This document shows positions 1 through 64,000 of a DNA stretch of 64,000 nt, in pieces. How positions within the stretch are numbered: position 1 is the stretch's first letter; the number at the start of each line of letters is the position of its first letter. The notes below the pieces were generated by a model. That model was not told the DNA's origin, did not search any database, and was given only the letters and a program-made list of their open reading frames with translations. Origin of the DNA: an uncultured Clostridia bacterium (GTDB lineage Bacteria > Bacillota > Clostridia > Christensenellales > CAG-314); contig CALVWF010000001.1 in assembly GCA_944364615.1 (NCBI GenBank), positions 193,840 to 257,839 on the forward strand. Direction: 5' to 3'. Position numbers and translations under genes: made by a program.

Positions 1-171
1 TTGCCGTTTATATCATTTTAATGCGTCAAGTGTCGGTTATCCGACAGGACAAAGCGATGTTAAGAAAAATTCAACAAAACTAACCGTTAAAACGTCAAGC
101 AATACCGATAAAAATTTTCTGTATCGTTACAAAATCTTTCCCGTCCTCAATCACACGCCACAATGAAATAT

Positions 172-214
172 ACGGGAAAACAAAACCGCCGCACGGCAAT
201 TTTACCGTGCGGCG
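172..214 (-). terminator. Rho-independent terminator downstream of the RND permease gene
   Basis: GC-rich stem cgccgcacgg (187-196) pairs with ccgtgcggcg (205-214). An A-run at 172-185 on + gives the T-run on the minus strand. Confidence 0.6.
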
Positions 215-244
215 ATTGAAAGACTTTTACTCAGCAAAATTTAT

Positions 245-3200
245 TCAGTTTTGTTTTGACTGTTCGGATACGGTTGTCAGGTCGGATGATTCCCGATTGC
301 CTGCTACGTCACTGTCCGTTTCCGCGTATTTTCCGTATTCATCCGGGTTGAACTTGTAATTTTTGAAACTGATGCGTTTTACAATACAGTAGAAACAGGG
401 AATAAGCACCAGTGTTACAAGCGTACCCAGCAACAGACCGCCAAGCACCACGATGCCCATGGGTTGCATCAGTTCGCCGCCTTGTCCGAGACCCAACGCA
501 AGGGGAACAAGTGCCAGTATAGTGGTCAGCGTTGTCATCAGGATAGGTCTTAAACGTGAAGCACAGCCTTCGATTACTGCCTGTTCGGGCTTCATGCCCT
601 CTTCGATGAGCATATCTATCTTGTCTATCATGATGATTGCGCCGTTTACGATAACGCCCATCAGCATTATGATTCCAACAAACGACACTATACTTAACGG
701 AGTGCCTGTAATTACCAGAGCAAGGAATCCTCCCGTAAAGGAGAAAGGTATGCTCATGATGACCACGAAGGGTTTGAGTAACGACTCGAACTGACAAGCC
801 ATAACGCCGTAAAGCAACAGGAAGGCTGCAATCAGCGATATTACAAGGCCGTCAAAGGCTTCGTTGAGATATTTAGCGACGCCCCCTTCCTCATAGGTAT
901 AACCGGTGTAATCGGCAAGTATCTCGTTTACGTAGCCTTCGATACGCTTGGAAACCGTACCGGAGTCCACTCCGTAACTTTCCACGTCCAGAGCGATTTC
1001 GTAACTGTCGTTGAGCATCTTGATTACGCTTACGACTTCTTCTTTAATCAATCCGGTGCCAAGGTAATTTCCGTTGCTGTCGGTGGCAAGAATATCTTTA
1101 ACCGTGACCGAACTTCCGTCCGCGCCCAATCCTACCACCACGTTGAGCAGATCATCCAGACTGCCGACCGATTGCGACGAGAAACCAACAACGACATCCT
1201 GACTTTCGCCGTCCACGCTGATTGTCGCTCCGGTCTGTCCGGAAATACCCACTCTCAGCATCATTACCGCATTTGAGTAATCGACTCCCAACTGTTTGCA
1301 CTTCATCTTGTCTACCACTATCGAGTAGTTGACTGTCTTCTGAGCGTCCTGATTAATTACGGACACTATGTTTTCGTCGGTTAAAAGTTTTTCCTCTACC
1401 TTTAAGGCGATTTCGCTCAATACTTCCGGGTCTTTACCCAGTATCGTCACCGCCATACCCGACATACCGCTGGTGACCTCCGCCACGACTCCGTCCACTT
1501 CGGTAACGGAAACGGAGGCAAGATCCAACTTGTTTGCCATTTCGCGAATTTTCTGCGTAGTCTCGGAAGTGTTTGCAAGCGATGTGTCGATAGTTATACG
1601 TATTTTGCCGGTGTCTTCCATTGCCGCAAGTCCCTGTTTACCTACCGTAACGGCAATGTCTTTTACGACGTCGTCACCCAGTTCGGCTTTTATACTGTCT
1701 GCCACCTGCAACGTCGTGTCGTAAATTTCTTCCAGCGAATCCTGAGCGGTAAATCCTATATTTACCTCTATTTTGCCTTTGTCTACCGACGGCATGAATT
1801 CCATTCCCGTCATAAACACCAAAGATACGCTTCCGGCAAACAGCACCAATGCAACAACGCATATAAGCACTTTGTGACCAAGCGCTTTGCTTACCATTTT
1901 GGCGTAACGTTTTTCGCTGCGCAAAACGGAATCATGCATTTTCCGTGCTTTCTTTTCCGCTTTTTCCATACGCGCCTTTCTGCGCAACTCTCTCGATTCG
2001 TAGGAAACCGACGTAACCGTGCCGTCAGCGTTGACCACTTTCTTTTGCGGATTGCGACTGTAAATGAGGTGATACAGCGACGGTATGACGGTAACCGCCA
2101 CAACAAGACTCATTGAAATGGAGAACAGTACCGCCCAGACAAAGTCGTAGAAAATTTCTCTCGTAAGCCCCTGCGTGAACAAAATGGGGAAGAACACGCA
2201 GATGTTCGTCAGTGTTGAAGCAAGCAGTGATCCGGCGACTTCGCGCGTACCTTTTACGCAACTGTCGAATACCGAGTGCCCTTTATCGCGGTACTTGGTT
2301 ATACTTTCCAGTACAACTATACTGTTGTCCACCAGCATACCTATGCCGACGGCAAGACCGCCCAACGAAACCATGTTGAGAGTCAGTCCCATTGCCCATA
2401 TACACAGCAACGCTACCAGTACGGACAACGGCATTGTAATGGAAATTACCAGCGATGAACCTATACGTCTTACAAACAGATAAATTACCAGTATTGCAAG
2501 TATACCGCCGATGATTATAGAACTGAGCACGTTGGAAATAGATTCGGAAATGAACGACGACTTGTCGTCCAGCAGGAAGAAAGTGTTGTCGCTGTCTTGT
2601 GAAATTTCCTGCATTGCCTGTTTTACTCTTTCCACAACGTAGGTGGTGTCGGCGTCGGAACCGGCGTAAACTTCCACCATGACGCTTATGTGGCCGTTCA
2701 TCTGAGCGTAAGCGGTATAGTCCTTGGCTGCGCTGACCTTGCCCAACGCACACAGCGGAACAAGTACTGACCCGTCGGAAGATGTGTCGAAATCCGTCAC
2801 TCTTACAAACCGTATCGTGTCGGCGGTAAGATTGATACCCATCGAAAGATCCCATTCCGTTGCGTTGTACAACTCCAACAATTCTTCATCTGTAAAGATA
2901 ATATATTCGCCTAAATTATTGTATCTGTCGATTTTTTCCTGTTCAGACAGATCAAGCACTTTTCCCTGCTCGTCGATCCATCTTCCTTTACTGTCCGTCA
3001 GCCAGCCGTAGTTGTTGACGAGGAATCCCGAGGCATTTACATTGTTGCCATCTTTGTCGCTGTAATACAGTTGACCGTTGGAATATACGGGTTTGCCGTA
3101 GTCTTCGCCCTCTTCCGTAACTACGTGTCTCAGTTTCGCTTCCTTAAGCAAAGCGGTTACGGATTTAAAATTGTCTTTACGCACTATGCTTACAAACCGA

Positions 3201-4555
3201 TTGTCGATCTCGAAGGGAAGATCCTCGTCCGCCACTACCGAGCCGAACAGTTCGGCATACATTTCATCCGGAACGGCAGCAGGCTGGTCTGCCTGTTCCG
3301 CCGATTTCTTGTAATCTATTATTTGCTGCAAAACGGAAGTGTCCGCTTTGTCGACGAACCTGCACATTTCGGCTATCTGACTGTACGTGTACACATCTTT
3401 GGTACATGTTTCGTCGCAATTGGCGTGCGCAACGTCCGAATGGAACAGTTGCATTCCGGCAAAAGACTTTTCTTCGCCGTTTACCGTCTTGGTCTCGCCG
3501 TCGCTGAACAGCAATGCAAACTGTTCGTATGTTATGTCATTGCCGTCAATCACTCCGTCGCCGTTGACGTCACTGTCGGGGTAAACCGCTCTGAAATCGG
3601 CATATTGCGCCTGATTGTCCCGTGCTCCCTGCATAAAACTGCTTAAAAACGGCATGAGCGTTTTAAGAGAATTGAGTTCGGAAGACTGCATTTCGTCCAG
3701 TTTGACCATCATGTCGTGCATTCCTTCCGCCTGGGAAATGTAGGATTCCAGTTGCTGCAAAGTACACGTTTCGTAGAAATGCACCAACTGCTTTACCTTT
3801 ACAACGGAGTTTACCGTTTCCTGCGGCAAAGGCATACTGACGGGCAACATCATTATGTCGTATACGCTTGTAGCGTCTGAAGCATTTCGAACTGACACCA
3901 CACTTCCGTCGGACATAACCGAACCTATGGGAATGTCAAGGTTTTCCGCAGTCAAAGCCTGCATTATCAGCAGACTGGCAAGATCCAGTCCGTTTAAAGA
4001 TTCTATTTTAATCTGATTTACGGGAGCCCCTACAAGCGACACCGAACCGACGCCTTCTATACCGCTTACGGCGTCTTTCAATGCCTGCGCGTCGGCATTC
4101 AGTTTTTCGAGATCGTCCTCATTATTGTACAATGCAACGGTAGCCACCGCACCGCTGTTCATGTCAACGGCGATTACCGACGGCTCGTAACAGGATGACG
4201 GCAAAGAGATATTCTTTACCGCCTCGGCAACTTCGTCTCTTTTTTTGTCCACGTCAATGCCGTATTCGCAGGTAAGAATTACCATTCCGACATTTTCGTA
4301 GGAATAAGTCTCTGTTTCCACAACGCCCGTAACGGATTTCAGACCGCTTGCCAGTACGCTTGTAACGTCGTCCTGAACCGATTGCGCGCTTGCGCCGGGA
4401 TATACCACCGATACACCGAACATTGGCATCTTGATGTTGGGCAACAATGACGTTGACATGTCCATCGTAGCCAATACTCCGGTGGCAAGCAGTATGATGA
4501 CCAGCACGCATACCGTAACAGGTCTTAACACCGCTGTCTTTATAAATGTCCTCAT
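245..4555 (-). CDS. RND-superfamily (AcrB/HAE-like) efflux permease, 1436 aa, with a ~350-aa insertion in the first extracytoplasmic loop
   Basis: The N-terminus MRTFIKTAVLRPVTV...LLPNIKMPMFGVSVVYPGASAQSVQDDV is typical of AcrB-family permeases. There are two 6-TM bundles with a second large loop. Length is ~1436 aa against ~1000-1050 for the family. No adjacent membrane-fusion protein gene. Confidence 0.85.
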   Translation of the reverse strand: MRTFIKTAVLRPVTVCVLVIILLATGVLATMDMSTSLLPNIKMPMFGVSVVYPGASAQSVQDDVTSVLASGLKSVTGVVETETYSYENVGMVILTCEYGIDVDKKRDEVAEAVKNISLPSSCYEPSVIAVDMNSGAVATVALYNNEDDLEKLNADAQALKDAVSGIEGVGSVSLVGAPVNQIKIESLNGLDLASLLIMQALTAENLDIPIGSVMSDGSVVSVRNASDATSVYDIMMLPVSMPLPQETVNSVVKVKQLVHFYETCTLQQLESYISQAEGMHDMMVKLDEMQSSELNSLKTLMPFLSSFMQGARDNQAQYADFRAVYPDSDVNGDGVIDGNDITYEQFALLFSDGETKTVNGEEKSFAGMQLFHSDVAHANCDETCTKDVYTYSQIAEMCRFVDKADTSVLQQIIDYKKSAEQADQPAAVPDEMYAELFGSVVADEDLPFEIDNRFVSIVRKDNFKSVTALLKEAKLRHVVTEEGEDYGKPVYSNGQLYYSDKDGNNVNASGFLVNNYGWLTDSKGRWIDEQGKVLDLSEQEKIDRYNNLGEYIIFTDEELLELYNATEWDLSMGINLTADTIRFVRVTDFDTSSDGSVLVPLCALGKVSAAKDYTAYAQMNGHISVMVEVYAGSDADTTYVVERVKQAMQEISQDSDNTFFLLDDKSSFISESISNVLSSIIIGGILAILVIYLFVRRIGSSLVISITMPLSVLVALLCIWAMGLTLNMVSLGGLAVGIGMLVDNSIVVLESITKYRDKGHSVFDSCVKGTREVAGSLLASTLTNICVFFPILFTQGLTREIFYDFVWAVLFSISMSLVVAVTVIPSLYHLIYSRNPQKKVVNADGTVTSVSYESRELRRKARMEKAEKKARKMHDSVLRSEKRYAKMVSKALGHKVLICVVALVLFAGSVSLVFMTGMEFMPSVDKGKIEVNIGFTAQDSLEEIYDTTLQVADSIKAELGDDVVKDIAVTVGKQGLAAMEDTGKIRITIDTSLANTSETTQKIREMANKLDLASVSVTEVDGVVAEVTSGMSGMAVTILGKDPEVLSEIALKVEEKLLTDENIVSVINQDAQKTVNYSIVVDKMKCKQLGVDYSNAVMMLRVGISGQTGATISVDGESQDVVVGFSSQSVGSLDDLLNVVVGLGADGSSVTVKDILATDSNGNYLGTGLIKEEVVSVIKMLNDSYEIALDVESYGVDSGTVSKRIEGYVNEILADYTGYTYEEGGVAKYLNEAFDGLVISLIAAFLLLYGVMACQFESLLKPFVVIMSIPFSFTGGFLALVITGTPLSIVSFVGIIMLMGVIVNGAIIMIDKIDMLIEEGMKPEQAVIEGCASRLRPILMTTLTTILALVPLALGLGQGGELMQPMGIVVLGGLLLGTLVTLVLIPCFYCIVKRISFKNYKFNPDEYGKYAETDSDVAGNRESSDLTTVSEQSKQN

Positions 4556-4813
4556 GGCTGTTCCTCCGAATGATACGCAAATGCAATATTAGAAAACATT
4601 GCTCATTTATATTTTATAAAATTATAAAATAATTAAAACTCAAAGTCAATGTCATTTGCCTTTACTTTTCTTGACAACGACCGCAAGGCTGTAAACTAAC
4701 AATACAACCTTCACCGAGATGTATAAACAACATTGACATTTACAGCGCACCGACAGCGAGAGCCGCAAAAACCTTAACAGGGCAAAAGCACAAAAAAAAA
4801 TATCTTTTAATTG

Positions 4814-4842
4814 TTGACTTTTAATTGCCGTTGCTGTATAAT
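4814..4842 (+). promoter_or_regulatory. Sigma-70/SigA-type promoter for tRNA-Arg
   Basis: TTGACT (4814-4819), 17-nt spacer, TATAAT (4837-4842), about 44 nt upstream of the tRNA. Confidence 0.5.
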
Positions 4843-4885
4843 TGATTAGCATTAGCGAAAGGCTTACGCAAAAACAGGATATTAT

Positions 4886-4962
4886 GCGCCTTTAGCTCAA
4901 TTGGATAGAGCGTTGGTCTACGGAACCAAAGGTTAGGGATTCGAGCTCCTTAAGGCGCGCCA
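4886..4962 (+). tRNA. tRNA-Arg (anticodon ACG), CCA encoded
   Basis: Cloverleaf folded by hand. Acceptor GCGCCTT/AAGGCGC, D-arm GCTC..GAGC, anticodon stem TTGGT/ACCAA with loop CTACGGA, T-loop TTCGAGC, discriminator G then CCA. Confidence 0.9.
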
Positions 4963-4966
4963 AAGT

Positions 4967-5019
4967 ATAATCCGAACCTCAAACCGATTTTAGTCGGCGG
5001 AGCGTTCGGATTATTTTTT
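4967..5019 (+). terminator. Rho-independent terminator after tRNA-Arg
   Basis: ataatccgaac (4967-4977) pairs with gttcggattat (5004-5014), followed by TTTTTT. Confidence 0.7.
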
Positions 5020-5062
5020 ATAAGCTTATACAGGTGACTTCCCTCTTTTACTATGCTATAAT

Positions 5063-5839
5063 ATGTATATGAATATAAAATCGGTTATAAAATACCTAAT
5101 TATTACGTTTGTCATAACTTATACTTGTTGGTGGGGCGTAGCCGCGCTTGTAGCATATACTGATTTTGTGTATGGGGACATATTGCCGACAATTATATAC
5201 ATTATAGGTAACTTCGGTCCAGCCATTGCCGCACTATTTTGCATCGATGACAGACCATATCTACGCTCACTGAAAAATTTTTTGTTTTCATACAAGAAAC
5301 ACGGGGTGTTGTTTTTCCTTTTATTTGTTGCCCTCGTTACGCTCACGGTATCGCTTTCTTCAATGGAATGGAATCCTCAAATGACGGCATTGAACTTTTT
5401 TATTACCTTGCTTGGCTCAACCTTTGTTTACGGTGGTGAAGAAGAACTTGGTTGGCGCGGCGTTTTGCAACCCGTATTGTCAAAGAAAATTACATTTCCG
5501 CTTGCCGCCTTCGCGTGCGGTGTAATATGGGCGTTATGGCATTTACCGCTTTGGTTTATAGAAGGACACCCCAACCAGTCGATGCCCTTTTGGGTACAGG
5601 CTACACTTGGAATATTTCTTTGCTTTTGGATTGGCATAATTTATGAGCGGTCTAAATGCCTTCCGCTGTGTATGGTCTTCCATGGTTTTGTCAATGTGAT
5701 TCTATCATCGTTCGTATTAAAAATAAATTGGGTACTTATTTTAGGAATCATACTGACTACAGCCGTAGCAATCGTCCTTTGGTTGCTTGACATAAAGTGC
5801 ACAAAATCTTTAAATAATCAGCCGTCGAAAACTAAATAG
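5063..5839 (+). CDS. CPBP family intramembrane glutamic endopeptidase (CAAX protease/Abi-like)
   Basis: Polytopic membrane protein carrying the three CPBP motifs: EEELGWRG (EExxxR), WALWHLPLW (FxxxH-type) and FHGFVN (HxxxN). Confidence 0.8.
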   Translation: MYMNIKSVIKYLIITFVITYTCWWGVAALVAYTDFVYGDILPTIIYIIGNFGPAIAALFCIDDRPYLRSLKNFLFSYKKHGVLFFLLFVALVTLTVSLSSMEWNPQMTALNFFITLLGSTFVYGGEEELGWRGVLQPVLSKKITFPLAAFACGVIWALWHLPLWFIEGHPNQSMPFWVQATLGIFLCFWIGIIYERSKCLPLCMVFHGFVNVILSSFVLKINWVLILGIILTTAVAIVLWLLDIKCTKSLNNQPSKTK

Positions 5840-5996
5840 TTTTCGTGAAACGTAAATAGAAGTATATCCCACCATACTTCGCAAGCAAAGCCCCGGACAT
5901 CAAAAGAGGCTCAATCCACGCAAGAGAAAATTGGTTTAGAGAAAACCTCCCCCTGTCAGGTTTGAAGTTCGGATTTTAATTTGATTTCTGCGTCAG

Positions 5997-6037
5997 AAAC
6001 GGTCAAAACCAATCGGTTTTGACCGTTTTTCTTTTTT
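5997..6037 (+). terminator. Terminator-like palindromic hairpin (aaacggtcaaaacc / ggttttgaccgttt + T-run)
   Basis: 13-bp perfect stem, 4-nt loop, T-run to 6037. It lies ~150 nt after the CPBP stop. A related hairpin occurs at 9262-9294. Confidence 0.5.
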
Positions 6038-6365
6038 ATGCTGCTTTTTGCCCTTATCATATAAGCGTATAAAAATACTAATCTGAACAGTCGATTTTTA
6101 TAAGAACAAAAACTGCCTGTACCGTATAAATTATTGAGTCTTTTAAAAACAAAAAAAACGGCTCCGTTTCAATAACTGTTATGATAAAAATATAAAACCG
6201 TGTAAGACGAACGCTTTATTGTTTTTACTTTTTATTGTCCCTTATCGTTGATATAGGCACTTCTCTTGCCAAAACTAAAGCCCCGTTTATCGGACACGGG
6301 GCTTTAATCTGTTTCTCATATCAATCCGAAAAACAGAATGTTTTAATGTCTTATTCAAAATCATT

Positions 6366-6837
6366 TTACCAACGGATAAATTTTCTCAACAAGCGCGCCT
6401 TTGATGATTTTCCTTTTGAAAAGAATTGCGCATACGCAGTATATAACCGCAATCGCACCAACCGTGCTTCCCTATTGCGGTGTCGGCGGAAGTATAGACC
6501 GCGACAGACTTGTGATATTCCGCTAATCCGAATTGCACGGTGCCGTCTTTCCACGTCCGGTCTTCGGAAAGCGTTACTTCTTGAAGAGTACCCGTACACG
6601 CACACGGTAAAGCATGTCGGCAGAGTTTAAGAAGAAACAGATTTTGTCCATTGTAATTTCAAGGAAGGCATTTAAAACTACAATTTCTTCGCTTACGGCG
6701 GAAAAGCCGAACTTTATACAAGAAGTTTTGCAGACAACGTTAAAAATCAATATTTGTTTACCTGTCTTGCGTGCGATGATGTACATACCCGTTTGCCACT
6801 GCTGAAATAACGGCTTACGAACGTAAGGATAAGGCAA
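6366..6837 (-). pseudogene. Possible decayed gene, with coding signal split over three frames and ending in a membrane-anchor-like segment
   Basis: Minus-strand frame A: ...PYPYVRKPLFQQWQTGMYIIARKTGKQILIFNVV... Frame B: GTLQEVTLSEDRTWKDGTVQFGLAEYHKSVAVYTSADTAIG. Frame C: STVGAIAVIYCVCAILFKRKIIKGALVEKIYPLVK*. A hairpin at 6278-6308 lies downstream. No family recognised. Confidence 0.3.
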
Positions 6838-6940
6838 ACTTCGGTAATTCTATTTTTGCGGTAAATATGCTCAAGCAAGACATTTACACACTGCGGCTTT
6901 TAACAGCGTTAACCTTTTACAAATTTTGGTGTACGTAGTT

Positions 6941-7492
6941 TTACAATTTAAAATATTTGTCTGCGTCATGTCCCAGAAGACGCATTATTGTCAGTTCGTC
7001 AAGAGCGTCCAGCAAGGCGTTGTGCGTTTCGAAATATCCGTTGTCACCGGAAAGTATACGCAACATCGACTGAACTCCGTAGCCCGACTTCAATCTGCCT
7101 GTACTGAACAACGGAGCGCCGTGCGGAATCATCGGATTGTACTGAACGTATGCGGCAAGCCTCATTATGTCGTACCATTGAAAGTTTAAAAGTTCGGGCA
7201 GGTGCATTTTGTCAAACAGCGCGTTGTACGCGAAAATGTGCGTTGTGTCGTGTTCGGAACAGATTCTTGCAATGTCTTGCATTGCGTCCTGTCTCGAACA
7301 TACCGTAGGTTTGCCCGCACGCTTGTGCCCCAACGCATAGGAATACATCCCTCCGAAGGTATATTCGGGATAAAGTACGTAATATTTAGTTTCCACGGGA
7401 CGCATGTCACAAGCGTCCGCCACGACAATTCCTACCGACATGACCTTGTCTGTCCACGTCGTTTCAGTGTCGATCACCACAAATTTATCCAT
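6941..7492 (-). CDS. DEDDh 3'-5' exonuclease (DnaQ/epsilon-like, stand-alone)
   Basis: ExoI VIDTETT, ExoII AYNALFD, ExoIII HNALLDALDE. RBS ggagtg lies upstream of the ATG. Confidence 0.75.
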   Translation of the reverse strand: MDKFVVIDTETTWTDKVMSVGIVVADACDMRPVETKYYVLYPEYTFGGMYSYALGHKRAGKPTVCSRQDAMQDIARICSEHDTTHIFAYNALFDKMHLPELLNFQWYDIMRLAAYVQYNPMIPHGAPLFSTGRLKSGYGVQSMLRILSGDNGYFETHNALLDALDELTIMRLLGHDADKYFKL

Positions 7493-7794
7493 TGTTCACT
7501 CCGTGTTCTGCTTATATGATACCTTAGAGTCAGACAAATTTCAACAAAATAACGCATGTTTCAAATGCGCGCCCTGTTGCAAACGTTGGGCAAAAGGAGT
7601 CACTCCGCTGACAGATAAAGTTACAACGCTTAGCCGTACAAAACGTAAACCGACGAACATACTGCTCATATTGTGTATTGCAAAAGCGTCCGCACACGTT
7701 TAAAAAGTACCCAATTTGTTTAACGAAAATATAAATAAACAAAAAACGTACCGACGTCAGACAGGAAGTTTCAAATATCTGCCGTTTGTTTAAA

Positions 7795-8259
7795 TCAGAC
7801 TCTTGCTATATCTGCAAATCGCGCGTTTGTTATGCGAACAAGATCTGCCGACGCCAATTCCACCTGAACTCCGACCTTGCCTCCGCTGACAAATATTGTT
7901 TTGCCATCGGCGGAACTGTCCAGAAATGTCGGAAAAAGTTTCTTCATCCCGACAGGCGAACAACCGCCGTGAATGTATCCCGTAACAGGCAAAAGAGATT
8001 TCTGCGGTAGCATTTCCACCGCTTTTTCGCCTGCCGCTTTTGCTGCTTTTTTTAAATCCAACTCAGAGGCTACGGGTACTACAAACACATAAAACCTGCC
8101 TGCTCCCGCCGTCGTCACCAGTGTCTTGTAGACTCTGTCTGCGTCCTGACCGAGAACGGCGGCAACCTCTACTCCGGACAACGCACCGCCGTCGCAGGTG
8201 TGAACATTGTAAGTTACTCCCTCTTTTTCGATAATTCTCATCGCGTTTGTCTTGATCAT
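7795..8259 (-). CDS. ybaK: Cys-tRNA(Pro)/Cys-tRNA(Cys) deacylase YbaK
   Basis: MIKTNAMRIIEKEGVTYNVH... and ...GYIHGGCSPVGMKK... are YbaK hallmarks. Start moved to the ATG at 8259, which is preceded by GGAGGAG. The ORF track begins at 8316. Confidence 0.85.
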   Translation of the reverse strand: MIKTNAMRIIEKEGVTYNVHTCDGGALSGVEVAAVLGQDADRVYKTLVTTAGAGRFYVFVVPVASELDLKKAAKAAGEKAVEMLPQKSLLPVTGYIHGGCSPVGMKKLFPTFLDSSADGKTIFVSGGKVGVQVELASADLVRITNARFADIARV

Positions 8260-9417
8260 AATCTCCTCCGTAATTTCCGACCGCACTATTTTAGCACTTT
8301 TGTCTGCAAAGAGCAATAAATTGCCTTGCTGTTTTTTCCGAGTGTTTTGGCATAATGCGGTAAACCGCGCAAAAATTCAATCACGTGACTTAACAATCCG
8401 ATTATTTTAAAAGTCTCTCAATGCAATGTCGCGACTGTAAACGGTCGGTGAAATTCGCTGTCGGAATACCGTCCTGTTCGTGCAGAAATCAAGACCGACG
8501 GTCAGTAAAAATGCGTTGAGAAAAATCGGTTGCATTTGTCGATATCAGTGTAAAACCCGAAAGAACCGTAACTTTACTCACGTAAATATTTCAATCGCCA
8601 GACAATCAAAGCCAAAAGCCAACGCCTCTTCGTGACTGTAAATCCGCAAGTCATCAGCCTTTATCGATTCATCGCGTAAAACATTTTTTACTTTATAAAT
8701 CCTTCATAAAATATAAACTAAATAATTCGTTTCATATAAACAACCATTAACTCGGCACCTGACATTTTGCGTATATGCGTTTGATTGCAAGACAAATTTC
8801 AACTTTTAATTGCTCTTTTCGTCCATGCCGTATCGGCAATCAGGCGACACAATAAATTGCACCTTGTTACACGTCAAACCCTGCAATATACTTTTACGCC
8901 AATTAATGTAACACTTGAAATACAACAATGACACAAACCATTCGGACATTGACCGTCACGTCACAATAAAAGACGGTAAAACTTGTCTTTAAATATTGGG
9001 TATGGTATACTGATTACACTGTACGTAAAACACTTGTCTTGATGTATTTATTCTGATTTTATTGACTCGGTGATCATTGAAAAACTGCGGTAAAAATCAG
9101 TGGAAGTCAAACATTCAACACATCTTAAATGGGCAGTAGCGCCGTCATCTTATTGGCGAATCCCGACAAAAACAATGTCTTCAAATACTTTCGACCGACG
9201 TACGACAATTACTTCCGTGTTTTTGGCATTTGCCGACGCAACAAATATTCAAGCACGCTCCAAACGGTCAGAATCGGCGGATTTTGACCGTTTTCTGATT
9301 ATTTGATACTACTGCAATACGAAGGACGTTCGATGCGCAAAGGCACCCTCATTAAACGCGGCAAAACAATCGCAATCAATTTAAAGCAATAAAAATAAAA
9401 ATCAAAAGCGAGGTAAA

Positions 9418-10329
9418 ATGAAATACGGAGAATGGGTAAGAAGTTGGCTGGAATACAAAATCAGACCGACAACAAAACAATGGACTTACAACAGATACGA
9501 AATTTTGGAAAAGCGGCACATTTTGCCGGAACTGGGCGAAATGGATATCGACGATCTGACTCCTTTTATACTGCAAAAATTTATTGTTGCGCTGTCGGAA
9601 AAAGGACTGTCGGCAAGCACGGTCAACATAATTATTTCCGTGCTGAAAAATTCACTCGATTCCGCAGTGAGGTTCGGTGTAGCGGAAACTCAGTATGCCG
9701 ACAAAATAATACGGCCGAAATCGGTAGAAAAACAAGTGGTATGTTTTACAAAAGAAGAGCAAAAAAAGATAGAAACTTATATATTGGAAAAACGTACGCC
9801 CAGATTGTACGGAATCATGCTGTGCCTGTATTCGGGCATACGTCTGGGAGAATTGCTTGCGTTGAAATGGGAGGACCTCAACTTGTCAGACGGCTTGCTG
9901 ACCGTGTCTAAGTCCTGTCACGACAGTTGGGAAAATGGCGTTTATACCAAAGTAACGGGCACACCCAAAACTCCCAGTTCGGTACGGCTGATACCGTTGC
10001 CGTTCAGGCTGTTGCCCTATCTTGCGGATGCTCGTTCGAAATCGGACAGTCAATACATTGTAAGTCACGATTGCCCGCAGGGCGAAAAGGTGCGCTCCTA
10101 CCAGAAAATGTTTGAAACATTGTTAAAGAGATTGCACATAGAACACAAGGGATTTCATTCGCTGCGGCACACTTTTGCCACCAGAGCGCTCGAATGCGGA
10201 ATGGACGTAAAATCACTGTCGGAAATTTTAGGGCACAAAAACCCTACCGTAACGCTTAACAGATACGTGCACAGTCTGCTGGAACACAAACAAAACATGA
10301 TGAACCGTCTCGGAGAAATGCTTCCATAA
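9418..10329 (+). CDS. Tyrosine site-specific recombinase/integrase (core-binding and catalytic domains only)
   Basis: C-terminal HSLRHTFATRALECGMDVKSLSEILGHKNPTVTLNRYVH (R..HxxR..Y catalytic signature), with an upstream RLGELLAL Arg box. At 303 aa it lacks an N-terminal arm-binding domain. Confidence 0.9.
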   Translation: MKYGEWVRSWLEYKIRPTTKQWTYNRYEILEKRHILPELGEMDIDDLTPFILQKFIVALSEKGLSASTVNIIISVLKNSLDSAVRFGVAETQYADKIIRPKSVEKQVVCFTKEEQKKIETYILEKRTPRLYGIMLCLYSGIRLGELLALKWEDLNLSDGLLTVSKSCHDSWENGVYTKVTGTPKTPSSVRLIPLPFRLLPYLADARSKSDSQYIVSHDCPQGEKVRSYQKMFETLLKRLHIEHKGFHSLRHTFATRALECGMDVKSLSEILGHKNPTVTLNRYVHSLLEHKQNMMNRLGEMLP

Positions 10330-10575
10330 AAAAAAGCGGAGTTTAATCCGCATTACTAATACATAAAATAATCTATTACATGTACATTTTATAGACTAAG
10401 TATAGCACAACAGCCAAGAACCTGCAATTAAAAATGAATAAACTTTATAAAAAAGTTACGGTTAAATGACATATACAACGGTAAATCTTCCCACACATCC
10501 ACACAGAATAGATTATTCTGTGAACAAGCGGAAATCTGTTTATGACATTAATTACATTTGGGAGGTTTATTGGTA

Positions 10576-11400
10576 ATGAAAAAAGCAATTTCCGTAATGG
10601 CAATATTGCTGGCAATGGTCTGTACTCTGACCGCTTGCGCTCCTGCGCAGACAAGCCTTGAATACGAGTGGGATCGCGGCGGCTACTACAATGTAGTAGG
10701 ACTTGGCAATGCGCAAGGTCCTGAAGTTGTCATTCCCGCAACTTACGACGACGAACCCGTAAAGGCTCTCTGCTACTACGCCGCAACGGTGTCTACTCTC
10801 GGTTACGACAAGGACAGTTCTTTAAACGAGGCGGACATCAAGACGTTGGATGCAAGAGTAATCGATTACTTCGGTCTCGGCTCATTGAAGAAGCTGACAG
10901 GACTTGAAACGCTGTATATTTCCTCTTTGTTGGCTCAGAAGAGCGGTAGCAGTCCAATGTTCCGTCTGTGGTATTTGTTCGAAACGGAGGAAGGCAGTCT
11001 GAATACCGACGGCAAAGAGGCAAGAGACAGTCTTAAAACGCTTATATATGCTCCGAGCGAATCGAATTTGAACAAAAGCGTCGAAGAAAAATTTGCTTAC
11101 TTCAGCAATCTGGAAACGATCGTTATCGAAGGCTATTGTCCTGTACTGATGCAGGGCGATTTCTACAGCACAGGTCTGAAACATCTGTACTTGCCTAAAG
11201 ACGTCAGGGGTATTGAATATTTCGCTTTGGAAGGAGTCGGTCGTGACAGCGCAAGTTCTTTCGTAATCCACTACGAGGGTACCGAAGAGGAATGGAATGC
11301 CATCGAAAAGGAAGAAAACTGGGACGCTTGCAGATACAACGCTAATCAATACGAGAAGGCTAATTACACGATTGAGTTTCAATCTGTATATGAAGGTTAA
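10576..11400 (+). CDS. Putative lipoprotein, possibly BspA-type leucine-rich-repeat-like
   Basis: Signal peptide with lipobox MKKAISVMAILLAMVCTLTAC. Segments such as VVIPATYDDEPVKAL and a C-terminal HYEGTEEEWNAIEKEENWD are common in BspA-like surface proteins. Start moved to the ATG at 10576 after GGAGG. Confidence 0.6.
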   Translation: MKKAISVMAILLAMVCTLTACAPAQTSLEYEWDRGGYYNVVGLGNAQGPEVVIPATYDDEPVKALCYYAATVSTLGYDKDSSLNEADIKTLDARVIDYFGLGSLKKLTGLETLYISSLLAQKSGSSPMFRLWYLFETEEGSLNTDGKEARDSLKTLIYAPSESNLNKSVEEKFAYFSNLETIVIEGYCPVLMQGDFYSTGLKHLYLPKDVRGIEYFALEGVGRDSASSFVIHYEGTEEEWNAIEKEENWDACRYNANQYEKANYTIEFQSVYEG

Positions 11401-11419
11401 AATTTAAGGAGATTTCGAC

Positions 11420-12004
11420 ATGAAAAATTTAGCAGGTAAAATTTTGTGGACATTGGCAACTATATTGCCGTTTATACTGACTTTAGTGGGATCTTTTGTG
11501 GTAGGTGACAACGCTTTCCAAATATATTTTATTGCATTGTGGTGGATGACTATATCATGGCTTATAGTACTGGCAAGTGCGGTTCTTATGTGGCTCAACA
11601 AAACTTCCAAGTCCATTGCTCTGTATTTCGTGGCAATTATATTCTACGACGTTGTAATGGTTATTTCTTCAGGATTTGCAAGCGATTCTGACATAGTTTC
11701 GGCTATTGGAGTAGTGTTTATTATAATATTCAGCATTGTTCCCGCAATAAAGTTGCTGTTCGGCAAAAACATTAAAAGTCTGAAATCAGCAATGGTACTT
11801 CTTATACTGTGTACCGTATTCCGTATGTTGTTCGGTATTGCCAGCGTAGGCATCTTCCTGGTAACACCTCTTCCTTTCCTCCCCTTTACGGGATTTTGGC
11901 CTTCAAACCTGTTCCCCTTGATGGCAATAATCGCTATAGGACTGTGCAACAAATCTCTGAAAAAAGACTTACAATCTCAGCCCGTCGAAACGACGCAACA
12001 ATAA
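11420..12004 (+). CDS. Hypothetical polytopic membrane protein (~6 TM)
   Basis: RBS AAGGAG. Hydrophobic throughout. No recognisable motif. Confidence 0.55.
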   Translation: MKNLAGKILWTLATILPFILTLVGSFVVGDNAFQIYFIALWWMTISWLIVLASAVLMWLNKTSKSIALYFVAIIFYDVVMVISSGFASDSDIVSAIGVVFIIIFSIVPAIKLLFGKNIKSLKSAMVLLILCTVFRMLFGIASVGIFLVTPLPFLPFTGFWPSNLFPLMAIIAIGLCNKSLKKDLQSQPVETTQQ

Positions 12005-12144
12005 TCTGTCGGCATTAAAATCAAATTCATATAATGTTACTCCTCCGTCGGGAAATAAATATTCCGCGGACATATGCCGCAACATTTCAGACGGCGTGCA
12101 AGTCATTGATCTCAAATACCCCGTTATTGGTTTTAATGCGATAG

Positions 12145-12173
12145 GGTCAGGCAATCAGCCTGACCTTTTTTTT
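12145..12173 (+). terminator. Rho-independent terminator
   Basis: ggtcaggc / gcctgacc stem followed by T8. Confidence 0.7.
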
Positions 12174-12371
12174 ACTTCAAGGCGCCTTTAAATTTTTATT
12201 TTTACCGTCCGTTAGACTATTTGCCGTTTAATTTCGACGGATGTACGTTTATATAATATAAGATTAAAAAACATTGTTAAAAAAATATGACATTAATAAG
12301 AAAGACTATTGACTATTTTCATTTTACAATATATACTATATATACTGTAAAAGTTTCAAGGAGGAAGTTCG

Positions 12372-12707
12372 ATGACTTGCAAAAACTGTGGCAAAGAATT
12401 CAGCGACGGTGCATTTTGTCCGTACTGCGGTACGCCTCAATACACTCAGTCCGTATATAAGTCAACCGACGGATCCAGTGTGGGCTACGCTATTTTGTGC
12501 TTTTTCTTTCCCATAATAGGGCTTATTTTATATCTTGTATGGAAAGACGAATATCCTTTACGCGCTAAATCCTGTGGTAAGGGAGCACTTATCTCAGTTA
12601 TAGTGAATGCCGTATTGGTAGTTCTTTACATTTTATTGATAGTAATAATTATTGCTATCGGAGTGGGAAGCGCTGGAATGTACTACGGTGCATTGGCGTT
12701 ACTTTAA
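12372..12707 (+). CDS. Zinc-ribbon (CxxC..CxxC) plus 2-TM membrane protein, paralog A
   Basis: MTCKNCGKEFSDGAFCPYCG zinc ribbon, then GYAILCFFFPIIGLILYLVWKDEYPLRAKSCGKGALI and a second TM. RBS GGAGGAAG. Confidence 0.7.
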   Translation: MTCKNCGKEFSDGAFCPYCGTPQYTQSVYKSTDGSSVGYAILCFFFPIIGLILYLVWKDEYPLRAKSCGKGALISVIVNAVLVVLYILLIVIIIAIGVGSAGMYYGALALL

Positions 12708-12844
12708 GACAACTGCGACGATGCACACTGTTTTTTAACGGTGTACGGCATTTTGATTTTAAGCATTTAAAATGACGGTATATTGTCGTAGAAAACGCCG
12801 ATGTATTGCATTTTAGAATAATTAAACCAAGGAGGGGTACTTTT

Positions 12845-13165
12845 ATGACTTGCAAAAACTGTGGTAAAGAGTTTGAAGGAGGCACATTCTGTCCTCATTG
12901 CGGAGCATCACAGGTTTCTGCCAACAACACGACAAGAGCGGACGACGCTCCAAGCACAGGATACGCCGTTCTGGGATTCTTCTTCCCGCTGATCGGTTTG
13001 ATACTGTATCTTGTCTGGAAAGCCGAACGCCCGCTGCGTGCTAAATCATGCGGAAAGGGTGCACTGATCGGATTTATCGTAGGAATTATTTTCTCCGTAA
13101 TTTCCAATCTGCTCATCGTGCCCATGATTATGCAAATGAGCGGTATGTATGGAATGTTGCTTTAA
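12845..13165 (+). CDS. Zinc-ribbon plus 2-TM membrane protein, paralog B
   Basis: MTCKNCGKEFEGGTFCPHCG...GYAVLGFFFPLIGLILYLVWKAERPLRAKSCGKGALIG. Start moved to the ATG at 12845 after AGGAGGGG. Confidence 0.7.
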   Translation: MTCKNCGKEFEGGTFCPHCGASQVSANNTTRADDAPSTGYAVLGFFFPLIGLILYLVWKAERPLRAKSCGKGALIGFIVGIIFSVISNLLIVPMIMQMSGMYGMLL

Positions 13166-13188
13166 AATGTATCTGTAAAAGTGAAAAA

Positions 13189-13216
13189 GTCACAACTTAA
13201 CGGTTGTGACTTTTTT
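13189..13216 (+). terminator. Rho-independent terminator after the zinc-ribbon pair
   Basis: gtcacaac / gttgtgac stem followed by T6. Confidence 0.7.
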
Positions 13217-13241
13217 GCTGTGTTGATTGTTTGCGTTACGG

Positions 13242-13273
13242 CAAAAAAAACCGCAGTTGAACACTGCGGTTTT
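13242..13273. terminator. Bidirectional terminator (serves the MATE gene on the minus strand)
   Basis: A9 - ccgcagt / actgcgg - TTTT. Confidence 0.6.
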
Positions 13274-13353
13274 AAAATTGACGATGTATTTGCCTTGACA
13301 AATTTAAACGCTTAATGACCGTCGGTACATTAGTCCGTTCAAACAACGGCGTT

Positions 13354-14751
13354 TTATTGCAACTGAGGTTGTTGCCATTGATTTTCCGTGGCGTCGATTT
13401 TGCGGCACAGTCTCTTGAAAAGCACCAGAAATGTAATAAATGCAACGATAAAGGTAAGCAACCAGGATGCGGGATAAGACCAATAGACGTTTTGTAAAAC
13501 GGGATCGAGCGGGAAAATGCAGTATATCCAGAAGATACGGAACACGCATGTGCCCAGCAACACTATCACCATGGGGGTCATAGAATAGCCGATTCCTCTC
13601 ATTGAGAAGTTGACGACTTCCATCGCTCCGTTAAGAAAATATGTACCGTTCATTATCAGCATACCGATAAACGCTATTTTCATTACTTCGGGATTTTTGT
13701 TGTAAATGGAAATAAGCGGATCTGCCAACAGCAGTTCCATACCACCCACGAATATACCTACGCACACCGTAAGTCCGAGACACAGCCAGAACGCTTTCTT
13801 GATACGGTCGGTTTTACGCGCGCCGAGATTCTGCCCTATTACGGTAATTGCCGTGTTGCTGACAGAGTTCATGCAGGTATACACAAATCCTTCCAGACTG
13901 CTTGCTACGGAGTTTCCCGCCATTACAATATCGCCGAAACCGTTTATAGTGGACTGAATGAGCATGTTGGAAATGGAAAACAGTGCTCCCTGAATTCCCG
14001 ACGGTAAACCTACCCTTACAATATCTATAAGCGCGCGCTTGTGTATACGCATACGACGGAAACTGAATTGAGCAAATCCCTTATTACGGGCAAGCGCGAC
14101 TACAACCATTACCGCGGAAATCGCCTGCGACATGATAGTGGCATACGCAACGCCGGCAACGCCCATTTTAAACACCACAACGGAAATTATGTTTATGATG
14201 ACGTTGACAATGCCGGCAATCGTCAGGTAGAGCAACGGACGTTTGGAGTCGCCGGTAGAACGCATTACCGATGCGCCGAAGTTGTAGACGAGGTTGAAAG
14301 GCGCACCCAGAAAGTAAATGGTCAGATACTGTGTGGAAAGGTCAATTACATTGTCCGGAGTGTTCATAAGTTCCAGCAAACTGCGACTGGTAAACACCCC
14401 GATGATCATGACCACTATTCCCGACACAAACGCTACGGGTAAAGATGTGTGCAGAATCTTGTCTCCGTATTCCTTGTTTTTGGCACCGTAACAACGAGCC
14501 ATTGCCACACCTGTACCGACAGACAGTCCCATAAACAAATTCAATATAAGGTTTACAAGACTGTTGGTAGAACCGACAGCAGCCAGTGCCTGGTCGCTGA
14601 CCAACTGTCCCACTACCGCCATATCCGCCGCGTTGAACAAAAGTTGCAAAACGCCGGTCAGCATTACCGGCAATGTGAAACTTACTATTTTACCGAACAG
14701 TTTGCCATGCGTCATGTCAAGTTCGGTCTTGATTTTTTTCGCTTTTTCCAC
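13354..14751 (-). CDS. MATE family multidrug/toxin efflux transporter
   Basis: ...LFGKIVSFTLPVMLTGVLQLLFNAADMAVVGQ... and 12 TM segments typical of NorM/DinF-like MATE. Start is uncertain. I favour the GTG at 14751 after GGGGGAA. The ORF track extends to a TTG at 14799. Confidence 0.85.
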   Translation of the reverse strand: MEKAKKIKTELDMTHGKLFGKIVSFTLPVMLTGVLQLLFNAADMAVVGQLVSDQALAAVGSTNSLVNLILNLFMGLSVGTGVAMARCYGAKNKEYGDKILHTSLPVAFVSGIVVMIIGVFTSRSLLELMNTPDNVIDLSTQYLTIYFLGAPFNLVYNFGASVMRSTGDSKRPLLYLTIAGIVNVIINIISVVVFKMGVAGVAYATIMSQAISAVMVVVALARNKGFAQFSFRRMRIHKRALIDIVRVGLPSGIQGALFSISNMLIQSTINGFGDIVMAGNSVASSLEGFVYTCMNSVSNTAITVIGQNLGARKTDRIKKAFWLCLGLTVCVGIFVGGMELLLADPLISIYNKNPEVMKIAFIGMLIMNGTYFLNGAMEVVNFSMRGIGYSMTPMVIVLLGTCVFRIFWIYCIFPLDPVLQNVYWSYPASWLLTFIVAFITFLVLFKRLCRKIDATENQWQQPQLQ

Positions 14752-15037
14752 GATTTTCCCCCGATTGGTTTGTAATATATTGTAGACCTGTTGAGACAAG
14801 TTGTCAAACTAAAATTGCATTTGTACCGAAATGATTGCCCTTCAATGACGGTTTGCATTTAAATTGGCGTAAATTAATTGCAAACGGTGAAAAACAGCCT
14901 GTCTTCAAAAACAAAACGCACGAAAACAGACTGCCTTTATATAACTTTATCACTTAAAACTTGATTGCAGCGTTCTTCTGACGCCGATGCGCCCTCGCAT
15001 TAATTCCTGCGTGTCCGACGGCGCCCCCCGTCAATCG

Positions 15038-15475
15038 TCACAATACCTTGTACATGTTGATGTGCATGCAGGAATACTTCACGGGGAAAGGCTGACCGTA
15101 TTCCACGCAACCGAAAGTGTGATAAAAATCCACAAGATGAACGCGAGCATGAAACCAGACCGCCTCCGCACCGAGTTCACGTACTACGGACATACCTTTG
15201 TTTATAAGCGCGGTAGCAAAACCTTTTCCCCTGTAATCGGGATGCGTGCACAGCGCGCGCATGCGATACTGATTTTTGTAGGGTAAGTCGGGATTGTCCT
15301 TTTTGAAAAAAGTAACGCAACTGACAATCTTTCCGTCCATGCGTATTCCCAGATTAAAACTGTCTTCGTCGTTGTCCTCGTCGTACATTACAAAGGAAAC
15401 GTCCATTCCGGGACGCATCACGTCGCGCCTCAAATTGAGTATATCCTGCGTAGCAACTCTCTCTATCTCTGTCAT
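15038..15475 (-). CDS. GNAT family N-acetyltransferase
   Basis: Acetyl-CoA motif A region RALCTHPDYRGKGFATALI. Overlaps the upstream gene's stop by 4 nt. Confidence 0.8.
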   Translation of the reverse strand: MTEIERVATQDILNLRRDVMRPGMDVSFVMYDEDNDEDSFNLGIRMDGKIVSCVTFFKKDNPDLPYKNQYRMRALCTHPDYRGKGFATALINKGMSVVRELGAEAVWFHARVHLVDFYHTFGCVEYGQPFPVKYSCMHINMYKVL

Positions 15476-16401
15476 TTTTGTTTTTCTCCCTTGCGATTTT
15501 TCGCAACGTATTTATACCGCAACGTACTGCCCAGCGAGTCGGTAACGTCGTTGATTACGACAAAAGCGTTTGGGTCGGTCGCCACAACGATTTCTTTAAG
15601 TTTGTTTATTTCAAAACGGTTGACCACACAGTACAATACCGTTTTGTTTGTCTGCGAATAGTAACCTTCCGCGTCTATCACAGTCACTCCTCTGCCGAAT
15701 TGCTGCGTCAACTGTCCCGCAAGTTCCTCCTTGTGGTCGGTGATTATAAACGCCGACTTGGCCTTGTCGAGACCGTCTACGATAAAGTCCACCGCTTTAA
15801 GCCCTATTGCGTAGGCTATCACCGAATACAATGCAACGCTCCACTGTCCCGTAAGTATAGCGGCAATTCCGTAAAGCACGAGGTTGTAACACATGATAAA
15901 CGTACCCACGGTTGCACCCAGTTTTTTTGCGAAAATTATTGCCAGAACTTCCACCCCGTCAATTGCTCCGCCGAAACGTATTGTTGTACCGCTTCCTATA
16001 CCCGAAACTATACCTCCGAATAGTGCGCACAGCAACAGATCGTTTCCCGCTATTGGCGAACCCGCCGAAAAGTCTATTGGAAACACTTGCTGAAACAAAA
16101 ACGCAAACAGCGAATATACGGCTATTGCATACAGAGAATACACAATGAATCTCATTCCCAGTTTGCGGTAGCCGAACAGAAAGAATGGCACGTTCAACAC
16201 CAACAGAAATATGCTCATGTCAACGACAGTCACATCCGCAAGTATCATGGATGTTCCTGAAAATCCGCCGTCGTACAATCCGACAGCCCCCAGAAACAGC
16301 GTTACGCCCACTGCGTTGACAACGCCCGCAAAAGTGAGAAATATAAAGTTTGTCCACTGTAATTTTTTGAACAAATTTGTTTTTCCGGCCAATTTGAACA
16401 C
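15472..16401 (-). CDS. YitT family membrane protein (DUF161 repeats plus C-terminal DUF2179)
   Basis: N-terminal TM region with ...LYDGGFSGTSMIL.... C-terminal soluble domain ...GVTVIDAEGYYSQTNKTVLYCVVNRFEINKLKEIV.... The exact start (GTG 16401 or TTG 16392) is uncertain. Confidence 0.75.
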   Translation of the reverse strand: MFKLAGKTNLFKKLQWTNFIFLTFAGVVNAVGVTLFLGAVGLYDGGFSGTSMILADVTVVDMSIFLLVLNVPFFLFGYRKLGMRFIVYSLYAIAVYSLFAFLFQQVFPIDFSAGSPIAGNDLLLCALFGGIVSGIGSGTTIRFGGAIDGVEVLAIIFAKKLGATVGTFIMCYNLVLYGIAAILTGQWSVALYSVIAYAIGLKAVDFIVDGLDKAKSAFIITDHKEELAGQLTQQFGRGVTVIDAEGYYSQTNKTVLYCVVNRFEINKLKEIVVATDPNAFVVINDVTDSLGSTLRYKYVAKNRKGEKQK

Positions 16402-16669
16402 CTCCGATGTTTTAAGGCATATTTAATTTAACGATTATATTATTATATATAAAATTGCAACTAAAATCAATGACTATACGTCATTATTTACAAAACATTG
16501 ACAACACGTATTTTATGACGATTGCTCCACCGTCAGCACGATTGCCATTACTGTAATACAGTTAATTGCAAATCATGCTTAAATGTAATGTTAAGCGATA
16601 AATGTAAGATATTCGACAAACCGTTTACAAATGTATAATTATGTGTTATTATCTTACCAGAGGTAAATT

Positions 16670-17284
16670 ATGAAAGAAGATCTGAGAATAACAAAATCCA
16701 AAAGAGATCTGCGCAATGCAATGATGAGTCTTTTGAAGACTCACACTTTCGACAGCATCACGGTAAAGGAAATTTGCGACGTCGCTCTGATAAACAGAAT
16801 GACCTTCTACAAACACTACGAAGACAAATACGACTTGTTTAACGACACGGTAAGATTTACCATAAATACAATAAAGCAATCGGTAATGGACGAAATAAAA
16901 CCGCAGGATATGTTCAGTCAACCCGCAAAATTCTGCACTACAATCGTTTCGCTGTGTCTGGACGAATGTGTTACTCGCAAGGAACTGTTGCAACGTCTTG
17001 TGCAGCAGGACAACCCGCTTGTTTCGCAGATAATATTCGAATCGGTACAGGAAAGCGTAATGGAATTTTTAAAGATGCTGGACGCTTTGCTGGAAAGCAA
17101 ATACCCGCTGGAACTTGTAAGCAATTTCATCACCGGAGGAGCGAGTCACGCGATTTACTACTGGCTGTGCCACCCGAACAGTTATTCGAGGGAAAAATTC
17201 ATTTCAGCCTGCGAAGACTGCTTTACGCAGATAATGGAAAGCAGAATTTTCTTCCGACGTACTTTACCGCCGGAAAATCACTGA
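16670..17284 (+). CDS. TetR/AcrR family transcriptional regulator
   Basis: N-terminal HTH ...FDSITVKEICDVALINRMTFYKHYEDKYDLF.... Divergent from the yitT-like gene. Confidence 0.85.
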   Translation: MKEDLRITKSKRDLRNAMMSLLKTHTFDSITVKEICDVALINRMTFYKHYEDKYDLFNDTVRFTINTIKQSVMDEIKPQDMFSQPAKFCTTIVSLCLDECVTRKELLQRLVQQDNPLVSQIIFESVQESVMEFLKMLDALLESKYPLELVSNFITGGASHAIYYWLCHPNSYSREKFISACEDCFTQIMESRIFFRRTLPPENH

Positions 17285-17323
17285 AAAACAAAAAAGCCGT
17301 TGACGTTTGTCAACGGCTTTTTC

Positions 17324-18787
17324 TTATTCTACCTGACCGATGATATCTTTACCTTCCACAAAACTGTCAAACACACCGCTCATGTCGCTTCCGAACGCTT
17401 TGGAAAAACTGGACACCATATTCTGCGGATGTGCCACAGTCAGTTTGCAGTTGTTGTAATAATCGGACAATGCCTTGTAAAACTTCGTTTCGCCCATAGT
17501 CTGGTACAGCGAATAGAACATCAGGCTGGACTTGACGTATGTCATATAGACGTACTCGCTGTCCGACTTGTACTGCGGAATGGCACGCAGGGAAACGTCC
17601 AGTTTGCCGTACTGTCCCAACACATCGACATATGTCGTGTACGTGCGGAATGCGTTTTTGATTGACGTGTGCAGACTTCCTTCCTGAACGGTGTCCATAT
17701 AAAGCATAGTTACAAATTCCGTCAGTCCCTCGTCCATCCAGGCGTATTTTATCTGATCGTTTCCTATCAGTGCGTAAAACCACTGGTGAGCCGTTTCGTG
17801 TGCGGTAGCGGTGAGGTACTGCGAACTGCCCGATGTGACCAACGCGAGGTTGGGGTATTCCATTCCGCCGTAGCAGAAGTCCGCTTCCGCGACGTTAAAC
17901 ACGGAGTAAGGATATTTACCCACTTTTTCCGACAGATAACTCAGCATACCTGCCGCAACGGAAAGAGCGGATGCGCTGTCGCTGTCGGCAAAGTAATAGT
18001 AATTTACGGTGACGTCTCCCACCTGTTGTGACGTTACCTTAAATTTGTCCGACAACACCATTGCAAAATCTCTGACAGCCAATGCCGTATAGCGGTAAGT
18101 AGTACGCTGTTCTTCCGTCTTGCTTTCGGCAAGAGCGCCTGTCGACGCCACAAGAAATTCCGTCGGCACATTTACCGTAACGTCGTAATTTGCCACTTCC
18201 GTCACAAAAGGATCGCCTATATTGTAGTAAGGAGTACACTGAAATTCGCCGTCTTCCCAAAAACACAATACGGGATAGAAGTTGCCGAGATTTACGGTGT
18301 TGTTGCCGTAACCCAATCTGTGCAAGATGTTGGCAAGTTGAATTTCGTAAGTCATGTCCACTTCCACAGTCTGGAAAGGCTGTAAAGTTTCCTTCAACGG
18401 AACGGACAAAATGTCCATATCCTGTCCCTCTATTACATAAGGCACAGCCTCGCCGTTGCAACTGACGCTGTCAAACGTAATGTTTCCCCAACTGCTGCCG
18501 TTGGGATAGGCTTTACTGCGGTAGGAGGAAGTCACAACCGACCAACTCGCATCCTGACGGTACTGATTGGCATAAATGTGAAATTTGAGACTGTCCACCC
18601 CTTCATCCCACCTGTTGGTAACGGTGACGGTCTGCGTCGCGCTCAACTTGTGATTGTCGTTGTCGTAGGACATCACTATAGTGTAGTTGTCCGCATTGCG
18701 TGATTTTTCCTCGACAAAGTTGCCGTTGCAACCCACAAGGGCGAATAGCATTACCGCAAGTAACAATAATGTCAGAAATTTTTTCAT
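17324..18787 (-). CDS. M1 family zinc metallopeptidase (aminopeptidase N-like), lipoprotein
   Basis: HETAHQWF followed by WMDEGLTEF (HExxH-x18-E). Lipobox MKKFLTLLLLAVMLFALVGC. Confidence 0.85.
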   Translation of the reverse strand: MKKFLTLLLLAVMLFALVGCNGNFVEEKSRNADNYTIVMSYDNDNHKLSATQTVTVTNRWDEGVDSLKFHIYANQYRQDASWSVVTSSYRSKAYPNGSSWGNITFDSVSCNGEAVPYVIEGQDMDILSVPLKETLQPFQTVEVDMTYEIQLANILHRLGYGNNTVNLGNFYPVLCFWEDGEFQCTPYYNIGDPFVTEVANYDVTVNVPTEFLVASTGALAESKTEEQRTTYRYTALAVRDFAMVLSDKFKVTSQQVGDVTVNYYYFADSDSASALSVAAGMLSYLSEKVGKYPYSVFNVAEADFCYGGMEYPNLALVTSGSSQYLTATAHETAHQWFYALIGNDQIKYAWMDEGLTEFVTMLYMDTVQEGSLHTSIKNAFRTYTTYVDVLGQYGKLDVSLRAIPQYKSDSEYVYMTYVKSSLMFYSLYQTMGETKFYKALSDYYNNCKLTVAHPQNMVSSFSKAFGSDMSGVFDSFVEGKDIIGQVE

Positions 18788-18940
18788 ACTTCACTCCGCT
18801 TATTTTAAGTTATTTCACCAATACTATATTTGCAACGTCGTCGGTATATAACGCATACAAAACAAAAAAGGCGTTAAAACACGTCGAAATATTGAAAAAA
18901 ACAGCAAGTTGTGGTAAAATAATTAAAAAGGAGTAATAAA

Positions 18941-19471
18941 ATGCGATTGTTTATAGCCATTACTTTACCTGTGCAGGCAAAGACAAATCTTACACGCAAC
19001 ATCGAGCAGTTGAGCGCCTTTCTGACGTCAGGGAATATAGTTCCGCAGGACAACCTGCACATAACATTGCATTTTTTGGGAGAAACGCCCGACAGCAAAC
19101 TGATATATATTCAGTCCGCAATGGACAGTCTTAAAGGCATGGAAAAGCCGATGCTGGGAATAAGCGGTATTACCGCATTCCGTTCCGCGGATCTTATATG
19201 TGCCAGATACAAGCACAACAACGCTCTCATCGAAGTGCACAAAAAGTTGGGAGACGGACTTGAACAGGCGGGATTTTTCGTGGAAGACAGAGCGTACAGA
19301 CCGCACACCACTCTCATCAGAAAAGCAAGATTTTCACTGCCTTTCAGCGAAGTAAACAAGAACGTCACCGTGTATAACAAGCCGTTTGAAGCAGGTTGCA
19401 TCACACTTTACAGAACCCTCTTCGAGCAGGACGGAGTAAAGTACGTTCCCCTTTACAGCGTTGAACTGTAA
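18941..19471 (+). CDS. thpR: RNA 2',3'-cyclic phosphodiesterase (2H phosphoesterase, LigT/ThpR)
   Basis: Two HxT/S motifs: HITLHFLG and HTTLIRK. ~176 aa. Confidence 0.85.
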   Translation: MRLFIAITLPVQAKTNLTRNIEQLSAFLTSGNIVPQDNLHITLHFLGETPDSKLIYIQSAMDSLKGMEKPMLGISGITAFRSADLICARYKHNNALIEVHKKLGDGLEQAGFFVEDRAYRPHTTLIRKARFSLPFSEVNKNVTVYNKPFEAGCITLYRTLFEQDGVKYVPLYSVEL

Positions 19472-19508
19472 TTTTTAACAAAATCAAACTAAATAAAACC
19501 AAACAAAA

Positions 19509-19543
19509 AGGAAGGACTGACAAGTCCTTCCTTTATTGTTATT
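19509..19543 (+). terminator. Rho-independent terminator of thpR
   Basis: aggaaggact / agtccttcct stem (19509-19532), then the T-rich tract ttattgttatt. Confidence 0.75.
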
Positions 19544-19588
19544 GGTGAATTATACTTTCAAGTGTTGCACTTGGTTTGACAATTCATC
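19544..19588. mobile_element. 45-bp IRL-IRR mini-derivative of the IS30-family element found at 53923-55010
   Basis: 19544-19564 is identical to the first 21 nt of the IS left end (ggtgaattatactttcaagtg). 19560-19588 matches the last 29 nt of the IS right end (aagtgttgcacttggtttgacaattcacc) with one mismatch. The two matches overlap on aagtg. Confidence 0.8.
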
Positions 19589-19727
19589 CACATTTAATTG
19601 CGTTTATACTGAATTTAACGTAAATACACTAAACAGTAGTTCAATTGCGTAGACAATCAGACTATATCCGATTGACAAACAGGTCTTAAACCTCACCTAC
19701 CATTGAGTTCCACTGATTTCATTGCCA

Positions 19728-20186
19728 TCACACTGTCTGTTTCAACTTTTCCATGACGAAGTTGTCAAGAACCACGCCGTTTCTTTCCACCTGTTGCTGA
19801 CGTACTACACGGTAACCCCTGCTCTTAAAAAAGGGTAATGCGGTAATTGAGGAATGAGTAACAATGCGTGATCCTGCCTGCCCTTCTAACATGTCGCAAA
19901 TTGCCGTAGCAATTCCACGACGCTGATACATGGAATGGACATACAGTCTGTCAAGATAGCCTGTTTCATCGATGTCGCCAAATCCAACAATTGTGTCGCC
20001 TTCCACCGCTACAACAGTAAAGTGTTCAATGAAAGACCTGTTCCACTGCTGTTCGTCCACATGTCCCGTTGCCCAAGCGTCAAGTTGCTCAGGGGTGTAA
20101 TCCTTGCTGTTTACCGTGTGGACGGTGTTGAAAAACAACTGTGTAAGTTGCGGACAATCCGTAGTCTGATACTTTCTGAGATACAT
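19728..20186 (-). CDS. GNAT family N-acetyltransferase
   Basis: ...LYVHSMYQRRGIATAICDMLE... motif A. RBS GGAGG. Confidence 0.8.
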   Translation of the reverse strand: MYLRKYQTTDCPQLTQLFFNTVHTVNSKDYTPEQLDAWATGHVDEQQWNRSFIEHFTVVAVEGDTIVGFGDIDETGYLDRLYVHSMYQRRGIATAICDMLEGQAGSRIVTHSSITALPFFKSRGYRVVRQQQVERNGVVLDNFVMEKLKQTV

Positions 20187-20195
20187 GTCAACCTC

Positions 20196-20558
20196 CTAAA
20201 ACTCCGTTTCATCCTGTGGGTCATCCCATTCATCCTCAGGCACCACTACAAGGTCGGCAAGTTCCTTGCACCTTTCCAACTCGCAGTAAGGCACCCAGAA
20301 CTGATATCGTTCGCCGGCAGGACCTAATCCAAGACCCAGCCCCATGCTAAACGCCGCTCCCATACGCTGGCGGAGTATGTAGGGAATGCCTTGTTCTTCG
20401 AGATTGGTACGCAACGTTTCGCCGTTGAAATAATTACATTCCGTAAGATAAACGGGATCGTTTGGTTCCACTTCTCTGATGTGCTTTGAATTGCAACGGG
20501 GACAACGTCTGACCTGTTCGTCAAACAACAAGTAACAGTTTGTACAATACATACTCAT
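20196..20558 (-). CDS. Zinc-ribbon protein with a DUF2007-like (putative signal-transducing) fold, acidic C-tail
   Basis: CTNC...CPRC zinc ribbon, then ...LRTNLEEQGIPYILR.... Start moved to the ATG at 20558 after GAGGTGA. Confidence 0.5.
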   Translation of the reverse strand: MSMYCTNCYLLFDEQVRRCPRCNSKHIREVEPNDPVYLTECNYFNGETLRTNLEEQGIPYILRQRMGAAFSMGLGLGLGPAGERYQFWVPYCELERCKELADLVVVPEDEWDDPQDETEF

Positions 20559-20642
20559 CACCTCACACTGTATTACTATGTATTTTGTGGCACAATTATC
20601 CTTTCGGCGCAAATCAGGGCAATACAGACTAAAGGTAAGCGA

Positions 20643-21569
20643 TTACCTGAACAGTTCGGTGCTGAAATACCTTTCTCCCGTATCGGCAAGAACCGTAACT
20701 ACCGTCTTGCCCTTGCCCAGTTTTCTTGCCAACTTCAACGCGGCTGTGACATTGGACCCGCTGGAAATTCCGCACATTATTCCCTCTTCGCGGGCAAGTC
20801 TTCTGGCAGTGTCAAGTGCTTCTTCATCCGTAACGATACATACGCGACTGTAAACGGATGTGTCGAGGTTTTTGGGAATAAACCCGTCCCCGATGCCCAT
20901 CTGAATGTGTGTGCCGACGGGACCTCCGCTGAGCACTGCCGCATTTTGCGGTTCGACCGCCCATATCTCTATGTCGGGATTGCTCTGTCTGAGCACTGTG
21001 CCTATGCCGCTCAGAGTTCCGCCCGTACCTACTCCGCTGCAAAAACCGTCTATCCTGCAATCCGCCTGATTGAGAATTTCCACCGCGGTGTGCTCCATGT
21101 GCGCTCTCGTGTTGTCGGGATTTTCAAACTGACTGGGAATATAGACGTTGGGATCGGCTTTTGCCATATCCTTGGCTGTCTGTGCGCACTGTTCGATACA
21201 TTCGCCTATATTTCCGCCGTCATGCACAAGCACTACTTCCGCTCCGTAGTGTTCGATGAGTTTTCTTCTTTCCATGGATACGGAGTCGGGCATTATTATC
21301 TTTACTTTGTAACCCTTGACTGCGCCTACCAGGGCAATGCCTATACCCTGATTTCCGCTAGTCGGCTCTATAATTATTGTGTCTTTGTGTATCAGCCCCT
21401 TTTCCTCCGCTCCCTTGAGCATTGCGTAGGCTGTACGGGTCTTGATGGATCCTCCGATGTTTACCCCTTCGTACTTTACGAGAATACGGGCGTCATCGGG
21501 ACCTGTAAGTTTGTTTAACTGTATCAACGGAGTATTTCCGATTGCTTCCAATATATTTGAATATACCAT
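20643..21569 (-). CDS. cysK: Cysteine synthase A / O-acetylserine sulfhydrylase (PLP-dependent)
   Basis: IGNTPLIQLNKL..., GGSIKTR (PLP-lysine region), SGNQGIGIA, GVGTGGTLSG, ...LADTGERYFST. Confidence 0.8.
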   Translation of the reverse strand: MVYSNILEAIGNTPLIQLNKLTGPDDARILVKYEGVNIGGSIKTRTAYAMLKGAEEKGLIHKDTIIIEPTSGNQGIGIALVGAVKGYKVKIIMPDSVSMERRKLIEHYGAEVVLVHDGGNIGECIEQCAQTAKDMAKADPNVYIPSQFENPDNTRAHMEHTAVEILNQADCRIDGFCSGVGTGGTLSGIGTVLRQSNPDIEIWAVEPQNAAVLSGGPVGTHIQMGIGDGFIPKNLDTSVYSRVCIVTDEEALDTARRLAREEGIMCGISSGSNVTAALKLARKLGKGKTVVTVLADTGERYFSTELFR

Positions 21570-21744
21570 AACGTCCCCTTTAAAATATCTTGAACGAACG
21601 ACTGTAATTATAACACGTCAATGTATTTTTTACAATCAAAACGCTTGTGTAAATATATGATTTTACTCAAATAAATGTTTACGGGTAGTATGGAATACCG
21701 TCATATATAAGCGACAAGCCGACATGCGTATGTCGGCTTGAAAA

Positions 21745-22837
21745 TCAATATACTTTTTGCAAAAAGTCTTCGATAAACGGCTGAATGTTTCCGTCCATTA
21801 CGTCGGTGATATTGCTGTTTTCAAACCCGGTGCGGTGATCCTTTACCAAGGTGTAGGGACAGAATACGTAGGAACGTATCTGACTTCCCCATTCTATCTT
21901 TTTGATTTCGCCCTTTATGGACAACGCTTCTTCCATCTGCTGACGCTCTTTAAGTTCGGCAAGTTTGGATTTCAGCATTATCATTGCCTGTTCACGGTTC
22001 TGTATCTGACTGCGCTGTGTCTGACACGCAACGACGATGCCCGTAGGGATGTGCGTGATACGGATTGCGCTTTCCGTCTTGTTGACGTGCTGTCCGCCCG
22101 CCCCCGACGAACGGTAGGTGTCCACTTTGAGATCCTTGTCTTCTATCGTGATGTCGGGATCGGTCTCGATTTCCGGCATTACTTCCAGCGAAGCGAAACT
22201 CGTGTGTCTGCGCTTGTTGGCGTCAAACGGAGAAATACGCACAAGACGGTGAACGCCCTTTTCCGCTTTCAGGTATCCGTAGGCGTTGTTGCCCGTAACC
22301 TTGAAAGTCACGCTTTTTATTCCTGCCTCTTCGCCGTCCAGTTTGTCTATTTCCTCACGTTTGTAGCCCTGTCTGTCACAGTAACGGCAATACATGCGGT
22401 AAAGCATTTCCGTCCAGTCCTGCGCTTCCGTTCCGCCCGCTCCCGCGTGGAGAGTGAGTATTGCATTGAAAGAATCGTACTTGCCCGACAGAAGCGTGGC
22501 AACGTGCAACTGCACTATTTCTTCCTTTATCTTGTTGAGTTCCGCCTCCGTTTCCGCAAGCATTTCTTCGTCGTCGCCCATTTCCAGCAATTCTTCGATG
22601 TCGTTGAGATGTTTGCACAAACGGTTGTAACCGTCTATCTTGTCTTCGATGTTCTTGACCTGCTTGCTCACGTTCTGCGCGTTGGCAATGTCGTTCCAGA
22701 AATCCGCGCTGTTCTGCTGCTGCTTCAACTCTTCAAGTTGTTGCGTCAACTTGGGTAAGTTAAAGTGAATCACCTATCCCTTTGAGTTTTTGCTGTAATT
22801 GTCTGATGTCCGCTTTCAAATCTTCAATCTGAATCAA
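21745..22837 (-). CDS. prfB: Peptide chain release factor 2, expressed via programmed +1 frameshift
   Basis: The frame-0 leader runs from TTG 22837 for 25 sense codons to CTT-TAA (22765-22760). The +1 frame continues as NLPKLTQQLEEL... and carries SPF and GGQHVNKTESA (GGQ) motifs. Confidence 0.9.
22759..22774 (-). promoter_or_regulatory. prfB +1 frameshift cassette (internal SD-like GGTGAT, 3-nt spacer, CTT TAA C)
   Basis: The minus strand reads GGG ATA GGT GAT TCA CTT TAA C. Same architecture as the E. coli AGGGGG-N3-CUU UGA C site, but with TAA as the in-frame stop. Confidence 0.8.
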
Positions 22838-25752
22838 CTCAAATCACCACCTTTTATCTTTTTGTTTTGTTTTTCCAACTTACGCTGTTCGCGTTTCAAA
22901 CGGTAAATGTCCTGTTTTGTCAGTTCCTTTGGAGCGTCTTCCACTGCAAGTTCGGGCGCCGCGGAAATTTTCTGTTTGGCAAGGTCTTTGGGGTAACAGC
23001 AGTTCTTGTACTTTTTGCCGCTGCCGCAGGGACAAGGACGATTCAACGATTTGTTGGGGTTTGTGTCCACATCCTGTTCCACTCTGACCTTGGGCAAAGC
23101 ACGGTGCAACAGCGTACGTACAGTCATGTCCTGCACGGTGTCCATCATCTTGTCAAACATGTCAAACGCTTCCTTTTTGTAAACGGAAAGCGGATCTTTC
23201 TGCGCAATAGCCTGCAAGCCTATACCCTTGCGCATTTCGTCAAGGTTGTCTACGTGATCCTGCCAGAAGTAATCCAACAATCCCAGTAAAATCTTGCGTT
23301 CCAATTCGCTGAACTTGACTGTGGTTTCATCCCCCTCGTCTACTCTTGCGTTGAGTTTGTCCGTCAGGTAATCGCACAGTATCTTGTGTGCCTGACGCAC
23401 ATTTTCGAAGGCGTCTTTCGACAGTATGTGTTCCAACTGCTTGTTGCCCAGCAAGACGTTTATTCGGGCGTTTATTTCGGGAACGTTCCATTCGTCGGTA
23501 CGTTCGTTTTCGTTACATGCTTTTGCAAGCACTACTCTTGCGCAAGCGTCCACCATACCGAGAATGTCTGCATGTATGTCCTCCCCTTCCAGAATACGGT
23601 TGCGCTGCGCATATACCGTCTTACGCTGAACATTTACCACGTCGTCGTACTGTACGACATGTTTGCGGCTGGCAAAGTTAATGGATTCGCGCTGTTTCTG
23701 AGCGTTGCGGATCATCTTGTCGATGAGCGATACGCTGATTCCGTTGGTGTCTCCCCAAAGACGCGAATTGGAAAGAGTCTGCAATACGCTGCTGTTTTTT
23801 ATCAGGTCGTCCTGCAAAGACACGTAAATAATGCTTTCGCCGGGGTCGCCCTGTCTTCCCGCACGTCCGCGCAACTGATCGTCTATACGTCTGCTTTCGT
23901 GCATTTCTGTACCTATAACAAACAGACCGCCCAATTCGATAACTTTGGCGCGCTGTTCGTCAGTGTGCTTTTTGTATTCGGCAACGTAACTTTTGTAAAT
24001 GTCGCGCAATTTGAGAATTTCTTCGTTTGTCACTTCGTAGAAGGAGGTGGCATATTCTATCTGCTGATCGGAATAACCTTCCTTGCGCATACGTCTTGCC
24101 GCAAGAGAATCGGGGTTACCTCCGAGAAGTATATCGGTACCGCGTCCTGCCATGTTGGTAGCAAGAGTAACGGCTCCGACGCTTCCCGCCTGAGCGATTA
24201 TATCCGCTTCACGACGGTGCTCTTTGGCATTGAGTACATTGTGTTTTATTCCCGCACGTTTGAGCAATGCGGACAGTTCTTCGTTCTTTTCAACCGTGAC
24301 GGTACCAATAAGCACGGGTTGTCCCTTTTCGTTGCACTGTTTGACGTGTTTGACAATAGCGTCCATTTTGTCGGCAAGTTTGGGAAATACCACCGCGTTG
24401 TAGTCTTTTCTGATTACCGGACGGTTGGTGGGAATTGCCACAACGTCAAGGTTGTAAATGGCGTTGAATTCATCTTCTTCCGTTTTGGCAGTACCTGTCA
24501 TACCGCTTATCTTGCGGTAAAGACGGAAGTAGTTCTGTATTGTTACGGTAGCGATTGTAACGTCTTCTTCACGCAACCGCACGCCTTCTTTTGCTTCGAT
24601 AGCCTGATGCAAACCGCCGCTGTAACGACGATCGGGCATTTTACGTCCGGTAAAGGGATCGACTATAACAACCGCGCCGTTTTCCACGATGTAGTCTTCG
24701 TCACGGTGCATGAGAGTATTTGCGCGCAAAGCGTTGTTGATGTAGTTGTTCCATTCCAGACTGAGTTGCTGTTGTTCGTCCGTCATAAATTCCGAACCGG
24801 ACAGATTTTCCAGACCGAAATATTTTTCCGCTTTTTTAACGCCTGCGTCGGTAAGACGTACTGTCTTGTCCTTAAAATTGACTACGTAATCTCCGTTGTA
24901 GTCTTCCTTTTCTTCCTTGGACAGACGGCTTGCCATGGCTTTGATGTTGTCGCTTTCCCACGGCAGTTTGCCTTCGTTGTCCACGTTGGTGGAAGGTTTA
25001 AGTCCGCGCACAAAACCGTTGGCACGGTTGTACATTGAACCCGACTGTCTTGCGGGAGCGGAAATGATAAGGGGAGTACGCGCTTCGTCGATCAGGATGC
25101 TGTCCACTTCGTCGATAATGGCGAAATACAATTCGCGCTGAACTTTGTATTTCTTGTCAGGCACTCCGTTGTCTCTCAAATAGTCGAAACCAAACTCCGA
25201 GTTTACACCGTAAACGATGTCCTTGGAATAGACTTCCTGTTTTTCCGCCGTATTGAGAGAGGACAGATTTACCCCCACAGTCACTCCGAGGAAATCGTAA
25301 ACTTTGCCCATCCACTGAGCGTCACGGGTAGCAAGATATTCATTGACCGTTACAATGTGCACGGGTCTGCCCGTAAGAGCGTTGAGATAGGCGGGCAATG
25401 TTTCGGTAAGAGTTTTACCTTCACCTGTCGCCATCTGACAAACGCGTCCCTGATGCAAGGCTATGCCGCCCAGAAGTTGTACGTAGTAATGACGCTGATG
25501 CAACACACGTTTGCTTGCCTCACGGCACACTGCAAATGCGTCGCACAAAATGTCGTCTGCCGTCTTGCCCTCCTGCAACTGCTGTCTGAACAGTTGAGTC
25601 ATGGATTTCAACTGTTCGTCGGACATTTCGGCGTATTTGGGTTCAAGCGCTTCTATTACGTCCGCTATTTTGGTAAGTTTTTTTACCTGACGTGCATTTG
25701 CGTGTCCGTATTTTTTGATATCGGGGGCTTTAGCCCAATTGACTTTTTTCAT
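22834..25752 (-). CDS. secA: Preprotein translocase ATPase SecA
   Basis: Walker A MATGEGKTLT, DEAD-like IIDEVDSILIDEARTPLIIS, C-terminal zinc motif CPCGSGKKYKNCC. 972 aa. Confidence 0.95.
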   Translation of the reverse strand: MKKVNWAKAPDIKKYGHANARQVKKLTKIADVIEALEPKYAEMSDEQLKSMTQLFRQQLQEGKTADDILCDAFAVCREASKRVLHQRHYYVQLLGGIALHQGRVCQMATGEGKTLTETLPAYLNALTGRPVHIVTVNEYLATRDAQWMGKVYDFLGVTVGVNLSSLNTAEKQEVYSKDIVYGVNSEFGFDYLRDNGVPDKKYKVQRELYFAIIDEVDSILIDEARTPLIISAPARQSGSMYNRANGFVRGLKPSTNVDNEGKLPWESDNIKAMASRLSKEEKEDYNGDYVVNFKDKTVRLTDAGVKKAEKYFGLENLSGSEFMTDEQQQLSLEWNNYINNALRANTLMHRDEDYIVENGAVVIVDPFTGRKMPDRRYSGGLHQAIEAKEGVRLREEDVTIATVTIQNYFRLYRKISGMTGTAKTEEDEFNAIYNLDVVAIPTNRPVIRKDYNAVVFPKLADKMDAIVKHVKQCNEKGQPVLIGTVTVEKNEELSALLKRAGIKHNVLNAKEHRREADIIAQAGSVGAVTLATNMAGRGTDILLGGNPDSLAARRMRKEGYSDQQIEYATSFYEVTNEEILKLRDIYKSYVAEYKKHTDEQRAKVIELGGLFVIGTEMHESRRIDDQLRGRAGRQGDPGESIIYVSLQDDLIKNSSVLQTLSNSRLWGDTNGISVSLIDKMIRNAQKQRESINFASRKHVVQYDDVVNVQRKTVYAQRNRILEGEDIHADILGMVDACARVVLAKACNENERTDEWNVPEINARINVLLGNKQLEHILSKDAFENVRQAHKILCDYLTDKLNARVDEGDETTVKFSELERKILLGLLDYFWQDHVDNLDEMRKGIGLQAIAQKDPLSVYKKEAFDMFDKMMDTVQDMTVRTLLHRALPKVRVEQDVDTNPNKSLNRPCPCGSGKKYKNCCYPKDLAKQKISAAPELAVEDAPKELTKQDIYRLKREQRKLEKQNKKIKGGDLS

Positions 25753-25761
25753 ATTGTCTCC

Positions 25762-26511
25762 TTACTGAACAAGCACTTTTTCTTCCCTTGACGCAACGGT
25801 CAGGCAGTAAACGCGGGACGCTCCTGCCTTCTTCAATGCACGGGCGCACTGTTCCAGCGTTGTGCCGGTTGTCTTGACATCGTCAATTACCAGCACCGTT
25901 TTATTTTTGATGTCGTAATTTTTGTCCGCCTTAAAAGCGTTGTCCAGATTGCGCAAACGGCTGTACTTGTCCAACTGTTCCTGCCGTTGAGTTTCCCTTA
26001 CCTTTACAAGCAAAGGCAACGGGCGATCTTTTGACAGTATATCACAAAAATATTGCGATAGCAACTGCGATTGGTTGTATCTGCGCAATTTTTCCGCCCT
26101 TTCCGTCATCGGAACGTAACAGACAACGTCGAAAGGAATGTTTTTGCCGACGGCAATGTAGGCGAGATAGCCCGCAAGCACCTTTGCGTAGCCCGCCATG
26201 TTGCCGAATTTCAACGAATGAATTGCCTTTACGATGTTGCCTTCGTAAGAGAAAGCCGAATACGCCCTGTCAAACCACATTTCTCCCGAAACGCAGTTGG
26301 AACAGTAATTCTCTTCGCCCGTAATACGCACTCCGCAACGCAGACACGTCTTGCCGTTGTTGAAAACAACGTCTTTTATACAGTGTTGACAAAATCCCGT
26401 AAAATTGTCAAATATGTCAGCTCCGCAAATAATACATCTGTCCGTTACGCTTCCCATAAGGTCACGCAGGAAATCTCTGTCAATGTTCATCTTTACCGAA
26501 GAAAGCGTCAA
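25762..26511 (-). CDS. comFC: ComF family protein (ComFC-like phosphoribosyltransferase with N-terminal zinc fingers)
   Basis: CxxC pairs at the N-terminus. PRTase motif VLVIDDVKTTGTTL. An alternative ATG start at 26490 is possible. Confidence 0.8.
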   Translation of the reverse strand: MTLSSVKMNIDRDFLRDLMGSVTDRCIICGADIFDNFTGFCQHCIKDVVFNNGKTCLRCGVRITGEENYCSNCVSGEMWFDRAYSAFSYEGNIVKAIHSLKFGNMAGYAKVLAGYLAYIAVGKNIPFDVVCYVPMTERAEKLRRYNQSQLLSQYFCDILSKDRPLPLLVKVRETQRQEQLDKYSRLRNLDNAFKADKNYDIKNKTVLVIDDVKTTGTTLEQCARALKKAGASRVYCLTVASREEKVLVQ

Positions 26512-28741
26512 ACTTTCTGTCTTCCGATTTTAAAAACCATTCCAGCATGGTAGTCCGTGCCGCAATGTAGTTGTTGTGTATCATCATGGCAAGCACCTTT
26601 TTGCTTCCCACCAGCACCACCACCTTTTTGGCTCGTGTTATGGCAGTGTAAAGCAGGTTTTTGTTTATTATGGTTGGAGGGCCGTTGACAAGCGGTATTA
26701 CCGCCACGTCGAATTCGCTGCCCTGACTTTTGTGTACCGTAATGGCATAAGATAATTGCAGATCGGCAAGATCGTTGCTTGTGTATTGAGCCCGTCTGTT
26801 GTCGTCAAACTCCACTTCCACGAGTCCGTTTATCCTGTCCACCTGAGTTATAAATCCTATATCTCCGTTAAACACGCCCGTGCCCTCTTCGGCAGTGCCG
26901 TCTTTGTTGAATCTGACAAAGGGCATTTCGTAGTTGTTGACGGTCTGCATAACTCTGTCGCCCAGTCGGAACACATTTTTGCCGTGTACCACTTCGCCCT
27001 TGTCGGGACGGGGAGGATTTATTGCCGCCTGTAAACCCACGTTCAGATTTTCCACCCCCGCAATACCGCTTTTAAGCGCGCCGAGCACCTGAATGTCCCT
27101 CGGGCTGACGGAAGTAAATTTGGGCAGACGTGTGGTGACAAGTTGAATGACCGTGTCGTAAACCTGTTTGAGGTCGTTGATGTTCATCACGAAAAAATCT
27201 TTACCCGAATTGTTTATTTCCGGCATTTTGCATTGATTGATAAGGTGTGCGTTGGAAACAATCAGACTGTCTTCCGACTGACGGTAGATATAAGTAAGAT
27301 AATTTACGTCTATGGTCTTACTGGAAATTATGTCGGCAAGCACGTTTCCCGCACCTACGCTGGGCAACTGATCTTTATCGCCCACCATTATAAGTCGCGT
27401 GCCGTCGTCCAGCGCCCGCAACAGATTGAACATAATATACACGTCCGTCATGGACACTTCGTCCACTATTACCACGTCGCAGGGCAACGGATTGTTCTGA
27501 TTGAACTTGAAACTGGTTTTTCCGTCACGGAATTCCAGTCCGAGCAGTCGGTGTATTGTCTTGGCATCGTAACCGGTACTTGCCTGCAATCTTTTGGCGG
27601 CACGTCCCGTCGGAGCGCACATTTCCACGCGAAGACCGTTGGCGGAAAATATTTCGGCAATACACTTTACGATGGTGGTTTTACCCGTACCCGGTCCGCC
27701 CGTAATTACCGTTACGCCGTTGACTGTTGCCGAACGTATTGCGGAATACTGTCCTTGGTGAAACTGTATTCCGTTTACCTGCTGAAACTGTTTTATAAGG
27801 CTGTCGCTGTCCATAGGAATACGGCGCACCTGCCTGTTGAGTCTGATAAGCCGTGTGGCTATCGCCGATTCGAGCGAATACAGTCTGAGCAATGCAACGC
27901 ACGCTTCCCCCTTGTAGTCGTACGCCTTTATAGTCGGTTCCAGCACCAGTTGCGTCAGTACGTCCTCGTATAAAGAGGCGTGTTCTTCCAGATTCAATGC
28001 GAGCAATTCCGAACACCGCGCGGTAAGATCTTTTTTTAACAGATAAGTGTTGCCCTGCTTTTCCGCGCTGTCTTTAAGACAGTACACGACAGCGGCGCGT
28101 ACACGGAAAGCTCCGTCGGGCTGATACCCCATACTGACGGCTATCTTGTCCGCCGTGGCAAAACCCACTCCGTCCACATCGTCAATAAGACGGTAAGGAT
28201 TGGCGGAAACAAGGCTCTTTGTCTGATCCTTGTACACGTTGTATATCTTCATCGCAAGATTGGTGGAAATGTTGTACTGCTGCAAAAACATTATCTGCGA
28301 CTGCATTTTTTTAAGTTGGGAAACGCTTTTGGCAATTTCCACGGCCTTTTTGTCGGAAATGCCCTTTACCCTTACCAACAACATAGGATTCGTTTCTATC
28401 ACATTGAGAGTGTCCCCGCCGAACATATCGTAAATATTGTTTGCGGTGATCTCTCCCACCCCCTTTATAAGTCCGCTGGCAAGATACCTGACAATCCCCT
28501 GACGCGTGGTGGGGTTGTCGATGTGATAACTGTCCGCAATGAGTTGTTCTCCGTAACGTTGGTGGTAGGTTTCCCTGCCCGTAACCGTCAGCACCTCTCC
28601 CACCGAAAGCGCAGGAAAAGTCCCGACGACGACAATATCGCCACCGTCGGTAGTGTCAAGGCTTATTACCGAGTAGCCGTTTTCGGCATTGTAGAAAATC
28701 ACCGAAGCGACAGTTCCCTTTACAGTCAAATCACACCTCAT
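26480..28741 (-). CDS. recD2: SF1B ATP-dependent RecD2-like DNA helicase
   Basis: Walker A ITGGPGTGKTT, VIVDEVSM, MVGDKDQLPSVGAG, AITVHKSQGSEF. N-terminal OB/HhH region typical of RecD2. Confidence 0.9.
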   Translation of the reverse strand: MRCDLTVKGTVASVIFYNAENGYSVISLDTTDGGDIVVVGTFPALSVGEVLTVTGRETYHQRYGEQLIADSYHIDNPTTRQGIVRYLASGLIKGVGEITANNIYDMFGGDTLNVIETNPMLLVRVKGISDKKAVEIAKSVSQLKKMQSQIMFLQQYNISTNLAMKIYNVYKDQTKSLVSANPYRLIDDVDGVGFATADKIAVSMGYQPDGAFRVRAAVVYCLKDSAEKQGNTYLLKKDLTARCSELLALNLEEHASLYEDVLTQLVLEPTIKAYDYKGEACVALLRLYSLESAIATRLIRLNRQVRRIPMDSDSLIKQFQQVNGIQFHQGQYSAIRSATVNGVTVITGGPGTGKTTIVKCIAEIFSANGLRVEMCAPTGRAAKRLQASTGYDAKTIHRLLGLEFRDGKTSFKFNQNNPLPCDVVIVDEVSMTDVYIMFNLLRALDDGTRLIMVGDKDQLPSVGAGNVLADIISSKTIDVNYLTYIYRQSEDSLIVSNAHLINQCKMPEINNSGKDFFVMNINDLKQVYDTVIQLVTTRLPKFTSVSPRDIQVLGALKSGIAGVENLNVGLQAAINPPRPDKGEVVHGKNVFRLGDRVMQTVNNYEMPFVRFNKDGTAEEGTGVFNGDIGFITQVDRINGLVEVEFDDNRRAQYTSNDLADLQLSYAITVHKSQGSEFDVAVIPLVNGPPTIINKNLLYTAITRAKKVVVLVGSKKVLAMMIHNNYIAARTTMLEWFLKSEDRKFDAFFGKDEH

Positions 28742-29000
28742 TTAAATTAACGGGTTAGTCGGAAAATATTATACCACAACGCAAGCGATCACGCAAGCAT
28801 ACATCCCTGCGTTGAGCGTCGCTACATCCGCCGTCAAGACAGTACGCATTTGTCTTTTGTCCGACATTTGCGAAAAAACGCACTTGTAAAATACTTTGTT
28901 TTCCATTTGACAGACGGGCTGTGTAACTTTTATGCCCTTAAATTTTTTTGCAAAAAGCGACAACACGCTTGTTCGAAGCGTGTTGTCTTGTGTAAAAGCA

Positions 29001-30185
29001 TTACTGCTGTATATACTTTTTAAGGTCTTCCACTCTGTCCAGTTTTTCCCATGCGAATCCTTCTCTGCCGAAATGTCCGTAACTTGCCGTAGGCTTGTAA
29101 ATGGGTTTCTGCAAATCGAACAGTTGAATTATTGCCTTGGGACGAAGATCGAATTCCTCCGAAATAACGGACGCTATTGCCACATCGTCCAGTTTGCCCG
29201 TGCCGTAGGTGTTGACGTCCAGCGAAACGGGTTTGGCGCGGCCGATAGCGTATGACACCTGCAACTGTATGCGATCGGCAAGACCTGCCGCCACAATGTT
29301 TTTACAGATGTATCTTGCCATATAAGCCGCACTGCGGTCCACCTTTGTCGCGTCCTTACCGCTGAACGCTCCTCCGCCGTGGGCACAGTAGCCGCCGTAG
29401 GTGTCTACGATTATTTTTCTTCCGGTCAGACCGCTGTCGGCGGCAGGACCCCCTATTTCGAATCGTCCTGTAGGATTGATGTAATATTTGGTCTTTTCGT
29501 CCAGCAGATTCAACGGCACTACCTTGCGGATTACCAGATTCATCATGTCTTTTGCAATGGTGTCCGTAGTAACGTCGGGACTGTGCTGTGTGCTGAGTAC
29601 GATGGTGTCAACACGCAACGGCTTGCCATCCTCGTCGTATTCCACCGTTACCTGACTCTTACCGTCGGGACGGAGATAGTCGACCAATCCCTGTTTGCGC
29701 ACTTCCGCAAGACGTTGCGCTATTCTCTGCGCGAGAGTTATTGCCATGGGCATATATTCGGGCGTTTCGTTGCAGGCGTAACCGAACATCATTCCCTGAT
29801 CGCCTGCGCCGTACATATCGAGTATTTCTCCCCTTTCACGGTATTCGCCCGAGTGGTCGACGCCAAGCGCGATGTCGGGAGATTGCTTGTCCAGCGAAAT
29901 TATTACTCCGCAACTGTCGGCATCAAAACCGTATTTTGCACGGGTATAGCCTATTTCTCTTACTGTATCTCTTACTATATTTGCAAAGTCAACCTTTGCC
30001 GTTGTGGTGATCTGTCCCATTACAAACACGGTACCCGTACACACCACCGTTTCGCATGCCACACGCGCGTCGGGATCCTGTTCAAGTACAGCGTCGAGTA
30101 TGGCGTCGCTGATCTGGTCGCACATTTTGTCGGGATGACCTTCCGTCACACTTTCCGACGTAAAAAATTTACCGCCTTTAATCAT
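29001..30185 (-). CDS. metK: S-adenosylmethionine synthetase
   Basis: [41 protein letters not shown]. Start moved to the ATG at 30185 after GGAGGAAAA. Confidence 0.95.
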
Positions 30186-30197
30186 TTGTTTTCCTCC

Positions 30198-30346
30198 AAA
30201 AAAAATGTCTTGCCACAGCAAGACAAGACAACGCACGTTTTTAATGTTGTCCCATCTTCCAAGGCTTACCTTGCGGAATTTAGCACCTTAATATACAGGT
30301 TGCTGTGTCTTCACTGAGTCCGTCTCTCCGACACTCTTGATAGGTT
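30198..30346 (-). promoter_or_regulatory. SAM-I (S-box) riboswitch with terminator expression platform, leader of metK
   Basis: The minus strand reads CCTATCAAGAG-GGAGAGAC-GACTCAGTGAAG-GCAACC...GGTGCTAAATTCCGCAAGG...GGAAGATGGG, matching the S-box core with P1 CCTATC/GATGGG. It is followed by the hairpin tgtcttgc-tgtg-gcaagaca plus T8 (30198-30224). Confidence 0.85.
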
Positions 30347-30351
30347 CTGTC

Positions 30352-30380
30352 ATTATACCATTGAAGCAAAGAATTGTCAA
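30352..30380 (-). promoter_or_regulatory. Consensus SigA promoter of the S-box-metK unit
   Basis: TTGACA (30380-30375), 17 nt, TATAAT (30357-30352) with an upstream TG. Confidence 0.7.
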
Positions 30381-30480
30381 CAAATTTGCAGTATGCCTTT
30401 TTGTTATATTGCATATACGGTAATTTTGTGTTAAAATAGGTCAAAACTGACAAAGTCATTACAATGACTGTGAGGTGAAT

Positions 30481-31596
30481 ATGACAAAAAAGAAAAAAAT
30501 TCTATCCATAGTTCTGTTAAGTCTGCTGACACTGCTGATTTGCCTTACCGCAGTTCATCTGATAGGCGACAACTACGCAATGGACTACGCGATGTCGATA
30601 AATGCGCAGTCGGTAAACGACGGAGTGTCGTTCGCAAAGTCTGCCGACGGAAGTCCCGCAACGGTGACGACTGAGGACGGAACGCTTAAAATACTGCAAC
30701 TGTCCGACACACACATAGTTGCAAGTCTGTTTACCAGAGGCACCGACAGACAGGCACTGGACGCCGTAAACGACATCGTTACCGCCACTCGTCCCGACCT
30801 TGTGATAATTACGGGAGACATGACGTACAGCACTCCCCCTCTCGGAAACGTGGACAATTCCAAAGCGTACAAGGCTCTGGCAACGCTTATGGAAAAATTT
30901 GAAATTCCTTGGACGGTAACTTACGGCAACCACGATCAGGATCCCTTCAATTTTTACAACACCGCAACGCAGACGGAATATTACAGTTCTCTTGAACACT
31001 GCCTGTTGTACGGCGCGGACGTTTCCGAAGGCGAAGGCAACCACATAGTAATGTTCAACAACGGCGACGGAAGCGCAAATACGGCGCTGTTTATGCTGGA
31101 TTGTCGCGGATACAGTTTCTTTCCCTTCAAGTACGCGCACATAGGCGACGCGCAGGCGGAATGGTATAAAGAAAGTGTGACGGAATTAAACAACGTGCAG
31201 TCTCTTGTATTCACGCACACTCCTCTTTACGAGTACCGCACGGCACTGAGTCTTTACAAATCGGGCAGCGACGAGGTACAGTACCTGCACGGCGCTTTCG
31301 ATAAAAGGGTGGCGTCTTCCGACACTGCGGGCAAAATGTTCCAATACATTGTGGAACTGGGAAGTACAAAAGCAGTATTCTGCGGGCACGACCACACCGA
31401 CAACTGGGCGCTTAAATATAAAGGCGTAGCACTGTGTTACGGAATGTCCATAGACTGTATCGCTTACCCGGGAATAGCCCTCCGCACGGAGCAGAGAGGC
31501 GGAAGACTGATAGAAATAGACTCGGACGGTACAATAACGCTGTCACTTGTTCCGCAGACAAACAACTACCAACCCACACAGCCGGTAGTTCTGTAA
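30481..31596 (+). CDS. Calcineurin-like metallophosphoesterase, N-terminally membrane-anchored
   Basis: LQLSDTHI, GDMTY, GNHD and GHDH motifs. N-terminal TM KKILSIVLLSLLTLLICL. Start taken as the ATG at 30481. Confidence 0.8.
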   Translation: MTKKKKILSIVLLSLLTLLICLTAVHLIGDNYAMDYAMSINAQSVNDGVSFAKSADGSPATVTTEDGTLKILQLSDTHIVASLFTRGTDRQALDAVNDIVTATRPDLVIITGDMTYSTPPLGNVDNSKAYKALATLMEKFEIPWTVTYGNHDQDPFNFYNTATQTEYYSSLEHCLLYGADVSEGEGNHIVMFNNGDGSANTALFMLDCRGYSFFPFKYAHIGDAQAEWYKESVTELNNVQSLVFTHTPLYEYRTALSLYKSGSDEVQYLHGAFDKRVASSDTAGKMFQYIVELGSTKAVFCGHDHTDNWALKYKGVALCYGMSIDCIAYPGIALRTEQRGGRLIEIDSDGTITLSLVPQTNNYQPTQPVVL

Positions 31597-31901
31597 CGTA
31601 AATGCTTGTACGAGGGGATTCCGTTTTACGTTTGCTGAAACAATCCCGAAGCCGTAATTTTTAACGCCCGTACTCACTTATACGTTTAACGGGGCGCTCC
31701 CTAACCGAATTAAGCGCGGTAATGACAATGTTCTCGATGTTACTTTAATTGTCTTTTAAAAGGGGGTATTTAAAACCAAAGAAATTTCCTGTTAAATTCC
31801 GCGGCGTTCGCGTTACGTCTTACCGTTGATGGCAACAATAACCGCCGTCGGAAAAACGGTTGGTGATGTAAATTTGCTTTTTGCGATATTTTAAATTTTA
31901 C

Positions 31902-31937
31902 AAAAAAACGCACAGTCCTCTCGGGCTGTGCGTTTAA
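31902..31937. terminator. Bidirectional rho-independent terminator
   Basis: A7 - acgcacag / ctgtgcgt - T-rich tract. Sits between convergent genes. Confidence 0.65.
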
Positions 31938-31951
31938 TATTTTTATTTGAA

Positions 31952-33751
31952 TTACAGAGTTTCTTCCGCCCTGCCGTCAAGCTCGCCCTGTTTGCGCTTT
32001 TCAATTTCTTCCATCATCATGTCGTAATACTTTTCGTCTATTATGAATTTCTTGTTCTGAATCACCAAAGAAACAATAAGCAACACCATAGGCAGCACAG
32101 ATACGCTGGCACGCAACCACAGTCGCATTGACAAAGTTCCCTTTTGCGCAAAGTTTTCGTTGGCGGCGTTAAAACCGTCGCCGGAAATTTCTATCGTTAC
32201 GTTTTTGAAATTGTCTGCGGTAATCACAGACGCGTCAACATCTTTTAACGTTGATGACACTTTGCCGTCCACCGCTATTCTTACATCGCCCAAAGCGCCG
32301 AGGTATTCCGCCTGAATCTGGTACTTGCTCAGAACTTCGTCCTGTTCAAGCAGTTTGTTTATTTCAGCGACTTTTTCCGCGTAGTCGGATGCCTCAGGAT
32401 CCAGATTGTAATCGTTGAGATACTTTTGAACGGATGTTACGTATTGCTGTTTTGCCTCGTAACTTTCGATACGTGCAAAGTAGTTTTTCTGCGTTTCCAT
32501 TGTCGAAATGTTCTGCGACAGAAGAAATACTCCCGACACCGCAAGAACCAATGTCACTATAACGTATTTAAGCGCGTCGGCAAACTTGGCCATAAAGGGA
32601 CGAAGCGTGGAAATTACCGCTTCATTGCGTTCGCCGCGCTTGTATTCGTTGTACTCTACGCAGTTGGTCATGTTGATGATACATGACATATAGTATATCG
32701 CCTGTCCTCCGAACACCAACACGCCGAACAGCGACAGTGTCCACAACTCAAACGGCAATATGCTCGTCCAACCGAGAAGAGCGATACCTGCGTATCCTAC
32801 GCACGCGACAATTATACTTACATTCTGTACCTTTTTGCGTCCCCAACGTCTGGAAAGCGCAGGATAAATAAGGTTGGCAAAGATGTTTATTACTCCGAAT
32901 ATCGCAATGAAAATAATTGTCTGTCCGTCGTAACCTATTTCTATGTAATACAAGTTGTAGGCAAGTGCTACAAGCAACGAACTGGCAATATTGTAAAACA
33001 ATATTATAAGCGTCATCCACAGTATCTGGTCGTTTTGCCTGATAGTCTTCCACATGTGTTTCAAAGAGATCTTCGAAGATTTTTCCACGGCGGTACGCGG
33101 ACGTTCCTTTACGAAAACTGCCGTGACCGTCTGCATGGAAACAAATATCACCACTACCGCGACGGATATCCAACTGAACGCCTGTCTGACGTTACCGGGA
33201 TACAGGAAGGAAATTCCGCCCTGACCTATAAATGCACCGAGGCCGGCAAACATAACGGTCAGAGTCGCAATGCTGTTGCGCTGTTCTTTTTTGCTGGAAA
33301 GACTGGCAAGCATGGACCAGTACCCGATGTCGTTCATCGTAAACGTAGTTTCCCACAACAGATAAAGCACGCACATAAGTACTACAAAGTTCCAGCCCGT
33401 AACGCTTACGGGAATGTTGAACATCATTATTATGACCGCTCCGCAGGTAACCGCGCCTATAAGTATCCAGGGTTTGAACTTGCCCCACTTCATGTGGGTA
33501 CCTTCGATTATAGCGCCCATCATGGGATCGTTGACGGCGTCCCAGATTCTGCCCACAATACCTATAATCAGGCTGACGGTAGTAAACTGAGCGACGTTGA
33601 GCGTCGCGCCGAACTGTACGTACACCAATAAAAACGATGCTATCAGTTGATAGGACATGTCGCGTCCTATACCGCTGAAACTGAACAACCACTTGTTCTT
33701 GTTAAACTGTCTGTCTTCCGCAGACAAAGGTTTTGTTGCTGATCGAGCCAT
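31952..33751 (-). CDS. GPH (glycoside-pentoside-hexuronide):cation symporter family transporter with a ~130-aa soluble insertion before the last TM
   Basis: GPH signature ...GRIWDAVNDPMMGAIIEGTHMKWGKFKPWILIGA. 599 aa against ~460 typical. Confidence 0.8.
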   Translation of the reverse strand: MARSATKPLSAEDRQFNKNKWLFSFSGIGRDMSYQLIASFLLVYVQFGATLNVAQFTTVSLIIGIVGRIWDAVNDPMMGAIIEGTHMKWGKFKPWILIGAVTCGAVIIMMFNIPVSVTGWNFVVLMCVLYLLWETTFTMNDIGYWSMLASLSSKKEQRNSIATLTVMFAGLGAFIGQGGISFLYPGNVRQAFSWISVAVVVIFVSMQTVTAVFVKERPRTAVEKSSKISLKHMWKTIRQNDQILWMTLIILFYNIASSLLVALAYNLYYIEIGYDGQTIIFIAIFGVINIFANLIYPALSRRWGRKKVQNVSIIVACVGYAGIALLGWTSILPFELWTLSLFGVLVFGGQAIYYMSCIINMTNCVEYNEYKRGERNEAVISTLRPFMAKFADALKYVIVTLVLAVSGVFLLSQNISTMETQKNYFARIESYEAKQQYVTSVQKYLNDYNLDPEASDYAEKVAEINKLLEQDEVLSKYQIQAEYLGALGDVRIAVDGKVSSTLKDVDASVITADNFKNVTIEISGDGFNAANENFAQKGTLSMRLWLRASVSVLPMVLLIVSLVIQNKKFIIDEKYYDMMMEEIEKRKQGELDGRAEETL

Positions 33752-34265
33752 GTATGTTTCCTCGCTTAAAATTACTTCCGCAATAGTTGCATCCGCTTAA
33801 AAAATTATATCACAAGAAACGCGTCAAAAAGTTAAAAATGAAAAATTTTGCTGTAATTTCGCAAAAAAACGAAGGAGCAATCGGACATAACGCTACACTG
33901 TATTACAATTGAACGGACGAATGGGGCAATTACCATTTTGTCAAATAAAATCAACTGCGCAATTTACTACGATAAGCCGTACGTCAGACAGCATAAACAA
34001 AGACATTTGCGCTTTTTACAAAAAAATCGAACCGAAAAATTTGCGCAAACCGACAAAAATGAAACAAAACTCACGCGCAAAACTCATTGCACTTTTACCG
34101 CATTTAACGCAAAGTACTCAAATTTAAACACAAGCCATTGGAAACTCGATAAAATCAGATATATTCCATTAAAAACTGCACTGAAAAACGCAGGTCGCTC
34201 ATGCGACCTGCGCTCTCCAAGAGAAGAATACTTCGATGATACGTGCGTATCACCGTCAAAGGCTT

Positions 34266-34763
34266 TTATTTAAGTAAGACTTTTGCAATCGATGCAAGTC
34301 CCGCTACACAGGAGAACGCTCCCGACAGAATAGCGCCTATTCCCAACTGCCACAATCCGGTAGTGTCTACATATTCACTGCCTATAACTGTTGCGGGGAA
34401 TGTCTGCACCATAAGAAACGCGCACACGCCCGCAGCAATAAACGCGCCTGCGGCAATAAAGTTAAACAATGAAGATTTTCTGAACAACACTACCAACACA
34501 ATGCCGGCGATGGGAAGCATATAAGCAATAAGAGCAAGTGCATTAACATTCAAAACTTGCACCTTTCCCTCCAGAACTCCGCTGATACCCAAGGTCTTGC
34601 TGTAACCGAAAGCCGTCTGAACGCCTGTAAAACTGCTGTCGGTATCAGGTTGCACCACTGCGGGAGCGAACATCATAAGGATAGCCGCCAGTCCGAACAA
34701 ACAAGCAATTGCCGTCAGTATCAATGTAGTCTGTTTCTTTGACTTGGATTTTCTTTTAGCCAT
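34266..34763 (-). CDS. Hypothetical membrane protein (4 TM)
   Basis: MAKRKSKSKKQTTLILTAIACLFGLAAILMMF.... Start moved to the ATG at 34763 after AAAGGAGA. Confidence 0.55.
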   Translation of the reverse strand: MAKRKSKSKKQTTLILTAIACLFGLAAILMMFAPAVVQPDTDSSFTGVQTAFGYSKTLGISGVLEGKVQVLNVNALALIAYMLPIAGIVLVVLFRKSSLFNFIAAGAFIAAGVCAFLMVQTFPATVIGSEYVDTTGLWQLGIGAILSGAFSCVAGLASIAKVLLK

Positions 34764-34952
34764 AAAATATATCTCCTTTCTCCGATTAAGACGAGTAGTA
34801 CGCCTTTTTTTACAGTATAGCACAGCAAACCGTTTAATAAAATACGTTTGCAAAAAAATGAAATATTTTCTCTATTGTTCTTCTTATATGTACGTTTGTC
34901 AAAAAGGTATTTTAATGGTATAATTGAGTAACCACACAAGGAGAAAATTTAT

Positions 34953-35390
34953 ATGATAAGAAAGTACACCTCCCGAGACCGAAACACGGTTTACGAAATG
35001 TTTAAAGAATTTTACAACAGCCCTGCCGTGCTGCACAATGTAGATTGTGCGAATTTTTCCAATACTCTTGACGAGGCGGAAAGAAACAGTCCTTATGTTG
35101 CGCTGTACGTAATAGAACATCTCGGTCAGCCTGCCGGCTACGGACAGTTGTCGCTGACCTACAGTAACGAAGCGGGAGGCAAAGTGGTACTTGTAGAGGA
35201 AATATTTATCAGACAACAGTATAGAGGTTGCGGATTGGGCTCGGAGTTTTTCCGTCATATTTTCAACGAATACAAAGACGCTAAAAGATTCCGCCTTGAA
35301 ACGGAGCCATCCAACCAAAGGGCTGCCGCGTTGTACTTGAAGTTGGGATTCAAACCGCTTGACTATCTGCAATTCGTAAAGGAAGACTGA
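34953..35390 (+). CDS. GNAT family N-acetyltransferase
   Basis: ...IFIRQQYRGCGLGSEFF... motif A. RBS AAGGAGAA. Confidence 0.8.
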   Translation: MIRKYTSRDRNTVYEMFKEFYNSPAVLHNVDCANFSNTLDEAERNSPYVALYVIEHLGQPAGYGQLSLTYSNEAGGKVVLVEEIFIRQQYRGCGLGSEFFRHIFNEYKDAKRFRLETEPSNQRAAALYLKLGFKPLDYLQFVKED

Positions 35391-35558
35391 CACTTTCGCC
35401 CAACGTCCGAAACGGCAAAAACACAGACGGCAAACTGCACGTTTTTTACGAACGTCAATCCGTTACAACACACCCGTCGTGTACAAAACCGATACACAAA
35501 AAAAGGCAACTGCGCTTTACCGCAGTTGCCTTTTAATTTTGCTTTAATTTACCTTACG

Positions 35559-37982
35559 TCAGACAATGATATTGACCAGTCTGCCGGGTATTACAATGAT
35601 CTTTTTAACGGTTTTGCCTTCAAGAGCCTCTTTTACCTTGGCGTCCGCAAGCACCGCTTCCTGTATCTGCTGAGCGTCAAGACAGGAATTTATCATTATT
35701 CTCACTTTGGGACGGCTGTTAAATTGTACGAGTATTTCCGTCTGCGACGCTGTAAGGCACTTTTCGTCGTATGTCGGGAAAGGCTGTCTTACAACGGGAT
35801 AAGGTTTGCCTGCCATGCTCCACAGTTCTTCGGTGATGTGGGGAGCCAGGGGAGCAAGCAATCTGATCAGATCGCACACCGTATCCTGATACAGTTGTCT
35901 GTTCTTTACGGGCTGTGATTCGTAACGTACAAGCGCGTTTACCAGTTCCATCATGCGGGCGACCGCAGTATTGAAGGAAAACTGCGAGTAATCGTTGTCA
36001 ACGCTTTTTATGGTATTGTGTCTTACACGGTTGAGAAGTTGTTCTTCCTCCCCGATTAAAGTGTGTTCTTCGTATTTGCCGAATGCGTTGATTACGCAAC
36101 GCTCCACACGGTCAAGCCATTTGTTGATAGCCTTGATGCCGTCGTCCGACCATGGGCCGCCTTCGATGTACTTGAAGCCGAAGGCAAGATAACAACGGAA
36201 AACATCCGAGCCGTATTCGGAAACGTAATCGTCGGGACTTACTATATTGCCGTGAGATTTGCTCATACGGTTGCCGTCGGGACCCAATATGATTCCCTGA
36301 TGTACCAGAGATTTAAACGGTTCGTCAAAATGAAGATATCCCATATCGCGCAACGCTTTTGTGATGAAACGCGCATACAGCAAATGCATGCAGGCATGTT
36401 CGGCGCCGCCTACGTACTTGTCAACGGGAAGCATCTTGTCTATCCACTCGGTGTCAAAGGGTTTGTCTGCGTTTTTGCTGTCGGGGTAACGCAAGTAATA
36501 CCAACTGCTGCACACGAATGTGTCCAGAGTGTCCGTTTCCCTTCTGGCGGGACGTCCGCACTTGGGACATCTTACATCGTGCACAAACTTTTCGTGTTTG
36601 GCAAGCGGGCTTGTGCCGTCGGGAGTAAAGTTGACGTCGTGAGGAAGTTTTACGGGAAGATTTTCATCCAGAACTTCACCGCATTCGGGACAGTAAATAA
36701 TGGGAATGGGCGCGCCCCAGTATCTTTGACGGGAAACCAGCCAGTCACGCAGACGGTAATTGGTTTTAAGACGTCCCTTGCCCTTCGCCTGAAGGTACTT
36801 GACGACTTCTTCCCGTCCTTTTTCGCTTGACATTCCGTCAAACTTGTCGCTGTTGACCATTACGCCGTATTCGCAGTAGGGAAGACTGTCATCCGAGCCG
36901 TCAGCCGACTTTATTACTCGTCTGATGTCTATATTGTGTTTTTTAGCAAACAGATAGTCGCGTTCGTCGTGAGCGGGAACACCCATTACCGCGCCCGTGC
37001 CGTAGGTTGCAAGAACATAATCTCCAATCCACACCTGCACCTTTTCGCCGTTTGCGGGGTTTATCGCATATGCGCCCGTAAACACGCCCGTTTTTTCCTT
37101 CGAGGTGGACAAACGCTCTATTTCGTTGGTCTTGGCAACTTTCTGACGGTACTCTTCCACCGCCTGTCTGTATTGGGGCAAAGTTATCTCATCCACCAGT
37201 TGATGTTCGGGCGCAAGCACCACGTAAGTACATCCGTACAGAGTGTCTGCTCGAGTGGTAAACACATCGAACGTCTTGCCGTTTTCCAACGTAAAGGTAA
37301 TTTCTCCGCCGGTACTCTTGCCTATCCAGTTTTTCTGCATGAGCTTGGTCTTTTCCGGCCAATCCAATGAGTCGAGACCGTTGAGCAGTTCTTCGGCGTA
37401 ATCGGTGATCTTAAAAAACCACTGCGTCAGATCTTTTTTTATTACCTGACTTTCGCATCTTTCGCAATGTCCGTCCACTACCTGTTCGTTTGCAAGCACG
37501 GTGTTGCAACCGGGACACCAGTTGACAGGCGCTTTTTTACGATAGGCAAGTCCGTGTTTGTACAACTGGGCAAAAATCCACTGCGTCCATTTGTAATATT
37601 CGGGCGTACAGGTCTTGATTTCCGCATCCCAATCGAAAATCGCGCCGATGTTTTTAAGTTGCTTTTCCATAAAAGCAATGTTGCTCATCGTGCTGTCTTC
37701 GGGGTGAACTCCGTGTTTTATGGCAAAGTTTTCCGCGGGCAATCCGAATGCGTCGAAACCCATGGGCTGAAACACATTTGCGCCTTTCATAATCTTGTAA
37801 CGGGCGAAACTGTCGCTGAGCGCGTAGTTGTACCAGTGCCCTATGTGAAGTTTGTAACCGCTGGGGTAGGAAAACATTTCCAGAACGTAATATTTGTTTT
37901 CCACGTTGTTTTTGTCGAACTTATATACTCCGTGTTGTTCCCAGTACTCTTTCCATTTCTTTTCAATAGCTAACTTGTCCAT
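35559..37982 (-). CDS. leuS: Leucyl-tRNA synthetase
   Basis: HIGH region ([10 protein letters not shown]), KMSKS (RMSKSHGN), CP1 editing domain. 807 aa. Confidence 0.95.
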
Positions 37983-38012
37983 TTTACCCCTCTCTAAAGA
38001 GTTTTCGTGGTA

Positions 38013-38041
38013 ATTTTAATACATTGACAGCGCATTGTCAA
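38013..38041 (-). promoter_or_regulatory. SigA-type promoter of leuS (short leader, no T-box)
   Basis: TTGACA (38041-38036), 17 nt, TAAAAT (38018-38013). Confidence 0.55.
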
Positions 38042-38178
38042 GTAATACCGACGGAGCGCCGACAAATGCCTTCGACAGGGCGAATTTGTGAAAAACATAC
38101 CTCACATCATTTACAGGCTGAAATAATTTTGATATAATAACTGAATACAGGTGTACACCGCGACCCAAAGGAGACACA

Positions 38179-38640
38179 ATGAAAATCAAGTACAGAAACG
38201 GAATTTACGACGGCGAACTCAAAGATGGCGTTCCCGACGGCAAAGGTACGCTGAACAATTTAAACGGATCATCCTACAGCGGTCAGTGGAAAAACGGCAG
38301 ATTCGAAGGACAAGGCACCTACCGTTGGACAAACGGTAACATTTACGAAGGTCAATGGTCAAACGGACAGATGCACGGCAAAGGCAAACTGACATTTTAC
38401 GACGGTTCGGTGTACGAGGGACAATTTGCCCGTCACAACTTAAACGGAAACGGAACGATGCGCTACTCCGACGGGCACCGTTACGAAGGACAGTGGAAAG
38501 AGGGCAGACGGCACGGACAGGGAACGATGTTTCACCCGGACGGTACGCAAGACGGAGGCGAATGGATGACGGACGGTCTGCTGTTGGATGACAGCACATT
38601 CGGCAGTTTGTTTTGTCGGGGCGACGAAGACGCCGACTGA
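38179..38640 (+). CDS. MORN-repeat protein (about 5-6 repeats), no signal peptide
   Basis: Contiguous 23-aa units of the form YxGxWxxGxxxGxGT, for example YSGQWKNGRFEGQGTYRWTNGNI. RBS AAAGGAGA. Confidence 0.85.
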   Translation: MKIKYRNGIYDGELKDGVPDGKGTLNNLNGSSYSGQWKNGRFEGQGTYRWTNGNIYEGQWSNGQMHGKGKLTFYDGSVYEGQFARHNLNGNGTMRYSDGHRYEGQWKEGRRHGQGTMFHPDGTQDGGEWMTDGLLLDDSTFGSLFCRGDEDAD

Positions 38641-38675
38641 ATTTTTAGACGTAAAACGATTTTGCGGGAGGGAAT

Positions 38676-39998
38676 ATGAAAATAACTTACACAAACGGTT
38701 ACTACGAAGGAGAGGTACGCAACGGACTGAAACACGGCAAAGGCACTTACAAGTGGAACAACGGCGACAGATATGAAGGACAATGGGTAAACGATGTACG
38801 CACGGGTCAGGGGAAATATTACTGGGCTGACGGTACCGTTTACACGGGAGAATTTCTGAACGACAAAATCTGCGGCAAGGGAACAGAAACTTTCACGGAC
38901 GGACGGCGCTGCGAAGGACAATGGAAAGACGACAAATGCAACGGACAGGGAATTTATTACTTTAACAGCGGAAACAGGTACGAAGGACTGTTTGTCAACG
39001 GCAAATTCAACGGACGAGGTATCTTTTACTTTGTCAACGGCGACAGATACGAAGGACAATTTAAAGACGGTCTGTTCAACGGACAGGGTACAATGTACCA
39101 CCTTAACGGCGGCAGGTATGAAGGACAATGGAAAGACGACAAATGCAACGGACAGGGAATTTATTACTTTAACAGCGGAAACAGGTACGAAGGACTGTTT
39201 GTCAACGGCAAATTCAACGGACGAGGTATCTTTTACTTTGTCAACGGCGACAGATACGAAGGACAGTTTAAAGACGACCTGTTCAACGGACAGGGTACAA
39301 TGTACTACGCTGTCGGAGACAAATACGAAGGTCAATGGAAGGACGACAAGCGTAACGGACAGGGAATTTATTACTTTCGCAGCGGCTCCAGATACGAAGG
39401 TCAGTTTAAAGACGACATTCGCGACGGACAAGGCACCTACTACTTCGTCGGCGGCAACAGGTACGAAGGACTGTTTGTCAACGGCAAATTCAACGGACAA
39501 GGTATATTTTACTTTGCCAACGGCGACAGATACGAAGGTCAGTTTAAAGACGACCTGTTCAACGGACAGGGTACAATGTACCACCTTAACGGCGGCAGGT
39601 ATGAAGGACAATGGAAAGACGACAAATGCAACGGACAGGGAGTCTACTACTTTAACAACGGCGACAAATACGAAGGAGCATGGGTAAACAACGTACGCAC
39701 GGGGCAGGGCATCTACTGCTTTGCCAACGGCGATACCTACGAAGGAGAATTTGCCGACAACAGATTTGACGGATACGGTGTTGTCGACTACTCTTCAAAA
39801 GGCGAAAGATATGCGGGAGAATGGCGAAAGGGAAAGTACAACGGCTCGGGAACGCTTTATCTCAACGACGGAAGCAAGATAACGGCAATCTGGCAAGACG
39901 GCGAAGTCTTTAAAGGACAAAAGTACAATGCGGACGGTACAACCGAGGAATTAACAAAAATATCCGAATCGGAGGGAACAAATGAGACTGAATTTTAA
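38676..39998 (+). CDS. MORN-repeat protein (about 18 contiguous repeats)
   Basis: Almost the whole 440 aa is a gap-free array of 23-aa MORN units (YEGQWKDDKCNGQGIYYFNSGNR...). RBS GGGAGGGAA. Confidence 0.85.
   Translation: MKITYTNGYYEGEVRNGLKHGKGTYKWNNGDRYEGQWVNDVRTGQGKYYWADGTVYTGEFLNDKICGKGTETFTDGRRCEGQWKDDKCNGQGIYYFNSGNRYEGLFVNGKFNGRGIFYFVNGDRYEGQFKDGLFNGQGTMYHLNGGRYEGQWKDDKCNGQGIYYFNSGNRYEGLFVNGKFNGRGIFYFVNGDRYEGQFKDDLFNGQGTMYYAVGDKYEGQWKDDKRNGQGIYYFRSGSRYEGQFKDDIRDGQGTYYFVGGNRYEGLFVNGKFNGQGIFYFANGDRYEGQFKDDLFNGQGTMYHLNGGRYEGQWKDDKCNGQGVYYFNNGDKYEGAWVNNVRTGQGIYCFANGDTYEGEFADNRFDGYGVVDYSSKGERYAGEWRKGKYNGSGTLYLNDGSKITAIWQDGEVFKGQKYNADGTTEELTKISESEGTNETEF
38913..39305 (+). repeat. Near-perfect tandem duplication inside the second MORN gene (period 207 bp = 3 MORN units)
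   Basis: 38913-39098 and 39120-39305 differ at only 3 of 186 positions by hand alignment. A third, more diverged copy lies around 39455-39640. Confidence 0.9.
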
Positions 39999-40998
39999 CA
40001 CGGGTTATTACGAAGGCGAAACGGTGGGAAACATTCCTCACGGAAACGGAACGTTTGTAATGAACAACGGGGACCGTTACAGCGGACAATGGGTCAACGG
40101 AACCATTGCGGGACGAGGAACATTCTTTTTCGTAAACGGCGACAGGTACGAGGGACAGTTTGCCAACGGCAGCATAAACGGCAACGGAACCTATTTTTAC
40201 GCCAACGGCGACAAATACAAAGGACATTGGGTAAACAACGTACGCGCGGGTCAGGGAAAATATTGCTGGGCTGACGGCACCGTTTACACGGGAGAATTTT
40301 CAAACAACAAAGCGTGCGGCAAAGGAGTAAAAACTCTTCCCAACAAAGACAAATACGACGGCATGTGGAAAGACGACTTTATGACGGGAAACGGCACCTA
40401 CTACTTCGCCAACGGCAACAGATGCGAAGGCCATTGGGTAAACAACGTGTGCACGGGGCAGGGAAAGTATTACTGGGCTGACGGCACTGTTTACACGGGA
40501 GAATTTTCAAACAACAGCATTTGCGGTAACGGAACAAAAACTTTCCCCAACGGCAACAGATACGAAGGACAATTTAAAGACGGTCTGTTCAACGGTCAGG
40601 GCACATTGTACTTTGCCGACGGAAGCGTGTACACGGGTATGTTCCGTGAGGATATGTTCAACGGTCAGGGTACAATGAACTACTTTGACGGGGACAGATA
40701 CGAAGGCAACTGGAAGGACGGCGAGCAACACGGGGCAGGTACCATGTACTTTGCCGACGGCTCCAAATACACAGGCAATTTCGTGGACGGATGCAAGGAA
40801 GGACAGGGAACGATGTACTACGCCAACGGCGACAGATATGTCGGCGGATGGCAGACGGACGACAGGTTTGGCGACGCCATATATTATAAAGCGGACGGTA
40901 GCAAATTTATGTGCTACTGGGCGGACGACAAACCGCAAAAAGGAATGTGGTACTATCCCGACGGAACAAGCAAGGAAAGCGACGGAAGGGACATCTGA
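39982..40998 (+). CDS. MORN-repeat protein (about 14 repeats)
   Basis: The ATG lies inside the last codons of the preceding gene (17-nt overlap) and is preceded by GGAGGGAA. The 23-aa MORN register runs throughout. Confidence 0.85.
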   Translation: MRLNFNTGYYEGETVGNIPHGNGTFVMNNGDRYSGQWVNGTIAGRGTFFFVNGDRYEGQFANGSINGNGTYFYANGDKYKGHWVNNVRAGQGKYCWADGTVYTGEFSNNKACGKGVKTLPNKDKYDGMWKDDFMTGNGTYYFANGNRCEGHWVNNVCTGQGKYYWADGTVYTGEFSNNSICGNGTKTFPNGNRYEGQFKDGLFNGQGTLYFADGSVYTGMFREDMFNGQGTMNYFDGDRYEGNWKDGEQHGAGTMYFADGSKYTGNFVDGCKEGQGTMYYANGDRYVGGWQTDDRFGDAIYYKADGSKFMCYWADDKPQKGMWYYPDGTSKESDGRDI

Positions 40999-41250
40999 CG
41001 TTGCGTTTACACCGAAAATTCGCAGGGTTTTCCGACTTTGCCGACAGGTGAACTGCACCTTTCGTTACAGTGTTGTACGCAGTTAAAACATTTTACCCTT
41101 TTAACCGCACAATTGCGCCCGAAGGCATGTAAATAAAGCGGTACGACGCGGTACAAGTGAATTCTGCCGACGTTTTTCACAATTGCAGCCTGTCGCTTTT
41201 TTTGAATTTTACGAAAAGTTTAATCAAATGTAAACATTACAAGAAATACA

Positions 41251-41282
41251 AAAGCCCGAAGAATGTTCTTCGGGCTTTTGTA
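41251..41282. terminator. Bidirectional terminator between the MORN cluster and the protease gene
   Basis: gcccgaagaa / ttcttcgggc stem, flanked by A-rich and T-rich runs. Confidence 0.6.
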
Positions 41283-41448
41283 TCAAAAAAACGCCTTTGC
41301 CTTAAAATCTTATATTTATCTTTCGTGCAATTCAAGTGAGGTTTCGGGCGTATTCTGAATGAGGAGAAGATTATTTTAGGGAGAAACAATGTTTCGTATA
41401 TAGAACCGACCGTTGAAGTCGGAGGGTTTTAAAAATCGTGCGGTTGCA

Positions 41449-42468
41449 CTACCGGGCGGAATAAGCGCGTTCGGTGGTTGTGTAGTACTTGCACTGCACT
41501 GTTCCCGTGTAGGTGTTGAAGGAGCCGTCAAGCAGACTTCCCGCCTTGTAACTGCCGTCAGCAAGTTCGTCAAGGAAGTTCAGCACTTCGTAAACGGGTA
41601 TTGCGTAGTTCATGTTTTCTACGTTTTCTTCGATGATTTTAAAGGTGTTTACACCTATCACCGCGCCGTAAGCGTTGCACAGCGGACCTCCGGAGTTTCC
41701 GGGATTGACTGTTGCGTCTGTCTGAACGGCCTTGGTGGTCGTTCCGTCGTCATTGTCGAAAATGCGGTAAGGCGCGGAAACAACCCCCTGTGTTACGGAT
41801 ATTCCGTAACCGTTGGCATTTCCTATCGCTATTGCCGTTTCACCGTAGTAAAGAGAAGCCCCCTCGGAAAAATCCGCCGAATAGTCGAAAAACGTAGCAT
41901 ATACGAAATCGTCCGAAAGACTGTAACTCTGTCCCGACTGAGTTGTTCCTTCACGCATTATTTTGAGTAAAGCAAGGTCCAACTGCTCATCGTAGGCTAT
42001 AACTTCGCACTGCAACATTACGGTGCTGTCGGCAACGTTGGCGTAAACCTTACGGCTGATATAACTGAAATTTTCAAACAAATCGTCGTCTTCCAACGTA
42101 ATTACATGGGCATTTGTCAACATGTAACCGTCTTCGTTGACTACAAAACCCGTACCCTGATTGGTCGCTTCGCTCGTGCGCTGTTCCGAACCCCACATTC
42201 CTCTGACGCTGTAAGAGTATTGCAATTCCACCGTCAGTTCGTAGGTTGCAGGCATCACGATAGAGGCAACGGTCTGCGCCACTTCGTAAGAATTGATGCT
42301 GCCGTAATCGGTAACCGTGGAAGGAGCGGTATTGTGTATTTCAAGACGGTTGCCTGAAGAAGAAATACCCGGTTCGATTCCGTTAAACAGTACCGAGCAT
42401 CCCGTCAATGCCAGCATTACAACCGCCATCGCTAAAGATAACGTTAAAACAAGTGTTTTCTTTTTCAT
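41449..42468 (-). CDS. Trypsin-like serine protease (S1C/HtrA-like catalytic domain, no obvious PDZ), lipoprotein
   Basis: Catalytic triad contexts TNAHVI, DLALLKI and GNSGGPL. Lipobox MAVVMLALTGC. Start taken as the ATG at 42468 after GAGGTG. Confidence 0.8.
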   Translation of the reverse strand: MKKKTLVLTLSLAMAVVMLALTGCSVLFNGIEPGISSSGNRLEIHNTAPSTVTDYGSINSYEVAQTVASIVMPATYELTVELQYSYSVRGMWGSEQRTSEATNQGTGFVVNEDGYMLTNAHVITLEDDDLFENFSYISRKVYANVADSTVMLQCEVIAYDEQLDLALLKIMREGTTQSGQSYSLSDDFVYATFFDYSADFSEGASLYYGETAIAIGNANGYGISVTQGVVSAPYRIFDNDDGTTTKAVQTDATVNPGNSGGPLCNAYGAVIGVNTFKIIEENVENMNYAIPVYEVLNFLDELADGSYKAGSLLDGSFNTYTGTVQCKYYTTTERAYSAR

Positions 42469-42774
42469 GGTTAACACCTCACTTCTTGCGTCTATAATAC
42501 AACGCTTTTCTTAAAAAAACTTTTAGATTTACTTGTATTTTTTACTTTTTTCTTTCAATTTAGTTAAAGATTCAAATACCTGTACCTTGATATTTTACTC
42601 CTTTTTTGCCCATTAAACAACGAATTTAAATCAAATACATATATTTAATTTGCGCGTTTTCCCTTTTATATAAAAACAATTTTGCAAGGCGTTTTGACGG
42701 AAATTTTTATTTTTTTTACAGTACTTTTTCAAATAAAACTTCATTTTACTTTCTGCCGATGACAATTTACGACA

Positions 42775-42808
42775 AAAGACGTCGTTACCGTGCGGCAACG
42801 ACGTCTTT
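42775..42808 (-). terminator. Hairpin terminator downstream of the ABC exporter pair
   Basis: aaagacgtcgtt / aacgacgtcttt 12-bp stem immediately after the stop at 42821. Confidence 0.5.
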
Positions 42809-42820
42809 AATTTACTTTCG

Positions 42821-44596
42821 TTATTTAAGCAAATCGTACTGACTGTTGTAAATTTCGCTGTAAAAGCCCTGCTTTTCCATCAGTTCGCTGTGTGTACCCT
42901 GTTCCACAATCTGTCCGTCACGCACAACAAGAATTATGTCGGCGTTGACTATTGTGGACAGTCTGTGCGCTATTACGAAACTGGTGCGCCCCTGCATCAA
43001 CTCGTCCATCGTCTTCTGAATGAGTATTTCAGTGCGCGTGTCCACATTGCTCGTAGCCTCGTCCAGAATGAGCATTTTTCTGTCTGCAAGGTACGCCCTT
43101 GCGATTGTAAGCAACTGCTTCTGTCCGCTGCTGATGTTTGTGGATTCTTCGTTGATGACCGTGTCGTACCCGTCGGGCAACGAACAGATGAACTGGTGTA
43201 TCCTTGCTTTCTTGGCGGCGGCAACGACTTCTTCGCGCGTCGCGCCCTCCTTACCGTAGGCAATGTTTTCGTACACCGTCCCCTTGAACAGCCATGTGTC
43301 CTGCAACACCATGCTGAACTGATTGCGCAGTTTTGCCCTGTCCATCGTAGTTATGTCCACTCCGTCAATAGTGATGCGTCCTTTGTCAATTTCGTAAAAA
43401 CGCATCAACAGATTTACAATGGTTGTTTTTCCTCCGCCCGTAGGACCGACTATGGCAACCTTTTGACCCGCCTTTACGTTTACGTTGAGATTGCGTATCA
43501 GCGGTTTGTCCGCCACGTACGAAAAACTGACGTTTTCCAGTGCGACGTCTCCTTTGCCCGCAGGCAGTTCGTCACCTGCCGAAGGGGGCATTTCGGGACT
43601 GTCCAGCAGTTTGTACACACGCTCTGAACAGGCAATCGTACGGTGAATGGAACTCATACCGCTTGCAATGCTTTCCAGCGGTCCTGCCAGCAACTTCGAA
43701 TACAGAATTATTTCGATGACGTTGCCCACCGACAACACTCCGCTTATCGCAAAGTAACCGCCCAACAGACAGATGACCACATACGCCACATTGTTTGTAA
43801 AGGAAATTATCGGTTGCACCATCATTGACAACCAGAAACCTTTTTTAAGACTTCCGCCGTACTTATCCATCAGGTTGGAACACAACTTCTGCTGTCTTTC
43901 TTCCAAATTGAATGCCTTGACGGTGTCGAATCCCGAAAAATCCTCTTCTACAAATGAATAGACCTGACCGTTTATCTTGCGGTAATCGTGCCAAGCCTTT
44001 TCGCTTCGCATGGAAATCAGATAAGACATCACCACCGACAGCGGAACAAGTATTATTACCGCAATTGCCATTACTGCATTTATCGTAAACAGAATTACGG
44101 TAATTATTACCAACTGCAACACGCCTCGTATCAGCGTTCCCGTAATGACGTTTATGGTGTTGGACATGTTGCTGACGTCGTTCATCATTCTTGACAGCAC
44201 TTCTCCGCGCGGAGTACTGTCCACAAACGAAACGGGCAGCCGACACAGTTTTTCACTGATACGAACACGCAGATTGCTGGTAAAAAACTTAGACGTGACG
44301 TTTGTGGTAAGCACCACTATCAATGTGGAAGTAACGGCAATAAACAGATACACCAGCGCAAGATTGACGCACAGTTTTAAAAACATATCGTTGTCTATTG
44401 CAACGCCCTGTCCGTAATTGTACAGGATGTCGGAGATCTGTCCCAATATGTCGGGACCGACCATATTGAGCGCTACGCTTATAAGACTGACAATGCAAAT
44501 GACAGTCATTTTTAAGGCTACGGGACGCAATTCGCCCACCAGCCTTTTTATTGTCGCGAAAGTGTACGTTTCTTTCTTTTCGACTTTTTCCGCCAT
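42821..44596 (-). CDS. ABC exporter, fused permease-ATPase half-transporter (type I exporter fold), subunit B
   Basis: N-terminal 6-TM domain. Walker A GPTGGGKTT, signature ISSGQKQ, Walker B LILDEATS. Confidence 0.9.
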   Translation of the reverse strand: MAEKVEKKETYTFATIKRLVGELRPVALKMTVICIVSLISVALNMVGPDILGQISDILYNYGQGVAIDNDMFLKLCVNLALVYLFIAVTSTLIVVLTTNVTSKFFTSNLRVRISEKLCRLPVSFVDSTPRGEVLSRMMNDVSNMSNTINVITGTLIRGVLQLVIITVILFTINAVMAIAVIILVPLSVVMSYLISMRSEKAWHDYRKINGQVYSFVEEDFSGFDTVKAFNLEERQQKLCSNLMDKYGGSLKKGFWLSMMVQPIISFTNNVAYVVICLLGGYFAISGVLSVGNVIEIILYSKLLAGPLESIASGMSSIHRTIACSERVYKLLDSPEMPPSAGDELPAGKGDVALENVSFSYVADKPLIRNLNVNVKAGQKVAIVGPTGGGKTTIVNLLMRFYEIDKGRITIDGVDITTMDRAKLRNQFSMVLQDTWLFKGTVYENIAYGKEGATREEVVAAAKKARIHQFICSLPDGYDTVINEESTNISSGQKQLLTIARAYLADRKMLILDEATSNVDTRTEILIQKTMDELMQGRTSFVIAHRLSTIVNADIILVVRDGQIVEQGTHSELMEKQGFYSEIYNSQYDLLK

Positions 44597-46314
44597 TACA
44601 CGTCACCTCCCAATTGCGAGCGATATATTTCCTGATAAACCTGACATTCTTTCATCATACTTTCGTGAGTGCCCTGTCCGACAATACTGCCGTTGTCCAT
44701 TACCAGAACTTTGTCGCAACGCATTGCCGTTGCCGCACGCTGTGTGATTATTAACTGCGTTTTGCCCTTTAAATGGGCGTTTAACGCCTTGCGCAGTCTG
44801 CTTTCGGTAAGGTAATCCAATGCGGAAAAACTGTCGTCGTAAATGTACACGTCCGCCTCTTTAAGCGTGGCTCTCGCTATGTTTACGCGCTGTTTCTGTC
44901 CGCCGGAAATATTGCTGCCCGACTGTTTGAGACCGTATCGCAAACCTTCTTCGTGCTGTTCGGTAAACTCCTTCAACTGTGCTATTTCTACAACCTTGTT
45001 TACCTGTTCTTCCGTCGCGTCTTTGTTGCCCATCTTGATATTTTCTTCCAACGTGCCTTCAAAAATCATACTTTTCTGCAACGCCATAGCAATGTTGTTG
45101 CGCACGCAATGTTGCGTCGTGTCCTTGTAGTCCACACCGCCCATCATACGCTTTCCGCTGCAGGGATAGAAATCCATTATCAGTTTTGCAAGAGTGGTTT
45201 TTCCGCTTCCCGTTCCGCCTATAATGCCCACAATTTCCCCTTCGCGTATATGAAAGGTTGCGTCGTTTACTGCGTTTACACTGCTTCCCTCATAACTGAA
45301 ACTGACGTTTTCAAACACTATGTCTCCGCCTTTTACAGGTATGCCTTCCGTAATTTCGGCGTTTTCTTCCGACGGCATGTCCAGCACCTCCGCAATACGC
45401 CTGTTGCTGATTCTTATCTGCGGAGCAAAGGCAAATACCCACGACAACATCAACAGCGAATTGCCTATAAACGCAATGTACTGTATCGCCGCAATGACGT
45501 CTCCCGCTTCCACGAAGGCGTTGCCCTGAACACGCATACTGCCCACATACACCACTATAACCGTTGTAATGTTGAGTAAAAAGGTGGCAACGGGGTTGAT
45601 TATACCGCTGACGGTATTGGCATGAACGAAGGAATTGCACATTTCACGCGTGGCGTGCTCTGCACGTCCGTGCTCGTAACTGTCCTTGTCAAACGCACGT
45701 ATAACCCTTATGCCCGACAGACGTTCTCTGATGATACGGTGATGCGCGTCTGTGTAAATTTCCGATTTGTCCCAATACTTGTGAATATTTTTTGTTATAA
45801 CCGTAACCAACAACAGTATAAACGGAGAAACGGCAAGAAGTATTACCGCCAAAACCCAGTCTTTTATAAGAGAAAGTACCACTCCCCCTATAAACATCAC
45901 CGGCACGGTCACCAAAATGTACGGCAACTGTATAATTACGTCTTCCATCCAACTGATGTCGTCGGTTGTTCTGGTTATAAGGCTGCCCGTGCCCAAGCGC
46001 GAAAACTGCTCGAATGTAAAGTTGTTTACTTTGTTGAACACCTTCTGGCGCATGTGTACCGAAAAGTCCGCGGACAATCCGCTTGCTACTCTGTTTGCCA
46101 CAATCGTTACCGCCATTCCGCCCAAGGCAAGCAGTATCATAAGTATGCCCTTTTGCCACACCACAGTCATATTACCGACTCTGATACCCAATTCGATTAT
46201 GTCGCTCATGAGATAGGGCAAAAAAAGCGTACATACCGACTGAACGGCGTAAAGCAATGCAAGTATTGCTATTTTCCCCTTAAAAGGTTTTAAAAACCTG
46301 AACAACAATCTCAT
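44596..46314 (-). CDS. ABC exporter, fused permease-ATPase half-transporter, subunit A (heterodimer partner)
   Basis: Walker A GGTGSGKTT, signature ISGGQKQ, Walker B YIYDDSFS (degenerate, D instead of E, typical of an asymmetric heterodimer). 1-nt overlap with the partner gene. Confidence 0.9.
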   Translation of the reverse strand: MRLLFRFLKPFKGKIAILALLYAVQSVCTLFLPYLMSDIIELGIRVGNMTVVWQKGILMILLALGGMAVTIVANRVASGLSADFSVHMRQKVFNKVNNFTFEQFSRLGTGSLITRTTDDISWMEDVIIQLPYILVTVPVMFIGGVVLSLIKDWVLAVILLAVSPFILLLVTVITKNIHKYWDKSEIYTDAHHRIIRERLSGIRVIRAFDKDSYEHGRAEHATREMCNSFVHANTVSGIINPVATFLLNITTVIVVYVGSMRVQGNAFVEAGDVIAAIQYIAFIGNSLLMLSWVFAFAPQIRISNRRIAEVLDMPSEENAEITEGIPVKGGDIVFENVSFSYEGSSVNAVNDATFHIREGEIVGIIGGTGSGKTTLAKLIMDFYPCSGKRMMGGVDYKDTTQHCVRNNIAMALQKSMIFEGTLEENIKMGNKDATEEQVNKVVEIAQLKEFTEQHEEGLRYGLKQSGSNISGGQKQRVNIARATLKEADVYIYDDSFSALDYLTESRLRKALNAHLKGKTQLIITQRAATAMRCDKVLVMDNGSIVGQGTHESMMKECQVYQEIYRSQLGGDV

Positions 46315-46338
46315 AAAATTCCCCCGTGTTTACACGAT

Positions 46339-46992
46339 TCAATAAACTTTTACTATATCTGCATATCCCGAAGTATGCTGATTAAGCACAGCATCTCCTT
46401 TGTAATGAATATTCGCATATCCGCTGACATTTACGTTCAGTTTGTCACGGCAACCGATGTTTACCTTTGTGTCGCCGTTGCCTTGTATGTTGCAGATATT
46501 GGTAATTAAAGTCTGTGCGTCTATAAAGTTTGAACCGGAAGCAACTAAATTTGCTCTGTCGACCTCTCCGCACATGTCTATATTGTTACCTCCCGCGGCG
46601 GAAATTGCCAAAAGTTCGGCTGTTATGTTTGCCGAAACCCTTGTATCTCCCGCAAGAGTAAACTTGTACTCTTTTCCGCACAACGTCAGGTCGGAATATA
46701 TGCTTCCCGAATACCTTATATCCCCTGTTGCAGCCAATCCCATACACTCCACAACGGCATTTCCCGACACCGTCAGTATTTCTACGTCACTGCTGTATAT
46801 TTCTATCAGTATTTCTTCAAGATAGGCAAATGCGTTTGCCGAAACAATCAGTTGACCGCCCGAAACTTCCGCCACAATCTTTTTCCTGTCCGTCGCGCTG
46901 CATTTTATTACATATTCGCCGCTTCCCGGCAAAATCACCACGTTTACGGGCTTTTTACTGTTAATCGGCTTTATATTGACGTGAGTTATCAT
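46339..46992 (-). CDS. DUF2807/GIN-domain (putative adhesin-head beta-helix) protein, no signal peptide
   Basis: Repeated ...SGxxxI/V... rungs (LPGSGEYVIKC, VSGGQLIV, VSGNAVVEC, ASGSNFIDA, VSGYANIHYKGDA...SGYADIVKV). Start moved to the ATG at 46992 after AAGGAG. Confidence 0.6.
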   Translation of the reverse strand: MITHVNIKPINSKKPVNVVILPGSGEYVIKCSATDRKKIVAEVSGGQLIVSANAFAYLEEILIEIYSSDVEILTVSGNAVVECMGLAATGDIRYSGSIYSDLTLCGKEYKFTLAGDTRVSANITAELLAISAAGGNNIDMCGEVDRANLVASGSNFIDAQTLITNICNIQGNGDTKVNIGCRDKLNVNVSGYANIHYKGDAVLNQHTSGYADIVKVY

Positions 46993-47011
46993 TATATTCA
47001 CTCCTTAAGCG

Positions 47012-47794
47012 TTATTCGATAAAGATTTTCAGCATCTTGTCTTTGCCGATGTACTTGTACCTTCCGCAAAATTTGTTGTCAACGAGACTTTTTACCTTTG
47101 CTATGCTTCCGTTGTCAAAATTCCGCAACACCTTGTCGAAGTTTGCATCGGTGTCGAAATCCCCACGGAAAGCCAGATCCCCGCAATAGTACTTAATGAA
47201 AACCCTGCGCTTTTCAAAAGGCTTGCCCTTGTGATCGTAAACTATTTTTTCAATATACTGATTGGAAGGCGTTACTTGACAACCGTTCGCGCTTTCGCCG
47301 TCCGCTGTTTGTTCGCTGCCGCAAACGTCATCGTAGAAATCACTGTCGCACCGCTTTTCGCAATCAAACTCATTTTCTTCCTGTTTGGTTTCGGACACGG
47401 TTTCTTTGCGTATGCGGTTTTGGTCGCGCGTCGCTTCCGAATCGGCAACTCTGCACGCTTCGTGTATTTCGCGTCTTATCTGTTCGGAAATGGAACGGGA
47501 GTAATCCGCTATCTTGTTTTGCAACACACGCATTTCTTCTCCGTTGAATTTTTCCGCTATTTTGCCGTAATTGCTGTTTATTTCGGCAAGACTCTTTTTT
47601 AAATCGTCGGTGACCTTTTGCCTGTCTTCCTTTTTGAAACGCTTTTCAAATGAGTTCATCGCACTGTCAAACTGCCTGTTTGGACACTCCTGCTTCATCA
47701 TCGCCTGCCACAGTCGGCTTGCCTGCTGTGCGTCGATTTTACCCGACGCTATCAGTTCTTCCAGTTTCAGACGATATTCTTCTCCCTGTTTCAT
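47012..47794 (-). CDS. Hypothetical soluble protein with an N-terminal SHOCT-like helix motif
   Basis: N-terminus LEELIASGKIDAQQASRLWQAMM. The rest is charged and Cys-containing with no motif recognised. ATGA overlap with the upstream gene. Confidence 0.5.
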   Translation of the reverse strand: MKQGEEYRLKLEELIASGKIDAQQASRLWQAMMKQECPNRQFDSAMNSFEKRFKKEDRQKVTDDLKKSLAEINSNYGKIAEKFNGEEMRVLQNKIADYSRSISEQIRREIHEACRVADSEATRDQNRIRKETVSETKQEENEFDCEKRCDSDFYDDVCGSEQTADGESANGCQVTPSNQYIEKIVYDHKGKPFEKRRVFIKYYCGDLAFRGDFDTDANFDKVLRNFDNGSIAKVKSLVDNKFCGRYKYIGKDKMLKIFIE

Positions 47795-48147
47795 TGACGC
47801 GTCTCCTTTAACATTTCCAACGCCTTGTCCACAGTCAACTGTCCTTCCGCTATTTTGTTTAAAATGTCTAACTTGCGGTCTTCTTTTTGCTCTATACCGA
47901 GGGTGCGCTGTATTTCCTGCAGACGTGCCTTGACTGTAGGATAGGAAATTCCCAACGCTCTTTCCATGTCTTTAATGTTGCCTTCACACGCCAGAAACGT
48001 AAGGACAAATTGCACCTGACCGTCGTTTAGCACCGACAATCTTCCCGGTTGGTAATCGTTTGTAAACTGAGTATTGCAACTGTCACAGCAGACAGTCTTG
48101 ATGTGAAGTTCGCCTCCGCATACGGGACATTTATCGGGTACTTTCAT
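47791..48147 (-). CDS. DUF2089-type zinc-ribbon plus HTH putative transcriptional regulator
   Basis: CPVCGGEL...CCDSCNTQF zinc ribbon, then FLACEGNIKDMERALGISYPTVKARLQEI (HTH) and a C-terminal ILNKIAEGQLTVDKALEML. Start at the second ATG (48147). Confidence 0.65.
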   Translation of the reverse strand: MKVPDKCPVCGGELHIKTVCCDSCNTQFTNDYQPGRLSVLNDGQVQFVLTFLACEGNIKDMERALGISYPTVKARLQEIQRTLGIEQKEDRKLDILNKIAEGQLTVDKALEMLKETRQ

Positions 48148-48578
48148 CTGAAGCATCTCCTTGAAATTAAATTTTGTTTACACAATACTACACCCGAAAT
48201 ACACCTCTGTCAATCAAAATATTAAATAATTTAAAGAAATTTGCACAAATTTATTAATAAAATTTAAAAATCAGCCATTTAAAGTTTAAAATATTTAACA
48301 ATTTAAAATTTTTGTCGGTTAATGCTTCACTTTGTTCAATAAATTTCCGTACCGCCTACTAACATAAAAATACGGTTTGCCCGCTAAACCGTTGCAAAAT
48401 CAACGTGTTCCCTTTGCCGGTTGACATGCCGACACCGTTGTTCCGTTGCGCTTTTTCGGCCGACTTGCACGACATTAATTTAAATCGCCCCAATAATTTA
48501 CCTTTAAATGTTTTGATTTTTTAAACAATTGTGATATAATAAATAAACCAGTTACAATCAGATGTAACTGATACAAAC

Positions 48579-48667
48579 GGAGGCGTATCGAAGCGGTCAC
48601 AACGAGGCGGTCTTGAAAACCGTTTGGGTGCAAGCCCACGGGGGTTCGAATCCCTCCGCCTCCGCCA
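48579..48667 (+). tRNA. tRNA-Ser (anticodon UGA), long variable arm, CCA encoded
   Basis: Acceptor GGAGGCG/CGCCTCC, anticodon stem GCGGT/ACCGT with loop CTTGAAA, variable arm TTGGGTGCAAGCCCACG, T-loop TTCGAAT. Confidence 0.9.
48647..48667 (+). repeat. Direct repeat copy 1 (3' end of tRNA-Ser), putative attL core
   Basis: cgaatccctccgcctccgcca, identical to 53627-53647. Confidence 0.85.
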
Positions 48668-49008
48668 AGCGGTACCCAACTGAACCCGTAAAAAGGTTTG
48701 GCTGGGTGCTTTTTTATTTTTTGGGTTATCCGGAAAACTCATAGCAATAGTTTTCGAACATAATACAAAACTCAATAAGCAGCTTACCAATATTTTTTTG
48801 ATGATTGTATGATTTTCAACGAGGGAAATGTTGCCGTAGGATTTCACTCGAAAGTCCGACTTTTTTCAGGAGTTATCGAAAAATACCATTATAAAAAAAG
48901 TTACAAAGCTTTATTAAACTTTAAATGGTTAAAAGAATACGACAAAAAATGTCGTAGACGGTAAAAAAATGTTTTGTATAATTGAGGTATAAAATACAGG
49001 AGGAGGAA

Positions 49009-49248
49009 ATGGAAAACGAATATACGCCCTTGAGCAAGATCGCAGGCGAAAATTTGAAACGCCTTATAAAAGAAACAAAATACCGAACACAAGAAGAATT
49101 TGCTTATGCATTTGGAGCTGAAACAAGGACACTTAGCAGATGGCTCAATCAAGGCGTTAAAGATATTGACACATTAGAGCAACTTGCTAACTTTTTGTCG
49201 GTTGATATTACCGATTTATTGAGACAAATAAAATATAAGGAGAATTAA
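49009..49248 (+). CDS. XRE-family helix-turn-helix transcriptional regulator
   Basis: ...LKRLIKETKYRTQEEFAYAFGAETRTLSRWLNQG.... Start moved to the ATG at 49009 after AGGAGGAGGAA. Confidence 0.75.
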   Translation: MENEYTPLSKIAGENLKRLIKETKYRTQEEFAYAFGAETRTLSRWLNQGVKDIDTLEQLANFLSVDITDLLRQIKYKEN

Positions 49249-49254
49249 GTTATT

Positions 49255-49707
49255 ATGTATTATTTAGTTAAAGGAATTTGCCATGACGAATTGGGAGGTT
49301 CTTTCGAGTGGGTGATTAATGCGGATTCGAAGGAGGCAGTACTTGCCGAATTGGATGAAACTGATGAAGTGGTAGAATTGCGTGAAATATCCGTCGAGGA
49401 AAGAATTGAACGTGAAGAAAAAGAAATATTTGATAATGTCAAGAGGGAATATCTTTTCAACCGCTATGGTGATTGCACTATCAGAGAATTTTCCAAAGCT
49501 CAAAAACAAATGGGGGAAGATAAAGAAATGTACTATGATGCACTTGTAGATTATAATAAACGAATGCGCTTCAAAAAAAGATTATTGCGTTTTATAGATA
49601 GCAATGTTATGACTTTAGCTCAATTCAATAAGGCTCTTATTGCTTTGTGCGATGCCAAAACCGATGAAGAATTCAACTCAATTTTAGCGAAAGCAAAAGA
49701 TAATTGA
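49255..49707 (+). CDS. Hypothetical acidic protein (150 aa)
   Basis: RBS AAGGAGAA. Begins 6 nt after the XRE stop. No motif recognised. Confidence 0.5.
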   Translation: MYYLVKGICHDELGGSFEWVINADSKEAVLAELDETDEVVELREISVEERIEREEKEIFDNVKREYLFNRYGDCTIREFSKAQKQMGEDKEMYYDALVDYNKRMRFKKRLLRFIDSNVMTLAQFNKALIALCDAKTDEEFNSILAKAKDN

Positions 49708-49722
49708 TAAGAGGAAAATAAC

Positions 49723-50805
49723 ATGAAAAAATGGCTTTGTAGATGGGTATCTGTTTTACTTATATTTGTTTTGATAATAACAGTTACTTTATTAGCAGGC
49801 TGTGCCGAAAATAATGACGACACTATTGAAATAACAGATATGTCAGGAACCGTTGTTGAAATTCCTCGTTCTCCGAAGAAGATTGCGGCGGTTTCCCCTT
49901 CAACTGGCGACCTTATGATAGCCTTCGGCTTAGGGGAGTTGTTGGACGGAACATATTTCAGCACTTTGGATAACCCGTGGGCTACGGAGATTTATCCGGA
50001 AGCAAAAAATTTTTACGGGTATGACTATGATAACAGCGTTGAAACATTTATCATGCGTGGTGTTGACCTTATATTTATCCCGGAACCTGCAACAGCGCAA
50101 ATGCTTCGTGAACACGGGTTAAATGCTTTATGCGTACGTCAATTTGCCGAAGACGGATATGACGATTATGTTTTTTATTTTTCTGAAATGATAAGGCAAA
50201 TTTGGGGTGGTGACAAGGCTGTTTTAGAAAAAATAGACATGTGGCAATCTGATTTTACCACGGCGCTAAATACAGTGAAACAAACTTTAAATGCACACCC
50301 TGAAATTCAAACGCAAACGCTTTATTACATAAACGGCGAAAAAGACAGAGGACTCGGATATACAGATCTTGGCAAATCGTTATTGGAAACAGTATATAAG
50401 GCACTAAAAATAGATTTTATATGCAATCGCTTTGAATCCAATCGCCCTTCCGTTGAAGCTGTCTTAGAGATTAATCCAGATCTAATATCCATCGGAGGAA
50501 TTTATCAGAAAAAACGCTTGAATGAGTTGTGCTCGACCGAACCTTGGAATCAGATAAAAGCAGTGCGAGAGAATAAAGTCTACAATATCCCCGTTGGCTT
50601 CGTTGGATTTGAGCAGACATGTTCCGCATCCGCGTTGTTTATTTATTCGCAGGCAAATCAAATTTATCCCGATTTGTTTGATTTCGATTTAGTGACTTTA
50701 ACGCAAGAATGCCTGCAAAAATATTTTGACTATACATTGACGGATGATGCGGCGCAAAATTTGCTCGATGGATATTTTAAAGACGGGAGTCTTATGATAG
50801 AATGA
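49723..50805 (+). CDS. ABC importer substrate-binding lipoprotein (FecB/BtuF-type, iron-chelate or corrinoid class)
   Basis: Lipobox TLLAGC. Bilobed class III SBP-like sequence (...KKIAAVSPSTGDLMIAFGL...). Operon partner of a FecCD permease. Confidence 0.7.
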   Translation: MKKWLCRWVSVLLIFVLIITVTLLAGCAENNDDTIEITDMSGTVVEIPRSPKKIAAVSPSTGDLMIAFGLGELLDGTYFSTLDNPWATEIYPEAKNFYGYDYDNSVETFIMRGVDLIFIPEPATAQMLREHGLNALCVRQFAEDGYDDYVFYFSEMIRQIWGGDKAVLEKIDMWQSDFTTALNTVKQTLNAHPEIQTQTLYYINGEKDRGLGYTDLGKSLLETVYKALKIDFICNRFESNRPSVEAVLEINPDLISIGGIYQKKRLNELCSTEPWNQIKAVRENKVYNIPVGFVGFEQTCSASALFIYSQANQIYPDLFDFDLVTLTQECLQKYFDYTLTDDAAQNLLDGYFKDGSLMIE

Positions 50806-51815
50806 ACAAAGAACGAAAGAAAACTATAATATGGCTGAGCGCATCGGTCATCATCTTGGTTATAATATTTTTTTCTGCATTGATGATCGGCAGATATACT
50901 ATTTCACTACCATCATTTTTCTCTGCTTTGTTTAATATGTCCTCAGCGGATTCAGTAGATAGAAGCGTAATTCTTTCTTTGCGGCTGCCGAGAACGCTTG
51001 TCGCCCTGTTGGTAGGAGTTGCTCTCAGCCTTTCTGGACTTGTATACCAAGAAACATTTCAAAACAAGTTGGTGTCGCCCGATTTTCTCGGTGTATCCAC
51101 CGGGGCCGGGTTCGGTGCGGCGATTGCGATAATTGTTGGACTGACAGGGCTGCCGATCAGCGTTGCTGCATTTGTTTTCGGTATTTTGACCATGTTACTG
51201 ACAGTAGGCATTGCAAAGATATTCAGAAATAATTCCCCAACGATTCTGCTGCTTTCCGGAATCATAATCAGCGGATTGATGAGCGCGGGCATAAGTTTTG
51301 TAGAGTTTATGGCCGATACGGATAAACAGCTTGGTGAAATTGTTTATTGGTTGCTCGGCACGTTTTCTAAGGCAACAATGCGTGATGTATGGATATTATT
51401 GCCAATCGTAACAGTATGTTCGTTATTTCTGTTTATTATCAGGTGGAGAATCAATATAGTTGCGCTTGGAAGGAATGAAGCGGCCTCATTGGGATTGAAT
51501 TACAATCTTTACCGCAATCTGATTATTCTTACGGCTACGCTGCTTACTGCAGCATCCGTAGCGTATAGCGGAATTGTTGGATGGATAGGCTTGGTTGTTC
51601 CTCATATGGCACGTGTTTGTGTTGGGCGAGACGCGCGGAAAACCATACAGCTTACAATTTTATTCGGAGCTGCATTTGCAATTATCTGCGACATAATTTC
51701 GAGAACTTTTACAGCGTCAGAAATACCCCTTTCCGCGGTCACCGGATTTTTAGGGACACCGATTTTCATAGGCATTCTGTTTCTTCGGAGAAAAACCATT
51801 TATGATAAAACTTGA
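50802..51815 (+). CDS. FecCD/BtuC family ABC importer permease
   Basis: ...RLPRTLVALLVGVALSLSGLVYQ..., ...GIVGWIGLVVPHMAR.... About 9-10 TM. 4-nt overlap with the SBP gene. Confidence 0.85.
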   Translation: MNKERKKTIIWLSASVIILVIIFFSALMIGRYTISLPSFFSALFNMSSADSVDRSVILSLRLPRTLVALLVGVALSLSGLVYQETFQNKLVSPDFLGVSTGAGFGAAIAIIVGLTGLPISVAAFVFGILTMLLTVGIAKIFRNNSPTILLLSGIIISGLMSAGISFVEFMADTDKQLGEIVYWLLGTFSKATMRDVWILLPIVTVCSLFLFIIRWRINIVALGRNEAASLGLNYNLYRNLIILTATLLTAASVAYSGIVGWIGLVVPHMARVCVGRDARKTIQLTILFGAAFAIICDIISRTFTASEIPLSAVTGFLGTPIFIGILFLRRKTIYDKT

Positions 51816-52581
51816 AACGAGAGATTTAAGCTATTCTTATCATGCCGGACAAGCGATTTTGAGCAATATCTCTTTAGAAATAAACGAGGGGACAATAACA
51901 GTTTTACTTGGCTTAAACGGTTCGGGGAAAACGACGCTGATAAAAGTTTTAACGGGACTGTTAAGGCCGCTAAAAAGAACAACATTTATTGAGTCCAAGG
52001 ATATTACTCAAATTTCACCGGTAGCACTTTCAAAATTTATTTCTTATGTACCACAAAATATATCCGATGATACAGATTTTGCAGTTTTAGACTATCTGAC
52101 GTTTGGCAGGATGAACACAATAAAGTTTTACTCTTCGCCCAAATCGGAGGATTATAAAAGAGCAAAAGCTGTTGCAGAGGAATTAGGTATAACTGACTTG
52201 CTTACCGAAAAAATGAATGAACTTTCGGGCGGCCAACGGCAATTAGTAACAATTGCGAGAGCCGTTGTGCAGGATTCAGGAATCATTATTATGGATGAGC
52301 CGACAGCATCCATAGATTACAAATTTTTAAATATCGTTATACGGTATATATACAAATTAAAACAACAAGGTAAGACGATTGTTTTATCCTGTCATAATCC
52401 AAGTATACCTCTGTTGCTTAATGCGGATGTTGTTGTGTTGGAGCGTGGAAAAGTCAAGATGACAGGAAAAGCGCGTGAGGTGCTGACATTACAAACTTTA
52501 TGCGATATCTATGGGTGTGATTTTATAGCCAGCAGTCAATTACCATATGAAGAAGCAAGTTTATTGCCAATAGAAAGATGA
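51802..52581 (+). CDS. ABC importer ATP-binding protein (FecE/BtuD-like)
   Basis: Walker A GLNGSGKTT, signature LSGGQRQ, Walker B IIIMDEPT. Confidence 0.85.
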   Translation: MIKLETRDLSYSYHAGQAILSNISLEINEGTITVLLGLNGSGKTTLIKVLTGLLRPLKRTTFIESKDITQISPVALSKFISYVPQNISDDTDFAVLDYLTFGRMNTIKFYSSPKSEDYKRAKAVAEELGITDLLTEKMNELSGGQRQLVTIARAVVQDSGIIIMDEPTASIDYKFLNIVIRYIYKLKQQGKTIVLSCHNPSIPLLLNADVVVLERGKVKMTGKAREVLTLQTLCDIYGCDFIASSQLPYEEASLLPIER

Positions 52582-53297
52582 AATACGAACTGATAATTTT
52601 TGATATAGGAAAAACATTGTATGATAAGAATTTTTCGGCGCGAGCTTCCGATTGCGTTCTTCATGACATTGAAGCACTCCGCAAAAAAGGAATAAAAGTT
52701 GGCGTTTGCACAATGCGAACCATACAGCATTGCAAGAAAGTAGTTCCCGTGGAATTAGACTTTTATATAAGTCTTAATGGGAGTTACATTATTTGTGAAG
52801 GGGAAGTTATCGTGGATAAACCTACGTTGATTCCTTTGGGTTACATTGACTTTTTATCTTATGGTAAAGACTTTACATGTTATTCAACGGAAAAGGCAAA
52901 AATACTTGCGGATGTGAATGGTTTTTTAGCTGACAGAAAAGGTGTTGCTTCGCCTGCATATAATGCTGTTTTATTTGATATTCCTGCAGACAAGTTGAGT
53001 AGTTACGATAATTATACTACGGAATATTGGGCAAACACTGCAACTCTGTCTTTGCAAGATAAAAATACTTCACGTGTGATTGGAATACAGGAAGTTTTAC
53101 GTTTTTACAATACGAAATTGCCCCTTCTTTATTTTGGTGACGGGCCGAATGATTCGGAAATTTTTCAGTCGTATCATGATTGTATATGTATGGGTGATGG
53201 TTACTTAAAACTTAAAAAATATGCATTGTTTCAAACAAAAACCTGTAGAAACGAAGGGGTTTCGTTTGCATTGCGAAAATTGGGCTTGTTGCCATAA
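52578..53297 (+). CDS. HAD-superfamily (Cof/IIB-like) protein with non-canonical motif I
   Basis: Motif IV YFGDGPNDSEIF is present. Motif I reads IIFDIGKTL instead of DxDGTL. Confidence 0.65.
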   Translation: MKYELIIFDIGKTLYDKNFSARASDCVLHDIEALRKKGIKVGVCTMRTIQHCKKVVPVELDFYISLNGSYIICEGEVIVDKPTLIPLGYIDFLSYGKDFTCYSTEKAKILADVNGFLADRKGVASPAYNAVLFDIPADKLSSYDNYTTEYWANTATLSLQDKNTSRVIGIQEVLRFYNTKLPLLYFGDGPNDSEIFQSYHDCICMGDGYLKLKKYALFQTKTCRNEGVSFALRKLGLLP

Positions 53298-53626
53298 TTC
53301 CGTTGACTTGCCGCTGACTACTGTGGTACAACGACGCCACGAAAGGCATTAAAAAAATAGGATGCGAATTAAGCATCCTATTCATGGGTAATCTTATAAG
53401 ATATGTTTTCATAGCTAAATAAAAGGTGTTCAGTTGGGGTCTCATCGAGTCCGCCAATGTGTGGCTCGCCTGTAGTCACAACAAAAAGAAAGACACCAAT
53501 GGGTGTCTTTTTCTTTTTATTACTCCGTATTGCTTCGCTACACACATTGCTTTGCCGTCCGGACATCGAAATAACGTGACGCTCAAGCGACAAGCCGCTT
53601 TCGCTATTCCGTCGCTTCGCTCCTTG

Positions 53627-53647
53627 CGAATCCCTCCGCCTCCGCCA
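53627..53647 (+). repeat. Direct repeat copy 2 (orphan tRNA-Ser 3' end), putative attR core
   Basis: cgaatccctccgcctccgcca. No tRNA body lies upstream of it. Confidence 0.85.
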
Positions 53648-53653
53648 TTAGGG

Positions 53654-53694
53654 AATAATACGAACTCTGAAAAAAGGTTCGTATTATTTTTTTT
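53654..53694 (+). terminator. Strong rho-independent terminator immediately after the orphan tRNA 3' end
   Basis: aataatacgaac / gttcgtattatt 12-bp stem followed by a T-run. Confidence 0.8.
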
Positions 53695-53887
53695 GCCGTC
53701 GATTACTTCGGCATCATCGTTGAACGAAAATAAACGCTCCAAATTTTGCCGTTTCGTGGCGGCTATCGTAGCACAGATCTCTCAGAAGTCAATGCAAAAA
53801 ATATACTTTTGCCGACGCTCCGTGGCTTTCGCAAGGCACTGCCTTTCTCGGCATCTGCTTAAGAATCAAATATCTCTTAACACCGAA

Positions 53888-53922
53888 GCCGAGAAGAAAT
53901 TTCTTCGCGGCTTTTTCTTTTG
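53888..53922 (+). terminator. Terminator-like hairpin abutting the IS30-family left end
   Basis: gccgagaagaaa / tttcttcgcggc stem (one mismatch), then tttttcttttg (11 nt) directly before IRL. Confidence 0.55.
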
Positions 53923-55010
53923 GGTGAATTATACTTTCAAGTGCAACACTTTGAGGACAAAAAAAAGGAGTTCATATGAATCTGTTGTATAATTAAAATT
54001 GCAACAAAAAACACAACAGGAGAAATCATATGAACTATAATCATCTTACCATAGAAGAACGCTGTTGTATACGAAAATATTACAACGAAGGAAAAAGTTT
54101 CAGAGAAATTGCAATATTAATTGGCAGAAACGTAAGCACAATATCCAGGGAGATATGGCGAAACAAATCATTTATGAACTGTAAACCTGCATATTATCCA
54201 CAAACGGCACAACGGAAATATTCGCTCAGGCGTAAGTTTTGCCATAGAGGTATGTTCTGGAACATAGAGATTCTGGATTACATAGAGGACAAGCTGAATA
54301 AAACTTGGTCGCCCGATCAGATAGCAAAAACTCCTTGTGAAATAAAAATGCCGTCATTCAAGACAATATATCGCTGGCTGTACCAAGGATATTTGGTGAA
54401 AGGCAACGTAAAAGTATTGAGAAAGAAGGGAAAAACGCGAAAACGACTTGGGAACGGCGGAAAATTTACAACTGGAAAAAGCATACGAAAACGAGATAAA
54501 AGCGTATATAAACGACGAGAAGTCGGACATTGGGAAGTAGATACGGTAGTCAGCGGAATTGGAAAAAGCAAAGCGTGTTTTGCTACGTTTGCGGAAAGAA
54601 AAACGAGGTTTTACATAGCTGTATGGATGCCCGACAGAAAAGCAGAAAGCATGGAAAAAGCATCAGTAAAAGCGTTAGGAGCGTTGCCGTCTGAAATGGT
54701 TAAAAGCATAACTTGCGACAGAGGCAGCGAATTTGGAAATTGGCGCAACATAGAGGAAAAGCTGAAGTGCGAGGTTTACTTAGCAGATCCGTATTGTGCG
54801 TGGCAAAAAGGAACAAATGAAAACAGCAACGGCTTACTGAGAGAGTTTTATCCGAAAGGGCGCAATCTCTCCCACGTGGGAGAGAAAACCCTGAAAAAGA
54901 ATCTGGCGTTGATTAACGCCAGACCTAAAAAAGTACTCGGTTACAAAGCACCGGCAGATTTGTTTGAACAGGAATTGCAAAAAGTGTTGCACTTGGTTTG
55001 ACAATTCACC
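53923..55010 (+). mobile_element. IS30-family insertion sequence (~1.09 kb) with imperfect ~28-bp terminal inverted repeats
   Basis: IRL is ggtgaattatactttcaagtgcaacact. The reverse complement of IRR is ggtgaattgtcaaaccaagtgcaacact. The outer 8 and inner 13 nt are identical. A single transposase ORF runs into IRR. Confidence 0.85.
54030..55001 (+). CDS. IS30 family DDE transposase
   Basis: N-terminal HTH HLTIEERCCIRKYYNEGKSFREIAILIGRNVSTISREIWRN. DDE contexts GHWEVDTV, ITCDRGSEF and WQKGTNENSNGLLREFYPKG. Confidence 0.9.
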   Translation: MNYNHLTIEERCCIRKYYNEGKSFREIAILIGRNVSTISREIWRNKSFMNCKPAYYPQTAQRKYSLRRKFCHRGMFWNIEILDYIEDKLNKTWSPDQIAKTPCEIKMPSFKTIYRWLYQGYLVKGNVKVLRKKGKTRKRLGNGGKFTTGKSIRKRDKSVYKRREVGHWEVDTVVSGIGKSKACFATFAERKTRFYIAVWMPDRKAESMEKASVKALGALPSEMVKSITCDRGSEFGNWRNIEEKLKCEVYLADPYCAWQKGTNENSNGLLREFYPKGRNLSHVGEKTLKKNLALINARPKKVLGYKAPADLFEQELQKVLHLV

Positions 55011-55149
55011 CCTTAGATTACACGGTAATTCAATGCGTTTTAAAAACGCGTTGTCAATGTTCAACAACCAACTTTTCCGTCAGCAACTCGGCATTACAGT
55101 ATTCCGGTTGTCCCGTTGCACCACCGTTAAATAATATTCCCCCGACCCA

Positions 55150-55533
55150 CTACTTAAGCGATTGTATTTTGCGCAAAATGGGCTCGTCGGCAGGACAAAA
55201 CGTGTAAAAAGGTATTTCATCCGCGGTGATCCATTTGATGTCGTTGTGTTCTATTTTTTGTAGACTTCCGCCGACAATCTCGGCATAAAACAGCGTAAGA
55301 TGTACCGTTACATCGGGATAAACATGCGTAACGTCGGTAAAAATTTCACCCACCTTTACTTTTACTGCCAATTCCTCCATACATTCTCTGGCAAGTGCCT
55401 GTTGCGGCGTTTCGCCTTTTTCCACTTTGCCTCCGACAAACTCCCACATCAGCCCCCTTGCCTTGTAAGACGGCCTCTGACAAATAAGAAATTTGTCATT
55501 TTCTTTAATAAATGCCGCAACAACTTCCAACAT
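55150..55533 (-). CDS. NUDIX hydrolase (MutT-like nucleoside triphosphate pyrophosphohydrolase)
   Basis: Nudix box GGKVEKGETPQQALARECMEELAV. 127 aa. Confidence 0.8.
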   Translation of the reverse strand: MLEVVAAFIKENDKFLICQRPSYKARGLMWEFVGGKVEKGETPQQALARECMEELAVKVKVGEIFTDVTHVYPDVTVHLTLFYAEIVGGSLQKIEHNDIKWITADEIPFYTFCPADEPILRKIQSLK

Positions 55534-55681
55534 GATTCCTCCGTTTAACGATTGTTGTCATTTCGCACAGCAGTTTATGCGCTACGCTTTAACAAACCAT
55601 TTGTACGTCTGTTTAAAATAATACAATCATTGTATTGAACAAATAACATTTGCTGCATCTAAATTTTTAAACCGACCTGAT

Positions 55682-58066
55682 TTACAGCGTTTCGGTCAAC
55701 ACCTTTCTTACGACTTTCGGCATTGCACTGTTTTCGACGACTTCAATAAACTCTTCAACAGTCCTGCATTTGTCCGTCCGTCTCATCAGTTCGCTTTTTA
55801 AAGAGTTGAGACATTCCGTCTGCAACAACACCGTTTCGGTACGCTTTTTTAAACGATCCAAAAGCGAAATCGGACTGTACTTTACACAAACGTTATAACT
55901 GCTTTGCGCTTCAACGGGAATGCTGACACATACGCAATCTTCAAGCAAAACTTCCCAATTGTCGGTGCCTTCCACCGTTACAGTGCCGTCGCAGATATCT
56001 TCAAAACGAACCGTCAACGTCCTTTGCAAGACGGCGTCGCCCGTTCGTATCACAAGTTCTTGTTCCCCTTCTTTTTCGCTAATTTCAAAACGAGTAAAAG
56101 AGGGTTTTTCGGTACTTGAGTTTTCTTCGTACATGCTGAAACTGCCGTTACCTGAAAAACAACAGACATCGAGTTTCATTGGGTTGCCGCATGCATTGCC
56201 ATTATCTTGAGACAAAGGCAATACACATCCCGACGGAGCAAGTACAGGTATGCTTTCCAGCCTGCGATACATGGTCACCGTCTTACCGCCCTTGCCTGCA
56301 ACGTAAACGTCTTTGGTGAATATATCCGTCCAACGTCCTTCGGGCAACCACACCGCTACCGAGGCGTACCCGTCCTTTTCCATCGGTTTTGTCACGGGCG
56401 CCACAAGCAAATTACCGAACATATACTGATTTTTAAAAGCATACGCTTCGGAACAGTCCGCCCACCTGTAATACATAGGAGTAATGAGCGGAATGCCTTC
56501 TGCATGAGTAAGATAACTGTAAGTAAACAAATACGGTATAAGGCTGTGTCTTAAACGCAACCACTGTCCGGCAATAAGCCCCACTCCGTTGGAATATGCC
56601 CACGGTTCCTTGGTCTGTGTTCGTTCGTTACAGCAATGCAAACGGTTTATAGGGCTGAATACGCCGAATTGAAGATGTCTTAAATACAATTCGCCGTCAG
56701 TTTCGCCGTTCATATGGCCGCCTATATCGTGGCTCCACCATGTATAGCCGATGTTACTTGCGGTAGCGGTAAAATACGGAAGATACCGCAATGTTTTCCA
56801 TGTTATCATGGTGTCTCCGGAAAAGCCCAGCGGATACCTGTGCGCACCTGCCCCGGAATACCTTGACAACAACAGCGGATGTGAATGACGTGACCCGTGA
56901 TCGGTAAAATGATAATGATTCAACGCCCACAGAGGATCAAGCCCGTCTATCTTGCTGGACGATCCCTGTTGCCAGTCCACCCACCAGAAATCCACACCGT
57001 TGTCTTCGTACGGGTGGTGAAGTATTTTGAAATAATTGTCTATAAACACAGGGTCGGCAAAATCGAATCTGACAGCCTGCCGTGTTGCCGAATCTATACC
57101 CATTGCCTGCGCCATTTCGCGATACATATCTTCCCACCAACGCACTCCGTCCGCAGGATGCAAATTCAGAGTTACCGCAAGGTTTTGCCGTTTTATCTTT
57201 TGCAAAAACGATTTGTAATCGGCAAACAGGTCTTTGTTCCAACTATAACCGGTCCAGCCGCTGTTTCCTCCGTGAAAATCGTCGTTAAGTCCCTGTCTGC
57301 ATATTCCGAACCGTTCGTCCACGTCGTCGGAATAATGCCAGTCCATATCTATCGTTGCCACCGTAAGAGGAATGTTTCTTTGGCTGAATTTACGCAGTAG
57401 CGTCAGGTATTCTTTTTCGTTGTAAGCGTGATACCTGCTCCACCAGTTGCCCAGTGCGTACCTCGGAATCATCGGGACCTTGCCGCATATTGCAAAATAC
57501 GCCTTTACCGCCGCAAGGTAATCCTTGCCGTAAGCAAAAACATAGCCGTCTGTTCCTGAGGCCTTTTCGAGTATTATATTGCTGTGCGAATCTATACCAA
57601 GCGACTGCGAATCGTCCATAAACGCCACGCCCGTGAGCGAGCAAACACCTTCCTGCAACTTTACCTTTTGTTTGTTTACAAATTGCCAGTCAAGATATCT
57701 TGTGTCGCCGTCACACATATCCAGCGTCCTACATGTTCCCTTTAAATTTCCGCGATTGCTTACGGGAACGGACTTATTGCAAAGTTTTATTGCGCAGTCC
57801 TTAAATTTTCTGCCAAGTTTAAGCGAGCATTTTTCGGTTGTAATGACCGCAGTTTCTCCGTTGTCTTCGAAGGTGAATTTTACGGCGGGCATATCTCTGT
57901 ACCACACCGCCTGCGTTGCGTTGTCGCGAAATAGCCGCTGTGCGTTTTTTTCGATACGAAACAGCCTGTCTGTCAGAACGGTTACTCTGTAATCCTTCCA
58001 GAATACAATATTTTCCTTTAGCGCAACAGGTCTGACGTCTATTGCAAAACGTTCGGGCATGCCCAT
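55682..58066 (-). CDS. Glycoside hydrolase family 31 (alpha-glucosidase/alpha-xylosidase-like)
   Basis: GVDFWWVDWQQG (nucleophile region) and WWSHDIGGH (acid/base region). Start taken as the ATG at 58066 after GGAGGT. The ORF track begins at 58081. Confidence 0.8.
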   Translation of the reverse strand: MGMPERFAIDVRPVALKENIVFWKDYRVTVLTDRLFRIEKNAQRLFRDNATQAVWYRDMPAVKFTFEDNGETAVITTEKCSLKLGRKFKDCAIKLCNKSVPVSNRGNLKGTCRTLDMCDGDTRYLDWQFVNKQKVKLQEGVCSLTGVAFMDDSQSLGIDSHSNIILEKASGTDGYVFAYGKDYLAAVKAYFAICGKVPMIPRYALGNWWSRYHAYNEKEYLTLLRKFSQRNIPLTVATIDMDWHYSDDVDERFGICRQGLNDDFHGGNSGWTGYSWNKDLFADYKSFLQKIKRQNLAVTLNLHPADGVRWWEDMYREMAQAMGIDSATRQAVRFDFADPVFIDNYFKILHHPYEDNGVDFWWVDWQQGSSSKIDGLDPLWALNHYHFTDHGSRHSHPLLLSRYSGAGAHRYPLGFSGDTMITWKTLRYLPYFTATASNIGYTWWSHDIGGHMNGETDGELYLRHLQFGVFSPINRLHCCNERTQTKEPWAYSNGVGLIAGQWLRLRHSLIPYLFTYSYLTHAEGIPLITPMYYRWADCSEAYAFKNQYMFGNLLVAPVTKPMEKDGYASVAVWLPEGRWTDIFTKDVYVAGKGGKTVTMYRRLESIPVLAPSGCVLPLSQDNGNACGNPMKLDVCCFSGNGSFSMYEENSSTEKPSFTRFEISEKEGEQELVIRTGDAVLQRTLTVRFEDICDGTVTVEGTDNWEVLLEDCVCVSIPVEAQSSYNVCVKYSPISLLDRLKKRTETVLLQTECLNSLKSELMRRTDKCRTVEEFIEVVENSAMPKVVRKVLTETL

Positions 58067-58244
58067 TGTAAATACCTCCATTTTTACCTGACCTTGAAAA
58101 TATCAGCACCGTAAACACACAGTGACAGCAGCAAACAATCCGTTATAGCGCACAAATTCGCACAACGTACCGCTCTTTTAATGAAGTTAAGCCGTCCGTA
58201 GTACTTTTCTGTTTGCGATGAAATACAGCGAGCAAAATTTGCAA

Positions 58245-61200
58245 TCACATGTTACGCAACATTCGGTAAAATTCTCTTGCCATAGTTTGCATCAATTCCT
58301 GATAATACTCCGTGTCGCTGAATAACTTTTGATAAAAGTCGCCGTTTTCCAAACAGCATTGCGTTGCAATATCTTTAAACTTAGTAGGGAATATAGACTT
58401 TTCAAACATTTCCGGAGTGTTATTTTTGGCAATCTGTTCAAGTCTTTTCAATTCTTTGTCTGCCAAAAACATTTTAAAAATGCTGTCAATCATCGCCCGT
58501 TCGGAATCCTTTAAATTGTCGCTGAAACGTTCGTTCAATTTGTCGATTATATTCTGTAAAGTGTCGGTGCCTGACAATTTACCTTTGGTCCTTCCTGATG
58601 GGAGAATCAGATCCGTATCTTTTTTGTCCAAAATTATTGCTCCGGTAAAAACATCTTTAAATAAAGCGTATTCCAGCTTGATTTTGTCGTCAATTTCTAT
58701 CGGAGTCCTGCTCTCAGGCGACAATTGTTTCAATAAACCTGCACAAAAAACATATTCTCTGAAAAGTTCTTCGTCATGAATTCTAATAAGTTGCGTCACA
58801 TAGGCGTAGCACTTGACAAAGTTACGCACCGCCAGACGAGCATTGAATTTTTCTTCACTGTTCAATTCGTTGTAACGATCCAAAACAGGCTTTATAATTC
58901 TGCTGAAAATTCCAAGGTCTTTTGATGTTTGTTTTGCCTTTCGGTGATTTTCCATAAAATTGTAGTATTTGTCTACGTCTTCGCTGTTGTACAACAAGAA
59001 AGGCTTTATGGCAATACGCAAATCATATACACGGTTAAAATCGCTTCTTCCGTCAAGAAAAACAGATTCGTAATAAGGCTGAAAACTTTCCTTTATTTTT
59101 TCATCGGTATTTACAAAATCGAGTACTAATGTAGAGTTTTTACCCCGACATGTTCTGTTCAGGCGTGAAAGCGTTTGTACTGCATTTACCCCTTTCAGTT
59201 TCTTGTCTATGTACATCGAGTGCAGCAACGCCTCGTCAAATCCCGTCTGATATTTATTGGCTACAACCAGAATGTTGTATTTGTCACTTTTAAACGTCTT
59301 TCTGAATTTTTTGTCGGAGGTGATTGCATTGCCGTTTTCGTCGCAATTCAGCAATGCCTCGGTGTACTCCACCCCGTCTAACGTGACGCTACCTGAAAAG
59401 GCTACCATTACATCGCATCCGATACCTTCTGCGGGATGCTGTTCAATATACTTTTTAATTGCAAAAAAATACCTGATAGCATTGGCGCGGCTGTCGGCAA
59501 CCACCATTGCCTTGCCCTTACCCTCTATCTGAAACCTTCCGTTTGCAAGAAAATTGGACATAATAATGTCTGTTTTTTGCTCTATTGTTCTGCCGTGCTC
59601 TTTGTAATACCTTTCCAATGCCCGTACTGCAGAACTTTCAACAAGTTCGGGATTGTCCTGCGATATTCTGGCAAGACGGAAAAATTCTTTTATTGTCGTA
59701 TAATTTTGCAATACATCCAGAATAAAACCTTCCTCAATCGCCTGACGCATAGAATAAATATGAAAAGGACGCATTTTTCCCGATGCGGAATCAAAGGTTC
59801 CGAACAGTTCCACGGTCTTGCTCTTGGGCGTTGCGGTAAATGCAAAAAAAGATTGATTGGCATGCATACCTTGTGACAGAATAGCGCAAACGATGTCGGA
59901 AGACAGGTCCACTTCCGATTCGTCGATGCCTTCTTCTTCGGCATAGGTCTTGACAGCCTTGTCAATGTCAAGCAGAGACTTGCGCAAGGTTTTGGCACTT
60001 TCGCCCGATTGTCCCTGATGCGCTTCGTCGATTATTACGGCAAACTTTCTGCCCACAAGACTGTCAAAGTCCTTGTACGCAAACAAGAATTTTTGCACCG
60101 TGCAAATGACAATGCGCTTTTTGTCGTTAATGGCTTCTACCAATCCGCGCGATCTTTTTTTATCGTCGATGGCTTCAACAAGCCCGGGCGTGTGATCGAA
60201 ACTGTTTATAGTGTCCTGTAATTGGCTGTCCAACACAATTCTGTTGGTGACAACTACCACCGTGTCAAACACCGCTTCGTCAAAATCGTTGTGCAACGAC
60301 GCCAGTCTATAGGCTATCCAGGCAATAGAGTTGGACTTGCCGCTTCCCGCAGAGTGTTCAATAAGATAACTTTTCCCCACTCCGCATTGCCTTACGTCTG
60401 CTACAATCTTTTTTACTACGTCATACTGATGATAGCGAGGGAAAATCAACTTTTCTTTGATTGCCGTACGAACCGTGCCGTTTTTTACCACTTCTTGCTT
60501 TTCTTTGACAACGCAAATAAAACTGTGTAAAAGATCTAACAGGCTGTCGCGTTGCAATACCTCCTCCCACAAATAGGAGGTAATGTAGCCGTCGGTGCCT
60601 TTGGTCGGATTTCCCTTGCCACCTGAATTGCCCGCTCCGTTGGACCCTTGATTGAAGGGAATAAAATGAGTAAATTCACCTTCCAACTTGGTTGTCATAT
60701 AAACCTCGTACAGGTCTACGGCAAAATAGGCAAGAAAACGATTGTTAAATCGAAAACAAAACTCCTTGGGGTCACGGTCGTTTTTATATTGCATAACGGC
60801 GCAATCTACATTTTGTCCCTTGAACTGATTTTTGAGTTCTAAGGCAACAATGGGAATTCCGTTTAACGACAGCACCATGTCAATTGTGTTGTTGTTAAAT
60901 GGTGAATAAGCAAATTGGCGTGTGACGCCGAGAATATTTTGCGAATACAGTTGCCAATGTGTTTCGTTTAAATTAGACTCGGGCTTGAAATAACAAATTT
61001 TAATGTCAATACCCATGTCCTTAATTCCGTTTTTCAACACATAAACCAAGCCGTATTGAGCAATGCTGTCCTGTAAACGTCGATAGAGTTTGTCGGCGGC
61101 ATCGTCGCCGTAATATCTGACATATCTTTCCCATTGCTTGGGCTGAGTGCGCATTATAAAGTTGACAAGCACTTCCATGTAAATGGCTTTGTTCCTGTCA

Positions 61201-61331
61201 TAAACGTACTTGTGTATTCTGTGCCCGTCGGGATTTACATAAGAAAACTGCTCGTAACCGCCCTGTTCGCTTACGAGAAAACTTTCAATATCCTGTTCAA
61301 AACGCTTTTCAGATGTGTCCATAATTGTCAT
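58245..61331 (-). CDS. hsdR: Type I restriction enzyme R subunit (HsdR)
   Basis: N-terminal nuclease region, SF2 motor motifs IEHSAGSGKSNSIAW (motif I) and VIIDEAHQGQSG (DEAH). 1028 aa. Confidence 0.9.
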   Translation of the reverse strand: MTIMDTSEKRFEQDIESFLVSEQGGYEQFSYVNPDGHRIHKYVYDRNKAIYMEVLVNFIMRTQPKQWERYVRYYGDDAADKLYRRLQDSIAQYGLVYVLKNGIKDMGIDIKICYFKPESNLNETHWQLYSQNILGVTRQFAYSPFNNNTIDMVLSLNGIPIVALELKNQFKGQNVDCAVMQYKNDRDPKEFCFRFNNRFLAYFAVDLYEVYMTTKLEGEFTHFIPFNQGSNGAGNSGGKGNPTKGTDGYITSYLWEEVLQRDSLLDLLHSFICVVKEKQEVVKNGTVRTAIKEKLIFPRYHQYDVVKKIVADVRQCGVGKSYLIEHSAGSGKSNSIAWIAYRLASLHNDFDEAVFDTVVVVTNRIVLDSQLQDTINSFDHTPGLVEAIDDKKRSRGLVEAINDKKRIVICTVQKFLFAYKDFDSLVGRKFAVIIDEAHQGQSGESAKTLRKSLLDIDKAVKTYAEEEGIDESEVDLSSDIVCAILSQGMHANQSFFAFTATPKSKTVELFGTFDSASGKMRPFHIYSMRQAIEEGFILDVLQNYTTIKEFFRLARISQDNPELVESSAVRALERYYKEHGRTIEQKTDIIMSNFLANGRFQIEGKGKAMVVADSRANAIRYFFAIKKYIEQHPAEGIGCDVMVAFSGSVTLDGVEYTEALLNCDENGNAITSDKKFRKTFKSDKYNILVVANKYQTGFDEALLHSMYIDKKLKGVNAVQTLSRLNRTCRGKNSTLVLDFVNTDEKIKESFQPYYESVFLDGRSDFNRVYDLRIAIKPFLLYNSEDVDKYYNFMENHRKAKQTSKDLGIFSRIIKPVLDRYNELNSEEKFNARLAVRNFVKCYAYVTQLIRIHDEELFREYVFCAGLLKQLSPESRTPIEIDDKIKLEYALFKDVFTGAIILDKKDTDLILPSGRTKGKLSGTDTLQNIIDKLNERFSDNLKDSERAMIDSIFKMFLADKELKRLEQIAKNNTPEMFEKSIFPTKFKDIATQCCLENGDFYQKLFSDTEYYQELMQTMAREFYRMLRNM

Positions 61332-61333
61332 TA

Positions 61334-62584
61334 TTACTCCTCTAAAAATTTATCCATTCCCTTACTTCCATTTATGTAAACAAAAGATTTACCCTTATTA
61401 TCATTTTCAGTATTAAAAGACAAATCTAGGACATAAAAATTTCCCAATAAATCTTTTACTAAAACTCCTATTGTATTAATTGGCTGTTCCAAACAAAGAA
61501 CTGAATCTTGTAATGAGAATAAAACAATTTTGTTTTTTTCTACATATAAATTTGATTTTCTCCAATAGTGTTCAGTTCCGTTAAAAATCAACCCTACAAT
61601 AAAACAATCATTGAAATTTATGTTATATAATTTAAAACTTTCTAAAATATAAGGATACTTCCTACTTTCACTTGTCTTTTTTACGACAAAAGTTTTTTTG
61701 TCCACCTCTTCCAGTTTTATTTCGTAATCACTTTCATTTGAACCGTTAAAAAATATAAGTAACGGCTTAAATTTCTTTTTCTCGTCCTCTTGCCTATCAT
61801 TATTTGTTTTTCTTATTGTCCAAGCGACGCCTGCAAGGGTAAGTGATCCGCCAACCACGGCAGAATAGGCGGTGACAAAAATGTTTAGATTCTCATCACT
61901 TAATCCCCACCATTTGATATAGAACGGAAATCCGACAAGCAACCCCGCACCCAATAAAATGTCTAAAGCCAATCTCCATATTTTGACGTCTTCATGGTTG
62001 TTTTTATATGTAAAGAAAGAATTTCTTGCCAGTGTTGTAAGTGCAACAATCCAAAGCACTCCCACACTCAATTTTCTAATTAAAACTCCAGTTTCAGCAT
62101 TTCCAGTATCAACAACCAATACAGACAAAAGCAGACAACCAAGTGCAAAGGAAAAAATGAATACAGCCACTTTTTCTTTACCAAACCAGCCCTCAACTAG
62201 TTTCACAAAATCGAAAGTGCCCAAAAAACAGCCAAAAACTATCGCTAAGCCAACAGCAAAATAAACAATCCCTTCTAATTTATTCGTAAAATATCTTGTA
62301 ACAAATAGTATATATATGATTAAAATTGCAACAAGAAAAGCCCAACCTGAAATGGATTCCCTTGATTTCAATTTCTCTTTACCTTTACTGCGTATAAATT
62401 CTACAAAAAGAAAAACATATCCCGCAAGAAATAGCAAAGATCCTAAAGCCATAAAAAATTTTCCGATGTTGTTAGCCTTCTGAAAATCAAACATTATTGG
62501 TATTAACAGACAATAAAACCAAATTAATGTTAAAACCAAGCCAATGGCCTCAATTAGTACTGATTTATTTTTTAGCTTCGACAT
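61334..62584 (-). CDS. Unknown polytopic membrane protein (~8 TM N-terminal domain plus ~140-aa soluble C-terminal domain) embedded in the hsd operon
   Basis: Eight hydrophobic segments within residues ~8-257. C-terminal domain ...FKPLLIFFNGSNESDYEIKLEEVDKKTFVV...GNFYVLDLSFNTENDNKGKSFVYINGSKG. RBS AAGGAGAG. Its stop lies 2 nt before the hsdR ATG. No family motif recognised. Confidence 0.7.
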   Translation of the reverse strand: MSKLKNKSVLIEAIGLVLTLIWFYCLLIPIMFDFQKANNIGKFFMALGSLLFLAGYVFLFVEFIRSKGKEKLKSRESISGWAFLVAILIIYILFVTRYFTNKLEGIVYFAVGLAIVFGCFLGTFDFVKLVEGWFGKEKVAVFIFSFALGCLLLSVLVVDTGNAETGVLIRKLSVGVLWIVALTTLARNSFFTYKNNHEDVKIWRLALDILLGAGLLVGFPFYIKWWGLSDENLNIFVTAYSAVVGGSLTLAGVAWTIRKTNNDRQEDEKKKFKPLLIFFNGSNESDYEIKLEEVDKKTFVVKKTSESRKYPYILESFKLYNINFNDCFIVGLIFNGTEHYWRKSNLYVEKNKIVLFSLQDSVLCLEQPINTIGVLVKDLLGNFYVLDLSFNTENDNKGKSFVYINGSKGMDKFLEE

Positions 62585-62626
62585 TCACAACTCTCCTTCG
62601 ATGATGTCATTTGTAGAATACAACAA

Positions 62627-62923
62627 TTACTTCAATAGGGCAACTAGCAGTGCTACAAGAGATATGACTGTAGTAACTGCAAAAGTTAACCAAGAAAAAT
62701 TCTTTGCCCTTCGTGCTTCAGCGGTAGCTCGTCTTTCATTTTCAATTGACTGTTCCAGTTGTTTTTGCAACAATGAGTTTTGCTTTTGCAATTCCAGTAC
62801 CAAAGGCTGATTGATCATTTGCTCACGTTTTATATGTTTTTCCTCCTCCAATTTAGCCTTTCGTTCCTCTTCCTCCGCTTCTATCGCCAAACTGTAGGCA
62901 GAATGAGTCCCAAATTCTTGCAT
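62627..62923 (-). CDS. Unknown small tail-anchored protein (charged coiled-coil-like N-terminus plus C-terminal TM)
   Basis: EAEEEERKAKLEEEKHIKREQ...LELQKQNSLLQKQLEQSIENERRATAEARRAKN, then FSWLTFAVTTVISLVALLVALLK. The ATG lies 4 nt after the hsdS stop, with AAGGAGG inside the hsdS 3' end. Confidence 0.65.
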   Translation of the reverse strand: MQEFGTHSAYSLAIEAEEEERKAKLEEEKHIKREQMINQPLVLELQKQNSLLQKQLEQSIENERRATAEARRAKNFSWLTFAVTTVISLVALLVALLK

Positions 62924-62927
62924 GAAC

Positions 62928-64000
62928 TCAAACCTCCTTTTTTCCTGTGACGTACTCGTAAATCAGAGACTTTTTGTGCTGTTGCAGTTTGTCAATTTTT
63001 TGTTGTTTGATGGCAATCAGTTGGTCAATCTTACCGCATTTGTCATCCAAGTAATCAGCAATTTGCTGTTGGGTTTCTGTACTTGGCAAAGCAAAGGGGA
63101 AATTTTTAACAAACGACGGCGAAACTCTTTTTAAGCCACCTGTTCCGTTCATTGTAGACTTTGCATGTTCAGTAAAAATTCTGTTCTGCAATAAATATAA
63201 CAAAAACTTTCCTACTACTTCTTTAGGTCTAAATACGAACAACTCAGAACTGCCACATCCGATTTTATTAGTAAGACCTTGCGCAATAGCAATATTGCCG
63301 TTTTCAAAACATGGAGTTACCTTCGCCATTATTATATCATTTTCAATAAACCACGTGAGACCTGTTGGTACACTTTTTACGTCTATTTCTCTGTTTATTA
63401 TATATCCATTCTTTACACACTCCATTGGCAAATAACTGACAATATCAATTGAACTATCGCATTTGTTTTGAGTAGGATTAAGAGTGCATATATTTTTAAT
63501 TCTAGTCATCACCCAACCTTGAGGGATTTGTCCAATCCATTCAATTCCACTGTCTTTCATGGGGACGGTGGGATCCAATCCCTTGGTAACGGCTTCGGTG
63601 ATTACCGACTGCTTGTACTCCTTCAACTTGCCAATCTGCTCCTGCTGATTGGCAATAAGTTTGTCAATTTCCGCACACTTAATTTCTATTTTATTTACAA
63701 TAACCTGTTGTTCTTCTACATTAGGATATGGGATCAGTAATTGTCCCATATCAACTGCATTCAATGCACTTCTTACACCATTTCCACCAAGACTATTGAA
63801 AACACAATTGTAATACATTGACATTAAAAAATAATACACAAATTTGCTGTATTGATTTTCATTCTTAGGACAAAAGCGTATATATGCTGGCGACACAAGC
63901 CCGTCGAAAGGTGACAATCCTACACGACTAGTGCTAATGTTCTGCAAATCAATCATTTTGAAAATAAAATCGTCCTTGTGCAAAATTTGATAGCCGTCAA
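62928..64000 (-). CDS. hsdS: Type I restriction-modification specificity subunit (HsdS), 5'-partial at window edge
   Basis: Two target-recognition domains separated by conserved helices: LIANQQEQIGKLKEYKQSVITEAVTKGLDP and LIAIKQQKIDKLQQHKKSLIYEYVTGKK. The reading frame stays open to position 64000. Confidence 0.85.
   Translation of the reverse strand, partial: DGYQILHKDDFIFKMIDLQNISTSRVGLSPFDGLVSPAYIRFCPKNENQYSKFVYYFLMSMYYNCVFNSLGGNGVRSALNAVDMGQLLIPYPNVEEQQVIVNKIEIKCAEIDKLIANQQEQIGKLKEYKQSVITEAVTKGLDPTVPMKDSGIEWIGQIPQGWVMTRIKNICTLNPTQNKCDSSIDIVSYLPMECVKNGYIINREIDVKSVPTGLTWFIENDIIMAKVTPCFENGNIAIAQGLTNKIGCGSSELFVFRPKEVVGKFLLYLLQNRIFTEHAKSTMNGTGGLKRVSPSFVKNFPFALPSTETQQQIADYLDDKCGKIDQLIAIKQQKIDKLQQHKKSLIYEYVTGKKEV

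Follow-up and report, generated by a model that had tools for sequence, protein, structure and literature searches.

The eukaryotic MORN1 proteins of T. brucei, T. gondii and P. falciparum are built only of consecutive 23-residue MORN repeats and are cytoplasmic and acidic (Sajko et al. 2020, PMC7725318). In the sole biochemical study of such wall-to-wall MORN proteins, MORN1 dimerised in a tail-to-tail fashion through the repeats at its C-terminus, oligomerised via repeat 1 and did not bind membranes (PMC7725318). Two other eukaryotic MORN proteins are known in complex with a partner, MORN4 with Myo3a (6jle) and junctophilin with CaV1.1 (7rxq), and serve as a model for peptide binding in the groove. 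The bacterial PF02493 proteins (labelled COG4642 in one source) belong to the same repeat family as the genes described below and are of unknown function; we found no paper describing the function of a prokaryotic MORN protein. The MORN2 (PF07661) expansions of Fusobacterium and Helicobacter, also of unknown function, share with our genes the local tandem duplication, the repeat-driven diversification and a gut-associated host (McGuire et al. 2014, PMC4222103).

A trio of MORN genes next to leuS

We analysed a DNA stretch of 64,000 nucleotides (the window) from an uncultured human-gut Clostridia bacterium that contains three neighbouring MORN genes, named A, B and C, all on the plus strand (Table 1). 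They occupy the slot between leuS and a convergent gene for a Trypsin_2 lipoprotein protease. The three open reading frames of the original prediction were found at the same positions, each preceded by its own Shine-Dalgarno sequence (GGAG for A, GGGAGGG for B and GGAGGG for C) 5-7 nt upstream of the ATG. A and B are separated by a gap of 35 nt, and the start of C overlaps the end of B by 17 nt (39982-39998), as had been noted. The neighbourhood, with leuS, GNAT, the Trypsin_2 lipoprotein and ABC exporters, gave no functional hint, and no effector, toxin, recombinase or mobile-element gene adjoins the trio.

Table 1. Genes and predicted transcription signals of the MORN locus (positions in the window)
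Feature	Position	Strand	Description
Predicted sigma-70 promoter of the trio	38110-38138	+	TTTACA-17 nt-TATAAT with TG extension; 11/12 matches
Gene A	38179-38640	+	153 aa; N-cap, 5 canonical MORN units, 1 degenerate unit, conserved acidic tail
Gene B	38676-39998	+	440 aa; N-cap, ~18 in-register MORN units, 17-residue acidic tail
Gene B variable core, units 2-11	38772-39461	+	Holds the 207-bp three-unit super-repeat; reshuffled between strains
Gene C	39982-40998	+	338 aa; N-cap, ~14 MORN units
Predicted strong bidirectional intrinsic terminator	~41248-41281		ACAAAAGCCCGAAGAA / TTCTTCGGGCTTTTGT; 17-bp stem, A-run upstream, U-run downstream

The sigma-70-like promoter predicted before A was also found upstream of the A orthologue in the sister species G001 (L013 7790-7762), and the terminator is common to the trio and the convergent protease gene. 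Since the promoter is conserved, the spacing is tight and a single strong terminator follows, A, B and C are probably one operon; the co-transcription proposed in the original prediction is thus plausible from these predicted signals. The terminator was the only candidate structured RNA in the 450 nt after C, where the weak Rfam matches were terminator-like only.

The codon usage of the trio is native. The scores of A, B and C lie at the 91st-94th percentile of 798 long open reading frames and equal that of leuS. A recent horizontal acquisition is unsupported, given this native codon usage and the lack of a donor (best database identities 35-46%, at the repeat level only).

Pfam confirmed that the products are pure, gap-free arrays of about 6, 18 and 14 MORN units of 23 residues. 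PF02493 matched A with E=1.3e-35 (4 stretches, 119.5 bits), B with 1.1e-108 (16 stretches, 349.2 bits) and C with 4.1e-69 (11 stretches, 224.8 bits), compared to a Pfam gathering threshold of 22.5. Canonical and degenerate units number 5 and 1 in A, 16-17 and 1-2 in B, and 13 and 1 in C. Counted in the 23-residue register, which is unbroken except for one slip of 1 residue near the C-terminus of B, this gives ~38 hairpins, and the earlier total of ~37 was correct. G3 and G12 occur in every one of the 34 canonical units, and G14 in nearly all of them. All three proteins open with the N-cap M[KR][IL]x[YF]xNGxY[ED]GE, and A ends in the tail motif W..DGLL.D..FG.LF...D.D.D. Searches with Pfam, NCBIfam, PADLOC and PHROGs found only MORN. 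PF07661 (MORN_2/YwqK-type, COG2849) had no match in A-C at E<=0.01, which places the trio in a different Pfam family from the MORN2 expansions, and the defence-system protein models of PADLOC-DB 2.0 matched none of the three. Weak matches to DUF3048_C, fosA7 and VcdP were sub-threshold noise.

The N-termini (MKIKYRNG in A, MKITYTNG in B and MRLNFNTG in C) agree with the earlier statement that the proteins are leaderless. With a maximum of 0.3 in any 19-residue Kyte-Doolittle window, a GRAVY of about -1 and an acidic pI of 5.2-5.7, they have no signal peptide, lipobox or transmembrane segment, and we infer that all three are cytoplasmic.

The PF02493-type superfamily is very large, comprising 79,717 clusters of 50% identity at E<=1e-3 in a search with gene A. 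Most bacterial relatives have a signal peptide, a lipobox, a membrane anchor or an added domain, whereas the trio has none, and only 5 of the 240 matches scanned are leaderless and wall-to-wall MORN. The earlier statement that the repeats of bacteria usually occur together with another domain was only half right: about half of the nearest database relatives are MORN-only by Pfam. Adjacent MORN genes occurred in 4 of 27 long loci, three consecutive ones in none of the 27. The trio is an uncharacterised but ordinary repeat-protein expansion within this functionally unstudied family.

Predicted fold and a possible protein-binding function

The original prediction had proposed modelling the three products. 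The single-chain AlphaFold models of A (pLDDT 91.3) and C (pLDDT 96.3) consist of beta-hairpins, in A at residues 1-130, followed by a tail of low confidence, and in C throughout. Their best Foldseek matches were the MORN1 structures 6t69, 6t4r and 6t4d (E 1e-13 to 1e-19, rmsd 1.1-1.8 Å, TM up to 0.91 on the target). At this rmsd the predicted fold superposes on MORN1 with 32-39% identity; 6t68 and 6t6q are further MORN1 structures. The arrays are therefore predicted with high confidence to form one elongated, single-layer antiparallel beta-hairpin sheet like that of MORN1. From the beta-sheet geometry, A, B and C would be rods of roughly 6, 17 and 13 nm. The same hairpin sheet and aromatic groove are present in the MORN4 and junctophilin complexes (Foldseek E 1e-7 to 1e-12). 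Unlike the trio, junctophilins possess a backbone helix and are anchored in the membrane.

The C-terminal units diverge in the trio as in MORN1, where these units are the dimer interface. However, the trio is bacterial and has no cytoskeletal context, it comprises three paralogues (6, 18 and 14 units) where MORN1 is a single 15-unit protein, and the unit order of B varies between strains. Orthology to MORN1 is not demonstrable, because the similarity is at the repeat level only. In addition, the 29 PDB sequences matching gene C include no prokaryotic one, and all MORN structures solved are from eukaryotes, so that the transfer of a mechanism to the trio is an extrapolation.

By analogy, we give an even chance to the reading that A-C are cytoplasmic, self-associating, protein-binding rods of the MORN1 type, encoded by native and probably co-transcribed genes. 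In analogy to MORN1, MORN4 and junctophilin, such rods would act as protein-protein interaction modules rather than as binders of membrane or cell wall. Partner peptides might bind along an aromatic groove that the YxGxW and [YF]-x-[FY] positions create, and the rods might self-associate via their divergent C-terminal capping units, the latter by pure analogy. The conserved function would be carried by A through its conserved tail motif, and B and C would be dispensable additions that extend or diversify the binding surface. If this scaffold reading is true, bacteria have in the trio an analogue of the cytoskeletal rods of MORN1. MORN-Trypsin_2 fusions found elsewhere had suggested a link to the convergent protease. 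We set such a functional link aside, since the protease is exported, unlike A-C, and since their adjacency amounts only to synteny within one genus.

Variation between species and strains

The sister species G001 has A alone, in the same slot between leuS and the protease gene (syntenic, 62% identity). The dN/dS between the two A genes is ~0.24, which indicates that A is under purifying selection in the genus. A is the sole member shared with the sister species, B and C being species-specific and paralogues of each other. In an exhaustive HMMER search with A as the query, all proteins retrieved were long and multi-repeat and none was another A orthologue, and at 80 more distant related leuS loci no MORN open reading frame lay within 4 kb. 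MORN genes of any kind were present in 2 of 24 family genomes and 39 of 300 class genomes. The trio is thus not conserved as a unit. The original prediction had suggested a heteromeric scaffold; because G001 has only A, an obligate A-B-C heteromer is unlikely to be the core function.

Among the same-species assemblies the gene number is constant, whereas it differs between sister species. The same three genes were found in the metagenome assemblies L018, L020 and L026, and also in L019 except for a scaffold gap in B. Gene B contains a 207-bp tandem repeat of three units in 3.2 copies (TRF), and units B4-6, B7-9 and B12-14 are 94-100% identical at the nucleotide level. The B allele of L026 differs from that of the window only in units 2-11, where half-units of the window's allele are combined into a mosaic. 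This mosaic could be assembled since its longest internal exact repeat is only 49 nt. The 15-unit allele of L020 may be real, or else the 207-bp duplication may have collapsed during assembly. Between strains, A and C hardly change; C of L026 is 99.7% identical in nucleotides, with 2 synonymous and 1 non-synonymous codon differences. Judged from these alleles, the middle units of B are exchanged between strains by intragenic recombination, and such reshuffling is not expected for a simple housekeeping scaffold. The locus offers a small, clean test set for what a bacterial MORN array binds, with a genus-conserved core gene of 153 aa, two long species-specific paralogues and natural B alleles whose sole difference is how their middle units are ordered.

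Alternative functions and origins

The main alternative is that the leaderless arrays, above all the recombining B, are stand-alone recognition modules in microbial conflict, that is sensors, decoys or immunity-type proteins against phage proteins or toxins that competitors deliver. In this they would resemble the repeat-based sensors that are joined to a TIR or caspase effector, or else the paralogues arranged in tandem at polyimmunity loci. Fusions to domains of the effector type (caspase or C13 peptidase, TIR, trypsin, kinase) occur in many of the close MORN relatives. The leaderless protein P0030 joins the same N-cap, MRIDYNNGYYIGE, and a long array of ~11 MORN units to a ThsB-type TIR domain; P0032, P0035 and P0096 have the order TIR-MORN. 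P0074 is a MORN-only protein with the same N-cap, and its gene adjoins a DMP19 (PF14300) gene. The patchy distribution in class and family, the varying gene number between sister species and the mosaic core of B fit a role in conflict as well. Tandem same-strand genes with short gaps are typical of polyimmunity loci (Zhang et al. 2012; PMC3482391); in the trio, this arrangement is present, but the number of genes varies between species and not among same-species assemblies.

Several observations lower the probability of such a role. The trio lacks the ThsB-like TIR effector domain of the MORN-TIR proteins and any effector neighbour; no LXG or other polymorphic toxin gene lies beside it, its neighbours being leuS and the Trypsin_2 lipoprotein. 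A, B and C have no PADLOC match and no match to the YwqK-type PF07661, MORN is not mentioned among the immunity families of PMC3482391, and A and C hardly vary between strains. Moreover, P0030 and P0074 are two anecdotal relatives rather than a survey. We consider a function in conflict unlikely, although it deserves to be weighed. Somewhat more doubtful still is its specific form, in which N-capped leaderless arrays would form a recognition layer of their own, corresponding to the MORN-TIR and MORN-caspase fusions but without an effector, and recombination in B would make new binding surfaces between strains. If the conflict reading is true, MORN takes its place beside LRR, WD40, TPR and ankyrin among the repeats that serve bacteria as sensors. 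A phage origin of the trio was rejected: PHROGs does include a single MORN family, of unknown function, but only 1 weak match was found in 50,697 phage records.

The original prediction had also considered lipid or peptidoglycan binding. It is improbable that A-C bind lipid or the cell wall, either after non-classical exit from the cytoplasm or by docking to the membrane's inner face. Relatives do point towards the envelope. A signal-peptide-like or transmembrane/anchor-like N-terminus was seen in 109 of 240 sampled bacterial MORN proteins, and those of the class Clostridia are mostly lipoproteins, membrane-anchored proteins or proteins with a signal peptide and a non-MORN N-terminal region. 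LysM, SPOR, SH3_3, PG_binding_1 or TonB_C domains are present in some relatives. The MORN2 proteins of Fusobacterium have signal peptides in 87% of the cases and MORN2 proteins cluster with adhesins, whereas the trio is leaderless among housekeeping genes (PMC4222103). Peptidoglycan binding is disfavoured because A-C have no export signal and the host genome (93% complete) has no WXG100 or LXG match. Lipid binding is disfavoured as well, since the acidic A-C fit poorly to anionic lipid head groups and MORN1 showed no membrane binding in vitro (PMC7725318).

Least probable, and largely refuted, is an artefact or decay, in which the open reading frames are fragments of one frameshifted gene or non-functional drifting repeat DNA: an exact internal repeat of 146 nt in B does break several short-read assemblies and a related MORN gene of G023 has a frameshift, but in the trio all frames are intact, every gene opens with the shared cap and its own Shine-Dalgarno sequence, and the gene boundaries are identical in the other assemblies. 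These features, together with the non-MORN tail of A that is conserved in the sister species, whose only member is A, speak against a frameshift or fragment origin and support three separate genes, as originally described. The low dN/dS of A, the few codon differences in C and a codon usage as adapted as that of leuS likewise speak for functional genes.

Gene content and transcription signals

The genes A, B and C, adjacent on the plus strand beside leuS, were found exactly where the original prediction had placed them, and their PF02493 arrays were confirmed. A Pfam search detected no domain besides the MORN repeat, and NCBIfam, PADLOC and PHROGs added nothing except one phage MORN family. 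In a 23-residue register, the units keep their phase from residue 10 up to the caps at the C-terminus, with 5 canonical and 1 degenerate unit in A, about 18 in B and about 14 in C. Within the unit, G3 and G12 never vary, and G14, Y1 and G21 hardly do. With GRAVY at about -1, a maximum Kyte-Doolittle value over 19 residues of 0.3 and a pI of 5.2-5.7, all three products are hydrophilic and acidic; hydropathy and sequence revealed neither a signal peptide nor a lipobox or TM segment, which bears out the proposed pure arrays without an export signal.

AlphaFold2 models of A (pLDDT 91.3, uncertain only in the last 20 residues) and C (pLDDT 96.3) are beta-hairpin sheets without interruption. Foldseek placed MORN1 crystal structures from Toxoplasma, Trypanosoma and Plasmodium at the top (E 1e-13 to 1e-19, rmsd 1.1-1.8 A), followed by radial-spoke and other axonemal MORN proteins, junctophilins, MORN4 and SET7/9. 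By sequence, C matched 29 PDB entries, every one of them eukaryotic, so there is no prokaryote among its solved relatives.

All three proteins start with the half-unit cap M[KR][IL]x[YF]xNGxY[ED]GE, and A ends in an acidic non-MORN tail. A ribosome-binding sequence precedes every ATG, and the start of C overlaps the end of B by 17 nt. The layout was found again in metagenome assemblies of other samples, in four copies of the same species: L018 matches the window at 100% across 3222 nt, L019 keeps the layout with a 100-N scaffold gap within B, and the others are L020 and L026, the latter on a contig that bears the title human gut metagenome. The putative A promoter is conserved upstream of the A orthologue in the sister species G001. 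The hairpin terminator is the sole strong one and is common to the trio and the convergent protease gene; besides it, Rfam detected nothing 3' of C. These predicted signals fit a single transcript, and A, B and C probably form one operon, in line with the co-transcription suggested earlier. A frameshift fusion into one gene, which had been named as a possible objection, was rejected because of the common caps, the A tail, the separate ribosome-binding sequences, the recurring layout and the regulatory signals.

Features of the trio and its surroundings
Feature	Position	Strand	Remarks
Divergent region	37983-38178		196 nt; back-to-back promoter-like sites for leuS and A
Promoter TTTACA-17-TGnTATAAT	38110-38138	+	predicted by sequence match, upstream of A
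Gene A	38179-38640	+	153 aa; PF02493 E = 1.3e-35
Gene B	38676-39998	+	440 aa; PF02493 E = 1.1e-108
Three-unit super-repeat in B	38912-39571		207 bp per copy, tandem
Gene C	39982-40998	+	338 aa; PF02493 E = 4.1e-69
Bidirectional hairpin terminator	~41248-41281	both	predicted; 250 nt 3' of C
Trypsin_2 lipoprotein	41449-42477	-	lipobox LTGCS; convergent neighbour of the trio

Both promoter-like sites of the leuS-A divergent region are conserved in G001, and no Rfam match to a T-box leader was found upstream of leuS. Long antisense open reading frames across the trio (38532-39611, 39910-40227 and 40507-41058, all on the minus strand, up to 359 aa) are not genes; they arise as by-products of a codon composition that is itself repetitive.

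Distribution and evolution

MORN arrays are very common, with 79,717 clusters at 50% identity matching A at E<=1e-3, and the trio belongs to a known but uncharacterised MORN family. In about half of its nearest relatives Pfam detected MORN alone; the others are fusions with caspase or C13, TIR, trypsin, kinase, LysM, SPOR, SH3 or TonB_C. A signal-peptide- or anchor-like N-terminus was seen in 109 of 240 relatives, and leaderless, wall-to-wall proteins like those of the trio numbered 5 of the 240. Most MORN proteins of other genomes in the class are lipoproteins, have a TM anchor, or combine a signal peptide with a non-MORN N-terminal region. Two adjacent MORN genes occurred in 4 of 27 long metagenome loci, three in none.

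The host genome (1.69 Mb, 14 contigs, 93% complete) has 31 PF02493 matches, every one inside the trio. In a 300-genome sample of the class, where 39 genomes had a MORN match, this full count was the highest and the next was 21. Host LeuS is 75-77% identical to that of uncultured Clostridia MAGs and 60-67% to that of Christensenellaceae MAGs. G001 has the same gene order as the window (two ABC exporters, Trypsin_2 lipoprotein, MORN gene, leuS), with one 156-aa A orthologue on an uninterrupted contig. The A proteins are 62% identical (LeuS 86%) and share the tail motif W..DGLL.D..FG.LF. With dN/dS at about 0.24 and dS saturated, the sequence comparison shows purifying selection on A. G001 has A alone, a MORN match of any kind occurs in just 2 of 24 genomes of the family, and a MORN ORF within 4 kb was seen at 0 of 80 leuS loci from related species. 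A was therefore fixed in the genus, B and C are specific to the host species, and the triplet is not the conserved unit that had been considered.

B and C are paralogues with unit pairs of up to 87% nucleotide identity (B2/C4, B6/C9), whereas A units reach just 57-67% with those of B and C. No database protein is closer to the trio than 35-46%, the level of repeat similarity. Synonymous codon usage of the three genes lies at the 91st-94th percentile among 798 long ORFs, the same as leuS, so they are long-resident or fully ameliorated.

The Trypsin_2 lipoprotein adjoins the MORN gene in G001 too. Its PADLOC matches (RT-Protease_XI and others) are to the protease domain alone, and MORN-Trypsin_2 fusions are known elsewhere (database proteins P0008, P0021 and P0053).

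The recombining core of B

The most noteworthy trait of the trio is the recombining core of B. Per unit, identity between copies of its super-repeat reaches 100%, and the 146-nt longest exact repeat, inside the tandem duplication, explains why several short-read contigs end within B. Between L026 and the window, leuS and A are each 98.7% and C 99.7% identical; B has equal length and, in fixed register, just 90% identity. Units 1 and 12-18 show no differences or no more than 2 nt, and it is units 2-11 that diverge. Each of the divergent units can be pieced together almost perfectly, as a mosaic, from half-units elsewhere in window B; unit 2, for instance, combines the 5' half of B7 (36/36) with the 3' half of B10 (32/33). 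The B alleles therefore differ through intragenic recombination or gene conversion and not point mutation. Since no exact repeat longer than 49 nt exists inside the L026 allele, an assembly artefact is unlikely. The L020 allele has 15 units, exactly one 207-bp block fewer than the window; it may be genuine or result from a collapsed assembly.

Possible function and further loci

MORN1 proteins of the wall-to-wall type serve as modules for protein-protein interaction: they form tail-to-tail dimers via the C-terminal repeats and oligomers via repeat 1, and show no membrane binding (PMC7725318). The reading that we favour from this literature, with about even confidence, is that the trio proteins would be cytoplasmic, self-associating rods that bind peptides, with the conserved role falling to A while B and C would be extensions that the cell can dispense with. 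As G001 has A alone, the core function is unlikely to be that of an obligate A-B-C heteromer. WXG100 and LXG matches were absent from the host genome at its 93% completeness.

Rather improbable is conflict-related recognition by the arrays. Effector fusions of MORN arrays are numerous, the N-cap recurs in P0030 (a ThsB-type TIR fusion) and P0074 (encoded beside a DMP19 gene), and the patchy distribution and the strain-level mosaicism of B would fit. However, A, B and C have no PADLOC or PF07661 match, no effector or toxin gene lies next to them, and MORN is not in a catalogue of immunity families (PMC3482391). The lipid or peptidoglycan binding suggested originally is very doubtful, as is any envelope role, since the proteins are acidic and lack an export signal; of that interpretation, the pure arrays and the probable operon stand, but not the conserved unit or this binding. 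That the trio is an artefact or in decay is scarcely credible.

P0030 (L119 2494-3813) is leaderless, with about 11 MORN units fused to its TIR domain; its gene adjoins a ParA-like ATPase gene, with a Coat_F gene nearby. PADLOC has no dedicated model for this architecture, and the TIR part alone matches (ThsB, SAVED_TIR). P0074 (L117 4603-5940; 445 aa) is MORN-only and leaderless with an N-terminus much like that of C, and its gene adjoins the DMP19 (PF14300) gene and an ADP-ribosylglycohydrolase gene. In G023, a genome of another genus of the family, a leaderless MORN gene with the trio-type N-cap (MKKVYDNGYYVGD; L014 4160-5919) lies directly 3' of a 629-aa gene that reads as a radical-SAM enzyme; a 1-nt frameshift near 4500 marks a pseudogene or a MAG error. 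Also encoded in G023 is a 594-aa protein (L015 1497-3281, minus strand) that has a zinc-ribbon-like CxxC pair at its N-terminus, about 13 MORN units, and a region resembling leucine-rich repeats at its C-terminus.

Follow-up and report, generated by a model that had tools for sequence, protein, structure and literature searches.

Our analysis indicated that the 416-aa gene lying between hsdS and hsdR in a Type I restriction-modification (R-M) operon of an uncultured Clostridia bacterium encodes a member of a previously unnamed family of polytopic membrane proteins, and that this family is a good candidate for a new anti-phage component. We tentatively favor the reading that the gene is an accessory anti-phage/anti-MGE module, carried and co-expressed in restriction operons, and not a restriction subunit, although we would place the chances of this slightly short of even. 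Restriction operons have proved to be a source of new immune systems in the form of nested accessory genes, and those that have been characterized encode soluble nucleases or NTPases. A family of polytopic proteins whose cytoplasmic domain has a new fold and whose genes lie beside Type I and Type III nuclease genes could represent a new type of effector or sensor; alternatively, it might be the first element dedicated to linking classical restriction with the membrane crossed by foreign DNA. The 416-aa gene and its 98-aa neighbor form a small unit (1.6 kb) that can easily be cloned with or without the operon, so that it is directly testable.

Organization of the hsdS–hsdR insert

The window, which is the whole 64,000-nt stretch of DNA that was analyzed, carries hsdS, a 98-aa gene, the 416-aa gene, and hsdR in this order on the minus strand, as confirmed by the ORFs, Pfam, and PADLOC. 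The features are as follows.

62928 to >64000, minus strand: hsdS (Type I specificity subunit), 3′ part (Pfam Methylase_S; PADLOC Specificity_I, E 1e-79)
62627–62923, minus strand: 98-aa gene (ORF and junctions)
62585–62626, minus strand: 42-nt spacer with the GAAGGAGAG ribosome-binding site of the 416-aa gene (sequence read)
61334–62584, minus strand: 416-aa gene (stop codon at 61334–61336)
61895–62584, minus strand: residues 1–230 of the 416-aa gene, variable N-terminal block TM1–TM7 (hydropathy and AF2 helices)
61763–61930, minus strand: residues 219–274 of the 416-aa gene, conserved core (alignment of 65 members and AF2)
61337–61762, minus strand: residues 275–416 of the 416-aa gene, predicted cytoplasmic all-beta sandwich-like domain (AF2 and conservation)
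58245–61331, minus strand: hsdR (Type I restriction subunit; Pfam HSDR_N, ResIII, SWI2_SNF2, T1R_D3-like; PADLOC REase_I, E 3e-41)

All four genes are co-oriented and tightly abutted. The true start of hsdS lies about 190 nt past the window edge, and the full 421-aa gene is visible in locus L001. The TGA stop of hsdS is followed by 4 nt (GTTC) and the ATG of the 98-aa gene, with AAGGAGG located inside hsdS, and the 416-aa gene ends in GAG GAG TAA, followed by TA and the ATG of hsdR (2-nt gap). No terminator-like site was found on the minus strand between hsdS and hsdR, the nearest one being downstream of hsdR at 58124–58107. The GC content of the insert is 33.5% (416-aa gene, 31.9%), against 44.2% for the window, which places the insert within the lowest 0.3% of equal-length sliding windows. 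A reading made earlier from the sequence alone (hereafter, the sequence-only reading) had already proposed this gene order, the three spacings (4, 42, and 2 nt) with AAGGAGG, GAAGGAGAG, and GAG GAG as Shine-Dalgarno sites, and the AT-richness of the insert, all of which agreed with our measurements. In a phmmer search against the PDB, HsdR had no match at E ≤ 1e-3, so that no Type I family could be assigned through structures. An IS30-type transposase is located near the locus.

Both ORFs appear to be real genes maintained under purifying selection. In comparison with an 89%-identical relative (L015), the dN/dS ratios were 0.45 for the 98-aa gene and 0.38 for the 416-aa gene, and diverged homologs of both are kept in the same gene order.

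A membrane protein family without a name

An exhaustive HMMER search with the 416-aa protein returned 323 clusters (50% identity) at E ≤ 1e-3 and 115 at 1e-10, whereas a word-index search under-reported the family with only 8 clusters. Its members are found mainly in uncultured gut and rumen Clostridia, whose defense repertoire is poorly covered by RefSeq-based catalogs, which probably explains why the family has no name. A typical member comprises eight transmembrane (TM) helices, the last of which (TM8) carries the invariant motif GGxLTLxGVAWTI, and a tail of about 160–190 aa; a charged helical stalk holds a beta-sandwich on the cytoplasmic side.

The 416-aa protein had no match above threshold in Pfam, NCBIfam, PHROGs, or PADLOC v2, nor any match in a profile search against PDB sequences, and the 65 family members produced only scattered single sub-threshold matches to the profile libraries. 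Assignment to a transporter or housekeeping membrane family was rejected, as the best Pfam and NCBIfam matches fell far below the cut-offs and neither sequence nor fold matched the PDB. Known membrane defense components (Kiwa KwaA, Zorya ZorA/B, CBASS/Pycsar TM effectors, and AbiTii) were likewise dropped, since none of the 5027 PADLOC v2 models was matched at E ≤ 1 by either window protein. One of the 65 relatives weakly matched the PADLOC candidate PDC-S32 (E 1.5e-5 and 1.9e-4), with no match of the window protein at E ≤ 1. Literature searches retrieved no paper on the family and nothing relevant on PDC-S32 or on membrane proteins in the hsdS–hsdR slot. The sequence-only reading had been unable to match either gene to a named family or system and had called for profile, Foldseek, and PADLOC searches; these produced no confident match to a transporter, housekeeping, or characterized family, and the lack of a match held for both genes across Pfam, NCBIfam, PHROGs, and PADLOC and, for the 416-aa protein, also across PDB sequences and Foldseek. 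In tblastn searches, the family was absent from plasmid records and from 50,697 phage records; one IMG/VR locus carries a member, in an arrangement resembling that of the family gene and hsdR.

Architecture of the 416-aa protein

Hydropathy and the AF2 model both indicated eight TM helices and a 163-aa C-terminal tail, in line with the topology of about eight TM helices plus a soluble C-terminal domain that had been read from the sequence. The positive-inside distribution supports an N-in/C-in orientation, in which the outer loops are short (9–14 residues) and the conserved soluble domain is cytoplasmic. The conserved core consists of an extracytoplasmic loop (FPFYxxW(C/W)GL), TM8 (GGxLTLxGVAWTI(K/R)), the charged helical stalk, and P274; G246, G252, V253, and P274 are invariant in the alignment of 65 family members, and N321, D378, N382, and Y384 of the C-terminal domain are near-invariant across the family. 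In the AF2 model (pLDDT 88.9 for the full protein; pLDDT 89.9 and pTM 0.84 for the C-terminal domain alone), residues 230–271 form one continuous helix, and the rigid charged stalk is predicted to place the conserved beta-sandwich a few nanometers below the membrane on its cytoplasmic side. The 65-member alignment contained no channel-type conserved polar or charged residues in the TM helices, the conserved ones being glycine, aromatic, and proline. An internal 4+4 TM duplication was rejected because the two halves aligned at a probability of only 15% in hhalign.

Foldseek searches of the full model against the PDB gave no match with E below 0.05, and those of the C-terminal domain alone gave a best E of 0.024 with a TM-score no higher than 0.33; generic Ig-like, MSP, and actinoporin sandwiches were dropped as analogs of this domain at that TM-score. 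In BFVD, two unnamed viral proteins, A0A6G5Y3T4 (E 1.6e-5) and A0A8S5R7G4 (E 2.5e-4), were the sole structural matches at high Foldseek probability, with TM-scores of about 0.33.

The 98-aa protein is an optional partner

The 98-aa protein consists of a cytoplasmic coiled coil with a conserved QxQN, followed by A(K/R)xxKxFSWxSF and a single C-terminal TM helix. This helix spans residues 79–97 and is followed by a single residue, and the protein is therefore tail-anchored, as the sequence-only reading had described it. The FSWxSF motif is specific to the family, which comprises 174 clusters by profile search, compared with 2 by word-index search. Homologs lie directly upstream of large-protein members in nine loci (L015, L018, L019, L042, L043, L063, L069, L072, and L173). 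The large protein has this partner in about 8 of 80 species-level loci (~10%), and the partner also occurs without the large protein. The 98-aa proteins are a real family whose association with the large membrane protein is optional, and the two genes, treated earlier as a pair, are not the conserved unit.

No family in Pfam, NCBIfam, PHROGs, or PADLOC was matched above threshold by the 98-aa protein, the sub-threshold matches being DUF2951 (E 0.014; 16 bits against a cut-off of 26.7) and a PHROG holin (E 0.13); nine relatives had only sub-threshold matches to SseC (best E 8.9e-5) or EssA. The protein resembles DUF2951, XhlA-like, and SseC-/EssA-like small proteins in its length of about 100 aa, N-terminal coiled coil, and single C-terminal TM helix, but the matches of the family do not reach the curated cut-offs and result from coiled-coil and TM composition. 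Its identity as a holin, XhlA, or DUF2951-like phage membrane protein was rejected, as no profile was matched above threshold.

Genomic context across relatives

Loci were gathered through one exact peptide motif in TM8, a retrieval that biases the sample towards one part of the family; a simple ORF picker and jackhmmer, not curated annotation, supplied the genes and subunit labels. Every close homolog sits between hsdS and hsdR, and the strict order of hsdS, family gene, and hsdR was found in 30 of 80 species-level loci. In 33 of 78 species-level loci, the family gene is directly followed by hsdR, usually with an overlap, and an independent metagenome sample shows hsdR in the next position in 29 of 55 loci. 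The distance from the stop of the family gene to the start of hsdR ranges from −38 to +3 nt (mostly −8, −4, or +1), and 33 of the 39 hsdR genes in the species-level loci are at position +1. A Type III-like arrangement of mod, res, and the family gene, with a 9-nt gap after res, was present in at least 7 loci. The association with R-M genes spans several phyla. Guessed from a single locus in the sequence-only reading, it proved real and very strong across many species.

About half of the homologs lie outside Type I operons, including those placed after Type III res, and roughly half of the loci lack a Type I or Type III gene at a distance of up to three genes. In the remaining loci, most annotated neighbors are defense-island-type domains. 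The neighbors in these loci include C5 and EcoRI methylases, Type IIG/ISP enzymes, GmrSD-HNH, and SLFN and SNF2 helicases, together with AbiTii, Abi_2, RES, ThsB-TIR, STALD, HipA, DUF4062, and PDC-S57, and some loci have housekeeping neighbors (YfhO, PPDK, NUDIX, serine hydrolase, and fumarase). The neighborhood survey proposed earlier found homologs mostly in R-M or defense surroundings. The Type I operon of the window also carries embedded KAP NTPase and AbiJ-like genes.

Cassette exchange and co-evolution

In a strain variant (L012), positions 62931–61832 are replaced by unrelated DNA between flanks that are 97–99% identical; the 98-aa gene and the TM1–7 block were thus exchanged together as a cassette, and the 98-aa protein travels with the hypervariable N-terminal TM block. 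Between strains, swaps of the N-terminal block leave the C-terminal domain linked to hsdR at 99% identity, and dS against L015 is mosaic along the 416-aa gene (0.67 in the N-terminal block versus 0.03 in the C-terminal part). Spearman correlations of pairwise distances were 0.88 for HsdR–HsdM, compared with 0.24 for the family protein and HsdM and 0.18 for the family protein and HsdR, the latter having limited power because the family distances are near saturation (median, 0.78); the correlation between the N-terminal block and the C-terminal domain of the family was −0.01. Shuffling affects the N-terminal block, the C-terminal domain, and the surrounding R-M genes independently of one another. 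The lack of tracking between the family distances and those of HsdR or HsdM speaks against a tightly co-adapted guard and favors a shuffled embedded defense cassette over an obligate restriction subunit.

Relation to known systems

In the E. coli prr locus, the anticodon nuclease PrrC lies between hsdS and hsdR and is held latent by the Type I enzyme; PrrC itself is soluble and ABC-ATPase-like and carries a tRNA nuclease domain at its C terminus. Like the PrrC/RloC genes, the 416-aa gene occupies the slot between hsdS and hsdR on the strand of the operon and is presumably co-transcribed, and relatives of both also occur outside R-M loci. However, its product combines eight TM helices with a beta-sandwich and has no P-loop, nuclease motif, or profile similarity. 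An identity as a PrrC-type anticodon nuclease was rejected, as the N-terminal NTPase and C-terminal nuclease domains were absent by Pfam, NCBIfam, PADLOC, and AF2. The parallel with PrrC in the sequence-only reading therefore stands for position but not for domain content, nor does it accommodate the homologs outside Type I operons or the lack of tracking of HsdR and HsdM.

Membrane-embedded sensing is known from Zorya, in which ZorAB acts as a phage sensor with a DNA-targeting partner. In Kiwa, KwaA-KwaB includes a membrane-embedded sensor that also works with a DNA-targeting partner (PMC11785009). Our family resembles these systems in having a polytopic membrane component beside the gene of a DNA-acting enzyme, and sensing at the site of DNA entry would be plausible. 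In contrast to them, it does not co-evolve with HsdR and shows no sequence similarity to the PADLOC models; a further difference from Kiwa is that KwaA spans the membrane with four TM helices and lacks a beta-sandwich.

When a gene is embedded in a Type I, BREX, or DISARM operon, it often turns out to be a defense system (Payne et al. 2024, bioRxiv 10.1101/2024.01.29.577857), and TgvAB of Vibrio cholerae VPI-2 is a two-gene system embedded in a Type I R-M system that acts independently of HsdR (PMC11411939). Like TgvAB and the candidates obtained by guilt-by-embedding (PADLOC PDC/HEC), the 416-aa family is nested on the same strand in known defense operons and recurs in many non-redundant ones (30/80, 33/78, and 29/55), and its product is not a mobilome, housekeeping, or known defense protein, as judged from Pfam, NCBIfam, PHROGs, PADLOC, and the plasmid and phage records. 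The tested examples are soluble nucleases or ATPases, whereas the 416-aa protein is a polytopic membrane protein.

Possible function

The 416-aa protein may act as a membrane sensor or effector. As an accessory module, its variable TM block and the 98-aa partner would detect an infection-associated membrane event, such as the insertion of ejection, tape-measure, or holin-type phage proteins or the loss of membrane potential, and the conserved TM8, stalk, and beta-sandwich would pass the signal on. The output that we prefer would be growth arrest or membrane permeabilization via oligomerization on the glycine-rich TM8, serving as a second line of defense when restriction fails; local recruitment or activation of the neighboring nuclease would be a less likely output. 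Nothing in the sequence demands a reading as membrane disruption or abortive infection.

A closer coupling to restriction, in which the beta-sandwich binds HsdR/Res and tethers the enzyme at the site of DNA entry, or in which the protein is a PrrC-like guard that damages the membrane when the enzyme is inhibited, seems rather unlikely. The slot shared with PrrC, the constant place beside a nuclease/translocase gene (overlapping upstream of hsdR in 33 loci, 9 nt after Type III res), the cytoplasmic C-terminal domain with its 99% linkage to hsdR across N-terminal swaps, and the precedent of Kiwa are consistent with such a partner. It is nevertheless difficult to reconcile with the half of the loci that have no nearby Type I/III gene, the weak distance correlations (0.18–0.24 against 0.88), the absence of an NTPase or other switch domain, and an association that reaches unrelated enzymes (C5 methylases, GmrSD, and SLFN helicases); moreover, Type I enzymes generally need no such partner. 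The family could even constitute a new class of membrane-embedded infection sensor coupling ATP-dependent restriction enzymes (HsdR, Res) to the membrane, in which the TM block and the 98-aa partner would recognize phage entry machinery. The stalk and beta-sandwich would then either dock or license the nuclease where DNA enters or, if the nuclease is blocked, depolarize and kill the cell. We regard this version as unlikely; if true, it would make the protein a membrane-acting counterpart of PrrC, operating on the logic of Kiwa and Zorya.

It appears quite improbable that the gene is a passenger of mobile R-M cassettes without its own immune role, serving for instance in envelope maintenance or in island stabilization or addiction. 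The protein has no recognizable effector chemistry, housekeeping neighbors occur at several loci, and the low GC content and nearby transposase fit mobile DNA generally, yet adjacency to hsdR/res is far beyond chance (33/78, 29/55) and the enrichment holds in several phyla, the gene is kept under purifying selection, and most remaining neighbors are defense genes. An entry blocker of the superinfection-exclusion type, hindering phage genome ejection or channel formation with specificity set by the variable TM block, would suit a hypervariable N-terminal block exchanged as a cassette, a protein entirely embedded in the membrane, and the two viral fold matches, but it is highly improbable given the outer loops of only 9–14 residues, the cytoplasmic position of the conserved soluble domain, the near absence of the family from phages, and the low TM-scores of those matches.

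Gene order and junctions of the locus

ORF calls placed two genes, encoding proteins of 98 and 416 aa, between hsdS and hsdR on the minus strand, in the order hsdS, 98-aa ORF, 416-aa ORF, hsdR:

62928 to beyond 64000, minus strand: hsdS (Pfam and PADLOC), truncated by the window edge and a 421-aa gene in identical public contigs
62627-62923, minus strand: 98-aa ORF (ORF call)
61334-62584, minus strand: 416-aa ORF (ORF call)
58245-61331, minus strand: hsdR (Pfam and PADLOC)

Reading the sequence itself confirmed the order and junctions described in the sequence-only reading. AAGGAGG lies within hsdS, whose TGA is separated by four nucleotides from the start codon (ATG) of the 98-aa gene; GAAGGAGAG sits in the 42-nt spacer ahead of the 416-aa gene, and only TA separates the 3' end of the latter, GAG GAG TAA, from the hsdR ATG. 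No terminator-like hairpin was found between hsdS and hsdR on the minus strand. The AT-richness that had been judged by eye was also borne out, the stretch having 33.5% GC against 44.2% for the window, a value within the bottom 0.3% of sliding windows of the same length.

An unnamed membrane protein family and its new cytoplasmic domain

The 416-aa protein belongs to a real, conserved, and fast-evolving family of membrane proteins with a new cytoplasmic domain. Its lack of resemblance to any named type persisted in profile searches, with nothing above noise in Pfam, NCBIfam, PHROGs, or PADLOC-DB v2 and no match of the family profile to PDB sequences. A word-indexed search for homologues returned only eight clusters, and an exhaustive HMMER search recovered 323 clusters (50% identity) at E≤1e-3 and 115 at E≤1e-10. 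Typical members have 400-450 aa, six to eight transmembrane (TM) helices, and a tail of 140-195 aa. Hydropathy analysis of the 416-aa protein gave eight TM helices and a 163-residue tail, in line with the roughly eight helices and soluble C-terminal part first noticed, and both termini are predicted from the distribution of positive charge to be cytoplasmic.

An alignment of 65 members revealed a conserved outer loop (FPFYxxWCGL), a TM8 motif (GGxLTLxGVAWTI(K/R)) with invariant G246, G252, and V253, a charged segment (RKEEExKK) running to the invariant P274, and conserved tail residues N321, K350, D378, N382, and Y384. The same alignment contained neither charged or polar residues conserved within TM helices nor a catalytic-looking constellation of residues. 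None of the 65 members matched a Pfam family; one weakly matched the PADLOC candidate PDC-S32 (E 1.5e-5 and 1.9e-4), to which the window protein had no match. The full AlphaFold2 model built with the family alignment was confident (pLDDT 88.9, pTM 0.70), comprising eight helices, of which TM8 extends as a straight helix to residue 271, and an all-beta domain at 276-412 that was also well modeled alone (pLDDT 89.9, pTM 0.84). Foldseek found no PDB analogue of the full model or of the beta domain, for which only generic sandwiches were returned (best E 0.024, TM-scores ≤0.33); in BFVD, the matches were two uncharacterised viral proteins of ~250 aa, scoring high in probability but low in TM-score. 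A test by hhalign for duplication within the TM region detected none.

The stalk joining TM8 to the beta domain carried a variable number of 11-residue RREDLERIDKE repeats in two homologous loci, L100 (6406-7794, 462 aa) and L103 (6406-7695, 429 aa), whose proteins are otherwise identical; this variation would be consistent with a rigid spacer.

Association with restriction and defence genes

Family members show a strong and specific placement next to the genes for the nuclease/translocase of Type I and Type III systems, and elsewhere occur mostly in neighbourhoods of the defence-island type. All close homologues were found between hsdS and hsdR, in otherwise differing Type I operons. Sampling one genome per species (GTDB) yielded 80 loci, mostly from gut and rumen Clostridia (Oscillospiraceae, Acutalibacteraceae, and Christensenellaceae), with a few from Bacilli and Acholeplasmatales and single loci labelled Paceibacterota, Gastranaerophilales, and Parasutterella. 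After ORF calling and labelling of restriction subunits by jackhmmer, the strict order hsdS, family member, hsdR was present in 30 of the 80 loci, and a Type I subunit lay within three genes in 42 of the 80. The very next gene was hsdR in 33 of 78 loci, and 33 of the 39 hsdR genes in those loci occupied position +1; the distance from the family stop codon to the hsdR start ranged from -38 to +3 nt and was mostly -8, -4, or +1. Among 68 non-duplicate loci sampled independently from metagenomes, hsdR came next in 29/55 and hsdS just before in 29/59. Family genes are co-oriented and tightly packed with the adjoining restriction genes.

A second, Type III-like context, consisting of an N6_N4 methylase, a ~870-aa ResIII protein, and a family member 9 nt later, occurred in at least seven loci (L144, 1091-6720; L046, L081, L146, L157, L170, and L186). 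Most neighbours in the remaining loci were defence-island genes: C5 and EcoRI-type methylases, a Type IIG/ISP enzyme, GmrSD-HNH-DUF4268, Schlafen-type and SNF2 helicases, a DUF4011/AAA_11/AAA_12/MTES_1575 helicase-nuclease, AbiTii, Abi_2, RES, ThsB-TIR, STALD, HipA, DUF4062, DUF6119, T5orf172, and PADLOC PDC-S57. A minority were housekeeping genes (YfhO, PPDK, fumarase, NUDIX, and serine hydrolase). Neither 72,556 plasmid records nor 50,697 phage records contained a match to the family; in the sole IMG/VR match, the next ORF overlaps the family member, has 1015 aa, and is hsdR-like by position.

An optional small partner

The 98-aa product has the single C-terminal TM helix originally described (residues 79-97 of 98 by hydropathy). 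Below-threshold Pfam hits to DUF2951, SseC, and EssA were compositional and were set aside. An initial search gave two clusters, as for an orphan. ORFs of the same design (a QxQN-bearing coiled coil followed by A(K/R)xxKxFSWxSF and, at the end, a TM helix) immediately precede family members in L015, L018, L019, L042, L043, L063, L069, L072, and L173, and a profile built from them retrieved 174 clusters of 100-138 aa. Three contexts were sampled from these matches: in L100-L103, within a non-R-M island, a homologue precedes a family member; in L104 (3788-12027) one lies between hsdM and hsdS of a Type I operon; and in L098 (6001-8577), where no family member is present, a more distant 110-aa homologue lies upstream of a 131-aa ORF and a Ku/LigD pair. 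The small protein accompanies about one family locus in ten. These contexts and the upstream ORFs therefore mark it as a true partner, though an optional and non-exclusive one, and the earlier idea of a conserved pair was not upheld. In L104, the position directly upstream of hsdR is taken by an unrelated multi-TM protein of 286 aa whose tail is short and beta-rich; missed by the family HMM, it appears to fill this slot in an analogous way.

Modular exchange within the operon

A strain variant, L012, shares the chromosomal flanks of the window operon, with 97% identity through the 3' part of hsdS and 99.3% identity from the TM8 motif onward through hsdR. Between these, 569 bp of unrelated DNA (L012 9126-9694) replace the 1.1 kb (window 61832-62931) that holds the 98-aa gene together with the TM1-7 part of the 416-aa gene; the replacement lacks a small gene and encodes a TM block that is different and shorter. 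Against L015, dS was 0.67 in residues 1-230 of the 416-aa protein and 0.03 afterwards; dN/dS values for the large gene, the small gene, and hsdS were 0.38, 0.45, and 0.08, and both the large and the small gene are therefore under purifying selection. The N-terminal block is exchanged together with its small partner, the breakpoint falling at the conserved TM8 motif. Across 29 complete operons, pairwise distances of HsdR and HsdM were closely correlated (Spearman 0.88), whereas those of the family correlated poorly with HsdR (0.18) and HsdM (0.24), family distances being near saturation, which weakens the test; the N-terminal block and C-terminal domain of the family gave -0.01. Such values would be expected of a cassette shuffled among operons and not of a co-adapted subunit. 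Separately, hsdM and hsdR are each broken into two ORFs in L012.

Possible roles of the family

We infer that the family contributes to defence. In kind, the 416-aa gene belongs with the embedded accessory genes already known from restriction operons: TgvAB comprises two genes nested in a Type I operon, and its action does not depend on HsdR (PMC11411939); on the basis of embedding, Payne et al. predicted 145 candidates and confirmed seven of them (bioRxiv 10.1101/2024.01.29.577857). The protein family and its architecture are new and uncharacterised. The PADLOC v2 models, which presumably include the candidates of Payne et al., matched neither window protein.

Our leading, though tentative, reading is an independent membrane module, in which the variable N-terminal block would do the sensing, the conserved core would transmit or oligomerise, and the output would be growth arrest or permeabilisation. 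We prefer it because shuffling is independent, many of the contexts are not Type I, and no switch domain is present. A physically coupled role with the restriction enzyme, as tether or guard, is a serious rival, if a distinctly less probable one. EcoKI is membrane-associated according to older reports. The family gene adjoins that of the nuclease subunit, the conserved domain faces the cytoplasm, and Kiwa shows that membrane sensors can act with DNA-acting partners (PMC11785009). The 416-aa gene also resembles PrrC in its position, as PrrC sits in the same slot of a Type I operon; of the module linked to or guarded by restriction-modification that was originally proposed, the association and the absence of a name stood, and a guard of the PrrC kind is just one reading among several. 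That the family is a non-immune passenger seems improbable, and that it blocks entry more so. The family merits experimental follow-up.

The extended operon and its surroundings

Contigs identical to the window (L001-L006) extend the operon beyond position 64000 (L001 4101-9657), giving the order hsdM, KAP-family NTPase (465 aa), AbiJ_NTD4/Abi_C protein (312 aa), hsdS, 98 aa, 416 aa, hsdR. The Type I operon therefore holds three embedded inserts, not one. KAP NTPase genes recurred in family loci L011, L012, L015, L035, L037, L040, L062, L082, L129, and L131. The operon is inserted between glycerate kinase/GH2 and GH31/NUDIX genes, with an IS30-type transposase close by in some strains. The 323-aa ORF at window 54030-55001 corresponds to a gene annotated HTH_38 + rve (IS30-type transposase) in L001 and is missing at that position in L002; the downstream region therefore differs between strains. 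The window HsdR (58245-61331) carries HSDR_N, ResIII/SWI2_SNF2, and T1R_D3-like domains and had no sequence homologue (phmmer, E≤1e-3) among solved structures, which are expected to include the EcoKI and EcoR124I enzymes. An Rfam scan of the whole window identified a SAM riboswitch at 30249-30346 (minus strand, 75 bits) and two tRNA genes at 4886-4959 and 48579-48664 (both plus strand).
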